Of a stretch of DNA of 64,000 bases, positions 1 to 64,000 are shown piece after piece. The translations under genes and the position numbers were made by a program. Source of the stretch: Yuukianura sp. NJ FZ-2021. Lineage: Eukaryota. The stretch is taken from assembly GCA_046563655.1 (NCBI GenBank), contig CM102285.1, positions 14,756,001-14,820,000 on the forward strand. The letters run 5' to 3'. The notes under the pieces were generated by a model. That model did no database searches. It worked only from the letters and a program-made list of their open reading frames with translations, and was not told where the DNA came from. Every line of letters starts with the position of its first letter. Position 1 is the first letter of the stretch.

Positions 1-527
1 TAGCCTTGCTTCGATTCGATGCTGATGACCCCTTGGGGTTGAAAGTAGTTCAAGGTCAAGGACAGGAAGAGGTCACTGCTCCAGCTCCAGGTCAGAATCA
101 AGACGCCACCATTTCAGAAATCGCTGAAACTTCGAGTTGCAGCGAAGATGCATTGACAATTGACTTACCAGCGACATCCAACACAATCGAACTCGAAATC
201 GAATCTGATTCGCTGAAACAGGCCCCGCCTCCTGCTGAAGCTCCGCCTCCCAAAGAGCGAAAATCAGTCAAAGTCAAAGTAAAACCAAGGATTCCTCGAG
301 TTCCGGGTGGTGGAGGTTAGAAATTCTAAGAATTTTGCGAAATTTTTAAAAACTTTTGTTAAATTTTTTTTTTAAGTTGTGAATAATTTATTTAACTTTT
401 TTTTATATAATGCTTGTGCTTTCATAAATTTAAAAGATTTTTGTCATTTGTAGGCCCTTTGCCGCGTGGTGCTGGTGACAGTCAAGTGCAAGGAGTTGAT
501 GAAATAGAAATTGAAATTTCCTGTTGA
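1..527 (+). CDS. 3' end of an unidentified gene (acidic/Pro-rich tail); exons <1-316 and 454-527
   Basis: Open frame from the window edge. Donor GAG|GTTAGA at 317 and acceptor TTTGTAG at 453 join in frame to GPLPRGAGD...EISC*. AATAAA at 605. The frame could instead stop at TAG 318-320. Confidence 0.5.
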
Positions 528-938
528 TTGATCAGAAGAAGAGTAGTTCTGGACGTGTAAGTTTTTGTGGTTTTAGATGAGAAGCGTATTGAAAGTGGCG
601 TTTTAATAAAGTTTTAAAGTTTTGTTTTTTAAGTTTCTTCAGGCTGGAATTGGAATTTTTTAAAAAGGAGTCTTAGTTTTGAAAGGCAATGATCAAGAAA
701 GTTAGGAGTTTTCAAGAATTTTAAAAATTTCAAAATTGACCCATTTGGCCAGAGTTTTCTCTCTTTACCGCAAATTCTCCAGAATTTTCATCTTTTGGCC
801 AAAAAGTGTCAAGGATTTTCATATTCTTCTTGTTTTTACTGAAAATTGTGAAGGACTTTCGTGTCTCGGCCGAAAATTCTCCACAATTTTGATCTTTTGA
901 CCCAAAATCTTCCATGATTTTGTCTCTTTGACGAACTT

Positions 939-3900
939 TTACTTGTAGAGTCCAAATTTTGAAGTTTTTGTTCTAGGTTTTCTCGAAGTTGGAAAAGGAT
1001 TGAACGCAGTAGCTCGACTTCTGTGGAACGATTTTGATTTGAAAGCTGCATCTTCTCCAGACGACGATTCTCCAGAAGATTCTCCAGAAATGTTTTCCTC
1101 GTCTTCAATTCCTTTCAGTTTTAATCTCCGTAGAATTTCCAAATTTTCTCGAATGAGGCTTGTAATTTCATCTGTCGATTCGATCATTCGAGAAACTGAA
1201 ATAACTTCGCCTGGACCGTGACAGAGATCGTCATTCGGTCCACCAATTTGGTCACTCTCAACTTCTTCCGTGTTATCTTCATTCCCAGTTCCGGAATCCG
1301 AAACTTCACGAACCGACGGCGTTGAACCGAACGTTGTCGTTTCGGAATTGTCGGTACAAGGAGACTGGGGACGACTCAAGTTATGACTTGCCGGACTCAG
1401 CGAACCGGTTGACGAAACCGGTATCGGAAAGTGTTCGTGAAACGATAGAATTGGACTGATTGGGCTTGGCAGGGGTGACATGACCGGAATCTTGGCAGTA
1501 TCGTCACGTTCCGTCAAATGTGTCAAAAGTGTTAAATTTTGAAATTGGAGTTGACATATTCTCTGACTCAAATTTTCATAAAAGTTGTCATCAATTTGTC
1601 CATCGGTGGTCATTCCATATGATTTCCGAAGTTGATCAATTCTGGACAGTTCGTCCAAAAAGTACTGGCTGTCTGAAGCATCCAGCGGTTTCGAACCGGT
1701 ACCGATACCGGAATTCTCTGTCAGCATCAGCAGTTCGGCTTCCGTTTCTTCAAACGACAGAGACCGAGTTGGAGTCGGCGTTATAATGATATCTGGCGGT
1801 TTTGATATGATTTTGGTTGGTACCGGACGCGAACCGGACCCGTCCGGTACGTCACTGTCTTTGTCACTTTCGTCATCTGTGTCACAGAGTTCGGTTGACG
1901 ACGACGATGTCGTCATTGACGACGCTGACGGTCGCCGTTTCCGAACTTTCTTGGGTTTCTTTTGAGTCTTGTCCCACGTGAGCGTCACTTGTTGAGTACC
2001 GGTTTGAGCCGAACCGGTACTTTTTGAATTGGAACTCATTCTCCTAAGTTTGGGTTTCGGTTTGGGGGAATGTCCGGTACTGCGTTTCAATTGGTGGGTT
2101 GGGAGTGAAGTGCGTTGAACTGCTTTGGGTTTGGGTTTTGGCGGGGTTTCTAAACTTTTTAAAATAATTGTGGTGTTGCGTTGTCGGTGTCGAATGGCGG
2201 CGTAATGGCGTTTGAGGGCGTCCAGCTCTTTTTTGGGCAGGAAAAAAGATTTGGCTAAGTTTTCGGGATTGCGATGTCGCTCTCGGAGTTCTTTAAGTCC
2301 CGGATATGGAAACGAACCCAAGCTGACGATACACTAAAAACGAATTAGTTGAAATTAATTAATTTATATTAGAAATTAATCTTTTCTTATTATATTTTCA
2401 GAAAAAGTTACCTTGACCAGAGCATTTGGTTCGAGTAGCCCGAATTCAATCATTTCCCGCGTAACCACGCCCATGACGGAGTAGAACTCGTCAGTGGTTT
2501 GAACGGAAAGAACCCGCCTAAGTTTCAAAAATTCAAAGGTCAAAAGTCAAAATACAAAGGTCACAGGTCAAAATACTAAGGTAAAAAGTCAAAATCAAAC
2601 GGCAAAATGTCAAAATCCACATGTAAATGGTCAAAATTTTAACGCCAAAGGTAAAAATCAAAATTTGAAAGCGAAAGTTCAAAGTGCGAAGGTCAAAGGT
2701 CACTATTCAAAAATCAATGGTCAAAGGTCAAAATTTGAAAACCAAGCGTCAAAATGATTGAAAAGTTGACTAACGTTTCTATTGCTGCCCACAGAACTAA
2801 AGCTGCCCTGAGAAGAACTTCTGAGCCTTCCAAGAGTAGGAGATCCCAAATCTAGAAAGCACAAGCATTTTCAAATTTTGCAGGGAAAGGTCAAAGGTCA
2901 AAGGTCAATTGTTACCCGGAGGACACTGGAGTTTGGGAGGCAGTGAATGAACAAGGTCAGGAACCAGTGCATGGTGAAGACGTCTGTGAGTGGTGGTGAG
3001 TCGTCCCTCTTCTGGAGTCGACTCAGATGAGCATGCAGTGTTGGTTTCCTGTTTTTCAAAATATTGCGAAACACGGCCATGTCCACAGCCAATCCACGCA
3101 GTCCTTGACTAAAATACCCTGGGGCCAAATTCAAAAGCAAAGTTAATCCAAAGTTAAGCCTGATCTTGACCCGTCAAAAAGTGTTCTGGATGTACCTTCT
3201 GGCAAAACGCCATCGATGACGAAGATCAGAATTTTGAGAGTGAGCTTGCTGTCTCCAGCGGTCATTTGGAGCAAAGTGGCTCCAATCATGTTGAGTCCTT
3301 GGCAGTATCCGACGTCTCCGTTCCAGCGGGCAAACGCCAGCAACACTTCCTTCAAAACGGCCTGCTTCTGACCACTGAACCCCACACATCCAGTTCGATG
3401 AAGATCCTACCATAAAATCATTCCAATTACCGTAAAACTTCTAATAAACGCCTGGTCTCAACAAATGCCTGGGCTAAAACTTGGCAATTTGGGTAAACGC
3501 CGGTGAAAAAGTTAAGAATTTGACGCCCGGGGTGAAAATCTGGGGATGGATAAAATATTTCTTCCACCTACATCAAAATTGGTGGAAGTGTCCACTTATA
3601 TCCATTTTATCCAGCCATTTCTTCCGGATAAAACCGGATTAAATATATTATCTACTGGATATCCACTGGACGAAACGTCGTAAAAGTGGATATCAAGCAA
3701 CACTGGGATTTGAGTGAACGCCTGGGGTAAAATTAGGAATTTGAGTAAACGCCCGGGCGTTTATGGAAGTTTTACGGTAAGTTCAAAATAGGTTTAACTT
3801 AAAGTAGGTTAAGTTTTGTTTTAAAGTTGTTAGATTTTAATGAAAGTTTCTACTTACTTTGGCAATTTGTTCTCCTATTTCCTGGTCCCTGGAATTGGGT

Positions 3901-4724
3901 TGCACCACTCGGCGCTGAATTTTGTCCCAAGTGATGTCATTTTGTGATAACCAGCGATCAGCCAGGTTCTCCCAAAGCTGTTTTAAAAATTAATCAACTC
4001 ATGTTCTCATATCTTCTCTTTCAAAATTCATAAACTTCAACTTTTAGGTTGAAGTTTGGCTTAAGATTAGGCTTAAGTTTGGCTTAAGGTTAAGTTTCAG
4101 GCTTAAAGTTAGGTTGATGAAAGTGGTACATAAATTATAGACTCTCAGTTTTATGACGAGCGCACTTTGGAAAATTACAATTGCATAGAGGGAGCTATAT
4201 GAGTCAAAGTTAGGCCTAACTTATACCCTTTTTAGTCTAACTTATAGTCTTTTTAGCCTCCATTATTATAGTCTTTTTAGTCTTTTCGCAAAAAGTGACT
4301 CACCCGAAGTCTGAATTCGTTTGGCAGGCCTCCAGGGAGCCTGGCCACCATTCGCATGGCGTCACGCCACTGTGCAAACCCAGACTCCATGCAACTGTCC
4401 CTCATGATCGGTAGGTGCAACGATGGAGAGCCTTGAAAAATTCAAAATTTCAGATTTTCAAAATTTCAAAAAAAAAATTTCGTGAAGCACTAACTGTTGC
4501 AAAAATTTTCTGAAACTGAGGAATAACATGCGGTTTTGGTTCTACTTTGACCTGGTTTGAATCCAATGTCTGTGGAGTGACCTACATTGGCATTTTTTGG
4601 ACGTTTGTCACTCACCTGTTGCTCGACTGCTGGAAATTCCAAGGTCCCTCGAGTGTTGTGGTGACCCTAGCAACAGCGTAGGTGACGATGCCAAAGTCTT
4701 GAGTGAACTGATGAGGTCAGTCAT
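939..4724 (-). CDS. TBC1D30: TBC-domain Rab GTPase-activating protein, TBC1D30-like, multi-exon; start codon uncertain
   Basis: Exons encode QWRDAMRMVARLPGGLPNEFR, IAKDLHRTGC, FARWNGDVGYCQGLNMI and TDVFTMHWFLTLF (TBC Arg- and Gln-finger motifs), followed by a long Ser/Thr-rich terminal exon at ~939-2334. Confidence 0.85.
3428..3779. mobile_element. MITE with TA-CCGTAAAACTT termini (Tc2/pogo-like), inside a TBC intron
   Basis: TACCGTAAAACTTCTAATAAACGCC ... GGCGTTTATGGAAGTTTTACGGTA inverted termini flanked by TA. Internal ~33-bp subrepeats are interrupted by unrelated sequence at ~3547-3707. Confidence 0.8.
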
Positions 4725-5681
4725 CGTTACCGTGACAACGGTAGAAGTTGACCACACGAACCTTGGCTAAGACACACACTTCCTCTTACTGAGGTCACGC
4801 ACGACCACAACTCTGGAAGTTGAGCCCAATTTGGCCCAATTGTATAATTTTAAGTCAGGAGTTGACTAACGTTGTGGTCACAAGTTGATTCATGGAGGTC
4901 ACACGTCAAAGTCAACGAAAAAGTGGAGCTGGAAGTTCCATCTGGATAAAAACTGAAACCAAATGTACTTTCCGACTAAAAAGAAGACTAAAAGTTCCTG
5001 GATGGATTTAAAACTCGAAGAGACTGCCAGTCGACAGAGTCCGAGTCCTCTTTTTTGTGTAATTTCCTGGAGGGGCTCCACTTTCTCTCTCAACTAAAAC
5101 TTTCTCCTCACTTTCACCACACAAACATGCCTGGAATTCCTGGATTCCGGTGTAAATCCGGCTCAAACCGGTTCTTTCTAGGCTTCTAGGAGTCTAGTTT
5201 CTAGATTGACCTCGAACTGACCTTTGACCTTTCCCTCGCCCACTTTCTCCTAAACCCATCTTATGTTATGGTTAACCTCCTCCCGCCCACAGGTACATCA
5301 AAACACTTTGACACCCGACTCTTTTCTATCTACTGTCCGAATTCTTCAAATTTTCAGCCACTTTCTCCTGTTTTTGCAAAATTTTTAGGAAAAAAACTAT
5401 GTTTTTTTTTAATTCTTGGTAGGATCTCAAATCGCATCAAAGTACAGTAGTGCCTAATTAATAAAAATGCTTTTCAAAATTTCGATTTCTGATTTCAAAA
5501 AAAAAAATCATTTTTTGTCAAATTTGTTGTTGCCATGGTTCCATTTATCCATTTTGCAGTCCAAGCTCAAAACTAAATCGTATTCTTCAATTACCTTGAA
5601 CAATGAAGCGTTAAATTGAATTTGAATAATATAGAGAAATTTAATTGGTTTAAAAGTTTGACATAAAGGAAAAAGTGAGTA

Positions 5682-6811
5682 ATGTCCCAAACCGGAGTGA
5701 TTGACCTGGACGATGAAGAGGATGAGGATGACGTGACCTCTACTTTGCATGTCACCGTGAGCGGCGGTCGTCCGGCTCCCAAAAGAGACGTTTACGTCAA
5801 AATGCCGGTGGGAAAGGGCGCCCAGGAGCCGAATTTAGTTCCTCTCAGCAAAATTGAAGAAGTGAAGGACGTTGCAGAGGAAGTGGCCAGTAGACAAACC
5901 AACAATTTCAAACAATTTAAAAAAAGTTCAAAATTTTAAAAATTCAACTTTGTTTCTAAAAGTTTTTTGGTCGAACTAGGTCGAAATATGTTCAAAAGTC
6001 TGCGCGGAGTGTACCGCCTCTATGCAATCGATGCTCTGTTTATCGTCGAAACGAAACTGGACAACATTCCTTTCGGTATGGACTTCAAAATTCCAAAAGG
6101 TCAAAGGTCAAAGGTCAATGACCTTTAAATTTAAATTTTAGACGTGGCGGGAAGTGGTGACCTTGGATTTGAGCTGATCAACCAAGTGGGGCATGCCATT
6201 TACTATGCCACTGGAAAGCGACATCACCCGCTATGTCACCCTCTCTTTGGCCACAAAACGTACCAAGTCACCGTGTTCGACTTTGACGGCATCCCGGTCT
6301 GCGTTTTTGACATGGACAAGGCAATTTGCAAATACGTAAGGTCAAAGGTCAAAGTAAAAGGTCAAAGTTCAAAGGTCATTGACTTTTTTTTAAATCTTTG
6401 TCACAGACTGTTCGGATCCACTCGCCAGCAGGCAAATTCGGTTCGATCCGCTCTTCCGGCTGCACTTTACGCTCCGCCTTTTTCCGAATTCGGAACAAGC
6501 ATTTGCGAACGGACTTTTTGGCGTACCCTCTTCAGTTGACGAGGTCATGGAGGTCAATGGGGGTGCCCCACGAGTATGTGGTGATGGGCGTGACATCGGA
6601 GGCCAAAGTGGCCCACATTGGGAAGGACTGGCCACTGGACACGTTCCCCATCGTGGCCAAGAGAGCAGTCAATCGCAAAGGGAGGATGTACGGAGTTGTG
6701 TTTGAAGATCATCTCATGATGTTCCAGAAGTTGAACATCATAGCACTCTGTTTTGCTATCAAATTTATTAGACAAGACTTTGACAAGCCAAATAGCACAC
6801 TTGACCTTTGA
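5682..6811 (+). CDS. Divergent phospholipid scramblase-like protein (4 exons)
   Basis: In-frame GT-AG joins. The C-terminal KVAHIGKDW...YGVVFEDHLMMFQKLNIIALCFAIKF resembles the scramblase/Tubby-like C-terminal strand-helix pattern. Confidence 0.6.
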
Positions 6812-8003
6812 CATTTCACTTTTTCAAAGAAAAAGTTCAAATTCCGGAGTCCTTTTGTTACTTTTTGAAAATCCTTGAGAGTGGGTCTTCAAAGACTTTT
6901 TTAATTAAATTAACAACGTCTTATCTCCGTGTATGATCTTTTTTAGAAAGTGAAAATAGAAAACGAGTCTAAGATTTTGAATTGTCAACAAATTTTGAAA
7001 TGCCACTTTTTAAAATGCAATCAAAAATATTCGGTTTTATTTTTCAACTAAAATGTCACGGCGTTCTTCCAAACAGTAATTTTATAAATGCTTCTGTGCT
7101 TTCAAAATTTTGGTTGACGTTAACAAACTTTTGTTGTATTGTTACTTTATACTTTTTTTTTGTGGATATAATCAAATTTTGGGAAAAAATTTGAAATTGT
7201 AAAAAATGAGTTAAAAATTTTCAAAACTGTAAGGTGAGAAGGAAAACTTGTCAAAAGTGAGAACAAATAAAAAAAAATTCTCTCTTCAAAATTTTTGAAA
7301 ACATTTGTAACTTTCTTGTTACAAAAAGTTGGTTGCGATAAAGTACAAACTTTCTTCTTGGAAATGAAACTTTTTCTGTCATTTGTTGTTATTTTGTATC
7401 GTTCCATTTTGGTAAAATATGGAATGACATGAAAATATTTCTGTAGTGAGTCCGTCCAAGCATGACCTGTCACTTAATCCTTGTCAGACGAAGAGAGGGA
7501 AAGTTTGAATGAACAAAAAATGCTAAAACTTCGTCTGTCTCGAAAAAGTGAAAGTCTTTTTTGTCATGAATTAGGCAAAGCAGGCAACTGTGACAGCCAA
7601 AGTCATTTGTTATGAAAATCTTTTTCGTTTTCTTCATTTTCAGTTTTTTTTTAAGTCTCCACTTTCTCCGTTTCTGTCTTATTTGGTGTTATTGATGTTT
7701 TACAAAAACGGATTTCGTTTCGACTCAAACAAAGCAGAATCGGATCACGTTTCACTGCCTTTTCCTTTTTGCCTGTCGAAATCTAAACTCAACTTTATTT
7801 TTCAAAATATTTTTTCATTTTGCAGTTTTCCTTGAAAACATTTTCAACCAAAGTGTACTACTATGGTTGCGTCAAATCAAATTCCAAAACTTTCTTTTAG
7901 AAATTCTGAAAAACTTTGAATGAAGTAAGGCTTCCCTGAAAAGCGTAAATTTTGATTTTTGAGAAATCGAAATGTCAAATTTTTGAAAATGGGAGTTTGA
8001 AAA

Positions 8004-8233
8004 ATTTATATGGCTGTGGGTACAACTGGGAAGGTTTAGTTTTCATCAACCAAAAAATTTTTGTTTTTTTTTCTTTATGCTTTGGAGGTCACTCCAGGGT
8101 GAAATGGACTTCTGTTAAAATTTTTACATGGCTGCGGGTACAATTTGGATGGTTTGCTTCACTTCAACCAAAAAAAAACTTTATTTTTAGCATTTTTTTT
8201 TGTTGTGAAGGTCACTCCGGAGTGAAATGGACG
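8004..8233. repeat. Two-copy ~120-bp direct repeat
   Basis: ATGGCTG(T/C)GGGTACAA...GGTCACTCC..GTGAAATGGAC occurs twice in tandem. Confidence 0.75.
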
Positions 8234-8616
8234 TCCGAAATGAGAAACCGGGCAGCTTAAGCAAACAAAGACGCGGGAAAGCTTGGTTTTTTCGAACGTC
8301 AAGATAAAATGTCATAAAAACCTTGGTGGTCGCTTTTCGCTTTCACGTTAGTCAATTCACCAAAAAAAAATTTTTGAAACGTGTTTTTTTTTGAAAACTC
8401 ATAAAAGTGGCGAAAGCGAGGAAACTTAATCCGATTGGAGCTTTTAAAAAAGTTCAAATAAAAATCTAAAGTGGATCGCTTTGTTGGGTTGCCCTTTTAG
8501 AAACGGAATGAAAACTCCCGCCTTTATTTACTTTTCGGTGCTCCAAACTCAACAACACATTTATTATTATTTTTTCAAAATTCCCACCAAAAATTTCAAA
8601 AATGGAATCTCCTTTT

Positions 8617-11015
8617 TTATACTTCGTCCGTCTCTTGTTGGAAAAACTGTCGTCTAGTTCTTCTTAGCTTTGACTCTCTTCCGAACTGGTGGTTGTAAAA
8701 GTCGCGGCGCATGAGTGATTCGAGTGTTGAGCAGCGTAAACACAGTATTTCCTGGAAAGGACGCCGAAAATCACGATTCAGCGTCGCGTAAATGACTGGA
8801 TTCAGCGCCGAATTTGCATAACCTAGCCATAGAAACAACGATGACACCCAATCGGGAATGGTAAACTCTGCAAAAAAGTAAGGTCAAAGGTCAAAATTTT
8901 GAAAATTAAAAGTCAAAAATTTTAAACTGAGTACCGTAAATCGTCCCAAATGGCCTCAGGAGCGCCAAAACGAAAAACGGGAGCCAACATACCGTAAATG
9001 CTGTCATAATTATTCCTAGAGTTGCTGATGCTTTGTGATCACGAAGACTTAAACCTGGTTTTGCTGTTTCAAAAAATTTAAAACAAAATTTAAAAAAAAA
9101 ATTTTTTTTTTTGTGAATTTTTGTATTTTTTGAACTTTTGTTGAGTAAAGCCTGGTTCACACCTTTTCTGAAGCTGAGTGATTTTGACTCCGTCAAATCT
9201 GGATGGGCGTCGTGAAAAATTTCGGTGCGTGGTTTGTTTTTGAGTGAATTCGTGACATGTCCATTGTCGATTGACACGATTGTCTTGACCTTGACCTTGG
9301 CAGTGAGTGACTGTGATGAAGACTGATGGTGGAGCAGGGGAACTGGCTTCCAGTTCATCCCCTTCTTCTTGTCACCAACGACACGCAGAATTTTGAAGTA
9401 GAGAACAATCATTACGACAAGAGGAACGTAGAAGGAGACCATTGTTGCGTAAATTTGATACCTAAAGTACAACAAAATCCAATTTTGAAAATTTTCCAGT
9501 TCAACCAATTTCAGAAACGAAAAAGAAAAAACTTCAAAGTCATTTTTTTTTACAAAATGCAAACAAAATTTCTTAACTGGAAGTAACTCCCAAGAGACTT
9601 GATGGAAATAACTCAAGAAGATCCTATTAACCAGCAACCACATCAAATGTAACGCTGACATTCGCGAAAAAAAAAAATCGGCGTTCGGTTAAACTTTATT
9701 TTATCCGCGTCGCTAAAAATTGACGCCGAAAACAAGTTTACTTTAACTATAAGAAGAATCACCGAACAATGAAGGATATTTAAACTTTAAGCAAGTAAAA
9801 TCTTAGCGACTGAAAAGAATCATTTTCAAATGGCAGTCACCTTAACCTCAACGATTTTTCATTTTTCAAATTTCGGAGTTGATGAATTATGAACAAAATT
9901 TTTGAAAAAAACTGAATTTTTTTTTGAAAACTTACCAAAAATTTTGAGAGACAGTGCAAATGTGTATGGTGGGATCGTTTGGATCCAAGTGCTCATTGCC
10001 TAGGAGGAACAAGGGGGGCAATGTGACACAAGCACTGCCCAACCACACGCACAAAACAATACGCAACATGCGTCTGGGTGACGCTTTGACGGAGTAGTTC
10101 AGTGGAGAAGTGATTGCTTGGTAACGGTCAACTGAAATCCCGCACAAATTCAAAATCGACGCAGTGCAGCACAAAACGTCCGCTGAAAAAAAAATCCACA
10201 GTCGAATTGTAAAATTTCACAAAGAAAAAAAGATTCAAACATAATGTAATGGTGGTTGCCACTTTAGGTTGGATTAAAGTGGCTACTTAAGTTGCCATTC
10301 AGATGTAGCCACCAGTTGTAGCAACTTTTATGGTGGAGTGGCTACGATATGTGGCAATATATATTGCCACTACGGCTTAGGGTAGCGTAAAGTGGCTGCT
10401 TATGTTGCCACTCAGATGTAGCCGCTAAAAATTGCAGCTACAAGGATGGTCGTTAATCCTTACTTCAATCAAAATTTGGCAAATTTCGTTGTCAAATGTA
10501 AACGCCAATCAGATTTTAGTAATCGAAAACTTGCGACGAATTTCGGTTAGGTTCAAAAGTTGGACAATGGAATGTGTCGTTTTGACAAATGTTGACTTTC
10601 ATTTTTGAAATTTTAAAATTTCTTCAAAAATGTCCTCACCTGAAACCCACATTGAACAAAGTTCTGAAGAGAATGGCCAGACGTTGCCATAGATTTCGTT
10701 GACAATGGCCAGGGGCATGACAGTCAAGGCCACAAGTAAGTCCGAAGTGGCCAGAGACACTAGCAAGTAGTTCTGTGGCCGACGTAACTTCCGGACTAAA
10801 ACTACTGCCAAGCACACCAAAATGTTGCCAACCATTGTCACCACAATGAGAACACTCAGCATCAGCACTAGCACGGCCAGTCCTGGACTGACCTCTGGCC
10901 AGGGGTCATCTGAGGTCAAGAGGTCAAGGTCATCCACCCCAGAGTCATTTACACTCAAGTTTCTACCAAAAGTGTCCCAAATCAGAATCGGCTCAAAAAA
11001 AGTAGAATTGGCCAT
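8617..11015 (-). CDS. 5-HT7: Serotonin receptor, 5-HT7 type (class A GPCR), ~5 exons
   Basis: [27 protein letters not shown], the amine-binding Asp in [22 protein letters not shown] and [20 protein letters not shown], which is typical of arthropod 5-HT7. Confidence 0.9.
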
Positions 11016-13051
11016 TCCGAATGAACTTTCGTGTTGACACTTTTAAGTTTTTAGGCTAAAGTGAAGTTACTTTGAATTTTGAAGTTGACAATGTCAATTT
11101 CATGTCAACTTGACATGACCTCGATGCTGAAGTGTCCCAGAGGAGCAGATCAGCGCTGTTCCCCCATGGATGAAGTGGATTCGCCAACTAAACTCTCCAA
11201 CTCCAGAGATTTCCAGAACGAGATTCCTGATCTCCAGATTTCTTAAGAGCAGCACATTTTTTGCAAAAATTGAAGAAAAAAATTCAGGGGAATCACATTA
11301 CACAAAGTGTGTGAGAAAGTATGGAATCGATTTGGAAAACAACTTGCAAAAAACACAAATTTTTGGGAAAAAGAAGAAGTTTTGAATGAGACTTTTTTGT
11401 AAGTTAACTGGATCACTTTTTTTCAAATTGCGAAATCGAAATCCCATTTCTGACTCATCTGCAAGCATCTGCGAAGAAGTAATGAAAATCAGTCCATTCT
11501 GTGCATAGTACTAAGAATTTTGTAGTTAGTATCAAAATGTGGTTCAAAATTTGCACAAGTTTGAGCTAATTGGAGCACAATTTAAAGCAAAACATGCTCA
11601 ATTTGGAATTAATTTGACAAGCCACGCCCCCTTTTAAGTCGTGCAAAAACATTATGAGTTTAGGAATTTTTTTGTCAATTCCACTTCCTCATTGCTTCGT
11701 CTTCCCTCCGTTTGAAAAGTTTCGAAAACTGTTTCAAAAAACACACAAACTTCCAGTTCGCTTCATTGTGCATGGTGTATTCCACATTCCCGTTTTTCAT
11801 TTTTGTAACTTTTGGTGCTTTCTCCGACTTTCCTTTTTGAGTCTATTCATAAAAACGTTAAGCCAATTTGCCAAAACGTGCTGATTTTTGGATTAGGAAT
11901 GATTAGGAAAGAAGTCTGTATTTTTTTTTTATAAAAGTGAAAGTGAGAGACAGGCTTAATTGAGTTTTCATTTCGTGAGGAGAATACGAATGAGAAGCTT
12001 TAACGCCCAGAAAGAGAGGAAGTGAAAGCGGAAAATTCTTTTCCTGGGCCACTCCTACACTTTCTACACAAAGTTTTGTTCAAGTGACCTTTGACCTGGC
12101 AGAATTTTTGAAATAATTAACTCATTTTAACCGTGTAATATTAATAATTAAATGAAAGTTCAAGTAAAATATTTTCGTCTTCATAAGAAAGTGTTTGTCT
12201 CAGAATTGGCGTCGTTTTCAATTTTGAATTTTTTCAAGGGCGCGAAATGTTCCATTTTGAAAAAGTTTAGTTTCTTTGTCATTTGTATTCTCTTTTTGTC
12301 CGTTTGTAGCTCGTCGCTAGCTTGTCTCTGTCATTTAGTTAATTAAAGGTAAGTAAATTAATGGTAATTGACATAACTAATTAATAGTAATTAACATCTT
12401 GCAAAAAGTTAACTTTAGCTTGGTTTTCAGGGTAAGGAATATGAAGTTTCGTGTCACAGGAAGAGGAACGAGACTGTCACTGTCATAGAGTCTACGGTCA
12501 GGCTAGAATTTCCAGAGATTAACTAACGTTTCAATTACGTTTCACAAGTTTGCGAGAAAATTATGTACGGGGTCACTGACTTGGATGCATCGGTGGAGAT
12601 AAGCAGCATGAATGCACATGTTGGACTCTGTCAGGATGTCCATGGACCACCACCATGTCCACCTTCCACAGTAATAGATGATTTTCCAGTGTTCTACCTC
12701 GGGGTTCAACGTAAGTAAAATGTTACCATGAAGTGGCTCTGGCTCATCTTATGCATCTCCAGTCGCGATTCTCCAGAACTGATACCCAGGCCGGTGAGGT
12801 TTGATGTCGATAGGAGAGACGAGACAAGTGCGTGAGTCATTGTGTTTGTACTAGAATTCAAAACCAGCTTCAAACTAAAGTGCTAAATTATCATTTAGCC
12901 TCAATAGTTAACCTTGTTTGTTTATAGACCCAATGCAGTTATGATTCCTACTGTTGTGGCTGTGGTGTTTGTGGTGTGGTGCAGTTGCTGGAGTTGGGTT
13001 CAGTGCTTCATTGCATTCCTAGCAGTACAAAAGGACGAAGACGCTGCAGAA

Positions 13052-14836
13052 ATGGATCGTCAAGATATTTGTGCCACTTGCGACGAAATGGGTGGAGACG
13101 GATACTACTTGAGATGCGGAGATTATCACTGCCAGTAAGTAAAAATCATCAGTTACGATTTAAAATCATCAATTACGATTAAATTAATCATCTGTTCAAT
13201 TAGAAGCAACTGATCTTTGGATTTTCGTAGTTCCTGCCTCAGATCCAAGATTATTTCTGCAACAACGGAGACTGTCGCATGCGGAGTCGAAGATTGTACC
13301 GGTTTTCTGGATTCTCTTGACATTACAAACGTAAGGATGTCGTTTCTGAGTAAATGGAATGTTTTGACCCATTCCATAATTCATAATTCCACAATTTCAC
13401 TCGTACTGATAACAGTTCGACTTTATTTAGGTCGTTGAAGGTCGAATTCTTGAAAACTATTTGGAACGTGTCATCAAGCTCCAAATCAAGGAAGAAGAGC
13501 AGTCCAGCCGGCCAAACCGGAAGCGAAACGCAGACTCCTCGCCAAGTAAAAGCAATAACCCTGATTTCGCACATTCTCATTTTTCAAAATTTCCATTTTT
13601 TCTAAATTTTCAAAATTTTGATTTTTGAACAGGGCTGTCTGACTCTTTTTATGACAGTATTTCTCCTCCGTCTTCCTCTTCTTCCCACTCTTCTCCAATC
13701 AGCACAAGAGATTCCTCTTCTCCAATCAGCACAAGAGATTCCGAATCTGATGAGAGTAATTTCGGATTTGACCAGTTGTCTTCTTCCATAAAATTTCTTG
13801 TGGCTGCTGGATACTCCGAGGAAGATGCTGTCCAGTATTTTGCCAAACAGTCTGTCCTCCTTACCACGAAAACTATCAAATGCAACATTTGTCTCGACGA
13901 TCAAATTCTGCCTGGTGATGGCATCATTATCAAAAACTGCCTGCATATGGTCTGTCGGTAAGCAAATTAGTGCTAAAACATAAGCAAATTAGTACTAAAA
14001 TCTTAGACTAATTAACATTTCTAATTAAAATTTACATAATTCTTGTGCTTCTTAGAACTTGTCTGATTGGCTACATAAATGCCAGTGAGTCTCCAGAGAT
14101 CGAGTGTCCCTGTGCTGATGGTGTTGACAGATGCCGTGAAGTCCTTCTGCCTCTGGAAGTTCGTGAACTCTGTTCCGTGGCTTATGAGAAGCATTATATT
14201 GAGCTATCGCTGAAAGCGATTGAGCAGTCGGATGAAATGTCGCACTGCTTCACTCCCAACTGCCACTACTTCTGTGACCGTGGAAATGAGTACATCTATA
14301 CTTGTCCAGACTGCAAACAGGACAACTGCTACCGATGCAAGGTCAGACAACTCAAAATCAAAACATTTCCAAAAACTTTTTTCAAAAATGTAAAATTTTT
14401 GAAGACTTGATTTTCAAAATTTGAATTTTCAGCTTCAGCACACTGGACTCAGTTGCAGCCAGCACAAGGAGCAACTGGAGCGTGAGAAAAAAGAAGCGGA
14501 GGCTGCAGATTGGGACAGGCGGAACAAGTTGCTTCAAAAACAAAATGATCTCTTGAGTCAGGCAGCTATTGAGGTAAAATCTTCTTTTAAAAAAAATTCA
14601 AAATTTTGAATTTTGAAATGTTGAATTTTTGTATTTGTATTTGCATGTTTCAGCGAAATGTTTCTGAAGGTGTGTTTCGTCCTTGTCCAAAATGCAAAGT
14701 ACTTGTTGAAAAGAACGCCGGTTGTGATCACATGATTTGCTCAAGATGCAAGTTCGACTATCAATGGTCACAAGCAAAACCAAAAAGTACTGCCAGTACT
14801 ACTGGAATGACACGATCAACTAACGTTAGTGTTTAG
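13052..14836 (+). CDS. RBR (RING1-IBR-RING2) E3 ubiquitin ligase, HOIL-1/RBCK1-like; may extend 5' to ATG 12563
   Basis: RING1 CNICLD...CLHMVCRTCL...CPC, IBR CFTPNC...CPDC...CYRC...H...C, and RING2 CPKC...GCDHMICSRC. In-frame introns were checked by eye. A 27-bp coding tandem duplication lies at ~13689-13742. Confidence 0.85.
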
Positions 14837-15395
14837 TTAACTAACTAACCAAGGTTACTTACTTAACCTTTTTCTTAACTTCAAAGTCAAATGCAACTGA
14901 ACGTTGGACTGCTCAAATTTCGAAATTGAAGCACAAACCATGACATTTTAGCTTTTAATTTTCAAAGTTCTTTCCTTTTTCAACAATTTTTCAAAATATT
15001 TTTGGCACACAATTGAAACTGTGCCATTTTTGACTAAATATGAAATTATTGCTCAAGTAAATGCAACGAATGGACCCACCATTAACAAACTTTTCAAAAA
15101 AAAGTTGCCCTTGTTCACCAAGAAGTGTTCATTATCCTAAAATGTTTTTGAAAAATTCAAAATTTGATTCAAAATTTATAAAGTATCGATCCGAATTTCC
15201 TTTTTTGCATTCGTGTTCGTCACATCCTGCTTGCGATTGGCGTGACTTCACTTGTTGATAGATTCATCAGCTAACACTCCACGGAGAAAGAGTGGTTTTT
15301 TAAATTGACTTTTTCGACATAGGTATTTTCTCTTTTCAGTTTTCGAAATTTCGAATTTTAACTTTTTCAAAATATCTGTTTGTTAAGTTTTTGAA

Positions 15396-16741
15396 ATGGC
15401 TGCTTCAAATTCTGGTGGGAAGAACAAGGTTACGGCTGTAGTTGTAGCTCCAATCACAGAGGAACCGAAGCCAGGTCAAGGTCAGTTTTCAAATTTTTCT
15501 AAAAACACAAAATTTCGAATTTCACATTTTTTTTTCAAAATTTTGAATTTTGAATGCAGAGAGGATCTACAAGGGAAGAACTTCTAGAGCGGCGTCTCTA
15601 ATCGGATCGGCGTCGGATATTGAAGAAGTATCGAAACTACGTGGACTCTCGCCGCTCGCAGTTGCAAATTTGCTAAACATCAAAATTGACAAACGTAGGT
15701 TACCTTTGACCTTTCACATATTTTTTTTTTTTGATTTTTTTTTGTTTTTCAAAAAGGCTGGTGGCGTTGTGACTGGAATGTTCACTACAGCGTCTTTGAT
15801 GGTGAAACTGATGCGCTGATTTTTCGAGCTGAAGAGGAACTTCGCTGTTGCTGCAACGGCAATTTGCAGAACATTCTCGTACGAGATCACAGTAAAAATC
15901 TCGTTGCTCGCGTCTGCTACAAGGAGAAATCATCTTGCTCAAAGCAGCTGGTAAAACTAATTAACTGTCAATTAATTTATTAATTGATTTTGATTAATAA
16001 TTGTGGAGAGTTGGCACAAGTCCCATTGCCAACCACCACCGAGGTGTATGGAAGGACAGTGCTGTGCTATGTAGCTCTCCAATTTCACGATTTCTGGTTG
16101 GAACGTGATAGCTGAATGGCTAGAGCTCTGGCCAGATGGAAGAGATGTGGGTTCGAGTCCCACTGGGTTTATTTATTTTTTCCAGTGTTATTCTTTGTCT
16201 CTCCAGCTGTGTGGGTCATAATTACTGCTTTAACTGATTTAGGTGATGGCTATCTATTCTCCAGTGGATCTTTTGGTTGGAACTGTGGAGGAATCTACAG
16301 GGATGTTTGGTCCTAGGGAATTTATGATCCGAAATGGGGATGGACGTGTGTTATTTTCAGTAGACTATTCTAATCAATGCTGTTCCTACTTGTGGCTCGG
16401 TTGTTGTTCACTGTCCATTTGTACTTGTGGATCCTCATTTAGAATCAAATCACCAGAAACTAACTCCGAAGTGGGCAAGATACTGGAAAAGACGTCGGAG
16501 TGCTTGAGACTTCAATTCAAAACTAAACTAGACATCACTGCCAAAATTATGCTCACGGGCTTTTGTATTGGACTGGTAAAATAAGCAACAGTTTTCATTC
16601 CAGAACAATTTTTTTTAAATAGAAGATTTCTAGAATTCAAAATTTTAACTTTTACAATTTTGAATTTTTTTTGAAACTTTTCAGTTGCATAAATCCTATC
16701 ATCAAATATCTGACGCTCTTCAACCAATTGAGCACCACTGA
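15396..16741 (+). CDS. Second divergent phospholipid scramblase-like protein (5 exons)
   Basis: Spliced frame gives IFRAEEELRCCC, a Cys-rich CCSYLWLGCCSLSICTC segment, VGKILEK and LQFKTKLDITAKIMLTGFCIGL, matching the scramblase C-terminal pattern. Confidence 0.65.
16104..16170 (+). pseudogene. tRNA-derived element (SINE head or tRNA pseudogene) in an intron
   Basis: A-box/D-arm TAGCTGAATGGCTAGAGC and a perfect T-arm/B-box GTGGG-TTCGAGT-CCCAC. There is no intact anticodon loop or clear acceptor stem. Confidence 0.6.
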
Positions 16742-17298
16742 CTGGAACTACACTTTTATTTTTAGAAGTTATCAAGTAATTAAAGGTTTAGGTTAATTAT
16801 TAATGTAATTAATTAATTAACGACAAACCGAATTAATCGTATAAAGTAAAAGTTCTTTTCCGGACAAAAAAGTTTCTGCCATTCTACTCTCCAATTTCAC
16901 ACAAGTTCTTCCATAGTTTCTACACGGCAAAGTTTTCTTATTTTGTCGCATTAACAAGGGCACAGTGAGACAATTGTTTTCTGTTTTCACTTTGGCGCGA
17001 ATTTGAGCAGATTTCAAACTTCAAAAACTTGAAAGTTTTGGGGTTTTGAATTTTTTCGAAATTATTAATAACGAAAACCAAAACCTGGTGAATCGCTTAC
17101 GTTTTTTTGGATGATTTTTCCATAAAAGGTGAGTTAATTATCAGTTAATTGCTAATAATTAATTATACGTTCGGTTAGTGACTTGTATTGATATTTCGAT
17201 TAACTTTAGGAGCTGTATTACAAGAAAACATCAGACAAGTTTTACAGAATACACGAATACTTGAAAAGTACTGGGCAAGTACTACTGCTGACGAAACA

Positions 17299-19112
17299 AT
17301 GTTCAAGCGACCGTTAGAAGAGGCTGAAGCCGTTCCGCCGGTTTCGAAAGCCATAAAAGTTGAAGATGCTGGCGAACCGGAAGCTGCAAGTCCAGTAATG
17401 ACTTCACAGCAAATCAAAGAAATGATGGCCAATGCCCAAAGGATGATCGAACAACGCAAGAAAGCTCTGGCTGCAACTATGGCACCAGGACTTCCACCTC
17501 CTGGCCTCGTCGTTCCACCTCCAATCCCTCTTGCTCCTCAAGTATCAGTCATCTTTCCACCAGTTATCAACAAAAACCAAGATGCTGGATCCTCTTTCGA
17601 TGGAGACAAGAAACGGAAGTTGGCTGAACTTCAGGCACAGATTCAAAGTAAAATTGCTTCTGGAGCCCTTGGACGACAACAAGACATGATTGATGGAACA
17701 TTTGGCAGGAAGCCGCTACCGCTTCTATTGGATAACGAAGGAAGGGCAATTGACGTCTCCGGGAAACAAATTCTCCTTCCTCAGCATCAGCCTACGTTGA
17801 AAGCAAATATTCGAGCAGCTCGGAAGGATTTTAAGAGCAGTGTTGCACAAGAGGCTGCTGCTATAGCGGAACAAGAAGAGGCTCTTTCAAATAAATACTT
17901 TGATGATCGTTTGGCTCCTGTCACGGCCAAAGGTCGTACCAAGAGGACACTCAAGTTCAATGATCCAGGGAAGTATGTGGCCTTGGCCCATCGACAACGC
18001 ATGCAAACGCAACTGGCGAGACTTCAAGAAGAAATTGCAGAGAAAGCACGGAAAACTGGAATTTCTACTGCTGCGAGATTGGCCAAGCTGTCTGGAGCGG
18101 TGGCCAACAGTTCTAAGGGAGAGAAGGCAGAAGAGTACATTCCTCAGGTACGTTTTAGGTTAAATATTTCAACATTTTTCACCTTTCAGATTTCAACTTT
18201 TCGGTTTTCACTTTTCACATTTTGTTTTCACTTTCCATTCAGGTGGAATGGTGGGATTCGTTGTTATTCGAGGACAAAGAAACTGAAGGCGGGATAACCT
18301 ACGATTCGCCATTGAAGGAAGGCTGCATCACGAAGTTAATTGAACATCCAACACAACTTCGATGTCCAACCGAGCCTCTGGAAACTCCGCTCGTTCCAGT
18401 CTTTCTCACCAAAGACGAAATGAAGAAACTTCGACGTCAAAATCGTCGTGAAACTTGGAAAGAGAAGCAAGAAAAGATCCGTCTCGGCCTTGAGCCCCCT
18501 CCAGCCCCCAAAGTTCGGATTTCCAACTTGATGCGCGTCTTAGGTGTCGAAGCTGTCCAAGATCCAACTAAAGTTGAAGCCCACGTTCGAAAAGAAATGG
18601 CCAAGAGACTCAAAACTCATCAGGACTCCAATGCATCTAGAAAGTTAACTCCAGAACAAAGAAAAGAAAAGAAGGCCAAGAAGATTGAAGAAGACGTGAC
18701 TCTGGGTGTCCAAGTCGCCGTGTACAGAATTGATGACCTCACGAACCAATCAAAAAAGTTTAAAGTTGACACGAACGCTAAGCAGTTGACCCTGACTGGT
18801 TGTCTTCTTCTGTTTCGTGACTGCAATTTGGTGGTGGTCGAAGGTGGTCCAAAACAGCAGAAAAAGTACAAGAGATTGATGCTGCATAGGATCAAGTGGA
18901 CTGAAGACAGTGTCAAGGACAAGCAAGGGACCCCCAACAAATGTGTCCTCGTTTGGGAAGGAGCTGTGAAGGAACGAGCCTTCAACGAACTCAAATTCAA
19001 ACTTGTTCAAACAGAGGAACAAGCGCGGGAGTTTTTGAAAAAGCATGGAGTCGAAAACTACTGGGACTTGGCTCTTAGCGGAAGCGTTTTGGAGTCGATC
19101 ATCGACACCTAA
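17299..19112 (+). CDS. PRPF3: U4/U6 snRNP protein Prp3; exons 17299-18147 and 18243-19112
   Basis: [68 protein letters not shown] and NKCVLVWEG. Confidence 0.96.
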
Positions 19113-19122
19113 AACAGAAAAG

Positions 19123-19246
19123 TACTGTATTTCCCCGCTTATAAGGGGAGTACCGTATTTCCTCGCAAATAAAACGCGAGTGCGAAGTACCGTATTTCCT
19201 GGCTTATATGCCGCATATACGTCTTATTTGGCGAGGAAACATGGTA
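19123..19246. mobile_element. Stacked TA-CCGTATTTCC MITE termini in the PRPF3 3' flank
   Basis: Three direct copies of TAC(C/T)GTATTTCC followed by one inverted copy, GAGGAAACATGGTA. Confidence 0.55.
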
Positions 19247-19854
19247 AATATTGGAAATTTAATTTTTAGACTTTTTGCTGTTTGTTGAGGTTCATCTTCT
19301 GCTGGAATGTATTAAATTAATTGAAATTTAATTAATTGTGTATTTTCTGAAGAGTTTTCCTGTTGCAAGGTTTCTGGTTTTTGTGGTTTTAATTGCCGGT
19401 TTCCGCAAAACCTCAAACTTTTGTTTCTTTTTTCTACTCAAAAAAGATGACCCAATTATGTAAATTGTGCTGCGTGTGATGAGTTGATTCAGGAATGTCG
19501 AATCTTTTTGTTATACAGTGGACAAGGTCAAGGTCATCGACTCATCATGCAATGTAGCGTGGTGTCATAATTGTCAGTTTTTAGAATTTTTTGTACAATC
19601 AAGCATAAAAGGACTTTCTTCATGTCAAAATGTGTCAGAATCTTTTCAGAAATTTGAAAGAACGCAAGCGCTGTGTCCAATTGCCCAAATTCACCATGGT
19701 TGTTCCACCATCAGCTAAGGAATTGGAACTACTCAAAATCGTAAGTTACATGAACTTATGTTAACATAAAACAATGTTTTTATATAAAAACAAGCATCTC
19801 TAGCATGCCTGTTGGGGCTTCGCCCTAGGTTTGTTCAATTGTCCTAATTTTTTA

Positions 19855-20345
19855 GCCTAACCATGACTTTTTCCAAAAATTCTGTAGAAAGTTAGGTGTT
19901 TTGAAAAAAGAATATATTGGAATTTTTCAATTTCTCATAAAAAAGAAAAATACACTTTAGTGAATTTGCTAGCCTAACCCTGACTTTTCCCAAAAGTCAT
20001 TCTGTAGAAAGTTAGGTGTGGTGGTGTTTTTAAAAATGAATATTTTGGAATTTTTTAAATTTCCATAAAAAAGGAAAATTCACTTTAGTGAATTTGTTAG
20101 CCTAATCCTGACTTTTTCCAATAGTCCTCCTGTAGAAAGTGAGATGGTGTGATGGTGTTTTAGAAAAACAATACTTTGGAATTTTTAAAATTTCCATAAA
20201 AAAGGAAATTGCACTTTAGTGAATTTGTTAGCCTAATCCTGACTTTTTCCAAAAGTCCTTCTGTAGAAAGTTAGAAGGTGTGATGGTGTTTTGAAAAAAC
20301 AATATTTTGGAAAATTTCAATTTTTCATGAATAAGGAAAATACAT
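19855..20345. repeat. Tandem array, ~4 copies of a 116-131-bp unit
   Basis: AGCCTAA..TGACTTTT.CC...CTGTAGAAAGT...CACTTTAGTGAATTTG units start at 19855, 19971, 20099 and 20230. Confidence 0.9.
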
Positions 20346-20547
20346 TTTTGGGACTTTTTTGGGGGGAATTTTAAAGGAATTCGAATTAAAAAGAAAAATT
20401 AAAAAGGATTTTTTTTTCAATTAGAGGAGTTAGTCAATTAGTCGATTTATTGAAAGCCAAGTTTTTCTTAGGTTATTTAGAATAACACGATAAGAAATTA
20501 GATGGCAGGAAACTTTTCAGCGAGTATACGAAATTAATTTTAGATAT

Positions 20548-21609
20548 TTAAATGTGTGCAGAAGCTCCTTCAGGCGTCACTATTGCATTCTTGCACATTT
20601 CAACAAATTTTTCTTGTTCGGAACTCCGAATTCTAGCATTCAATCGAAAGTGCAAAGTACGTAGGTGGGTAACGTCAGCTGCAGCGTACTCAATCATATC
20701 CGCTGTAAGTGGACGCGTGTTCCAGAATTTTTTGTTCAAAGTAAACATTGATGTCAGTTTTTCTTTCAACGAATTTCTTGGCAAATAAAATTTTTGACAA
20801 ATCCTGTTCCATCCAATTCGCAAATGCCCTCCATGAATGATGTGGTAGGCAATTTGTGTATCGAAAACTGGCTGCAGGTTGATGCCAAACTGCACCTGAA
20901 GATTCGTCCTGTCCCCTCTGCAGTCATGAATTATCTGCAAAATTAGGGGACAAAATAATTATCTTTTCAATTCAAATTCAGAGGATTCAAATCCAATTTT
21001 CAAAAATTAGTTCTTTTTTTTTAATTGTTATAATTAATTACTTTTTATTAATTAATTCAACAATACTTTTTACTATTATAGCATACAGGGAATACACCGT
21101 ATCGTATACAGGTGGTCAAGGTCAAATATGTAATGCGTTTTCATTTGAACGGTGACGAGGACTACGAAAATGTGGAAATACACATTTTTACCCAAATGCT
21201 GTTTTAAATAATAATTTTTTTTGATGGTTTTTACCCTAACCTCTCGAATGTAAAACTGTAATAGTAAAATTTTTACAATTTTCCAGACTTTCAGGGAAAT
21301 CTTGAAACAAAACTGCATTAAATGTTTGACCTCCAAGTCACAGATTTTTCAAACTTTTACCTTCAAAATGTTTGGATCTTCCAAAACCTCTTTAAGTTTT
21401 CCAGTTAAAATGGCTGGACAAGTAACCACATCAAAAAGAAATACATTTGAATTGGCATCAGCGATTTGTATCAAACTGACTTCGCCTCCAGGTCGACCCA
21501 ACTCAACACCCTCGCAGTCCATGCCAATTGGGGCTGGATTTTTCAAAAGAATTTCACACCGCAAATCCGCTGTTGCCAAATCACTGATTACTTCAATGTT
21601 AGGAGTCAT
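20548..21609 (-). CDS. DEDDy 3'-5' exonuclease, EXD1/Egalitarian-like, ~211 aa; exons 21609-21361 and 20934-20548
   Basis: ExoI IGMDCEG, LIQIA, ExoII IIHDCRGD, VFDTQIAY and ExoIII WNTRPLT..MIEYAAADV. Confidence 0.85.
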
Positions 21610-21613
21610 GCTC

Positions 21614-22248
21614 TAAGGTTGCGTTAAAGTGGATGATAGTTTCTTTATGGGATCGCACCAGTCCGTTCGATTTCGCTGGAAATTGACACAGTTATTCTCC
21701 AGACCTATAGAAAACTTTTGCACAAGGTGTAGATGGGGCGTCAAATAGTTTGATCTCTATCGGTCACCAAACTTTCATCTTTTGGTGGGTTTTCTCGACA
21801 CTTCGTGACCTTTGTTGGTCACACGGCTGAACCAAAGTATTGATACCCCTATGTATTATGAATCAGGAGGTCAAGACCTTTCCAGCGATTTATTCTATGC
21901 CAGGTTCACCGCGTATCAAATTTTGACCTCAAAAGGTCAACGTGGTGGCCGTAGGAAAATAATACCTTGTTGGAAAGCTATTGACCTCCGGATTCAGAAT
22001 ATATAGGGGTATCAATACTTTGGTTCAGCCGTTTGATCAACAAAGGTCACGAAGTGTCAAGAAAACCCACCAAATGATGGAAGTTTGGTGACCGCTGGAG
22101 GTCAAACCGTTTGATGCCTTATCTTACATCCTGTACAAAAGTTGATTGTCTGATAGGTCTGGAGAGCAACTGCGCCAATTTTTAGTCAAATCGGTCAAAC
22201 GGTTTAGTGGAATTCCATCAGGAAATTATCATCTCCTTTACAATCTTA
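21614..22248. mobile_element. Long foldback/MITE: ~270-bp imperfect inverted arms around a short spacer, TA at both ends
   Basis: CGGCTGAACCAAAGTATTGATACCCCTAT (left arm) is the reverse complement of ATAGGGGTATCAATACTTTGGTTCAGCCG (right arm). Complementarity extends out to TAAGGTTG...CAATCTTA. Confidence 0.88.
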
Positions 22249-22789
22249 TCGTTACTCTTGATTTTTAAAAACTGTTGGCATTTGGAAGGGTTTTCCGATA
22301 TTTATTTGTTTAAAAAAAGCGTCACAGCAAGCCGAGGCTTTGTTCTTTTATGGAAGAAAAAGATGTCAGCATCACTTTTAATGATAACTCATCAAAAACT
22401 CTTCAAAATATAAAAATTATAATTTATGGCGTGATTTTTCAATTTTGCACAGATAAGCAGCTGCATTTTGCACTCCAGATACGTGACGCTATACTTTGTT
22501 AATTGGCTTTAACTTTTATTTAATTTTGGATTGTAATTAAGTTAGTTATTGATAACTGCTCCGTAATTGCAAAATGTTCCGCAGATTGTAATAGTTGAGA
22601 TTGAATTTAGACTCATGTTCTTGAAAACGTTTACCTAATGAAAATCGAAGCATAATTTTTTATTTGAGGTATTTAAGTGAATTAGTGAAGAAAGGATTAA
22701 AGTACATGAGTAACTTCTATTCAATTTCGGAATTACGTCTCACATGTAACTTCTCATTAGTATATAAGAGATATGTTTTTGAATTCCAG

Positions 22790-24572
22790 TTTCGTGAGAA
22801 GATCAAGGATGTTGAGCTGAGTGAGACGCAGCAGGGTGACCTGTACCTGGTGAGTTGGCTCCGAGCGCGTGACCTTGACCTGGCCAAAGCAGAGGAAATG
22901 TTTCGGAATTCCATGGAGTGGAGAAAAGTCAATGGAATTGACAATCTCCTCAACTGGAAAGTGCCGGAACTGTTTGAAAAGGAGTTTCCCTTTCAAATCT
23001 CTGGAGTGGACAAGGACAAGTGTCCAGGTACTAGTTAATTTCTGAAAGGAAATTTCAAAAATCCCAATTTTACAAAATTTTGAAATTTGTTTTTGAAAAT
23101 AGTTCTGATTCTTCCATTTGGAAAATGGGATGTTCGTAAAGTGGTGGAGATGGGGCAGAGGGAGGCGTACATCAAATACAATGACTACATGAATCTCAAG
23201 GTCATTCAGACTTCGGACACTTCCCCAAATGCATTTACCCAGTTCAATGTCGTCTGTGACATGAAGGGATACTCATTCCGTAAGCTCAAAACTAATATAA
23301 TAAAACTAATTAATATACACTAAATTATAATAATTGATTTGTATCCTACTTTCAGGTCAGCTAACGGGGCATGGCTGTAAGAATTTAGAGTAAAACTTTA
23401 ATCTAGGAACAAACCAGAACCCACTCCATATTTAATTTTGTTTAAAATATTATATTTTTATTTTATATAATAATATTAATTATATTAAAATAATATAGTT
23501 TTGTGTAGGTGTTGATGTTGCACTGGAGACTGTGAAGCGATTTGAAGCCAACTATCCTGAACGCTTAAAAGTCGGATACATTATCAACGGTAAATCAATC
23601 AATTGGAGAGTTCGTCTTTTTAGTTAAGGTTGTTGCTAAAGAAGAAAGCGTCAGCCTGCTTAAGCAGGATGCTGTTTTCTTTGAGCTGTTGCAAATCTAC
23701 ACACATGAAAATTGTGTAGCTTAAAATTGAAAATTTTGACAATTTCATAATTTCTGTTTTTTTTTTCAAATTTTTGTCTCAGCTCCCAAAATTTTTAGTA
23801 TTTTGTTTGCCTTGATCAAGCCGCTGCTTTCTCCAGTGACTTTGGCCAAAATCAAGATTTTTGGGAGCAACGCTGCAAAGTGGAAGACGAGCTTGTTGAA
23901 CAGCATTCCTGCTGATCAACTTCCAGTGACACATGGAGGAACGTCTACTGCCACAGTAATCACAAAATCAAAAATTTTGATTCAAAACCAAAATTTCAAA
24001 AATGCATTTTCATAAAAACTTGTTTTTGACAGTTCAGCTTAGGTGACCTGCCTGACACTGGAGCAGCCGATGAGAATGAATTGATTGAAGTGACGGTAGG
24101 AGCAGGAGAGAAGCTGGAAGTGCAATATGAGGTTACACATCCCAATACCAAACTGAGGTTAAACTGACATTTCGAAAACTCAAAATTTGAAAATTTGAAA
24201 AGTTCAAAAACATTTTATGTCAAAATTTTGATGTGATTTTAGTTGGAGATTCAAAACGGATAGTTTTGACATTGGATTTTCAGTAAAGCACAAAAATGGA
24301 GAAGAAATCGTAAAATACGAAAGAGTTGAAGCTCACGTTTCTGAACAAAGTGGAAGCGTCAACTGCGAACAAATTGGCAGTTGTAAGGATTCAAAATTTT
24401 GAAAATTCAGTTTTCGAGATTTTGAAATTTCGATTTGGAGAAACATTTTTATGAAATTTCAGATATTCTTCTGTTTGACAACACGTACAGTGTAGTTCGG
24501 CCGAAGACGCTTCAGTACATGGTTACTCTCGACTCTACTGAAGATTTTGACGACGAAAACACGGACTTGTAA
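22790..24572 (+). CDS. SEC14-like lipid-binding protein (CRAL-TRIO + GOLD); first coding exon not located
   Basis: YLVSWLRARDLDLAKAEEMFRNSMEWRK, FEANYPERLK, APKIFSILFALIKPLLSPVTLAKI and QLPVTHGGT, plus GOLD WRFKTDSFDIGF and YILLFDNTYSVVRPKTLQY. Confidence 0.9.
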
Positions 24573-24983
24573 ATTCCAATTTTCGAAATTCAAAAACACA
24601 TAAACAAAATTTTGAAAGATGGGATTCCAAATTGAAATTAAAACCACTGCTATGTTCGTTTTCGGCAGTTTCAAAATTTTGAAAACCTCTTCACCGTTCA
24701 GTCTACACTGAGGTACTTGTAGAAGTTTATTATAAATGTCCTGGCTGCAGAACATTCTGAATGATAATTAATTAGTTTTAATTGTAATTAATTAATTGTA
24801 GTTGTAATTAATTAACTTATTGTATGAATTCAGTCTCACTTTCTTACCAAAGTCAAACGTTAATGGACTCATTCTCACACCAAAACTGACCAGTTGATAC
24901 TGAAATGCTTTTGAAATGTTAGGAAATGCAATGAACACATTTGGAATTCAATAAGGAAGGAACTACCGTAAGTGAACTAAAGT

Positions 24984-25165
24984 TACCGTAAAACTTCTGT
25001 TACAAGCCCATTACAAATACACTCCTGGACCTCTAATACAAGATGGGTGCGCTGAACGAAAAATTTTAAGTAAAACTTGACCTCTGACCTTTCAGTATTA
25101 CAAACATGGTGTAAAGACGTCGAAAATAAATAAGGGCCTTTGCTTCTATCAGAAGTTTTACGGTA
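24984..25165. mobile_element. MITE of the same TA-CCGTAAAACTTC family
   Basis: Perfect 14-bp TIR CCGTAAAACTTCTG / CAGAAGTTTTACGG flanked by TA. Confidence 0.8.
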
Positions 25166-25341
25166 CGCTAGAAACTACACGTGAGAAAATTACATGACCA
25201 GATGATATGTTTCCTAATTTAAACTAAACTAACGGATCTAGAGAGAACTGTACAGGGAGCCCTCCACTTCCGTCCTTCCGGGCAGACGGAATCCGTCCAT
25301 CATCCGGACAGAATCCGTCCATGGACGGATCCGTCCATGAG

Positions 25342-28300
25342 TCAGCGGTTGACCTTAGGAGCTGATCGATCGTTGACAGTTCTCGTGTGCTTCAACTTCG
25401 TTCCTCGCCGGATTTGATCCATGAGACTCTCCCTCACCAGTGCCGGATCGGCAATAGTTTTGGACGAGATCCACTGCCTCACACGCGATGCTGCGTCTTG
25501 ATGCTGATGCTTGCCAGTACTTTTAGACGAATGCTGATTATTGCCCACTGATGGAACCAATTTAGAAGCAAAACTTGTTTTCGTCACGGGATTGGTCGGG
25601 AGACTTCCTCTCCTGTCGGTCGGTGGACTGCTGACTCTCATTTGAGACAGTTTTGCATTCAGAGTCTGCACAAAAATTTCCTTTGAAGTGACCACTGGCG
25701 GCGGTGTTTTTGTTCCCAAAACTCGCTGCTGCACAAATGTCGCCGTAGTTTTGAGCAGTTCTTCTGAAAATCGTCTCGGGTGACGTGGACTGGACGTAGC
25801 ACTTTGAGATGAAGTCGGATGCTGGATTTGGATTACTTGATGGTACATGGACAGACTCTGTACATGTCCCTGGTCGCCATGGTGACTGTTGTTGTGCTGC
25901 TTCACTTGTCCAGGAGTACTGTTGCCATGGATACCAACATTGTTGCCATGGATACCAAGATTCGGTGACACCGTGGTCAGTTTGTCACTCAGCAGTTGAA
26001 TCAGACTGCCACGATCTTTAGACGCGTGGACAGACGTCGGCAAAACGTTTCTTTTCGATTGATTTTTGGGTGGACTCGGCTCATCTTCTGGATGTTTTAC
26101 AGATTTCCTAACCATGTTGGGACTCAGAGGCTGGTGATTTTTTTCCGTTAGTGTTTTGATTGTTTCTGCCACACTCATTCTTTTCAGCGCAGGATCGCTG
26201 GAATCCAGCATTCTTTTCAGTGCTGGATCGCTGGAATCCAGTAATCGCTGATCAGCGTGGCCCATGAGGTAGGACGGTGGTGGCGGGAGTTGTTCCATGG
26301 AGGCATGCGGTGTTGTCTCTCCACTGCTGTCGAATCGATGATACAAATTCGGAATTCCTCCGCCGTTATGCTGAGATTCTTGTGTTTTTTGGAGTCGTAG
26401 AGGAACGTTTGAGTAGATTGATTCGGAAAGTGACGGCGGACAGGTTCGTGTCGGAGAATTAGAATTAGAGACGGAAATGGACGAATTCCGACGGACAGGC
26501 GGAGGTGGCTTCTCACTTTGAGTCGAACCCTGACGACCAACGTAGGCATACACTGAAAAGAGAAAATTTTGAAAAATTTGAGTTAAAATTTTGGAAATTT
26601 TTAATTTCAAAGTAAAATACTTGGTGCATCGTCCAACTCAAGTGTCCTAGTAGCCAAACTATGGGGACGCTGTTGACCAAATGGGATTGACATGGTGACA
26701 AAGGGACAGTTCCCACGGTGGACACATCTTCTGGGCAAGGTGGAATGACCTTGACCCGAGGTCATGTCAAAACAGACACAAAGTGAGTCCAAACTCAAAG
26801 AAGCAATCCAATCTACAAAAATCAAAATAAAAAAAATCAATCAAAATCAAAAATAAAAAGAAACAAAAAATAAAAAATCCGCAAAAAGACATGAAAAGCG
26901 TTCCACTTTTAGGAAAACGAAAACCCCAACGCAAAAGTTTGTTAAGTTAAAAGCCCCAAATTTTGAGCAAAACAAAAACTAGTACATACAAAAAAAAGCT
27001 TTAAAAATAAAAATAAAACGTAAAATTACTTTTTGGAAAAAGTCTTCCCTCAACGTAATAAGACACCTCGAAACTTGAGTCCAAAAATCAGCGTTCCAAA
27101 TTTTCAGCAGATGGAAAATCATGCAAGTTTTAAAAAAAACTTTTGACGAGCAAAAAATAAATTAGAAGGCAAATCAAACGAAAAGTGAAGTCAGAAAAGT
27201 TTATTCCGTAAGTAAACAAAGCTTTTGGTCAAAGGCCAACCCAAGGTGAACAGCATTACACCTTGACCTTTGACCTCTACATGCGCTGCGCAATAATTTT
27301 AATTAATAGCACACGTTCCAAACTAATCAATTGGGAATGTTGCGGGAAAAGTACTGAAAGCAGCTCAACTAGAAACGGAAAAGCTGAACAGGAAAACGTG
27401 GAGAATTGTTGCTAAAGCTGTTAAAGAATATACTGGATGCTGCGTGATTAGATTGTTGGACAAACTTTAACCTAACCCTGAAAAAAAATATTTGCTACTT
27501 GCAAGCGATACTTGCAAAAGATACTTGTTAATTGCAAGAGTTACTTGACCAAAAACTACTTAAATACTTGCTCAGATCAACCGGTAGAATCAAAAAAGTT
27601 GACAACGGGATTTTTCAAAAAATCGGGACTTTTCAAAAAAATCGAAAAATCATAATCATTTGTGTAGAAAACTGAGGTAGGAGCTACATTAACTTAGAAA
27701 AGGCGTCGACTCGCATCTTTTGCAGCAAGAATTAAAGTCAACGCCATTTCCGACTAGTCAAGACGAAAAACTGTTTTTGCAAAAGTGACGAAAGTGTGGT
27801 CCCCAGCCAACAAAAAAAAGTGACTCAAGCACCAAAAGCCTCTAGACGATGTCCCTCTTCTTTGCCATGGCAACTCTATACTGCATAAGATTAGGCGGAG
27901 AAACCTGTGGAAGAGCATAGGAATGGCGTCTGGGGAGAGTCAAGGTCGAAGGTCGCTCGGCAACCTCCGAATGACCTTGAGAAACCAAATCATAAGTCCT
28001 CCTTTGTCCCAGTCCAGCAGCAGCCAACGTGGCACTGCCCAAGGGAAATGGCATGGAATTGCAATTCCAATTGCAGTTTCTACCTCCTTGGGAATGCTGG
28101 AAATGCTGCGAATGCTGGGAATGTTGGAAGTATTGTGAATGCTGTGGACGCAGAATGGCAGAGAGTCCTCCGCTATTGGTCTCTTCAGGGGGAAACGAGT
28201 CATTGAGGAGGGAAATCATGCTGTGGAGTTCGGAAGTGAACGGGTCACTATTGGTGCAAGTAGGAACGTAGCCTCTACCTTCGTTTTGTCTTGCGTCGCA

Positions 28301-31300
28301 AGTGACCGTGGTTCCACTGGACGTCGTCATGGTCGTGATGCCGGTGAGAGTGGACGAATTGGAATTGGATCCAGATCCAGAAGATCCAGAGGGCGGTCCA
28401 TACAAATTATACGCAAGTCCACTGTCTTCTCCGCTCCAACTTCGAGTGTGACTTGCGTAGTCACTGGGTTCGGTCTGTCCACTTGGAAATTCAATTCCAG
28501 CAACCTAAAATAAAAAATTGGCAAATTTTACAATTACTAGTTTACGAAAAAGTTGTCAAAGTACTTGTTTGGCAACAAAATATTTGAATTTGAGTTCAAA
28601 TCCCGGGTAGGCAAAAAAAAAAACTTTCAAAATTCGAAAAGTTTTTACCTTGGTGGAATGTTGCATGAGTTCTGGAGGAGGTGGCGGGAGTTCCGTGTGC
28701 TGTCGCTCGCTTGAACTTTGACGTTGCATCTTAGCAGACGCCATTTGATTCAGTTCGTGCATGTTGACGTAAACCGGTTGCGGCACAACTGGAAACAAAA
28801 ATTTTGAATTAAAAAACTTTCAATTTTGGAAAATTCCAACTTTCCTCATTTCATCAACTCGTTTTTGGATTTTTACTCATATCGGCCGATGGTTGGTTGA
28901 AATCGGGCAGAGACGGAACAGACGACAGAGTTCCACCAGTACTTTTTCTGTCTTCCTTGGACGCAGATCTTTCTGCCTTGGTTCTTGGCGGCGGTGGGCC
29001 CATGGGGGTGGGTTCCGGTTGCGGTCGTTCAAGCGACGAGCATCTTTTCGGCACTGGTGGCTTACTTTCTCTTTTTCCTCGCAGCATTCCGTAGATTTCT
29101 GAAGCATCCTGGTACACCGGACCTGAACAAACAATGAAAAGAAAGTGAAAAACTTTAAAAACAAACTACAAACCCTTGCTATTAGAAAAAATGAAAAGAA
29201 AGTTGAGTCAGAAGAAAAAAATACTGCCAGCATTTTTTGTAAAACTTTTAGTGACCTTGCTGTTGAGGTTGTTGGGAAGTGGGCGTAGTAGCTGGTGGCC
29301 TCGAATTCCCGCCTTCCGATGGTGGGTGGAAAGTGTAGACTGTCAAGGGTTGGCGTGGATGGCCTCTCTCGTAAGCTGAAAAAAAAAGTAAAGTTTAACA
29401 TCTCTGGACGCAGTTGGAGATCAATTAATTGAACTTTAAAAAAGCGGTTGAATCTGACCAGAGGAGATGGTGTGTGGTCGCTCATTCATGATGGCACAGG
29501 CAGCTCTCTCGAACTGAATGGAGTCCTGGAGATTGGGCCACGTCGTCATGGCAGTGGGTGGAGCTGAGCCATGCGGGTAAGGAGAAGAAGGCGTGCTGCA
29601 ATTGCTGCTTCCTGAACTCGTGTTGCTCCCCTCTGATTGATTACCAGCCTAAAAACCAAGAATACAAGAGGAACAATTAACATTGATATTCCATTAATTG
29701 GAGTCAATTGGTACCATGAGACAAAAGAGAAAGCATAAGAAGCAAATGCCGATTGATATAAGTACCTTCCTGGAGTGGTCAAAGGGAGTTACGGAGTGCC
29801 CTTTTGTACAAATGACATCTTGTGACATGAAGCCAGAGTCACCGGATGAGACACTGGAGTAGCAGGGAGGAGCTGCAGGGCGATGAAGCAACTGGGCCAT
29901 CGGCTAAACAACAAAACAGTCAACAAAAATAGAACAAAAACAAAATCATAAAAACTGAGAGAAAGAAGCAGAAAATAGGCCAACATGACTCTGAGGTCAG
30001 ATTTTCTGCAAAAGTCGCAAGCACTACTGGCAAGTATTTTCCTCTTTCAGAAAATGCTGACTGAAATACTGGCAGTATTATACTGCCAGTATGGTCTTTA
30101 CCTGGTTGAGGACAGTACGATTGTGGATGTTGTGTGTTGGCGAATGGGCGGAGCCACTGGAAGAGCTGTTTGCAGATGAAATGGAACACATTGAGGATTT
30201 CCTGGATCCAAGAGAACTTGGGCTGCTCGGCGGAGTCTGGAAACTCCACGTTCCACTGTCACATGACCCCTTCAAATCTTGAATCACCTTCAAAAACAAA
30301 AAGTTAAAGTAAAATTTTGAACTTTTTCAAAAATTTTAAAGTAAAATCTAAAATTTTGAAATTTTCAAGTGCGGAGTTTACCTGTTCACTGGCAGCAGGG
30401 AGGCTGAATGGTTCCACGGCATGTTTCTCCAACTGATGCATCGCTTCTTGGACGTGTGTCAACTCCGATAGCATCGAAACCTCGTCTTCCTAAAAATACA
30501 AAAGAGTCATGTCAACTTTTGGTACTTCCGGAACTAACATGTCCATTTTTTTTAAAACTTGTCACTCACCACGACTGGTTTGAGATAGGACACGAAGAGA
30601 CAGAATCGACTTCTTTCTTCCACCAAGGCCGTGCGGATGGCAGTCTTTTCAGCGTCTTCAAAGGCCTGTTTCTTCTCTGCCGTCTCCCGGAGAGCAGCTT
30701 CCAGAACTTTCTGCATTTCTCGATTCCCGGCCAGACCAAATCCATCTCCACTGGAGGTCATGTTGCCGTGACCTCCTCCACCACTAGCCCTCGGAAGTGT
30801 CCCACCAGAAAATGAACTGGAAAGGGCTCCATTGTGACCACCAAAAGTTCCTTTGCGTACTTTTTTCTGAAGGCGAAGGGTGTCGACAGACCGCTTCTTC
30901 AGTTCTGCTCTGGCTTTCTTGTACTCTGAAAACAAAAATGAGAAATGTAAATTCCACTTTTTGATTCCAAACTAAATCAAGGTCAAGGTCAAAATGTCAA
31001 AGGTCAAGGTACCAAGGTCAATTTGTCAAAGGTTACCTTTAGCATGTTCTTTGTCGAGATGAGCTGTGCATTTTTTCCACTCTTCCAGTTTTTCTTGCAA
31101 CGGAATTATGAGGCAATCCAGTATGGAACTAAAAACAAAAATATTCAGAATGTCAACATTTTTTTTAACAGTCATCCGGCTATGTCATCCAGAAGTTGTG
31201 CTCAATTGTCAATAAATTTCTTACTTTGTAAAAGTTTTTAGTTTGGCCTCTATCGCTTTATGCCTGAGGCAAAGTCTGGTAAGAGAAGTCCCGATATCTT

Positions 31301-32496
31301 TTGTTGCTCCTGTAAACAAAAACAACAAAAAAAGTAAGCAACCTGTCGTCATCTCTTAAGTTCCCGCCCTCCCATGTCACATCACACTTCAAAACACGGG
31401 AAGTTTATGGTTTCATATGAAGAAAATCTTGAACGTCAAGTTCAATTTCGGAAACATGAGCATTGTACTATATGAGTCCCGTATGCCATATCTTTTCTGG
31501 ATGAATAGAGAGGGTGGGTTGTCAGAATGCCCGTTTTTCCCGAAATAGTAGTTGACAACAACCATTGCACTTTCCAGAGCTATCGGATTCCCCCGAATTT
31601 AGAGAAAAAGGGAAAGAATGAAGGTTAGGGAGGGAGAAGAGAAGGTTAGAGTTGGTGCATTTGGAAATGGCATAGCCTTAGCCACCCCATGCTACGCCTA
31701 AAATAGAAAGACAAGGGTCGATCGATGCACAAAACACTTCAAACTTCTCTCCTGGCACCCAAACAGACTTTGAAGAAAAAAACCGAACTTTGCTCGAGTG
31801 CCAAGAAAACAAACGAAGCGATGCTAGGGCCTCTTTCTAAAACGGAATGCTGTCAAAAGATGATATATGAAATCCATTCATAACAATTACACCTTACACG
31901 TGGTTCATCACAACTAATGAGATTTATATGGTAGGTCTAGTATGACTGTCAAACTTTTGATTGATTGGAGTGACGAAACGAAAACGTTGGTCAAGAATCT
32001 CCAAACGTTAAAGGTTACACGCGACTGACCTTTTGCTGCTGTAGCTGCGTCGGCTATCTTCTGAAAGGCATCTAGGAAGGCGCTCACTGCCTGAATCGTG
32101 GCTCTGCAACAAAAGAAACACCTCTTAATGATCTGTCAGTTAGTTACATTCTTACATTAAGTCAAAATTATAAATCAAGGTCAGCAATTGATTAGCAGTT
32201 AGAGTTAACACTTAACTTTGAAGGTTAAGTTCTTACCGGAGACAGGCGTGAAGTTTAGTAGACTTGGTAGTTAGATCCTCCCACAGAGGTGACGAATTCT
32301 GGAAGAGTGAATGATTTCATTTATTGTTGCAATTAAGGCCTTGGACATGGACAGTGTCCCAGTTAACGAATACAGTGAAGTTATATTCCAGTGAACTATG
32401 ACCTATGACATTGTTTACCTTCATTTCATTGAGGATTTGCTGAAAGAGTCCTCCGAATGCGGATGCATCCCTCTCCAAGTCCTTTGGAGTCTCCAT
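25342..32496 (-). CDS. mim: Missing-in-metastasis (MIM/MTSS1): N-terminal IMD/I-BAR, C-terminal WH2; many exons
   Basis: ERDASAFGGLFQQILNEMK, AFLDAFQKIADAAT, EYKKARAELKKRS, ALVEERSRFCLFV and SSGDSGFMSQD, ending in WH2 SLMDQIRRGTKLKHTRTVNDRSAPK. Confidence 0.93.
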
Positions 32497-32835
32497 GGGA
32501 CTGGACCATATGTGAGAGTCCAAGGATTCAGAAGGACGTTCCACTCGACAGCACTGACGTTGATGACCGTGTGACTTCTACTGCGTGACACTGACACAGT
32601 TCCTAATGTTTGGTTTCCAGTGACACAATGATGGCGACTGGAAGTGGGCACTGGAGAGTGGGACATACGTGACTCCAAGGACAACGAATACAGACTAAAA
32701 GACGGAAGAGGGGAGAATCCCGTTTCCTCACTCCCATACAACAAATCCAGTCTCTGCAGTGTGGACATACACTACCAAACCAAGGCTTATAGATTTTGTG
32801 AATTAATAATTGCGTGCATATTGTTACATATATAA

Positions 32836-32972
32836 ATACCTAAAATTTCTTCTTGATGAAATCTGAGTCTCAGGAATACCTCAAATTTCCTCTTGATGAA
32901 ATCTGCCTGTCTCAGGAATACCTAAAATTTGTTCTGTCACAGGGATATCTTAAATTTTTCTTGATGAAATCT
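32836..32972. repeat. Short tandem repeat, ~3 copies of a ~40-bp unit
   Basis: AATACCT.AAATTTC.TCTTGATGAAATCT repeated. Confidence 0.7.
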
Positions 32973-33883
32973 TGCTAATACATAAGTCATAATTGTAGGA
33001 GAAACTTTTCTGCCCAACCTCTATATAGTTACGACGTTATTGCGTCACAATTAAACTTTAGCATTTGAGAAGAATCGCCTTCTCTGTTTTTAAAGTTTTA
33101 TTTGTTCATAAAAAGTATAGTTTTGAATTTCTAGCACATGTACACTACTTATAAATCATAATTAAATATTATATAATTTATTCACTAGAATTTAAAAATA
33201 TCTTAAGCGGGAATGAATCGGGAGGGAGGGAATTTTTCGTTCGTTCTCGGTTGGCTAGTTGGGCGGTAATGAAAACCCCACTCCCGGTTCCATGTCTGGT
33301 TAGCGTGACAATGTATGACTGTACGGCACAAACTGTAGAAGGGGAGGTGAGGGTTTATGGGCGCCACAGTGGCTGGTTTCTTTTGCTTACTATCTCCTCC
33401 CCCATCATCGGTTCCTTCAGCAGACACTCATACACTCACTATCATCTTTGTCGCAACTAAAAATGGGCAAACCTTCAATTTCTAATTTATGCCTTTTTTT
33501 TTTGCTTAGTTTTTGTGATTTGACTTTTTTAAGTTTTCGAAATAAATTCCTTTATGTATTAATTTATATAAATTTGCTTTGTGTATAGTTCCTATTTATT
33601 CCTGGCAGTTGTTAGCACAAGTGTTTCTCTGATTTGCGGAAAGCCCTATCTTCAGTTTCCCTTGTTTTCTTTGAATTAGACGCCCCAGCTGTTTTTGGGG
33701 CAGATTGAGACTAGGCGGGAAACTTTTTTGAATGGGACATCAAATAAAAAAAACATGTGAGACATAAACATGAAACAGAAATTAAAATTTTTTTTGTTCA
33801 ATTCAATCAAATAGAATAGAAGCAGTTGATTACTTAGTTACTAATTGCAAGTTAAAAAAATACAATTAGTTGGAGAAGAGACG

Positions 33884-36677
33884 ATGAAGCGACATGAGGA
33901 TAGTAGCGGTGGAATAGCAGCAATTAAACCCCAATACGTTCTTCCGGTTGTTGTCGCCAAGGTGTCAGAAACGAGTGGATTGTCAGACTCCGAAGCAGTG
34001 TCGGCCGCTAAGAGATTAAAAGTTGACGTAGAAGTACCGGATAGTAAGTCAAACGGAAACAATGGAATTCCGCCAACAGATCAACAGGTCGAGGAACATG
34101 GGTTGAACCCCAATGTCCGCGAAAAGTCTCGGAAAAAGGAGAAGAGAGGTGCCATCGCATTCCGATTAGTAGTTCATTCTAAAAAACGTTATGAATATAA
34201 TGTAATGTTTTGGTTCTTTCTGGTTCAGGTCAAAACAAAAATCGTGATCGACCTATGAAGATTGAAAAGTTGACGGAAGAGCAGCGGTTGTGCATTAGCA
34301 GGATAGACGGGACTACTGGAGATCCGTGTCCAAACCTCGACAGTTGTCGTTTCATTCACGACGTAGAACAATATCTAAGTAAAAAGCACGACAATTTCAA
34401 TCCCAATCTCTTGTGTTTTTTTTTATTACAAAACGTTTTCTCTTGTTTTTAGCTTTGCCTACCACTATTCGCTCCAAGATCGACACAGAATGCTACAACT
34501 ACCGAACATTTGGAAAATGCATTCGGGGCCTCACTTGTCTCTTTTCCAACTCCCACACTGATGCTGACAATAAGAACATGGTAAATGACAAACGGTGGGA
34601 TCAGATGAAGCCTGTCTTTGAGTCGACACATGGAAATATTTTAGATCGAGACACTCAGAGATTATTGCGTACTCGGAAGCTTGACTTTGGCCCAATCAAC
34701 ACCTTGTGCAATAAAGTAGAAGCGTCTATCAGGAAGAGGAAGGAGAACATGTCTGCTGGATTCAAATTCTCTGGCCCACTTACTGACGAAGATCAAATTC
34801 CTTTGCGTCCGGAAGAAATTAGGAAGATTGACTGGCAAGATAAGTTGTACCTGTCTCCGCTCACAACTGTCGGAAACTTACCATTTCGAAGAATCTGCGT
34901 CGACTTTGGGGTGAGCATTAACTTTTTTGAAATCTAGAAAGATACATCGTGTATCTCCATTCGGATTTTTAGTTTTTATTGATACTGACTGATCTTTGTG
35001 CTACATTAGGCCGATATAACATGTTCTGAGATGACCTTAGCAACTTCAATTTTACAAGGACGTAAGTATTTTAATAGTTTTAAATTAAAAGTTGGCGGAA
35101 TTGTCAAACGAATTCCTATTTTCTGCAGAAACCCACGAGTTTGCCCTGAATCGTCGTCAGTAAGTTGGAATTAAGTCAAACCTTAAGTTTTTCCGAAAAC
35201 AAAAGTTTTATTTTTAAACTTGTTTCATTTCAGTCCGTCTGAGAAGATTTGGGGTGTGCAACTGTGTGCAAACAATGCCAACTTGGCAGCCAAGGCCTGT
35301 CACGTTCTGGACACTGTGGGGGTTGACTTTGATTTTGTGGATTTGAACATGGGATGTCCATTGGACGCCATCTTTGCTCAGGTAAGGTCACAATTTAATT
35401 TTTTTTTGTTGAGAACTTAGGATTGGACTGGAACTGGAGTAATCGTGGGATTTTGTTTGCTAGGGAGCTGGAAGTGGACTCATGACTCGGCCGGTAAAAT
35501 TCTGAACTTGATTTTGTTCTTTTTTAAAGTAAGTTTTGATTTTTATAAAGTTTTTAATGTTGTTGTTTTTAGAACAAAGTTGAAGTGATGGCGAAGACAA
35601 TGTCGTTGGTGCTGGGGAGCAAACAGAAGCCATTTACTATGAAGATGAGAGCTGGAGTCAAAATGGACAAGTACATTGCTCATGACCTCATCAGAGTCTG
35701 CAGAGACTCGGGAGTTTCAGCAGTCACAGTAAGTTTCAATAGTTCGCAGCAGTTTCCAGTGTGTCCAGTTTGAGTTGAATGTCAATGACATTTCATTTGT
35801 GATGTGTTTAGCTTCATGGAAGAACTCGAGAGCAGCGATACACAAAAACTGCGAATTGGGACTACATTGGAGAATGCGTGGAAATAGCTGCTCCAATGCC
35901 TGTGTTTGGGAATGGAGATGTGTTGTCGTGGGAAGAGTATGCAGCAAAGAAGAAGCAGTCGAATGTGGCTGGAGTGATGGTGGGACGTGGGGCTTTGATG
36001 AAACCGTGGATCTTCCAGGAAATCAAGGAACAGCAAACCATTGACATGACCTCCAGCCAACGACTAGAAATCATTCAGCGCTACTGCAACTATGGACTGG
36101 ACCACTGGGGAAGCGGTAACTAAAAAAAATTTTACTATAGCTACTTTTCAAAAAAAGCTACTTTATGATTTGACTTTGTCTGTCTGTCTGTCCGTTTTTC
36201 TAATCCAATGTTTGTTTGTTTTTTAAGATTTTCAAGGTGTGCAGACTTGTCGCCGATTTCTGCTGGAGTGGCTTTCGTTTCTTTACCGTTACATTCCAGT
36301 TGGAATTTTGGAAGAACCTCCACAACGAATGAATCATAGACCGCCTAAGTACATCGGCCGAGATCCAATGGAAACGCTTTTAGGTACAAGATAATCTTTT
36401 TAAAAAAATAATTCAATTTCTGATTTTTTTTACACCTTTTTGTTGACTTTAACTTTTTTTTTAACTACTTTTTTATGTTTTTGTTTTTAGGCAGTGCACT
36501 TGCCGACGACTGGGTGAAAATTAGGTAAGCAACGCTAATTATGCATCACTTTTTTTTTAAAAGAATTTAGAAATGATAAAGAATTTTAATTTCGTTTTCA
36601 GCGAAATGTTTCTCGGACGAGTTCCGGACAGTTTCGCATTTCTGCCAAAGCACAAAGCCAACTCCTGGTCGCAGTAA
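33884..36677 (+). CDS. DUS3L: tRNA-dihydrouridine(47) synthase DUS3L, many small exons
   Basis: Two CCCH fingers, [31 protein letters not shown] (catalytic Cys), [27 protein letters not shown] and the terminal [10 protein letters not shown]. Confidence 0.95.
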
Positions 36678-36838
36678 CTTAGGGAAATGGCTAAGTGGCT
36701 GGAAAAGTTTTAATCGAGTGACATCTTGGAAAGTACTGGCAGTACATTTTTGGAAAGTACTGTTTAGGACAGTACTTTTTGGGAAGTATTTCTTAGACTA
36801 AAGTGTTTAATAAATACGTTGCTCAGATCTTCATTTTT

Positions 36839-38345
36839 TCATCGCCACTCCCAGACTGGCTGGCATCTTCCGACGATGTTGACGTAGCTGCCAGGTCTGC
36901 ACCGGACTTGCCTTACTGGAGAAATGATTCTGGGTGCTGGAGCTAATCGCTGAATTCCGCATCTCGGAACCAATTCATCTACGTGGAAGTGAACAGTATC
37001 TTCTGGATGCTGGCAGTATTTTGATGGTTGGTTTAAAGGAACGCAGGGGCCAGTACCGTTGATTGGCACTTCTACAAGTTCAGTCAGCAGTTTGCTTCTG
37101 CGTGAACTCGACTTTTGGCAAATCCGTTTCTGGCACTCGGCGTCTCCTCGCTCGTTAAACACCAGCCACTCTTTTGTGTCACAGTAAGCCTAAAATACAA
37201 GAATTAGTTAATTACTTTTGTTAATTAACTTTGTGATTAATTAATTACTTTTTGGTAGATAAAGTAGCAAGAGTTCGTTTCTGCATGGAAGACGAGCGGA
37301 GTTCTGGAGAGAGTAAAGTCACATTCACAGTAGCCATACAAGGTGCTGTTGTCGACGAACGGATCGTATCGGAAAACCATGTTCGCACCACAGTGGGCTT
37401 TGTCACCCACTTTGGCACATTTGTTCACACTTCGATCGAAAAGTAACTGCTGACGTCCACGACCTGTTCCTGGACACAGTTCTTGTCTGAAACGAAACAA
37501 AAACGTTCTGTACAACAAGCAAAACCTTTCTGGACAAGAAAAATCATTCTGGACAAGAAACAAAAGCTCTGGACAAGCACCGGAAAAGTTCTGCACAAGA
37601 AACAAAAACTTTCTGGACAAAAAAAAATGGTTTTTGTCAAAAAGCAAAAAGTTTCTGGACAAGAAAATGGTTGTGGACAAAAAGCAAAAAGTTTCTGGAC
37701 AAAAAGCAAAAGTTTCTGGACAAGAAAAATGGTCCTGGACAAATTACAAAAACTTTTCTGTTATGGACAAAAATCCGCGGACAAAAAGTGTTCCACTTAC
37801 CTCCGTTTTGCGTCTTCTTCCACTTCGTCGGAGTATTCGTCCAGGAACTCTATTTCCTCGGACTGTGTGTAGTCGATTCTGATTGGTGCGTCGTTGCCTT
37901 TACTTTGTCTTGGTGACACCAGATTCTGCACCATCAAATCTTTAGCAGGATGTGGTGCTCTGGTGGGTGCTGAGAAGAGGACATGTTGGTGACCAAAAAT
38001 TATCGTAGTGTTGCCATGTTTGGCCAGAACGGTGTCGTTTGGCGTCTGCGCAGTAGATTCCTGTAGCTTCTGCGTAGTAGAATCCTGTTGGCTTATTGGC
38101 TTCTGCACAGTAGATTCCTGTTGGCTTGGCTTCTGCACAGCAGATTCCTGTAGCTTCTGCTCAGTAGAATCCTGTTGCATCTGTGCAGTAGAACCCTGTT
38201 GCATCTGTGCAGTAGAATCCTGTTGCATCTGCGCAGTAGATTCCTGTTGGTTTGATGCATTAGTGGGGAAGGGTCTGACGAATCCTGTGAAAAGGAGGAA
38301 GCTGAAGCACAGTAGAGTGATAACCCCTGTTGCTCTGTGGTCCAT
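36839..38345 (-). CDS. Secreted Cys-rich protein, DUF4789-like, with 8-aa QQDSTAQM repeats (3 exons)
   Basis: Signal peptide MDHRATGVITLLCFSFLLFTGFVRP and 24-bp coding repeats. CECD...LVFHAETNSCYFIYQKAYC..EWLV resembles the arthropod DUF4789 pattern. C-terminal CRPGS...GRCQ. Confidence 0.7.
37500..37790. repeat. Intronic minisatellite of (AAAAG)TTTCTGGACAA(G) units
   Basis: About a dozen degenerate TCTGGACAA cores separated by A-tracts fill the intron. Confidence 0.85.
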
Positions 38346-39341
38346 TTTGATTAAAATTGCAATGTAGGTCACTTAAGTTGGAGGAAGTTGCTAAAAACTT
38401 GTTAAAAAGTTGTGTTAAAAAGTGGATGTGCTTAGGTCAGAGTGACTTATGGAACTGGAGGATTTGAGAGGAGGGTGAGAGTGTTAAATATTTGGTGGTC
38501 CAAGAGGGTGTCCATGGACTCCAAAAGTACTTGGACACTATGACAAGATGACTAAAACTTAAATTAGCAACTTATTTACTTGTGACATCTTAGGAATCCA
38601 CTCTTAAGTGGGGAATTCTCAAAGGTGTGAAGTGGGAGGGGGGCAAACGATTTGTGTACCCTTGCACTTCAAATGTAATTTTTGCAATTTTTGTAATTTT
38701 CGTCTGCGTCAACTCAAATCCGGTAGCCCTTGACTCCATTTTATGTCGTCAGCAACTTCCAAGATGCAAGAAATTCCTCAGGAATTCAGGAATTGCATCC
38801 TTGAGAGTAGTTTTGACTGAGGTCAGCTAGAGGTCAAACTTTCTACTTTTAGTAAAATCACTTTTAGTTTGGCATCTTTTGAATGAGAGTGAGATCATCA
38901 TTTTCTGTTGGTCCACTTCCACTTCTAAGCGTCTTCATGGAGAAACTGATTTGGAAATTCCGTGACCTCGTCCATGACTTCCGTCCTACTTTCGTCCACA
39001 TCCGTCTTTTTCAGAAAGACGTCTCATGAATCACCAAGGACAGGTCAGAGGTCACAGGAATTTGAGTTAGTCCAAGGAAAAGTAAAAATGCAGCCTATAA
39101 TTCATAAAGTAGTTTTATAATTTTTATAAATTACTAATTTATAGTTTTCATAATTACTAATTTTCATAATTGCTAATTTATAATTTCCATAATTACTTTG
39201 CATAATTTCCATAATTTTTATAACTGTTTGTAGGGTTAGTCCAAGGAAATTTTTTCAAAAGTAAACAATTTATTACCTAATTTTTATAATTAAGTACTAA
39301 TTTATAATTTTTATAATTTGTATAATTATTATAATTTATAA

Positions 39342-42300
39342 TTATTTGTTGTGTTTTGAAGTTAGTGCCAAAGATTGTAAAAATTGAGCTTCGAGTGGAA
39401 GTGTTGGATGGGCATTGGAAAGCCGAAAGACATTGAACGGCGACTCGGAAGATTCCAGCGGGTTTCGGGCATCTTCGGAATTCCGATCCAAATCAACAAT
39501 CGGCACCGGAATTGTTACTCCGGTTTTGTTTCGGTTCGGAACGATTCGACTTCGGTTCGGAACTATTCGTGGAGCAAGTGTTGTATTTTGAACAGCTTCC
39601 CAGAAAAGATGAAACTCTGTTTGCGGAGTGACTGAATCTCCGACTCCCTCCGAAGCGATTTCTACAATGTCACGGTAGTTAGGTGTCGTCATGGAAACAG
39701 CATCCGGGTTACCGTTGTCATGGTGACCACTGACTGCATTTCGACTTGTGTCCAGCCGAACTTCTCTCTTGCTTTGAACTGGATCTGAATTGGACGCTTG
39801 GGGTTCCTCAATGTCAGAATCGTACTCTTCCTCGTCACTCTGCCGAGAGGGTGGCGGGAGCTGCCGACTGTTGAACAGTTTCCGACGACGCTGCTGCAGC
39901 GCTTTTAAGCGATCAGACGCTGATCCTGGTGGAATCTTCCGTGCTGGTTTTCTATTTTGAATTACGTCTTTGGGCGAAAGTGTTGGTAGAGAGCTGTGAA
40001 CTTCTCGCACAATCAGCGGTTGAACAGCATTTTGCTGAGCAGCGATTGGCTGAACAGCGATTGGAACAGCGCTGGAAGCGATTGGCGTGTCTGGAGTGGT
40101 TTTGGCCTTTCTGACCTTCACAAGCGGACGGTTTTTGGCCATGAACGGTGGAATTGGTGGGAGAGAAAACTGGGGTGTTTGTGGTGGGGCTGAAACGGGT
40201 GGAGTTGGCTCCACCTCCTTGTAGCGACTGCTGAATTTGGGGGTGGGGTGGGTGGGTTTGGGAGTAGTTTGGTGGGTTTTGATGTTGGTGATGATGGGAT
40301 CTTGGAATGTTGCCGCTGGTTTGAGTTGACGCATAAACTTTGGTCTTAGGCGGTGGGCAGGGTGGGTGGAGGGGGTGGATTCTGAAGCGGGTGGGGGTGT
40401 AGGGGGCGGAGTGGGTGGGGAAACTCTGATTCGTTTGAGTGCCCGTCCCTTGAGTGGATTTGGTTTGGGGGTGGGTGGAAGTTGGATTTGTTGAGAGGGA
40501 GCAACAGTGTCTCGAGGTGGGGGTGGGTGAGTGAAGAGGGTGGGAGTGGGTGGGTTTTTGACTTGGAGAAACGATTGTGGAGTTGGGTGGGCCCTGAGTT
40601 TCGCAACTGCTTCAACTCTTGGAAATTGTTCTGGAGCCACCCTGGTGGGTTCTTCTGTGGCTCTTTGGATTTGCTGGAGTGGCTTTTCTTTTGCCGATCT
40701 CTGGCGTGTCATTTGATCCAGCCGAATTCTTGTTCGGCTTTTTGGAACTTCCACGTCGGAGGTTGGAGAAGCTAGTAAAGAAAAAAAAATGAAAAAAAAA
40801 AGTTCGACATTTTGATTTTTATAGTTGTTTTTTTTTTAAATTTTGAAAACCGAACTCACGCTGGATGATGATTGGCAGCCGGGCGGGTTCTGTCGGTTGA
40901 AAATTTTCGTATAGTTGCTCAGCATGGAATTCCTGTCGTTGTGTTTGCTGTTCCTGTAGCCTTTGTTGTTGCTGTATCCTTTCCTGTTCCTGTTGTCTTT
41001 GTTGCTCTTCTTGTCGTTCTTGTTCCTGTTGCCTTTGTAAATCCTGTTGTCTTTGCTGTTCCTGTTGTTTTTTTAATTCCTGTTGTCTTTGTAAATCCTG
41101 TTGCCTTTGTAAATCCTGTTGTCTTTGCTGTTCCTGTTGTTTTTTTAATTCCTGTTGTCTTTGTAAATCCTGTTGCCTTTGTAAATCCTGCTGTCTTTGT
41201 AATTCTTGTTGTCTCTGTAAATCCTGTTGTCTTTGTAAATCCTGCTGTCTTTGTAATTCTTGTTGTCTCTGTAAATCCTGTTGTCTTTGTAAATCCTGCT
41301 GCCTTTGTTGTTGTTCCTGTTGTCTTTGTCTAGAAAGATGTGATACTTGGAGTGTTTGACGTGTGGGTGAGGTGGGGATGGGTAGAGGTATTAATGGGGG
41401 TAGTCCATTTCCGTAAGTGTGATGCTGCGGAAGTATCACATAACCAGCATACAACCCCCCTTCCTTCGCCAGCATTTTTCCAGTAACATACAAAGGTTTA
41501 CCCCCAGGGGGACGCTGACCTTGACCTTTGTGCTGAACAGCTTGTTTCCTTCCGCGTTGATTTGTTTCTCGACTGGGAAGAGGAACAAACTGAGGAATTG
41601 ACGGTGGTTGTGCAGAAGTCGGCACGAAATGTTGCACTCTGAATCGCTGATTTGGAATTCGGGGGGCAGGGGGTCTCGTTCGTGTTTTGACTTGGAGAGA
41701 AGGCGTTTCCTCATAAACTTGTTGCAAATCAACTGGTGGATCTGGAACGACACCTTCCTGTTGTTCCTCCACTTCCGGTTCACGTTTTTCATTTCCGTTT
41801 CGAAATGTGAGCTGTTGATTTTGGAAATTGTTAACTTTGTTTCTAGTTCTTGGTTGACCTCGATGACCTCGCGTTCGAATGTCGGCATTTTCGTTAGTAG
41901 TTCTTCCTCTGCTGTTTTGTGAGTTGAACCGATTTTGCCGATCATCGACATTTTGTGTGTTGAACTGATTTTGCCGATGATTGGTGATTTGTGAGTTGAA
42001 CTGATTTTGCCGATCGTCGTGCTGTTCATCTTCGAGTGAATTGTGATTCTGGACATGATGGGTAATGTGTTGGTAGTTGTCTACAATTGGTTCTGTTGTT
42101 GTTGTTGTTGTTCCTGTTGTTGTTGTGCGTAATCTTGGACGACTCATGCGCCGTTGAGGCTGTGGAGAGGGCGTGGTTGTTGTTGTTGTTGTTTGTGAGC
42201 GGCCTTCAAATGGCGGAAATCTGGAGCGTCCTCTGGCTCGAATTGTGGCTCTTGTTGGTTCTGTTGTTGTTGTTGTTGTTGTACGACGTGTTGTTGTGAC

Positions 42301-45300
42301 CGCTTCAAAGTTCCTTTGTTCATTAAATTTCCTGTTGTTCGTAATTTCCCGCCCTTCCGCTTCTGTATCCGAAGTATCTGAGGTTTCGTCATACCCCAAA
42401 AATGTTTCCACTTGCTGCGGCTGTGCAGTTGCGTATACATTGGGATTGGGTTCATAATTATCCTGTTGGAGCTGTTCTGTTGGAATGCGTTTTCTTTCCT
42501 GTTGGTGTCTTATTTCCTGTTGGTCTAGAAAGCTTTGGTGTCGTATTTCCTGTTGGCCTGGACGATTGTTTTTGTGTTTTATTTTCTGTTGGCTCGGAAT
42601 ATTTTCGTGTCGTATTTCCTGTTGGTTTATCTCCTGTTGTTCTGGAAGATTTTGTTGTTTTACTTCCTGTTGGTTTTGAAAACGTTGTTTTATTTCCTGT
42701 TGTTGTGGAAAATTTTGCTGGAGTATTTCCTGTTGGTTCTGAAAACGTTGTTTCATTTCCTGTTCTGGAAAATTTTGTTGTAGTATTTCCTGTTGGTTCT
42801 GAAAATGCTGTTTTATTTTCTTTTGCTTTGGAACATTTTCCTGTTTTATTTCCTGTTGGCTCTGAAACTGTTGTTGTATTTCCTGTTGGTCTGGAACAGG
42901 CTGGAAGCTGTAGGGCTGTTCAAACAGTTGATGCTGTTCATCTTCCTTCTGCTTCGCTGAATTTCCAGCTTGCTTCAATTCAGCGTCGAGGTCAAATGCT
43001 GGCTCGACCGTGAATTCATACTGTTCCTGTGGCTTCGGAATTCTGAGTTTGGCTGGGACCGTGTTCGGTCTCTCCGGCGGAGGTTTGCGTTCCGAACTGG
43101 GGATGATTTCTACATTGGGGCCAGAGGTCAAGGTCAAATGTCTGCTGGGGATGAAGGTCTGTTGGTCTTGTGTGTCGACATAGCCATTGAACGGAACGTT
43201 GTTGTTCGGTTGAGCACCAGAGTTCGGCACTGGATCTTCATCAAAGAATTCATACTCGGTTTGTACCGTCTGCGGAGCAAGTGTTGATGGTAGGATTTTG
43301 TCTTCGGCTGGATTCGGCTTTGTTCGGGGATTTTCGTTTTCCCGAAAAGGAGTTTTCGTCACTTCGACTTCGTAATCGGGGTCATCGTAAACATAGATGT
43401 AAGGTCGTTGTTCTTGGAGTTCATGCGATGACGACGAGGGGGGTGACTTCAACCCTGGGGGGTCAAACGGCTTGAAACTGTCTTCGGTCGTTGATTGGCC
43501 AAGGTCAGGCTGCGACGGCTTGAAATTGGTCGGAGTTGGACGTGGAAGGGCCAAGCGACTTCCAGAGTTAACCTTCGGCTGACCAAAATCGCTGATTTCT
43601 TGATGTCTGTCATCTTCTAGAAAATAGTTTTGGAAAAATGAGGGAAAGACGAGCGGACTCTGGCCAAGTGCTTGTGGATTCTGATTGGCTCCAAAATGCT
43701 GGCCAATCGCCTGAGGCAGATTTTGGTTGGATCCGAAATGCTGAGCATTTTGAGCCAACGGTGTGTGAAAACCGCGAATGTCGTACAGAGTTTGCGCCGC
43801 AGAGGTCAGGTCACCTCGGGTGACATGGCCAAACGACTTGGGCTGTCCCGAATTTCGGTTTTTTCTGACTTGAAAAGGAAGTGTCATCAAATGACGAGTC
43901 GTCGGAAGTGAAAAAACTCTTTTCTGAGCAGCGCCTGCGCCGTTTCCTTCCGCCCAAGATGATCCAATGACCAGAAACCACCATATTCCTGAAAAATTTT
44001 AAGAAATTTTGTCAAAATACGGATTTTTTGTTGGAAATGTCGATTGGAATTTATTTTAAGAGTGTCAAATTTTGAAATTTTTGTTAAAAGTGTCAAATTT
44101 TGTAATTTTTGGAGTGAATGGGTTATCTTAATGCTGAGATTGATTGGATAGAAAAGAAAGTGACATGCGTCAAGGGCCGTGGGCAATCGTCAAGTCAAGC
44201 TTGAGTGACCAAAGAGCCAGAGACGCAGTTTTTAACAGAAAAAGAGCGTGAGTGGAAAGCGTATGCGCAGAGGAACTCGTGAATTCGTTTACTTTTGGAC
44301 AAAGTGACAAAAGTGACAGTTTCGCCTTTTCTAATTAACGAACCAGAGATAATTGACACGAAAAGTAAGACCTCAGCACCCTGGTTTGTCTCATTGTCAG
44401 AAAAAATGGGAAATGAGACTGACTTTACCATTATGGGGGAGACTTTTTTGAAAAAATTCACGGCAAAATGAGCCTTTTTTCAAAACTCACGGCAAAATGA
44501 GCCTTTTTTCAAAATCCACGGCAAAATGAGCATTTTTCCAAAATTCATGGCAAAATGAGCCTTTTTGCAAAAATGGCATCTTCATCGCGTCTGTTTTTGA
44601 AACCGGACTTTTGTTTACGGAAACATCGTTACCGTAAATTTTCTAATAGAGTCTAAGTCTAAGTCTAAATGGGCAAAATATTGATATTAGTAATAGTGTT
44701 CTTCCCTTCAAATGATTTGTATGCCAGGGGTATTATTTGGATGTTTGTGGTATTGGACTTGCTTTGAGTATTGTTGGTTTTTGGTGAATGTGCGAGAAAG
44801 ATGGTTTCAATTTCTTTTGGTCTTCATCTTCCTTTTGATGGTTTTGGCAGTAGTAATTGATCTCTGCTCATTGAGCAGTGAAACTGTGCTAAAAAGAGGA
44901 GTTTTTAGCAAATTCACGGTCTCGTAACGCTACTGGTGTCCAACTAACCCAGATGCACAGAAGGAATTCACTCAAATTGACACGACTCATCGCATTTTGC
45001 CAAATTTTTCATATGATCTGTCAACTTTTGTCAAATGCGGAAACGATTCCATTTTTGTCACGCCTGCAGTGGTTGGAATTTATGCGTGCTAGTAACATTA
45101 CCAAAACCCACTGTGGCCTGTTAGCATTTGAACTTGAACTTTTAAATATTTCATGGTCATAAGGAGACAGACGCTATTTTTGAACTGGAATTTCCAAATG
45201 GCGGCAAAATCAAACATGGCATCTGCGCCCTTCTACCTGTGAAGATGCTAATTAACAGTCTCCGCCTAGTGTTCTAATTTAGCCATGAGAACTTTTCACC

Positions 45301-46759
45301 CTTGGCTCATTTTTAATAACATTAGCAAAACTTGGTTCTAATTACTAATGCTAAAATTCAAATTGGACGCAGTAGCAATTTTTAAAAAGTTTCTATTTGT
45401 AGAACACACATCGTAACTCGATTCTCGATTCAGTGAACCTTAGAACTGTACTGCCAACAATTCCTATTTTTTTTAAATTTTAGTAGGATATATTTGAAAT
45501 AGTATCACTATCAATTTTTTAACAGTATTCGTTTCCGGTATGACTTAGGTTGCTTTAAAAAGTTAACACAATATAATTAAAAAACACTGCGCTACTCAAT
45601 GACTAATTTTGATTAACTTTTGACAGAAATAAAAGTTATATTTTGGTGCTGAAGAGAATTGGCTGCATTGATAAACGGGGCCTAGACTGTCTACTCTTGT
45701 TACGCTTTTCCTTTGTTTACATCTTTGCCGGGCAGGGCAGGAGCAATGAAACAAACTCCTTTGTTGTTTGTTAATTCGTTCGTACATATTCCTTCGTTAA
45801 TTGGGTGTTAATTTCTGGATCAATTCAGTTGAACTCATCTACATCCGGTAACTACGCATTAAACATCGACCGATTCTCTATCATTGGGTCGAATCTTCGC
45901 TCAAATCGATCTTCCAGGTAACCAGTCAAGTGAGTAACTTCGTCTTAGCTTAGGATTGAATATGGACAAGATGGCGGACGGCGGAAATGGGCCAGGACAG
46001 AGACAAAGAGGGAGACTGAAGTCCGCCCAATGGATACTTGACCTGAACGTTAAGCATTTAACAATTCTTGTCACTGTATTGGTCCATTGCCACCGTTCAA
46101 TACGTTAAGCGTGTTAAACTAGAGCAACTACCGCACCCTTCAGTAATTCAATTTCATGGTGACATCAATTAAAAGAAAGGTGGCTGGGTGTGGCCAAGAG
46201 TAGTCAATATTCAGATAAGGATCTTGTCGTTTCATAATCGCTCTACTTGAGATCCAACTTTCTGCAACTGTTACACCCCCGGCCAATGCCCAACCAAGGC
46301 CAACTTTGGTTTAATTACTTCCATACCAACAACCATTAAATGCATGCGCTTTATGTCTACTCGAACAATTGCTCCAAATCCACTGCCAAATTAGTAGTTT
46401 CCTACAACTTAAGTTACAACTATTAACGATTAAGTTGTAACTTAAGGTGGCTTAATTGGTAGTCAGACACCTTGTCTTCCTTGAAACTGAATTAGTTCCT
46501 CAGGAAGGGGAACTTGTCTGTCTGCCAGTGCCAAGTGAGCCCTTAAAGGGAACTGACAGCCCAACTATGTCACTCATTCTTGTCATTGACAACTTAACTT
46601 GTCAAGTGGAATGTCCAAATTAAACTAATTCTTAACTGGTTTTGCTATGCTAGGTGAAGGTTACGCTGTCACCGGCCGGACGCGAACGACAAAAAAACGA
46701 CAAAGCTTACCATTGAGCACGAGGAACGACGTCGGTCGACGGAAGCCGGGTATTTTCAT
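39342..46759 (-). CDS. Large secreted low-complexity Gln/Pro/Thr-rich protein, ~1535 aa; exons 46759-46711, 43988-40860, 40771-39342
   Basis: Phase-compatible GT-AG introns build the signal peptide MKIPGFRRPTSFLVLNGIWWFLVIGSSWA. Total CDS is 4608 nt. It contains QRQQDL repeats and poly-Thr tracts. Confidence 0.8.
44455..44572. repeat. 29-bp tandem repeat, 4 copies (intronic)
   Basis: CACGGCAAAATGAGCCTTTTTTCAAAA repeated. Confidence 0.9.
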
Positions 46760-48958
46760 CTTTTGAGCGCAACTTTCACCGGAAACTTACAAAAACAAAG
46801 TTGGAGCTATCATTGCTCAAGGCATTCCGTGTGCCATTGGTTTACACAAGGCTAAAAACTCTCTTCATTTTGAGATTTAAAACTCTGACTTTACGTTGAC
46901 TGCGAGGCGACTGTGACCAGAACGAAATGGCAAGCGATGTTTAATTGATGGAAACTTTTTCACACTTTTTCTCTGTATTTTTAATATCGTTGGGAATTGC
47001 GGAGGAGAGAGTGCTCTGTTTGGGATTGGTGCTGAGTTGAGACTAAGGCTAATAATACGCTACGATTACAATAAATCAAGAGTCCCTTGGGAACATTTCT
47101 CAAAGGACCACAGCCTCACTCTCGCTTTAAACAATGCAGACCACCCCCTGCCCTTTTCCAAACGCTTTTGTTTTACTGCTCGACTTTACGACAGCTCAAC
47201 TTGCACAACCAACTCCAAATAACACTCCGGAATTGCGTCAATATCAACATAACTTATGCTTATTTTTGGAAAAATTTCGTAACAAAGTAAAAATGTTTAT
47301 TTGGCTGCAGATATCGGACGACAATCGCTCAAAACCGGATGAATACGGGATATTGACGTACTTTGACCGACGGTTGACGCGCTTTGACGTTTGGCGTAAA
47401 CGGACGGTTTCCTTGCTTTGGCGGTTGACGCACTTTTGACTTTACACAGATACCGGGCAACAATCAACCGAAACCGGCATATTGACGTACTTTGACGTTT
47501 TACGTTTACGGTATCACGTATGACGGTTGACGTTAAAGCCCGAAGTAGCGTCAGCGTCAACTTAAAAAGAAATTAGGAAATGGACCGACTTCCATCTTTT
47601 CCTTTTCCGTTTGAGTGACTTTAATTGACACAGATTTCATTTGGAAATGTGAACAATCTGCCACGCCTGTGTAAAAATCCACTCCAACTCAATTGCGAAT
47701 TAATTGAGTTAGTTCTCGTGTGCTCACTTCCAATTACTTGCACTTTTCTTGTCTCCCAACATGAAGATGAGTCCAACTGTCATCGTCATCTTGAGAATAA
47801 GAGCACAACTTCATCTTCAAATTCCTAAACTGTGCATTTCGGTTTATTCCTCCAAGTATTTGTGTTAACAAAAACCATGTTATGAATGATAACTTGGTCT
47901 TTGTTAAAAATCATAAGTTATGATTTGATCTTGACTATTTAGTCTGGTTACTGTTTGTATCAGATTAGTTTTGAGTTGGACATGAGCCTTCAGATGTCAA
48001 AGGGCAATCGAAGGAGAGATCAAAAGTCTCACCACTTTGGTTCTAATGACTCTCTCAAGTTGGATGCTGGGTGAAGGGAACCCCGAGGGTGGGAAAAACC
48101 ATACTCTTTTTCAGAGACATCCACCAGATAACCATCCCATGTCATTGTACTTGTGCTTAAAACCGTTTCTTTTCAGAAAAACGAAACGAAAAGTAATACT
48201 GTGTTTCGTTTCGTTTTTACAACGCTTTATAAGAGCAGACGGCATGGCAGAAAACGATCTCTGGTTTTAAAAAAAAACGGTTTCATCATTCCGGTTCGGA
48301 TTCGTTCCTGGTTTGCAATTGTGCGTACCGTTCCGCCGACATTCTAGAAAAGACATTGATTTTGTGTCAAAAATTGAAACGAATAACAAAAAAGGCGGCA
48401 ATCCTTGTGCGTCAGTCGGCAAATGCTGTGAACATTTCCATTGAGGGGGAGGGACCCTTGATGCGGTAGTGTGAGGGTCCTTGAAGCAAATATGGCAATT
48501 AAGATCTCTCACAATCATAATTAAAGATGTAACTTAATAATTATTATGTAACTTTAATAATTATGTAACCTAACCTAATTGTTTTAACTAGAATGTTCTC
48601 CCAGCCATCAGCGATTGGAGTCCCATTGGACAATTTCCTTTTATCCGAAACCGGCACAATTACTTTTTTTTTCATTTTTTACGTTTTTTACGTTATTTTT
48701 TTAAATCGGAGGTCCTAAGGATTGCGCAGTTCCAAAAATAGTGAGACATGAGTGGAGTCTTTTTTTTTTGCGTGTGTTAAGCACTTGTTGCAAATTTGGT
48801 CTACGTCAAGTGACCTTGGGCGGCGTCTTCTATCTATAAGTGCTAAACACACCATTATTCCACTGATTGTGAATCCGCTCACTTTGTGTTAAACTTTTCC
48901 AGGCATTTCCACTCATTCTTACAGAAGGAAGAGTCAAAAGCAGCATCAGTACTTCAAA

Positions 48959-50268
48959 ATGGCACCAGTCATCCTCGCTTACTGGAACATCCGCGGTGTA
49001 AGTTTCATGCTAAAAAATATAAAGAAAAAATTTCTTTGTTCAAAAAATCAATAGAAATAGTAAAAATTCTGTTTTTGAAATCGATTTTAGTTGGCTCAAC
49101 CGATTCGGCTTTTGCTGGAGTACACTGGAACGGAATGGGAGGACAAATTGTATGCAGCTGAAACAACCCCACCCTACAGCAAGGAATGCTGGTTCAAGGA
49201 AAAGTACTCTCTCGGACTGGATTTTCCAAATGTAAGTATTCATAAAATTTCAAAAAAGTTTCGAAATTTTATTTTTCGAATTTTCAAATTGAAAGATAGA
49301 TTTTGAATAGCTTCCGTACTACATCGAGGGAGACATGCGAATCAGTCAGAGCAAGGCCATTCTGCACCACATTGCTCGTGTGACCAACATGGTTCCAGAA
49401 ACTGAGGAAACCAAGGTTCGAGTTGACATGGTGGAAGGAGAGATTGGGGACTTGTACACCTCTTGGCTTTACCTGTGCTATGGACAGAATTTCGTAAGTT
49501 ACTCAAAAACTTTAATTAACCTCAACATCAACAAGGATTCCAAAATGTGAATTTGATGTATAGGATTCCGCCAAGGAAGGTTTTCTGGCTGCTCTTCCGA
49601 AGAAACTCGAAGAGTTTTCAAAGTTTTTTGGAAACGGAACTTGGTTGGCTGGAGACAAGGTAAGTATGTACTTCATGAGGGGAAATCCGTTCCAAAGCTA
49701 CAATATTTTGAATTTCCCGCCTTTTAATTAGTATCACACTTATTATTTAAAACGTTGAATTTCCCGAGTTTTGAACTATTTGAATTTTCGGCGTTTCAAA
49801 CTTATCTGAATTTCCCACAATTCAAACTTACTTGTTACTACAAACAAAATTTCACGTGTTCCATACTATTTGAATATCCCTGTTATTTGAATTTTACACG
49901 ATTGAAACATTCTCTCAAACTGCCTCAGCATTTTGACATTCGAATTTCAAGAAATTCAGAGCGGGAAATTCAAAATAATTTTGTGACGGATATTCCCCCA
50001 TGGCATTCCCGTAATCCTTTGTTCCCTCGTCACTTTAATTTTGATTTTGTGTGTTTAGTTGACGTACATTGACTTTGTGTTCTACGAAGTACTGGATGAA
50101 ATCCTGACGCTGGAGCCAAACGCTTTGAAGCCGTTCGCCAACTTGGCCAACTTCCACGCTCGGTTTGAGAAGCTGGAGAGAATTGCAGCATTCCGTGCTT
50201 CCGATCGCTTCATCAGCTTCCCCCTCAACAACCCACACGCCAAGTTCGGAGGTGCTGGAAAACCTTGA
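48959..50268 (+). CDS. GSTM: Glutathione S-transferase, Mu class (6 exons)
   Basis: LAYWNIRGLAQPIRLLLEYTG, WFKEKYSLGLDFPNLPYYI, ISQSKAILHHIAR, WLAGDKLTYIDFVFYEVLD and RFEKLERI. Confidence 0.95.
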
Positions 50269-50499
50269 AGGAAAGCAGCATAAGTCTCAGCTTCCAGGAA
50301 ATAGTGGATTCATGTTCCAAATCTGAGAGTTTGAAACAAAAGATTAAAGTGAAGACCAAGTTGACGTGAGAAGTGGCGATAAGATGCTCTGTTGGTTCTC
50401 CGCTTAGATGCCGAGAGGCTAATGGTTACGGTTAGGTTACGGTTGATGGTCTAATCGATCCAAGTTCTGGACTCGCTTTCTCCCTTTTGTTCATTTTTC

Positions 50500-53400
50500 A
50501 TGAAGTTGGTCCATGGGAATGATCGGAGGAGAGGGGAGAAGATTGGTCCTTGGAATTCCTCTTTCTTCGGTCGGGAGAAGAAGATGAGCATAGCCACTAC
50601 TCTGCGCCTAGTCAAACACAGTCGGGTGCGTCCCACTTTAGCACAGGCCACTTCTCTTTTCATTCACAGATCACAATTCAATTGACACTTGAGCTAAGTT
50701 GTCACTTCAGCGGTGGTCCACTGACACTATGCTTGGAATTCGGGTGGTGCTGCTGGACGAGACAATCACGATTATCCAGGCTCAGGTAACGACAAACAAA
50801 CGATTTCCAGTGAATGTCAACTGGAGTTACGTATACTTTGACGTTTACGTTAAGATTACGTTTATGTTACGTTTACGTTGTGATTGTTAGTAAATTAAGT
50901 TAAAAGTGATCAGGTGACGAGTGACCAATTTTTGGAATCAGATGTTGATATTTGTGTTTTGTTTTGAACAGAGACAGGCACTGGGCCGGATAGTTTTCAA
51001 CGAAATTATCAAGCAACTGAACGTTCTGGAGAGCGACTACTTTGGTCTGGAATACACCGACAGTACGTCGGGCACGTCATACTGGCTGGACTTGGACAAG
51101 AAACTATGTCGCCAAGTGGGTTTCAACCTCAACGAACCAGTTTTAAAGTTCTGTGTCAAGTTCTACTCACCGGATCCAAGTCTTCTTGAAGAGGAGTTCA
51201 CTCGATACCTCTTCAGTCTACAGATCAAACAGGATCTTATCCATGGAGACTTGATTTGCAATGACAACACTGCAGCACTCCTCATCAGCTACCTAATTCA
51301 AGGTATAACTTGAATACTTCCAAGCATTCCAGTACTCCAAGTACATTTTATACTTTGTTTGTTTTGTTGTAGCGGAGTGTGGTGACTGGAATGAAGACGA
51401 CTACCCTGACCCGAGCTACTTGAGAGCCTTCAAGTTTGTGGCCAATCAAGACAGCGAAATGGAAGAGCGGATAAGGGACAACCACAAGCGACATTTGGGC
51501 CAGAGCCCTTCGGATGCTGATCTTCATCTTCTGGAAACAGCAAGGAGAACAGAGTTCTACGGACTCAAGTTCCAGCATGTCAAGGTCACTTACGCCCAAC
51601 ATTACTAACTTAACTTTACTACTTACTACTTATTGAAGTGCTATTTTTATAGTATACTGACTTTACTTTATACATTTTTTTTTGGTTTTAGGATGAAAGT
51701 GGAATTTTGCCAAATCTGAGAATTACACCCTCCTGTAACGGAATTCTCGTGTACCAAAACAACATCAAGCTCAGCCACTACAGTTGGAGCAAAATCAGGA
51801 AATTGTCATTCAAAAGAAAAAAGTTCCTCATCAAACTCTACAAGGATTTCGTAAGTTTTTAAATTTTTAGTTTCGAAAAAGAAAAACCAATCTTCACAAA
51901 TCTGAAAAGTTGAGAATTCAGTAGAGTTTGACAGAATTCCAGAAATCTGTCTTACAGAAAACTGTAAAAGTTCAGAAATCTGAGAATTTCTGAACTTCTT
52001 CAGCAAATCTCATTTTAGAACTTTTCAGCAAATCCGAGAATTTGAACAGTTGGATTTCTCGGGGAAAAGTTGTTTTTATCACTTTTTTTTTGTTTTTAGT
52101 ATGGTCCAGAATGCAGCACAAGTCAAACGACGGAGAGCATCATCGAGTACATTTTCCCCGATCGTAACTCCTGTAAATCCTTCTGGAAAAAATGTATCGA
52201 GATCTACAGTTTTTTCAAACTGAATGTAAACGAGGACAAGGTGAAGAGTCGGAGCAAGAGTTTGCTCAGTGCTCGGGGAAGTTCATTTCGCTACACAGGC
52301 AGAACACAGAAGGAAATGATCAACTTCCTGCGTGATAACTTCATGAAACGGAGCAACGGAGCTGTCAAGAGAACCGAAATGGACAAGGCGTTTGGCAGGT
52401 AAGTTCCTGGCGGGCGATCGATTCCTACCTCAGTTACTTTTTTTTACAACCTTTGTTTTATTTAGAAGTCATGTATGTTTAATTTATTCAGATCCTCATC
52501 TGTACGCTCTGCCAGCGTCTCTCACCATCACTTTGAAGAAAATTCAGTCGGAACTGCTCACCATTCCCACTCTAACGTCTCCACCAGCTACTCCTCTCCT
52601 GGCAACATTCAGAAGAGCTCTACGACTCGGAACGACTCGGATTCGGCTGAAGATGAAGAAGAAGACGAAACTTTGTCTCCCTCAGGAACGCTGTCGCCAG
52701 CACCGTTGTCGCCTGACCACGAAGGTGCGCCGCAGGAACTGCCAGGTCAGCAGCTCATACTGTCTCAGTCAATCAAAGAGTTCCCAGTGACGAGCTGGAA
52801 GGTGACACGAACAAGCAGTTGTCATGGGAACAGGCGAAAGTCCACTGTGTCCTCTACCGATGAGGACGAGATGGAACAGAGCAAGGACTTTCGGAATGAG
52901 TCCTCCACTAGTTGCTTAGGCAGTTACGATCTCCTTGACAAAAGTAGTGCATCTATTGACACTATTCCGTATCTGCTCAGGCGCAGGATTAACTTAGAGC
53001 AGGGGACAGGGGGACACGAAACGATTTTCAAGTGCAAATCGTATGACGGACGTCGGTTGAGCAAAAAGAATGTAAAACGTTTTCGGTCCGTTCAGAATTG
53101 TAATATTTGGTGGTCATATAAGGATGACACGGTGGATGATAAGATGTATGTGGACGCAGGGGGGCTGGGTGCTTGTGAGGTGGACGGTGGGACAGAGGCT
53201 GATAAAGAGTGTGCAATTAGTTCAGAGGATGAGCGGGAGTATGAGCCGGTGGGGCAAGGAGTCCCACCGGAGATCCCACCGGCAGCCGATGGGCTTATTA
53301 GGAGAATGAGTTGTGAGGTAGGGGGCGTGGTTTTTGAGAGGGGCGGAGCCGAGATAGGGGGCGTGGTGTTTGAGAGGGGTGGAGCCTATGACGAAACTCG

Positions 53401-56400
53401 ACAGAGTTCGAGTGACCGTGACGATGACGAGATAAGTGAGGGTGACCCGAGTGAGAGCAAAAGTAGGGATGAGCTGGACAGTAGAGATGAGGAAGGTCAG
53501 GACCTGCAGGTTGACCTGCAGGTCACGGAGCAGCAGGTCACTGAAGATGAGGCTGGAAGTATCGAAGAAGCGATTCCAACAGATACTTTTGACCTGTCTG
53601 AACTCAAACCACCGCCGGCATTTGACGAAGATGCTGCCAGTACTTCTCCAGACCAACACCCAAGATTGGCTCCGAGTAGATCCGAAGATCTGGAGGATAA
53701 GAAATCGAAGTTTTTGGAGCTGGCCCAAGCGATGGGGCAGCGAGTGGAGTTTATGGTGGGGAATAAGAAGCTGGAATCGCTGGACAAAATCGCTGGAATT
53801 GCTCAGACGACTGATGAAGAATGTGAAGATGAGGATACTGTGAGTGCTCGTTCCAGCTCCCTTGACCCACCGTATTCGTCTCCACCGCATCTCGAACACA
53901 TTCCGGAAGCAGTATCTGACGAAGAGGGTGAAGACTTGGTCCGCTCACCTTCTCCTCCACCACTTCCGCTTCATCATCACCAAACCTGGGAAAAGTAAGA
54001 AATTTTTTAATCTATTTATGTATTGAATGTATTTTACTTATGTTATTCTATGTATTTTACCAATATTCAAATATTCTCCCTTCCCGCTCCAAAAAAAAAA
54101 ATTTTTTTCTGAGGGAAACGATTGGAAATGGGTTCAAACGTCAAAAAAAGTGACTTGGAAAAATTTCGACCTAAAAAATTTGTGTTCTCAAATTTTGACC
54201 TAACAAAAAAATTTTTTACTGGATCCGAAGATAGTAGGTGCAGTGCAGTCTCAAAGTTTCAAAAAAAAATTTTCTTCTTTGCCTCAATCCTCGTTTTATA
54301 GTGTATAACAATACGTTTTAAGTGGGTTTAGGCAAAAAAATTGAAATTTTGAAGCGAAGGGGTGACCCTTGTTCAACTCCTTCAAGGGGAGGGGGCACTT
54401 CTTACCAAAAAAAAATTGTGGAAACGTTCGGAAGTGGCCTAAAACGTCGTAAAATGTAAAGAGGAAAAAAAGGAAGTGTGAAGAAAAAAAAATTTTTGAA
54501 AAAGATCAAAAAAAGTTTCTTTTCGGGACGCGGAAAAATTAGGGTAGTTTCAGTGTCAAAAAATTTTCTTTGATAAAGCAATGTTTTTTTTCTTTGTTTT
54601 CTAGGTCTGACCATCACTCTTCCCTCCCAAAGCCGCACACGATTGTGGAAGAACCAGAAGAGGAGGGGGAAGGTCAAGGTCACCAATCGTCGTACTTGGG
54701 AAGTTCAAATTTTGCCGGTCTGGCAACAATCATGAGCACTCCACTTCCAGCTCCACCAATACTTTTCCGTAACTCCGCAGCACAGTTGCCAATCATCGAA
54801 GAAGAAGCCACTCCACCTCCAGTTGTCAACCGGAAGTCCTCCACAGCCAGTTTGGACAATTTGCCCCTCCCCCCAACTCCTCCCTACTACGAACCAGACA
54901 GTGACACTGCTTTTGAATGTGACACGCCCCGATACCCTCCGCCCCCTGAAGCCGGAATGCGCAAATTCAGTTTCGGTTCGATCGAAAAACGAGCCGGATT
55001 CCAACGGGTTTTCAGCATCGATGAAGGCGGAATTGAGCCTCCGGAAGAACCGGTTCGGAGTCGCAGTTCCAGTACTACCGGTGATACTGTCGACGAAGCT
55101 GAAGGACCGATGACAAGAAACCGAAATCGAACCGAAACGGAAACGGAACCGGTCGTTATGACAACAATCGGAGGGAGAGCTGAGATCACGTCGATTCCGG
55201 AAGCAGACGATGAGGAATCCGATAAAAAACCGGCATCGCAGTATCCCAGTATCGAAATTGAATCTCCGCCGCCGAATGCTCCGCAACGTCACTCCAGTCT
55301 CGATGACAACAGCACTTCCGACCCAAATTCAAGTCCTCCAGAACAGATTCTGTACATACCGAACTTGAGACCGACGACACTGTCTCGGATTTCGGAACAA
55401 ACGACATCCGAAACTTCTGATTCTTCGACAGAATTTATCAACCAAATCGAATCTAACTTGATTTTGAACAAACTAAGGTTGATTGATGCAAGTGAAGTGA
55501 GTTCAAACAAGGTTGCTCCACTTGTAACGCTGACGAGCGAACTCTGCGATTCGTCTGCAACGTTGAACGACCTTGACGAAATCCAGGAAGAAGAGGACGA
55601 CGGAAGTGGCAGCAGCGGCATTGTCAAGTCAGTTCTTAACCTCAATGTCATCGGGGGTCGAATCGTACTATAAAAATTGACCTTTGACCTTGACCTTTGA
55701 CCTTTGGACAAAATGACTAAACTTGAGAGACTAATTTTTGTGTAGAGTTTTTTCCGGATATTTTTGACTGGTGGGTCCGCAGTCACTCACAAGCACCAGA
55801 GCTAATAACGTCAATAGTTGCGTCGAATCTTACTGTTGCCACTTAAGTGTGGCAACCGATTTTTACTGTTGCCACTTAGTCCTGGCAACCGTTTCTTACT
55901 GTTGTCGCTAGTAGTGACGGATTCTTTTGTCGCTAATGGTGAAGCATTCTTACTGTTGTCACTTTTAGTGGTGACGTATTCTTACTGTTGTCGCTGGTGG
56001 TGACGAATTCTTACTGTTGCCACCTAAGTATGGCAACCGAGTTTTAGTGTTGTGGGCTAGTCGTGACTGATTCTGATACTGTTGTCTCTCTCTCTTGAAT
56101 GGTCTGTTTGTGTACAGTTAACTTCTACTATGTGACTGCTGGTACTTCCACCCCTCTCTGGCACACTCAGAGGCAGGCTCACTATAGAAATTATTACATT
56201 TAACTGGACATGGCCACTTGAGGTCATAGGTAAAACGATTCAGTATTTGACCGTGCCAAAAACAGGACTTTTTCCAAAGTGTCTCAATTAAAAGTCTTCT
56301 CTCCCTTTTCTTTCTGCTGCCAATTTCATTTTCACTTTATTAAAAATACTGCAACTTCCGGGGTTTGGTAAGATTAAATATCTTAAAACTAAATTTCAAC

Positions 56401-58324
56401 AAATTGGTTTGAACTTTTGTCACCTTGGTTTGCTAACTTACCCGCATGACATGACTCACAAGGTCACCAGATGACCTGTGGTCACCCTTGACCTTCAAAG
56501 TTTTAACTTTTTGTTATGTTTTGTAAATATTTTGATTTTGAAAATTCAATTTTGTATTTTTAAGATGTGGATTTTAGATTTTGATTGAATTCTAAAATTT
56601 TGTGTTTTTTTTTCAGACCCCGATTGGTTTTTCTATCTTCTGCGAGAACTGCTGAACACACAGCGGAATTTGGTCAATCAGTTGACCAATGGCGGAGATC
56701 CGGCCATTCTTGGACTGAGTGCGCAACTCCTCAAACAGCTTGAAACCAATCTGGAGTCCATTCCGAGACAGATCTGGGAGGTGACGAATGGAACGAACCT
56801 AGTCAGACTTGTGCTCAAGTTCTTCCAGACGCATGCGCACACCTACCTCCAAGCACTCCAAAAAGTAGTGGTGGATTCGTCCAGGATGGAGGCCACCTAC
56901 TCACAACTCACCTTGGTCCACTACCTCATCTACCTCCACACGCAGTTCTGCCGAATCGCAGCCACCTACGGGGCTGTTGGCCCCACCAGTCCCACCACCC
57001 ACAGGGCTCTTTGCCCCACCAGTCCCACCACTCTCCTTAGTTTAGTCCACCAGTTGTCCAATGTCCTGAGTCCTTTGAGTCAAACTGCGTCTGATCTCAC
57101 TGGAGTCCTGGAGAATCAATTGAAACTGGCTGAAGTGAGGAACGAAGTGAACGACATTCCGATGGAAGCTGAATTGGGAGATTTGATTCGCTTTGGAGTC
57201 CTCCAAAAGTTCAACTCCAAACTGGGCATGGAGAATCGCATGTTTGTTCTCGTAAGACGAAACTAAAAATTTTCAAATTTTTGAAATTATGATTTTTTTT
57301 TGAAATTTTGTGATTTAGACAAGGAACTACTTGTTGTATGGAAGTCGTGTGTCCTCTGCCATTGGATTTCGTCTCCACGGTTTTCTGCATCTTCTAACTC
57401 TCAAACTGGAGTCATCGCATCAGACTGATCTGCCGAATTCCTTCAGTGTCAACGCCAGCGGCAAAATTCTACTACTCTCTGCCTTCACACAGCAAGTTAG
57501 AATAAATATATTTTTTATAATTAATTAAACTAAATATAATTTAATAATTTATTTAAACCTGACTTTTGCTTTTTTAGTCGAGGGATAGTTGGGTGCGTGA
57601 GTTGGATTTGGGAATTCGACATGCAGAGCCTTTGTGTTCTTCTGCCACTTCGACTCAAAATGGCTCAGTTCCAAGCAGTTTGAACGAAATTGGAGCCAAA
57701 CCGTTGACCAATTGGAGACTGAACAACATGCTGCATGTCTGTTGGCACAGGAATCTCTCCATCTCACTCACTCAAATATCAGAAGTCACAAAGGTAAAAA
57801 AAAAACTAAAAAGTTAACTAAAAAACTATTTTTAACATATAGTTTTTGAATTTTTTTAAGAATTTGTTTTATGTTTTTATTCTTTTCGTTTTTTTTTAGT
57901 TTACAATCGCTGGCTATCTGCTCAGAAAGTTTAAAAACTCGGCAGGATGGCAAAAACTTTTCGTTGCCTTCAATCACGTTTGTTTGTTTTTCTACAAATC
58001 ACATGAGGTGAATTCCGAAAATGAAATATTTTCATTAATTTTGGGACTTTGGACAATTTTCAACTGATTTTTAATCCTTGAAATTTTTGGATTGATTCTG
58101 GACAATTTGTGATTGGTTTTGAATGTTTGCAGGACAAAACTCCTCTGGCGACTCTTCCAATTCTGGGCTACAAAGTTGATGTTCCAGCAGAAGATGAAGG
58201 AATTGGGAAAGACTTTGTGTTCAAAATTACTTTTAAAAATCACATCTACTACTTCCGAACAGAGTCTCCTTTTACTTTTAAGCGATGGATCTACGTTCTG
58301 TCCCATGCAACTAACATCACGTGA
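50500..58324 (+). CDS. Cdep: FERM, RhoGEF(DH)-like and tandem PH domain protein (FARP/Cdep)
   Basis: [19 protein letters not shown] and [25 protein letters not shown] region [17 protein letters not shown]-type [13 protein letters not shown]2 [19 protein letters not shown]...[12 protein letters not shown]. Confidence 0.92.
55826..56086. repeat. Minisatellite of ~8-9 units (25-33 bp), each with an internal inverted repeat
   Basis: ATTCTTACTGTTG-core units containing TTGCCA...TGGCAA or GTC(A/G)C...GTGAC. Confidence 0.85.
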
Positions 58325-58580
58325 CCTTGACCTACAAACTCCCTTGACCTCTGACCCTAACGGCAGCACCAAGCTTTAACCTCATCCCACCTCATTAACT
58401 TATTCTCCCCAACTTCCAAACTGTTTTATGTTGTGAATAAAGTTTATTAAAAAAGAAACCTATTTTATAATAGTATTCACGTCTGTCTGTCTGTCTGTCT
58501 GTCACGCAATTATCTCGGAATCTACTTTTTTTCAATGTTTAGATTCCAGTGGAAAAAAGTACTCTTGACTCCTAAGATCC

Positions 58581-59476
58581 TCAGCAGTTCTAAATGTAAC
58601 AGTTTAGATTAGTTAGGTCAAAGGTCAACTAGAGGTCAAAGGTCAAGTTGACCTTAACTTAGGATTTTTGAGTAGCATTACCTCTAGGAATGTCATATGG
58701 ACGCACATGACGAGAGGCATCAAACTGGAGCATGTCCCATCGTCACCCGTCATCTTGATTCCTTCGCCTAAATGTCAAGGTCATTCCAGAAAGGTCAAGG
58801 TCATTTTTTCAAAAACATGGAGTGTTAGACTCACTTTCTTCGTCGAAGCATTTGAGCAGTCCTTCCTTGATAGCGGCCTTTACCTTGTCTGGAATGGCGA
58901 CATTCAGCATTCCATCCACTTTGTCTTTGTGGATCACCGCCTTGGTATCGATCTAAAGTTAAAAGGTCAAAGTTCAAACAGCGATTTTACTCTCTTTTTC
59001 TTTTAGTTTTAACTCTCAATTTTAACTTACGATCCCTTTCTTCTCCATTGTACATTTGAAGAAACACTGGAAAATACAAACAGAAAAGATAGAGAAATGT
59101 CACTTTTTCATGTCATTTCAAGGCGACATTGGGTGACATTTCTTACTGCTCCGTTGTCAATGCCCAGGTCATGCATCGTAGCAGCCCCAACCACCTTCAG
59201 ACATTCTTCCAATTCGTTGAGATCTTTCTCCGAAAAGTCAACCTGTTTCCCCCCACATTTCCCTACGTGCGAACCAACAACCTAAAACACACCAACTTCA
59301 GTTAGAATTTTTTAAAAAACTTTTAAGTAAAAAGTTTTTTTTTACTTAAAAAGTTCCTTTTTAGTTAACACTTTTTCTTTAGTTAGTTTCGAACTTCTTA
59401 AAAGTTCACTTGCCCTTGTTGGATGGAAATAAAGGAGGGTGAGGGAAAGTGCTGACAGGAATCGAACTGGAAGCAT
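58581..59476 (-). CDS. Small secreted odorant-binding-protein-like protein with 8 Cys (6 exons; first intron GC-AG)
   Basis: Signal peptide MLPVRFLSALSLTLLYFHPTRVVG. The spliced Cys spacing C-X18-C-X3-C-X41-C-X16-C-X8-C resembles the hexapod OBP pattern, with extra N- and C-terminal Cys. Confidence 0.7.
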
Positions 59477-59836
59477 CGATACTTCTTTAAGATGATTTGA
59501 TGCTGGATGAACTGATGATGCTGGATGATCTGAAAACTGAAGATCTGAATAGTATTTTTTTAACTTTTTAAAGGCAGTTTTATTGTTTTAGTGTCTGGTT
59601 TTATTCATTCTGACTTTTAAGTTTTGATTGTATAATTAACACCTCTGTGAGAAAATAATTGGAGAAATGACAATGGAAAAGTGAGTGAAGGCGCTTTGAT
59701 TTTAATTGAACCACGAGTGTGGACAATGGCTGGAAAATGGGCATTGGACATACTTAATTGGCCTAACCTTGGTCCAGAGTGTTGAATTGTGTTAGTTAAA
59801 CCTTGGTCCAGAGTGTTATGTTAGTTAATTGTAACT

Positions 59837-60451
59837 TTAGTTAAAGTTAATGACATTCACATTCCAGGATTGCAGAACAAAGGTGAGGAGGAGGAGCCAG
59901 GCGAGTGTGGTTGCGTGGGAAGAGCGACAGAGAAGTGGGTTTGGAGCACCGTAGAGGCACTTGACGAAAGAAGAGATTGTGCTGGTGGAGCAGCGATTCT
60001 TGCCAGCGCTGCAGCAGCGATCGAGGAACTTGGCCAGCGCAGTTGTTTGCTGGAAGTGCCTGGAGTGGCGGCGTGGGTGGAAGCGTTCTTTGTTGAGGTC
60101 ATTGACCTCGTGCGGGGTCATGCCGGCTTTGTGAAATGCATGGCACAGTTGCATGATGGCTACTTTGTCCATGGCTTCTTGGCGCATGCCAGATGAATCT
60201 CCAAGTTCGTCGTAAAAACGCCACATTCTGTCGGGCAAGTACTTGGGCAAGTCTGGATCCAAAGTTGTCGCTTCAGAAGTCGTGGCAGGAGTTGTCACCG
60301 TTGGAGATGTCGTATTGCTGGTGACGGCGACAATTGTCGTAGTGTCATTGACGACATTTTGTCCTGAAGTGACTGCCAGTAGTAACCAAAATACTGTCAA
60401 ACTTGCCCAGCACATTTTCAAGTTCCAGTGACTACCAATTATTCGCATCAT
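59837..60451 (-). CDS. Single-exon secreted, probably GPI-anchored protein with a Thr-rich region and an insulin-like Cys motif
   Basis: Hydrophobic signal ASLTVFWLLLAVTSG, a Thr-rich stretch with N-X-T sequons, LDRCCSAGKNRCSTSTISSFVKC, and a C-terminal hydrophobic tail TLAWLLLLTFVL after SS. Confidence 0.7.
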   Translation of the reverse strand: MMRIIGSHWNLKMCWASLTVFWLLLAVTSGQNVVNDTTTIVAVTSNTTSPTVTTPATTSEATTLDPDLPKYLPDRMWRFYDELGDSSGMRQEAMDKVAIMQLCHAFHKAGMTPHEVNDLNKERFHPRRHSRHFQQTTALAKFLDRCCSAGKNRCSTSTISSFVKCLYGAPNPLLCRSSHATTLAWLLLLTFVLQSWNVNVINFN

Positions 60452-62193
60452 AGCGGGTGACGCGGTCAAAAAAAATTTGCGATGCAGGTTACACGGTCAA
60501 AAAATTTCAAAAAGTCAAAAAGTTTTTTACGGCCAAAAAATTTCTGCAGGGTTCGAAAAAAAATTTTGCAAGGGGACGGGTGACATTTAAAAAAAAATGT
60601 TTTTTCGAAAGTGAGAATCTGGAGAAAATGCGTGTAAAGCTCGTACTCCGTGATCCTTTTTTGGTCGCCATGTCATATCTTTTTTTTTTTTTTGAAAATT
60701 TTTGGAAATAAAATTTTTTTGTAAAAATTTTTTGGAAATAAAATTGAAAAATGGAGCACTGGATGCCGTTAGTTTTTGAGTTTTGGGTTGGATGTGTGAG
60801 AATTTGATTGAGGATTGACCTGGGGGATGGAGGAAAGAGAGCCACTTCCTGCCTATGTCCTGTTACTAAACTAATCACTCATCTAAACTCCAACTTTGTG
60901 AGAAAATATTCAAAAGTCATTCAAAACTACTTTTTAACAACAAATCTGAGATTTTGGACTTGGAGGAAGTAACTATCCCAAGATCCTTGTAGTGGAGGTG
61001 GCAATGACCTTTGACCTCTGCCTGGGAAAGTGGAGTTATTTGACCCAAACTCTTCTTGGGAAATGGTAATTAATTGGCCACAAAAAGACTCATCCACCCC
61101 ACAACTAATTAACCAAGACTTAATTAAAACATTCAAAATTTTCTCACCAATTTTCACTTCAACTTTTTTGTGCAAAAAAAAATTTTTTTATGAAAAACGG
61201 AACCAGGAAATTCCTCCGCCCAAAACCAAAAACCTGGGAGTCAAAGTAGTACTTATAGACTTGTAGATTTACAAAATTTCGTAATAATTTTGGATTTTAG
61301 TTTAGTTTAGTTTAAAAAAAATTTTTTTTTTTAATTTAAAATTTAAAATTCAAAAAAAGTTTTCCCTAAGTTTTCATGAACAGAGCAGATGGAGTAGGAG
61401 AACTTCCGGTTTATTCATCATAATTTCGAAAATTCTCAAATTTTGAAACCGGTGTCAAGAACTACCTCAGTACTTTTTGAAGCATTGTATGAAATTTTTG
61501 CAAATTTCAAAATTATGAAATTTGAAACTGAAAAATTTTGCAAATTTTTTGTTGGTTGAGTTGTAAGGTTGTTAATTGTTGTGATACTTTGTGTTTAGCG
61601 TTGATTAATGAATGGGTGTGAATGAAGTGAAGCGTGGATTACTTTTCCTATGTGAACCAACTTTAAGATTTTTGCAAATCTGGGAAATTTTGCAACTGTG
61701 ATACTTTTCTCGGGGGTGGGGGTGGGTTTTGAGCCAAGAGGGGAGGGGGTGGCTTTTGAGTAAATAGGTGGGGGGGTTCTTTTGAGGGGGGGGGGTGATG
61801 AAGACGATAGAACAATGTCCACTTAAGACCATGGCTTCATTTGGTCACTTCCTTCCGGAAGTGGACGTGGGAAGGGAATGACACCCTCCGCGAAGTTAAT
61901 TGACTCAAAGTAAAAACACCGAATCAGACACCCACCACTCTTCAGTTCCAATTGTTCCGTCGGTGCTTTCGGGTTTACAACTGGGACGTTAATCCTCAAT
62001 CCTCAAAATAAAAAATCCTCCAATTTTCAAAAATCCTCAAAATCCCATAAAAACTTTTTGAAAAACGATTCCAGAATCCTTGGATTCTGCAGAGACAAAT
62101 AAAATATTTGTGGCGTGTTTTGTGTTTGTGGTGAAAGGAAAAGAAAGTTTTTGTGCTTCTATTTATTTGTAGAATAGCAAAATTCTAAGGGAA

Positions 62194-64000
62194 ATGGGTA
62201 AATTAAAATTTAAAATTAAATGAATTAATTGTTTTATAATAGTTTTTAATTAGTTTTAAAACTAATTAATTGTTCTAGGGGGTGATGAGTCTTGGGTGAC
62301 ATTTGTGAGTGATGAAAGCGAGGCTTGGGCTTCCCTTGCTCTTGCGAGATCCATCAAGCGGACTTTCTCCACTAAAAAGTTGACGGCATTTGCAACTGAT
62401 GCTGTCTCTCCTGCTCTCAAGTGAGTCTATTTAAATGTAAATTTAATTCACATTTAAATTAAATAAGTTAATTAAATAATTACGTTATTTTAATATATTT
62501 ATATTTTGTTAGGTTTCTTCTGGAAGATGAATTTGACCTTGTAGTGACCGTGACCTCTACGGATCTGCGCTCTGAATCTCTGCACGGATCTTTGGCTAAG
62601 ATTTTGTGCTGGAAGTTGGCTCCCTGGAACAAGTGTGTGTATGTCCATCCCAATTCTCTGGTAAGGTCAACGTCAAAGTTTTTGCAGGGTCAAAGTCAAA
62701 CTTTTTGCTGGGTCAAAATCAAAGTAAAAGTATTTTCTTGACCAGGCTAAAAGTTTCTGCAGGGTCAAAGTCAAAGTCAAAGTTTTTGGTCAAAGTTAAG
62801 AGATGACATTTAACCAACATTTTTGTCACAGGTTTTGGAAAACTGCGATGAATTGTTTCGAAAAGACGAACTGGCAAGTACTTCCGGGGATACTTTGTCG
62901 CTTTTTGTGTTTCGTCCGAGTGCTAAAACGTTTTGGAGTCTGTTGCGTGCAGTTGAGAAGGGAAACTACGCTGATTTTGGAGAAGTTGTCCAGGAAAAGT
63001 TTCCAGGAATCAAGCGAAGAGTACTGGATGAAAAATATGGTGCTGCAGTGGGAGAAGAGGGAGTCAAAGTTGGGTAATGTTTAGAAATTTTTTTTTTAGT
63101 TTTTCAAAATCTTTCAAACTTTCCCAGTTTTCTTGATTTGGGCTTTTTCCTTTTCCAGGTCCAAGGGTCTCAAGCTGATCAACTTTGTTCAGCATCCTTG
63201 GAAAATGGACGGATCGAAGCAAAAGAAAATGGCGGAAGTAAACACCATTTTCGAAACTTACAACAAATAAGTTTCAAAATTTTATCGTTTTTATAATTTT
63301 GTTTGGTTCTAAAATTACTTTTTTGTAGAACTTTCTTTCCGTTTGGCATGAAATTTATTTCGGAGACGTTCTTCCGCTTGTTCAAAATTTGAAGGTAGGC
63401 AGACTCGCATCTCTGATAGTTGAATCATTAAATTCTTTCATTTTTCAAAATTTAAAATTATAATTATTATTTTTTTAAAAAAACTTTTTCAAAACACTTT
63501 TTTTTAGAAAACTGAAATTCGCCAAGCGTTAGTTGACTCTTTGGCTTCAAACGGCCTCCCACCAGGAACCTCTCCGCGTGACGCTCCAGAAATTCTGATT
63601 CCAGAAGAATTGTCCGACGCCGTGGCAATCGTTGGCATGAGTTGTCGTTTTCCCGGTGCAAATTCTGTTGCCGACTTCTGGAATTTTCTGATTGAAGGCC
63701 GAGATCCGATTCGGGAATACCCGGCAGATCGTCCGAACTACACCGACTGCCTCACTGACGACACTTACTTTGGAGCTGGATTTCTGACATGCCCAGTTGA
63801 CGAATTTGATGCTAAATTCTTTGGAATTAGTCCGCGTGAGGCTCCATTTGTGGATCCCCAGCAGAGACTTCTGCTGGAAGTGACTTGGGAGAGTCTGGAA
63901 GACGCTGGAATCAATCCGCACACGCTCAAGGAGTCTGACACTGGAGTGTTCATGGGCATTTGGCAACAAGACTACGATCGCTTTTTGCCCAACAAAGGCT
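62194..64000 (+). CDS. Type I polyketide synthase (5' partial) with an N-terminal glycogenin-like GT8 domain; exons 62194-62197, 62279-62420, 62513-62660, 62832-63073, 63159-63237, 63329-63394, 63508->64000
   Basis: Six GT-AG introns join in frame (681 nt = 227 codons of GT8-like sequence). A 36-aa linker follows, then the KS N-terminus VAIVGMSCRFPGA...FDAKFFGISPREA..DPQQRLLLEVTWESLEDAGI...TGVFMGI. The ORF track misses it because it runs off the window. Confidence 0.9.

Follow-up and report, generated by a model that had tools for sequence, protein, structure and literature searches.

At one end of the 64,000-nucleotide stretch of DNA that we analysed (the window) is the beginning of a predicted gene with seven exons and six introns, which occupies positions 62194-64000 of the + strand and encodes 391 codons without a stop. 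The introns are 81, 92, 171, 85, 91, and 113 nt long, and all six have GT..AG boundaries. The 227 codons upstream of the last exon are a glycogenin-like (GT8) part, which we will call the head. The head is followed by a linker and then by the first half of a ketosynthase (KS). The preliminary description of this DNA had reported six introns in 227 codons and none in the 493 nt that follow, which is exactly what the seven-exon model contains.

Exon 1 (62194..62197) consists of an ATG and one further base, followed by the donor GTAAAT, and we infer that the start codon lies at 62194. Joining exon 1 to exon 2 gives M-G-G-D-E-S-W and keeps the frame open; exon 2 has no in-frame ATG ahead of the conserved ESWVT motif; and the start codons of the relatives lie 3-12 residues ahead of this motif. 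Exon 2 (62279..62420) encodes the first beta-alpha unit of the glycogenin-like head (ESWVTFVSDESEAW...) and is 43% identical over 55 amino acids (tblastn) to P0049, a metagenomic protein that has the same head and KS within one open frame. Exon 3 (62513..62660) covers the DxD position, which reads H-P-N here, and exon 4 (62832..63073) contains VLENCDELF..., which matches VLANIDDLF... of glycogenin. Exon 5 (63159..63237) was placed by its frame and GT-AG sites and encodes a head segment with no glycogenin similarity that is detectable by sequence. (By eye, and unscored, it aligns with the VVHFLGRVKPW region of glycogenin, with the His substituted.) Exon 6 (63329..63394), also placed by frame and splice sites, would encode the last helix of the head, with a W..I.F.DVLP motif that is kept in P0049 and in springtail proteins. 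Finally, exon 7 (63508..64000), which is truncated by the end of the window, encodes the linker of about 35 residues and the N-terminal half of the KS; its frame (63508-63999, + strand) is open over 164 codons, up to the window's end. Because GC3 is 0.454 in the head and 0.470 in the KS exon, there is no compositional seam between them.

Upstream of the gene is an AT-rich spacer of about 1.7 kb (60497..62193), and beyond it a divergently oriented ORF of 219 codons (59840-60496, - strand). From its position, the spacer is presumably the promoter region. An Rfam scan of the window gave no match. The preliminary description had also stated that ordinary animal genes flank this one. On the upstream side they do, with genes for a rhodopsin-type GPCR, PRP3, a 3'-5' exonuclease, DUS3L/Dus, and FERM and IBR proteins; the gene runs off the window at its other end, so the downstream side is outside. 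In the ESM Atlas, PRP3 matched broad eukaryotic clusters only. Together, the spliceosomal introns, the host-like GC3, and the animal neighbours indicate that the gene resides in the host genome and has the structure of a host gene.

The glycogenin-like head

When exons 2, 3, and 4 were each compared to the PDB alone, the top match each time was glycogenin-1. These matches are collinear (exon 2 at 4-47, exon 3 at 75-105, and exon 4 at 108-161), with E-values that are individually weak (0.32, 0.029, and 0.24, respectively). An HMM of the family recognizes all three exons: exon 2 at positions 6-51 (E = 8e-12), exon 3 at 51-120 (E = 4e-9), and exon 4 at 101-181 (E = 5.8e-9). The Pfam model for GT8 (PF01501) did not match the window's exons or P0049, at E up to 1.

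The head of P0049, which is 30-43% identical to the window's head, is similar to glycogenin-1 by sequence across P0049 residues 4-171 (E = 2e-29). Past residue 171 the similarity ends, and the half that would hold the acceptor tyrosine and the histidine ligand is not alignable. In an AlphaFold model of the P0049 head, pLDDT is 79-90 at residues 1-60, and the model is poor past about residue 165 and below 60 in the C-terminal half. When we searched with this model using Foldseek, ranks 1-40 were all glycogenins (E = 3e-19 to 4e-17), versus 1e-7 to 1e-8 for bacterial GT8s; the glycogenin alignment covers about 260 columns, with TM scores of 0.62-0.69 on the target. The preliminary description had called the upstream part glycogenin-like, and these results bear it out: judging from sequence and from the structure model, the head is of the eukaryotic glycogenin type, with a predicted GT-A fold.

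The head is probably not a working copy of that enzyme. Where glycogenin-1 has the metal-binding DxD ("kcvfmdad"), the window has H-P-N ("kcvyvhpn"). None of the family copies that we read has DxD (they have DSN, HPN, ESN, DPT, ASG, or DAK), nor do any of the 12 springtail copies that we read, whose variants include DPE, SPN, SPD, EPT, and DCN. Because the metal-binding DxD is lost, we call the head a pseudo-glycosyltransferase, although some paralogs, such as the springtail copy with D-P-E, may retain a residual metal site.

Nevertheless, the head is under purifying selection. In two pairs of related metagenome loci with few codons, dN/dS of the head exons was 0.254 (L003/L004, 145 codons) and 0.10 (L021/L023, 92 codons). 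The head is therefore more than the donor of a promoter; the preliminary description had proposed that the glycogenin gene supplied the promoter and the 5' exons.

The ketosynthase and its family

Residues 37-158 of exon 7 match positions 2-129 (of 252) of the Pfam model for the KS N-terminal domain (PF00109), with E = 4.3e-38 and a score of 131.8 bits, as compared to a gathering cut-off of 20.8. The two KS motifs that had been quoted from this DNA, FDAKFFGISPREA and DPQQRLLLEVTWESLEDAGI, are both present in the frame 63508-63999. The KS portion inside the window is 122 residues, and the active-site cysteine falls past the window's end. Exon 7 is 62% identical to P0049 over 161 amino acids, and the KS portion shares 55% identity over 120 amino acids with Orchesella P0293. 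Our account of the remainder of the enzyme, with its active-site cysteine, draws on relatives whose KS is 47-69% identical.

In the relative L004, a metagenome locus, the glycogenin-like head is followed by KS, AT, DH, cMT (C-methyltransferase), ER, KR, and ACP domains (Pfam); P0272 and P0273 have the same KS-to-ACP set. In the exon translations of L004, read by eye, the Cys-His-His of the KS are found in SGCSSS, EAHGTGT, and KTNIGHAES. Its AT has GHSxG and an HGFH/HAFH motif, which is of the malonyl type.

In comparisons to the PDB, the KS exon scored 100-110 bits against DEBS-type chains and 64-66 bits against human and mouse FAS. The KS is thus much closer to bacterial type I polyketide synthases (PKSs) than to animal FAS; the preliminary description had read its motifs as those of bacterial/fungal type I PKSs rather than of animal FAS. 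The AT-KR region of a relative scored 553 bits against mycocerosic acid synthase (MAS), as compared to 376 for pig FAS, 372 for human FAS, and 331 for EcPKS1. For both the window's KS and the relative's AT-KR region, bacterial PKSs also outscored the mollusc AFPK and the fungal LovB/psoA. Among the best 120 matches to the window's KS, every one with a named source is bacterial, and among the best 120 full-length matches, the only names are those of springtails and bacteria. Thus, by similarity, the PKS body is likely of bacterial origin. (Searches with P0049 were uninformative on the fusion: the best 150 matches all ranged from 4,061 to 7,920 residues in length and summed their scores over 4-6 KS stretches. 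An ESM Atlas search with P0049 gave no usable match.)

We identified 36 related metagenome loci, and 31 of these entered a tree of the KS N-terminus (91 rows by 129 columns, careful search; L026, L027, and L034-L036 were excluded beforehand). The tree contains a clade of 50 rows (UFBoot 99, SH-aLRT 94) that comprises the window, P0049, 30 loci, all 13 springtail rows, and 5 further rows. It divides into a subclade of 16 rows that includes the window (97/84) and a springtail subclade of 34 rows (99/91). Of the loci in the tree, L030 alone falls outside the clade. This sister row comes from a prokaryote-style contig and has an AMP-binding-ACP-KS-AT frame without introns. A second tree, of the KS_C-AT region of relatives (55 rows by 548 columns, quick search; 27 rows with odd amino-acid make-up), also recovers the family as a clade (22 rows, SH-aLRT 100). 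The stem of the clade is long, at 0.33-0.53 changes per column, and the AT-KR regions of the two subclades are 33-35% identical, which is similar to their identity to bacteria (30-34%). A KS phylogeny had been suggested as a way to place the gene, and it does group the window with springtail PKSs, apart from the bacterial rows. Because the rows of both trees are bacteria, springtails, and unnamed sequences, without animal FAS, echinoderm or vertebrate PKSs, or fungal PKSs, the trees by themselves cannot exclude an old eukaryotic origin.

The fusion of head to KS is found throughout the family. The family HMM detected head exons ahead of the KS in the window and in 17 of the 36 loci, all of them among the 30 loci in the clade. 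A GT8-like head followed by a KS is also present in 12 of 15 annotated springtail PKSs, from three species of Orchesella and Folsomia; the models for the other 3 are N-terminally short or lack a KS. Similarly, a phmmer search with residues 1-245 of P0049 against the 392 proteins that we collected matched P0049 and 12 springtail PKSs (E = 2.5e-19 to 2.9e-8), at target residues of about 4-170, with the KS beginning at residue 240-263; there were no bacterial matches in this search. At L007, L008, and L010, no head was found in the 1.2-2.7 kb upstream of the KS. We also found no homologues of the head among proteins of 771-2200 amino acids, which is uninformative because the real proteins of this family have 2,800-3,200 amino acids.

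Two introns of the head occur in each of the subclades, which makes the fusion old and common to the family as a whole. The intron after exon 2 (at about position 50 of the family HMM) is in the same place in both, and the intron after exon 3 (at about position 101 of the family HMM) is common to L003, L004, L021, L023, L013, L016, L018, L022, L025, and L031.

The introns of the PKS body are another matter. At the rate in the head (6 introns per 681 coding nt), 4.3 introns would be expected in 493 nt, and the Poisson probability of seeing none is about 0.013, so the contrast within the window alone is only mildly significant. The relatives show a contrast on a larger scale: in L004, a single exon of 6,087 nt spans from the end of the KS through the KR. 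The idea that the PKS part is free of introns does not carry over to the family, as the KS of paralogs bears 0 to 3 short introns. Therefore, the break in intron density is not at the joint between the GT8 part and the KS.

Comparison to known systems

Springtails (Collembola) are the only organisms in which other members of this family are annotated. In Orchesella dallaii and O. cincta, the proteins are annotated as "erythronolide synthase," "LovF," or "Pks15/1." PMC5490193 describes 30 type I PKS clusters in Folsomia candida and attributes the majority of its biosynthetic-cluster genes to horizontal gene transfer (HGT); a passage of Lin et al. 2024 (PMC10764717) cites a Folsomia PKS as horizontally acquired. 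The window and the springtail PKSs belong to one KS clade, and the window's relatives and the springtail PKSs to one KS_C-AT clade (SH-aLRT 100). The springtail PKSs also have a glycogenin-like region ahead of the KS, and their reducing domain set, KS-AT-DH-cMT-ER-KR-ACP, is that of the window's relatives. In contrast to the springtail PKSs, the window lies in the sister subclade, which has no named member. And whereas the springtail PKSs have a thioester-reductase domain (PF07993), L004 stops after the ACP, and this domain was not found in the 2.5 kb downstream.

Among proteins of known structure, the best match to the relative's AT-KR region is to MAS and MAS-like enzymes (PDB 9d2z, 9d2y, and 5bp4). 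MAS resembles the family's enzymes in being single-module, fully reducing, and iterative, but a glycogenin-like head and introns are both absent from MAS. The methyl branches made by MAS come from methylmalonyl-CoA. In contrast, the family relative has a SAM-dependent C-methyltransferase domain and an AT motif of the malonyl type.

The head resembles glycogenin-1 and -2 (CAZy GT8; PDB 3t7m, 1ll2, and 4ueg) in both fold and sequence. Unlike glycogenin, it lacks DxD, an alignable acceptor-tyrosine region, and the tail that binds glycogen synthase, and it is fused to a PKS. Animal FAS and the AFPKs of molluscs and arthropods (PDB 2vz8, 8vf7, and 9cq1) are cytosolic animal megasynthases with the same order of domains; as compared to the family they score much lower, and FAS has no N-terminal head.

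Other bacterial-like megasynthases in animal genomes are the NRPS/PKS of bdelloid rotifers and nematode PKS-1/NRPS-1. According to the passages of PMC11258130 and PMC13683363 that we consulted, these genes have introns and are lineage-expanded or conserved, but unlike the window's gene they are multimodular NRPS/PKS hybrids. The words "glycogenin" and "glycosyltransferase" do not occur in PMC13683363, and the passages of PMC11258130 that we consulted do not mention such a head, although "glycosyl" occurs in one further passage of that paper. We considered nematode PKS-1 as a relative and dropped it, as the window's gene is single-module and the tree points to springtails; a bdelloid origin was dropped for want of any support. 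In the papers that we searched, we found no description of a glycogenin-derived PKS head.

Proposed origin and role of the fused gene

We think it probable that the window contains the 5' end of a large gene for an iterative, highly reducing type I PKS with a fused pseudo-glycogenin head, from the family that is annotated in springtails. The protein would begin with a glycogenin-derived GT-A pseudo-glycosyltransferase of about 230 residues, followed by a short linker and the KS; judging from the relatives, AT-DH-cMT-ER-KR-ACP would come next, with a terminal reductase added in the springtail subclade. The domains of the relatives suggest repeated extension with malonyl units, SAM-dependent C-methylation, and full reduction, which would yield a methyl-branched, lipid-like chain. 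(We considered springtail cuticular hydrocarbons as the product, but this is unsupported: passages of PMC10825826 describe the known cuticular lipids of springtails as mostly terpenoid.)

As to its history, a MAS-like, bacterial-type PKS body may have been acquired by an ancestor of these animals and joined downstream of the 5' portion of a glycogenin paralog. Dozens of paralogs would then have arisen from this chimera, with small introns gained and lost in the KS. The head would have been retained because the enzyme needs it, beyond any donation of a promoter. Its role is the least certain part of this proposal; it may be a non-catalytic N-terminal module that acts as a scaffold, as a dimer element, or as a recruiter of a partner or starter.

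We also put forward a bolder version, with more doubt than confidence: that the pseudo-enzyme derived from glycogenin represents a novel, obligatory type of N-terminal PKS module. The host's fold would have been recruited once, upon the loss of the PKS's loading region, and would have served family-wide ever since as a dimer clamp, a dock for a starter or partner, or a targeting device. If so, the family would illustrate, in a case that can be dated, how a transferred megasynthase came to function in an animal. (As a separate observation on loading regions, the nearest prokaryote-style relative, L030, begins with AMP-binding-ACP.)

HGT of springtail PKSs has already been published; what is preserved here is the joint of a eukaryotic glycogenin fold to a bacterial-like synthase. 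The conversion of a transferred gene to a functional animal gene can seldom be seen, and the joint of head and KS shows it in dozens of paralogs. This provides a testable model of domestication by capture of 5' exons, and the pseudo-enzyme domain would be an addition to the known N-terminal modules of PKSs. The window by itself is modest news, as it is one further member of the family, cut at 391 codons. For the family as a whole, the combination of head and KS can serve as a sequence marker in unannotated data from soil animals and metagenomes, and it flags an unexplored animal source of methyl-branched, reduced polyketides.

Alternatively, the PKS body might belong to an old eukaryotic or animal lineage that was lost elsewhere, and might look bacterial due to the conservation of the domains and to databases that are heavy with bacteria. 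We consider this unlikely. Passages of Lin et al. 2024 (PMC10764717) report animal PKSs in every phylum examined save sponges and ctenophores; the family's long stem has no resolved bacterial donor; the subclades are roughly as distant from each other as they are from bacteria; the codon composition is fully host-like; and the trees lack other eukaryotic PKSs. However, the PDB scores put bacterial PKSs well over FAS, AFPK, and LovB/psoA, both for the window's KS and for the relative's AT-KR region. Also, the named sources within the best 120 full-length matches are springtails and bacteria alone, a prokaryote-style contig carries the nearest outgroup row, and Folsomia PKSs are classed as HGT in passages of both PMC5490193 and PMC10764717.

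It is more doubtful still that the head remains an enzyme that glycosylates the polyketide, or that primes itself as glycogenin does, with altered metal ligands. In the model, the GT-A fold appears to be retained as a whole, across about 260 columns, and selection acts on the domain. Furthermore, an NCDELFD-type motif, which matches NIDDLFD of glycogenin, is conserved, and the DxD site of one springtail copy reads D-P-E. But DxD is in none of the copies that we read, and the region of the acceptor tyrosine and the histidine ligand is both unalignable by sequence and poorly modelled. In the alignment with P0049, the N and Y positions of glycogenin's TNDAY stretch are substituted as well; we take these to be uridine contacts.

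The preliminary description had proposed that a horizontally acquired PKS was captured behind a duplicated host glycogenin gene that supplied the promoter and the 5' exons. The chimera of a eukaryotic head and a bacterial-like body amid animal genes stands, but not a capture that is peculiar to this locus, as the fusion is family-wide. Although the intron-rich head exons next to an uninterrupted KS exon, and the glycogenin type of the head, are what a recent capture would give, we consider one very improbable. The family has at least 50 rows, and both of its deep subclades have the fusion, with head introns in common; the heads of the window and of P0049 are merely 30-43% identical; there is no step in GC3 from head to KS; and the head is under purifying selection. 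Because a large family of springtail genes has the same fusion, we interpret the gene as an old domesticated chimera, and neither as a fresh capture nor as a contaminant. Bacterial contamination, or a chimeric assembly of a glycogenin-like gene and a PKS contig near 63400-63600, can practically be dismissed: one flank is visible and the window ends inside the gene, but the KS exon's GC3 is host-like, head and KS are joined in frame through a spliced intron and a conserved linker, and P0049, 17 metagenome loci, and 12 annotated proteins from three species of springtails all have this joint.

The gene at the window end and its relatives

A + strand frame at 63508-63999, open up to the window end, encodes a ~35-residue linker and then the first half of a type I PKS ketosynthase (KS; PF00109 in Pfam, E = 4.3e-38, model positions 2-129 of 252). 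Guided by P0049, a related metagenomic protein (tblastn), we built and then checked a model with seven exons on the + strand: exon 1 (62194-62197, the ATG plus one base), exon 2 (62279-62420), exon 3 (62513-62660), exon 4 (62832-63073), exon 5 (63159-63237), exon 6 (63329-63394), and exon 7, the KS exon (63508-64000), which reaches the window end. Each of the six introns is of the GT..AG type (81-171 nt, 23% GC), and the joined frame has 391 codons without a stop. The preliminary description had counted six introns and 227 codons ahead of the KS exon, and both counts are exact. It had also noted ordinary animal genes on the same sequence, and these lie on the upstream side (rhodopsin-type GPCR, PRP3, 3'-5' exonuclease, Dus/DUS3L, FERM, and IBR).

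A minus-strand ORF at 59840-60496 (219 codons), hydrophobic at its N-terminus and Thr-rich over one stretch, had no match in a Pfam search. It is directed away from the PKS gene, and the AT-rich spacer of about 1.7 kb between them could be a divergent promoter region. By eye, GGTCAAAG/GTCAAAGTTTTTG-like short-repeat runs occur in intron 3 (62661-62831), which is the longest of the head, and also within the spacer upstream (60440-60560); they may represent a small repeat or the remnant of a transposon.

The KS exon was used as the query against proteins 288-2000 aa long. Among the 120 best matches listed, all those with a named source were bacterial type I PKSs (about 41-56% identity). P0049 (440 aa) stood apart from these (62% identity, 99% query coverage), and it carries a glycogenin-like head like the window's and a KS within one open frame. 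A P0049-based scan of metagenome contigs gave 36 loci (28 from contigs of one record set). We ran a family HMM of the head on all 36 loci in their three forward frames; 17 have head exons ahead of the KS, and L028 shows a weak trace. Most of the 13 in-clade loci without a head match have less than 0.6 kb preceding the KS. In L007, L008, and L010, no head exons were found in the 1.2-2.7 kb ahead of the KS, even at loose thresholds (L007:1-1219, L008:1-1468, and L010:1-2704); either these have longer introns or they are members that lost the head.

A second search, restricted to proteins of 1115-3551 aa, took the large exon of locus L004 as the query. Of the listed matches with a named source, the top ones were 15 springtail proteins (Orchesella dallaii, 13; O. 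cincta, 1; Folsomia candida, 1; 32-35% identity, 99-100% coverage), followed by cyanobacterial, myxobacterial, and other bacterial PKSs. When P0049 residues 1-245 were compared to a set of 392 proteins with phmmer, 12 of the 15 springtail proteins matched (E = 2.5e-19 to 2.9e-8) and no bacterial proteins did. The match lies at the extreme N-terminus, and the KS begins at residue 240-263; in the remaining three, the protein model is short at its N-terminus or has no KS. Judging from these sequences, the head-KS fusion is a family trait.

P0049 comes from a contig of 1,488 bases that is not one of the 36 loci (best identity there, 69%). Its frame is uninterrupted at the sites of the head introns seen in every genomic relative examined, and it turns to unrelated sequence past residue ~407. 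P0049 thus resembles the product of a spliced transcript in which an intron was retained or the frame shifted; if so, it would be indirect evidence for a single mRNA with head and KS in a relative.

We built a tree of the KS N-terminus with IQ-TREE (LG+C20, careful search; 91 rows by 129 columns). A single clade (UFBoot 99, SH-aLRT 94) unites the window with P0049, 30 loci, every one of the 13 springtail rows included, and 5 other rows. This splits into the window's subclade (16 rows, 97/84, with no species-named row) and that of the springtails (34 rows, 99/91), and head-bearing loci are present in both. We omitted P0277 (which has no KS), P0291, and the multi-KS or low-identity, prokaryote-like loci L026, L027, and L034-L036. 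A KS_C-AT tree of relatives (55 rows by 548 columns, from a quick search only and with many rows of deviant composition) recovered the same clade (22 rows, SH-aLRT 100). L026 and L027 (20.4 kb each, 36.5% GC, on contigs of 158 and 186 kb) have five KS matches with identical coordinates and scores; they represent a multimodular PKS present in two metagenome records and clearly lie outside the animal family.

Enzyme architecture and the glycogenin-like head

L004 (12.3 kb) carries a whole gene: head exons at the start, a KS split in four pieces by introns of ~40-55 nt, a single exon of 6,087 nt (the end of the KS, AT, DH, C-methyltransferase, ER, and KR), an ACP exon, and a stop. We found no reductase domain within 2.5 kb downstream. 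The AT has GHSVG and HGFH motifs (HAFH in other members); HGFH/HAFH is the motif of malonyl-CoA-type ATs, which points to malonyl-CoA as the substrate. Among solved structures, the AT-KR region scored highest against mycocerosic acid synthase (553 bits), followed by Dictyostelium PKS16 (377), pig FAS (376), DEBS (375), human FAS (372), LovB (351), and the mollusc EcPKS1 (331). From this domain set, the AT motif, and the structure scores, we read the window gene, by analogy, as the start of a putative iterative, fully reducing, C-methylating PKS, whose predicted product would be a branched lipid-like chain. Springtail cuticular lipids were considered as the product and are unsupported by the accessible part of PMC10825826.

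The GT8 model of Pfam matched neither the window exons nor P0049. P0049 matches glycogenin-1 of human and rabbit over its residues 4-171 (E = 2e-29), and glycogenin-1 is the top PDB match for window exons 2, 3, and 4 searched singly; these matches are collinear, with weak single E-values (0.32, 0.029, and 0.24). In a Foldseek search with the AlphaFold model of P0049 (confident only over the first 110-160 residues; mean pLDDT 56), ranks 1-40 were all glycogenin chains (E = 3e-19 to 4e-17, ~260 columns, target TM 0.62-0.69), followed by a protist Skp1 galactosyltransferase (E = 8.5e-12) and bacterial GT8s (LgtC, GlyE, and 3tzt; E = 1e-7 to 1e-8). This ranking of a predicted structure indicates a head of the eukaryotic glycogenin type.

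Glycogenin's D-A-D is replaced by H-P-N in the window and by DSN, ESN, DPT, ASG, or DAK in other family copies, and the 12 springtail proteins include DPE, SPN, SPD, EPT, and DCN; none of these head copies has D-x-D. The head is a glycogenin fold without the catalytic motif. It is under constraint despite this loss: for L003/L004, dN/dS is 0.254 in the head exons (145 codons) and 0.078 in the KS exon, and for L021/L023 the values are 0.10 (92 codons) and 0.184, respectively.

Introns and the origin of the PKS body

The abrupt change in intron density in the preliminary description is real (0 introns in 493 nt versus 6 in 681 nt; Poisson probability ~0.013), but it is not located at the head/KS joint. 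The KS has three introns in L002, L003, L004, and L011, two in L005, one in the subclade B loci, and none in L006. The window and both subclades have exon breaks at head HMM positions ~50/51 and ~101, and two head introns are common to the whole family. This fits old head introns and body introns that were gained or lost later; it does not prove that the head introns came from glycogenin. Across paralogs (L002-L033), the number of KS introns varies from 0 to 3 while the head introns are stable, and these KS regions might serve as a small data set on intron gain and loss in a transferred gene.

We think it likely that the PKS body is of bacterial origin, because of the PDB rankings of the L004 AT-KR region and the window KS, the named matches listed, the prokaryote-style sister row, and the HGT label that springtail PKSs already bear in the literature, as far as the accessible text goes. 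The sister row to the animal clade, L030 (95/88), is an intronless AMP-binding-ACP-KS-AT frame on a prokaryote-style contig, adjoined by PAP2 and GT1 genes. In the accessible text, the Folsomia genome paper describes 30 type I PKS clusters and assigns HGT to most genes in its biosynthetic clusters (PMC5490193), and Lin et al. 2024 cite horizontal acquisition for a Folsomia PKS (PMC10764717). A bacterial origin is less than certain: the KS and KS_C-AT trees hold no eukaryotic comparators (both are without animal FAS, echinoderm/vertebrate-type animal PKS, and fungal PKS), the stem to the animal clade is long and no bacterial donor is singled out, and the two subclades are as distant from one another as from bacteria. 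The equal GC3 of head and KS (0.454 and 0.470) was also counted against certainty; it indicates age, not source. The head-KS joint is seen again in independent data (P0049, the springtail proteins, and the loci), which effectively rules out contamination or mis-assembly.

Both the PKS family and its classification as HGT have been published. Our literature searches turned up no description of a glycogenin-derived PKS head, and "glycogenin" occurs 0 times in PMC5490193 and PMC10764717, supplements aside.

L030:4380-8102 (+) opens with an AMP-binding (fatty-acyl-AMP-ligase-like) domain and an ACP, followed by the KS; the glycogenin-like head of the animal family occupies the place of this loading region. 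Elsewhere in the window, two adjacent, very long open frames (497 and 1,059 codons) lie at 39345-43998 on the minus strand. They are mucin-like, rich in Pro, Thr, and short repeats, and coincide with strong strand skew in the bins from 40 to 44 kb, where GC skew reaches 0.27 and AT skew is -0.33.
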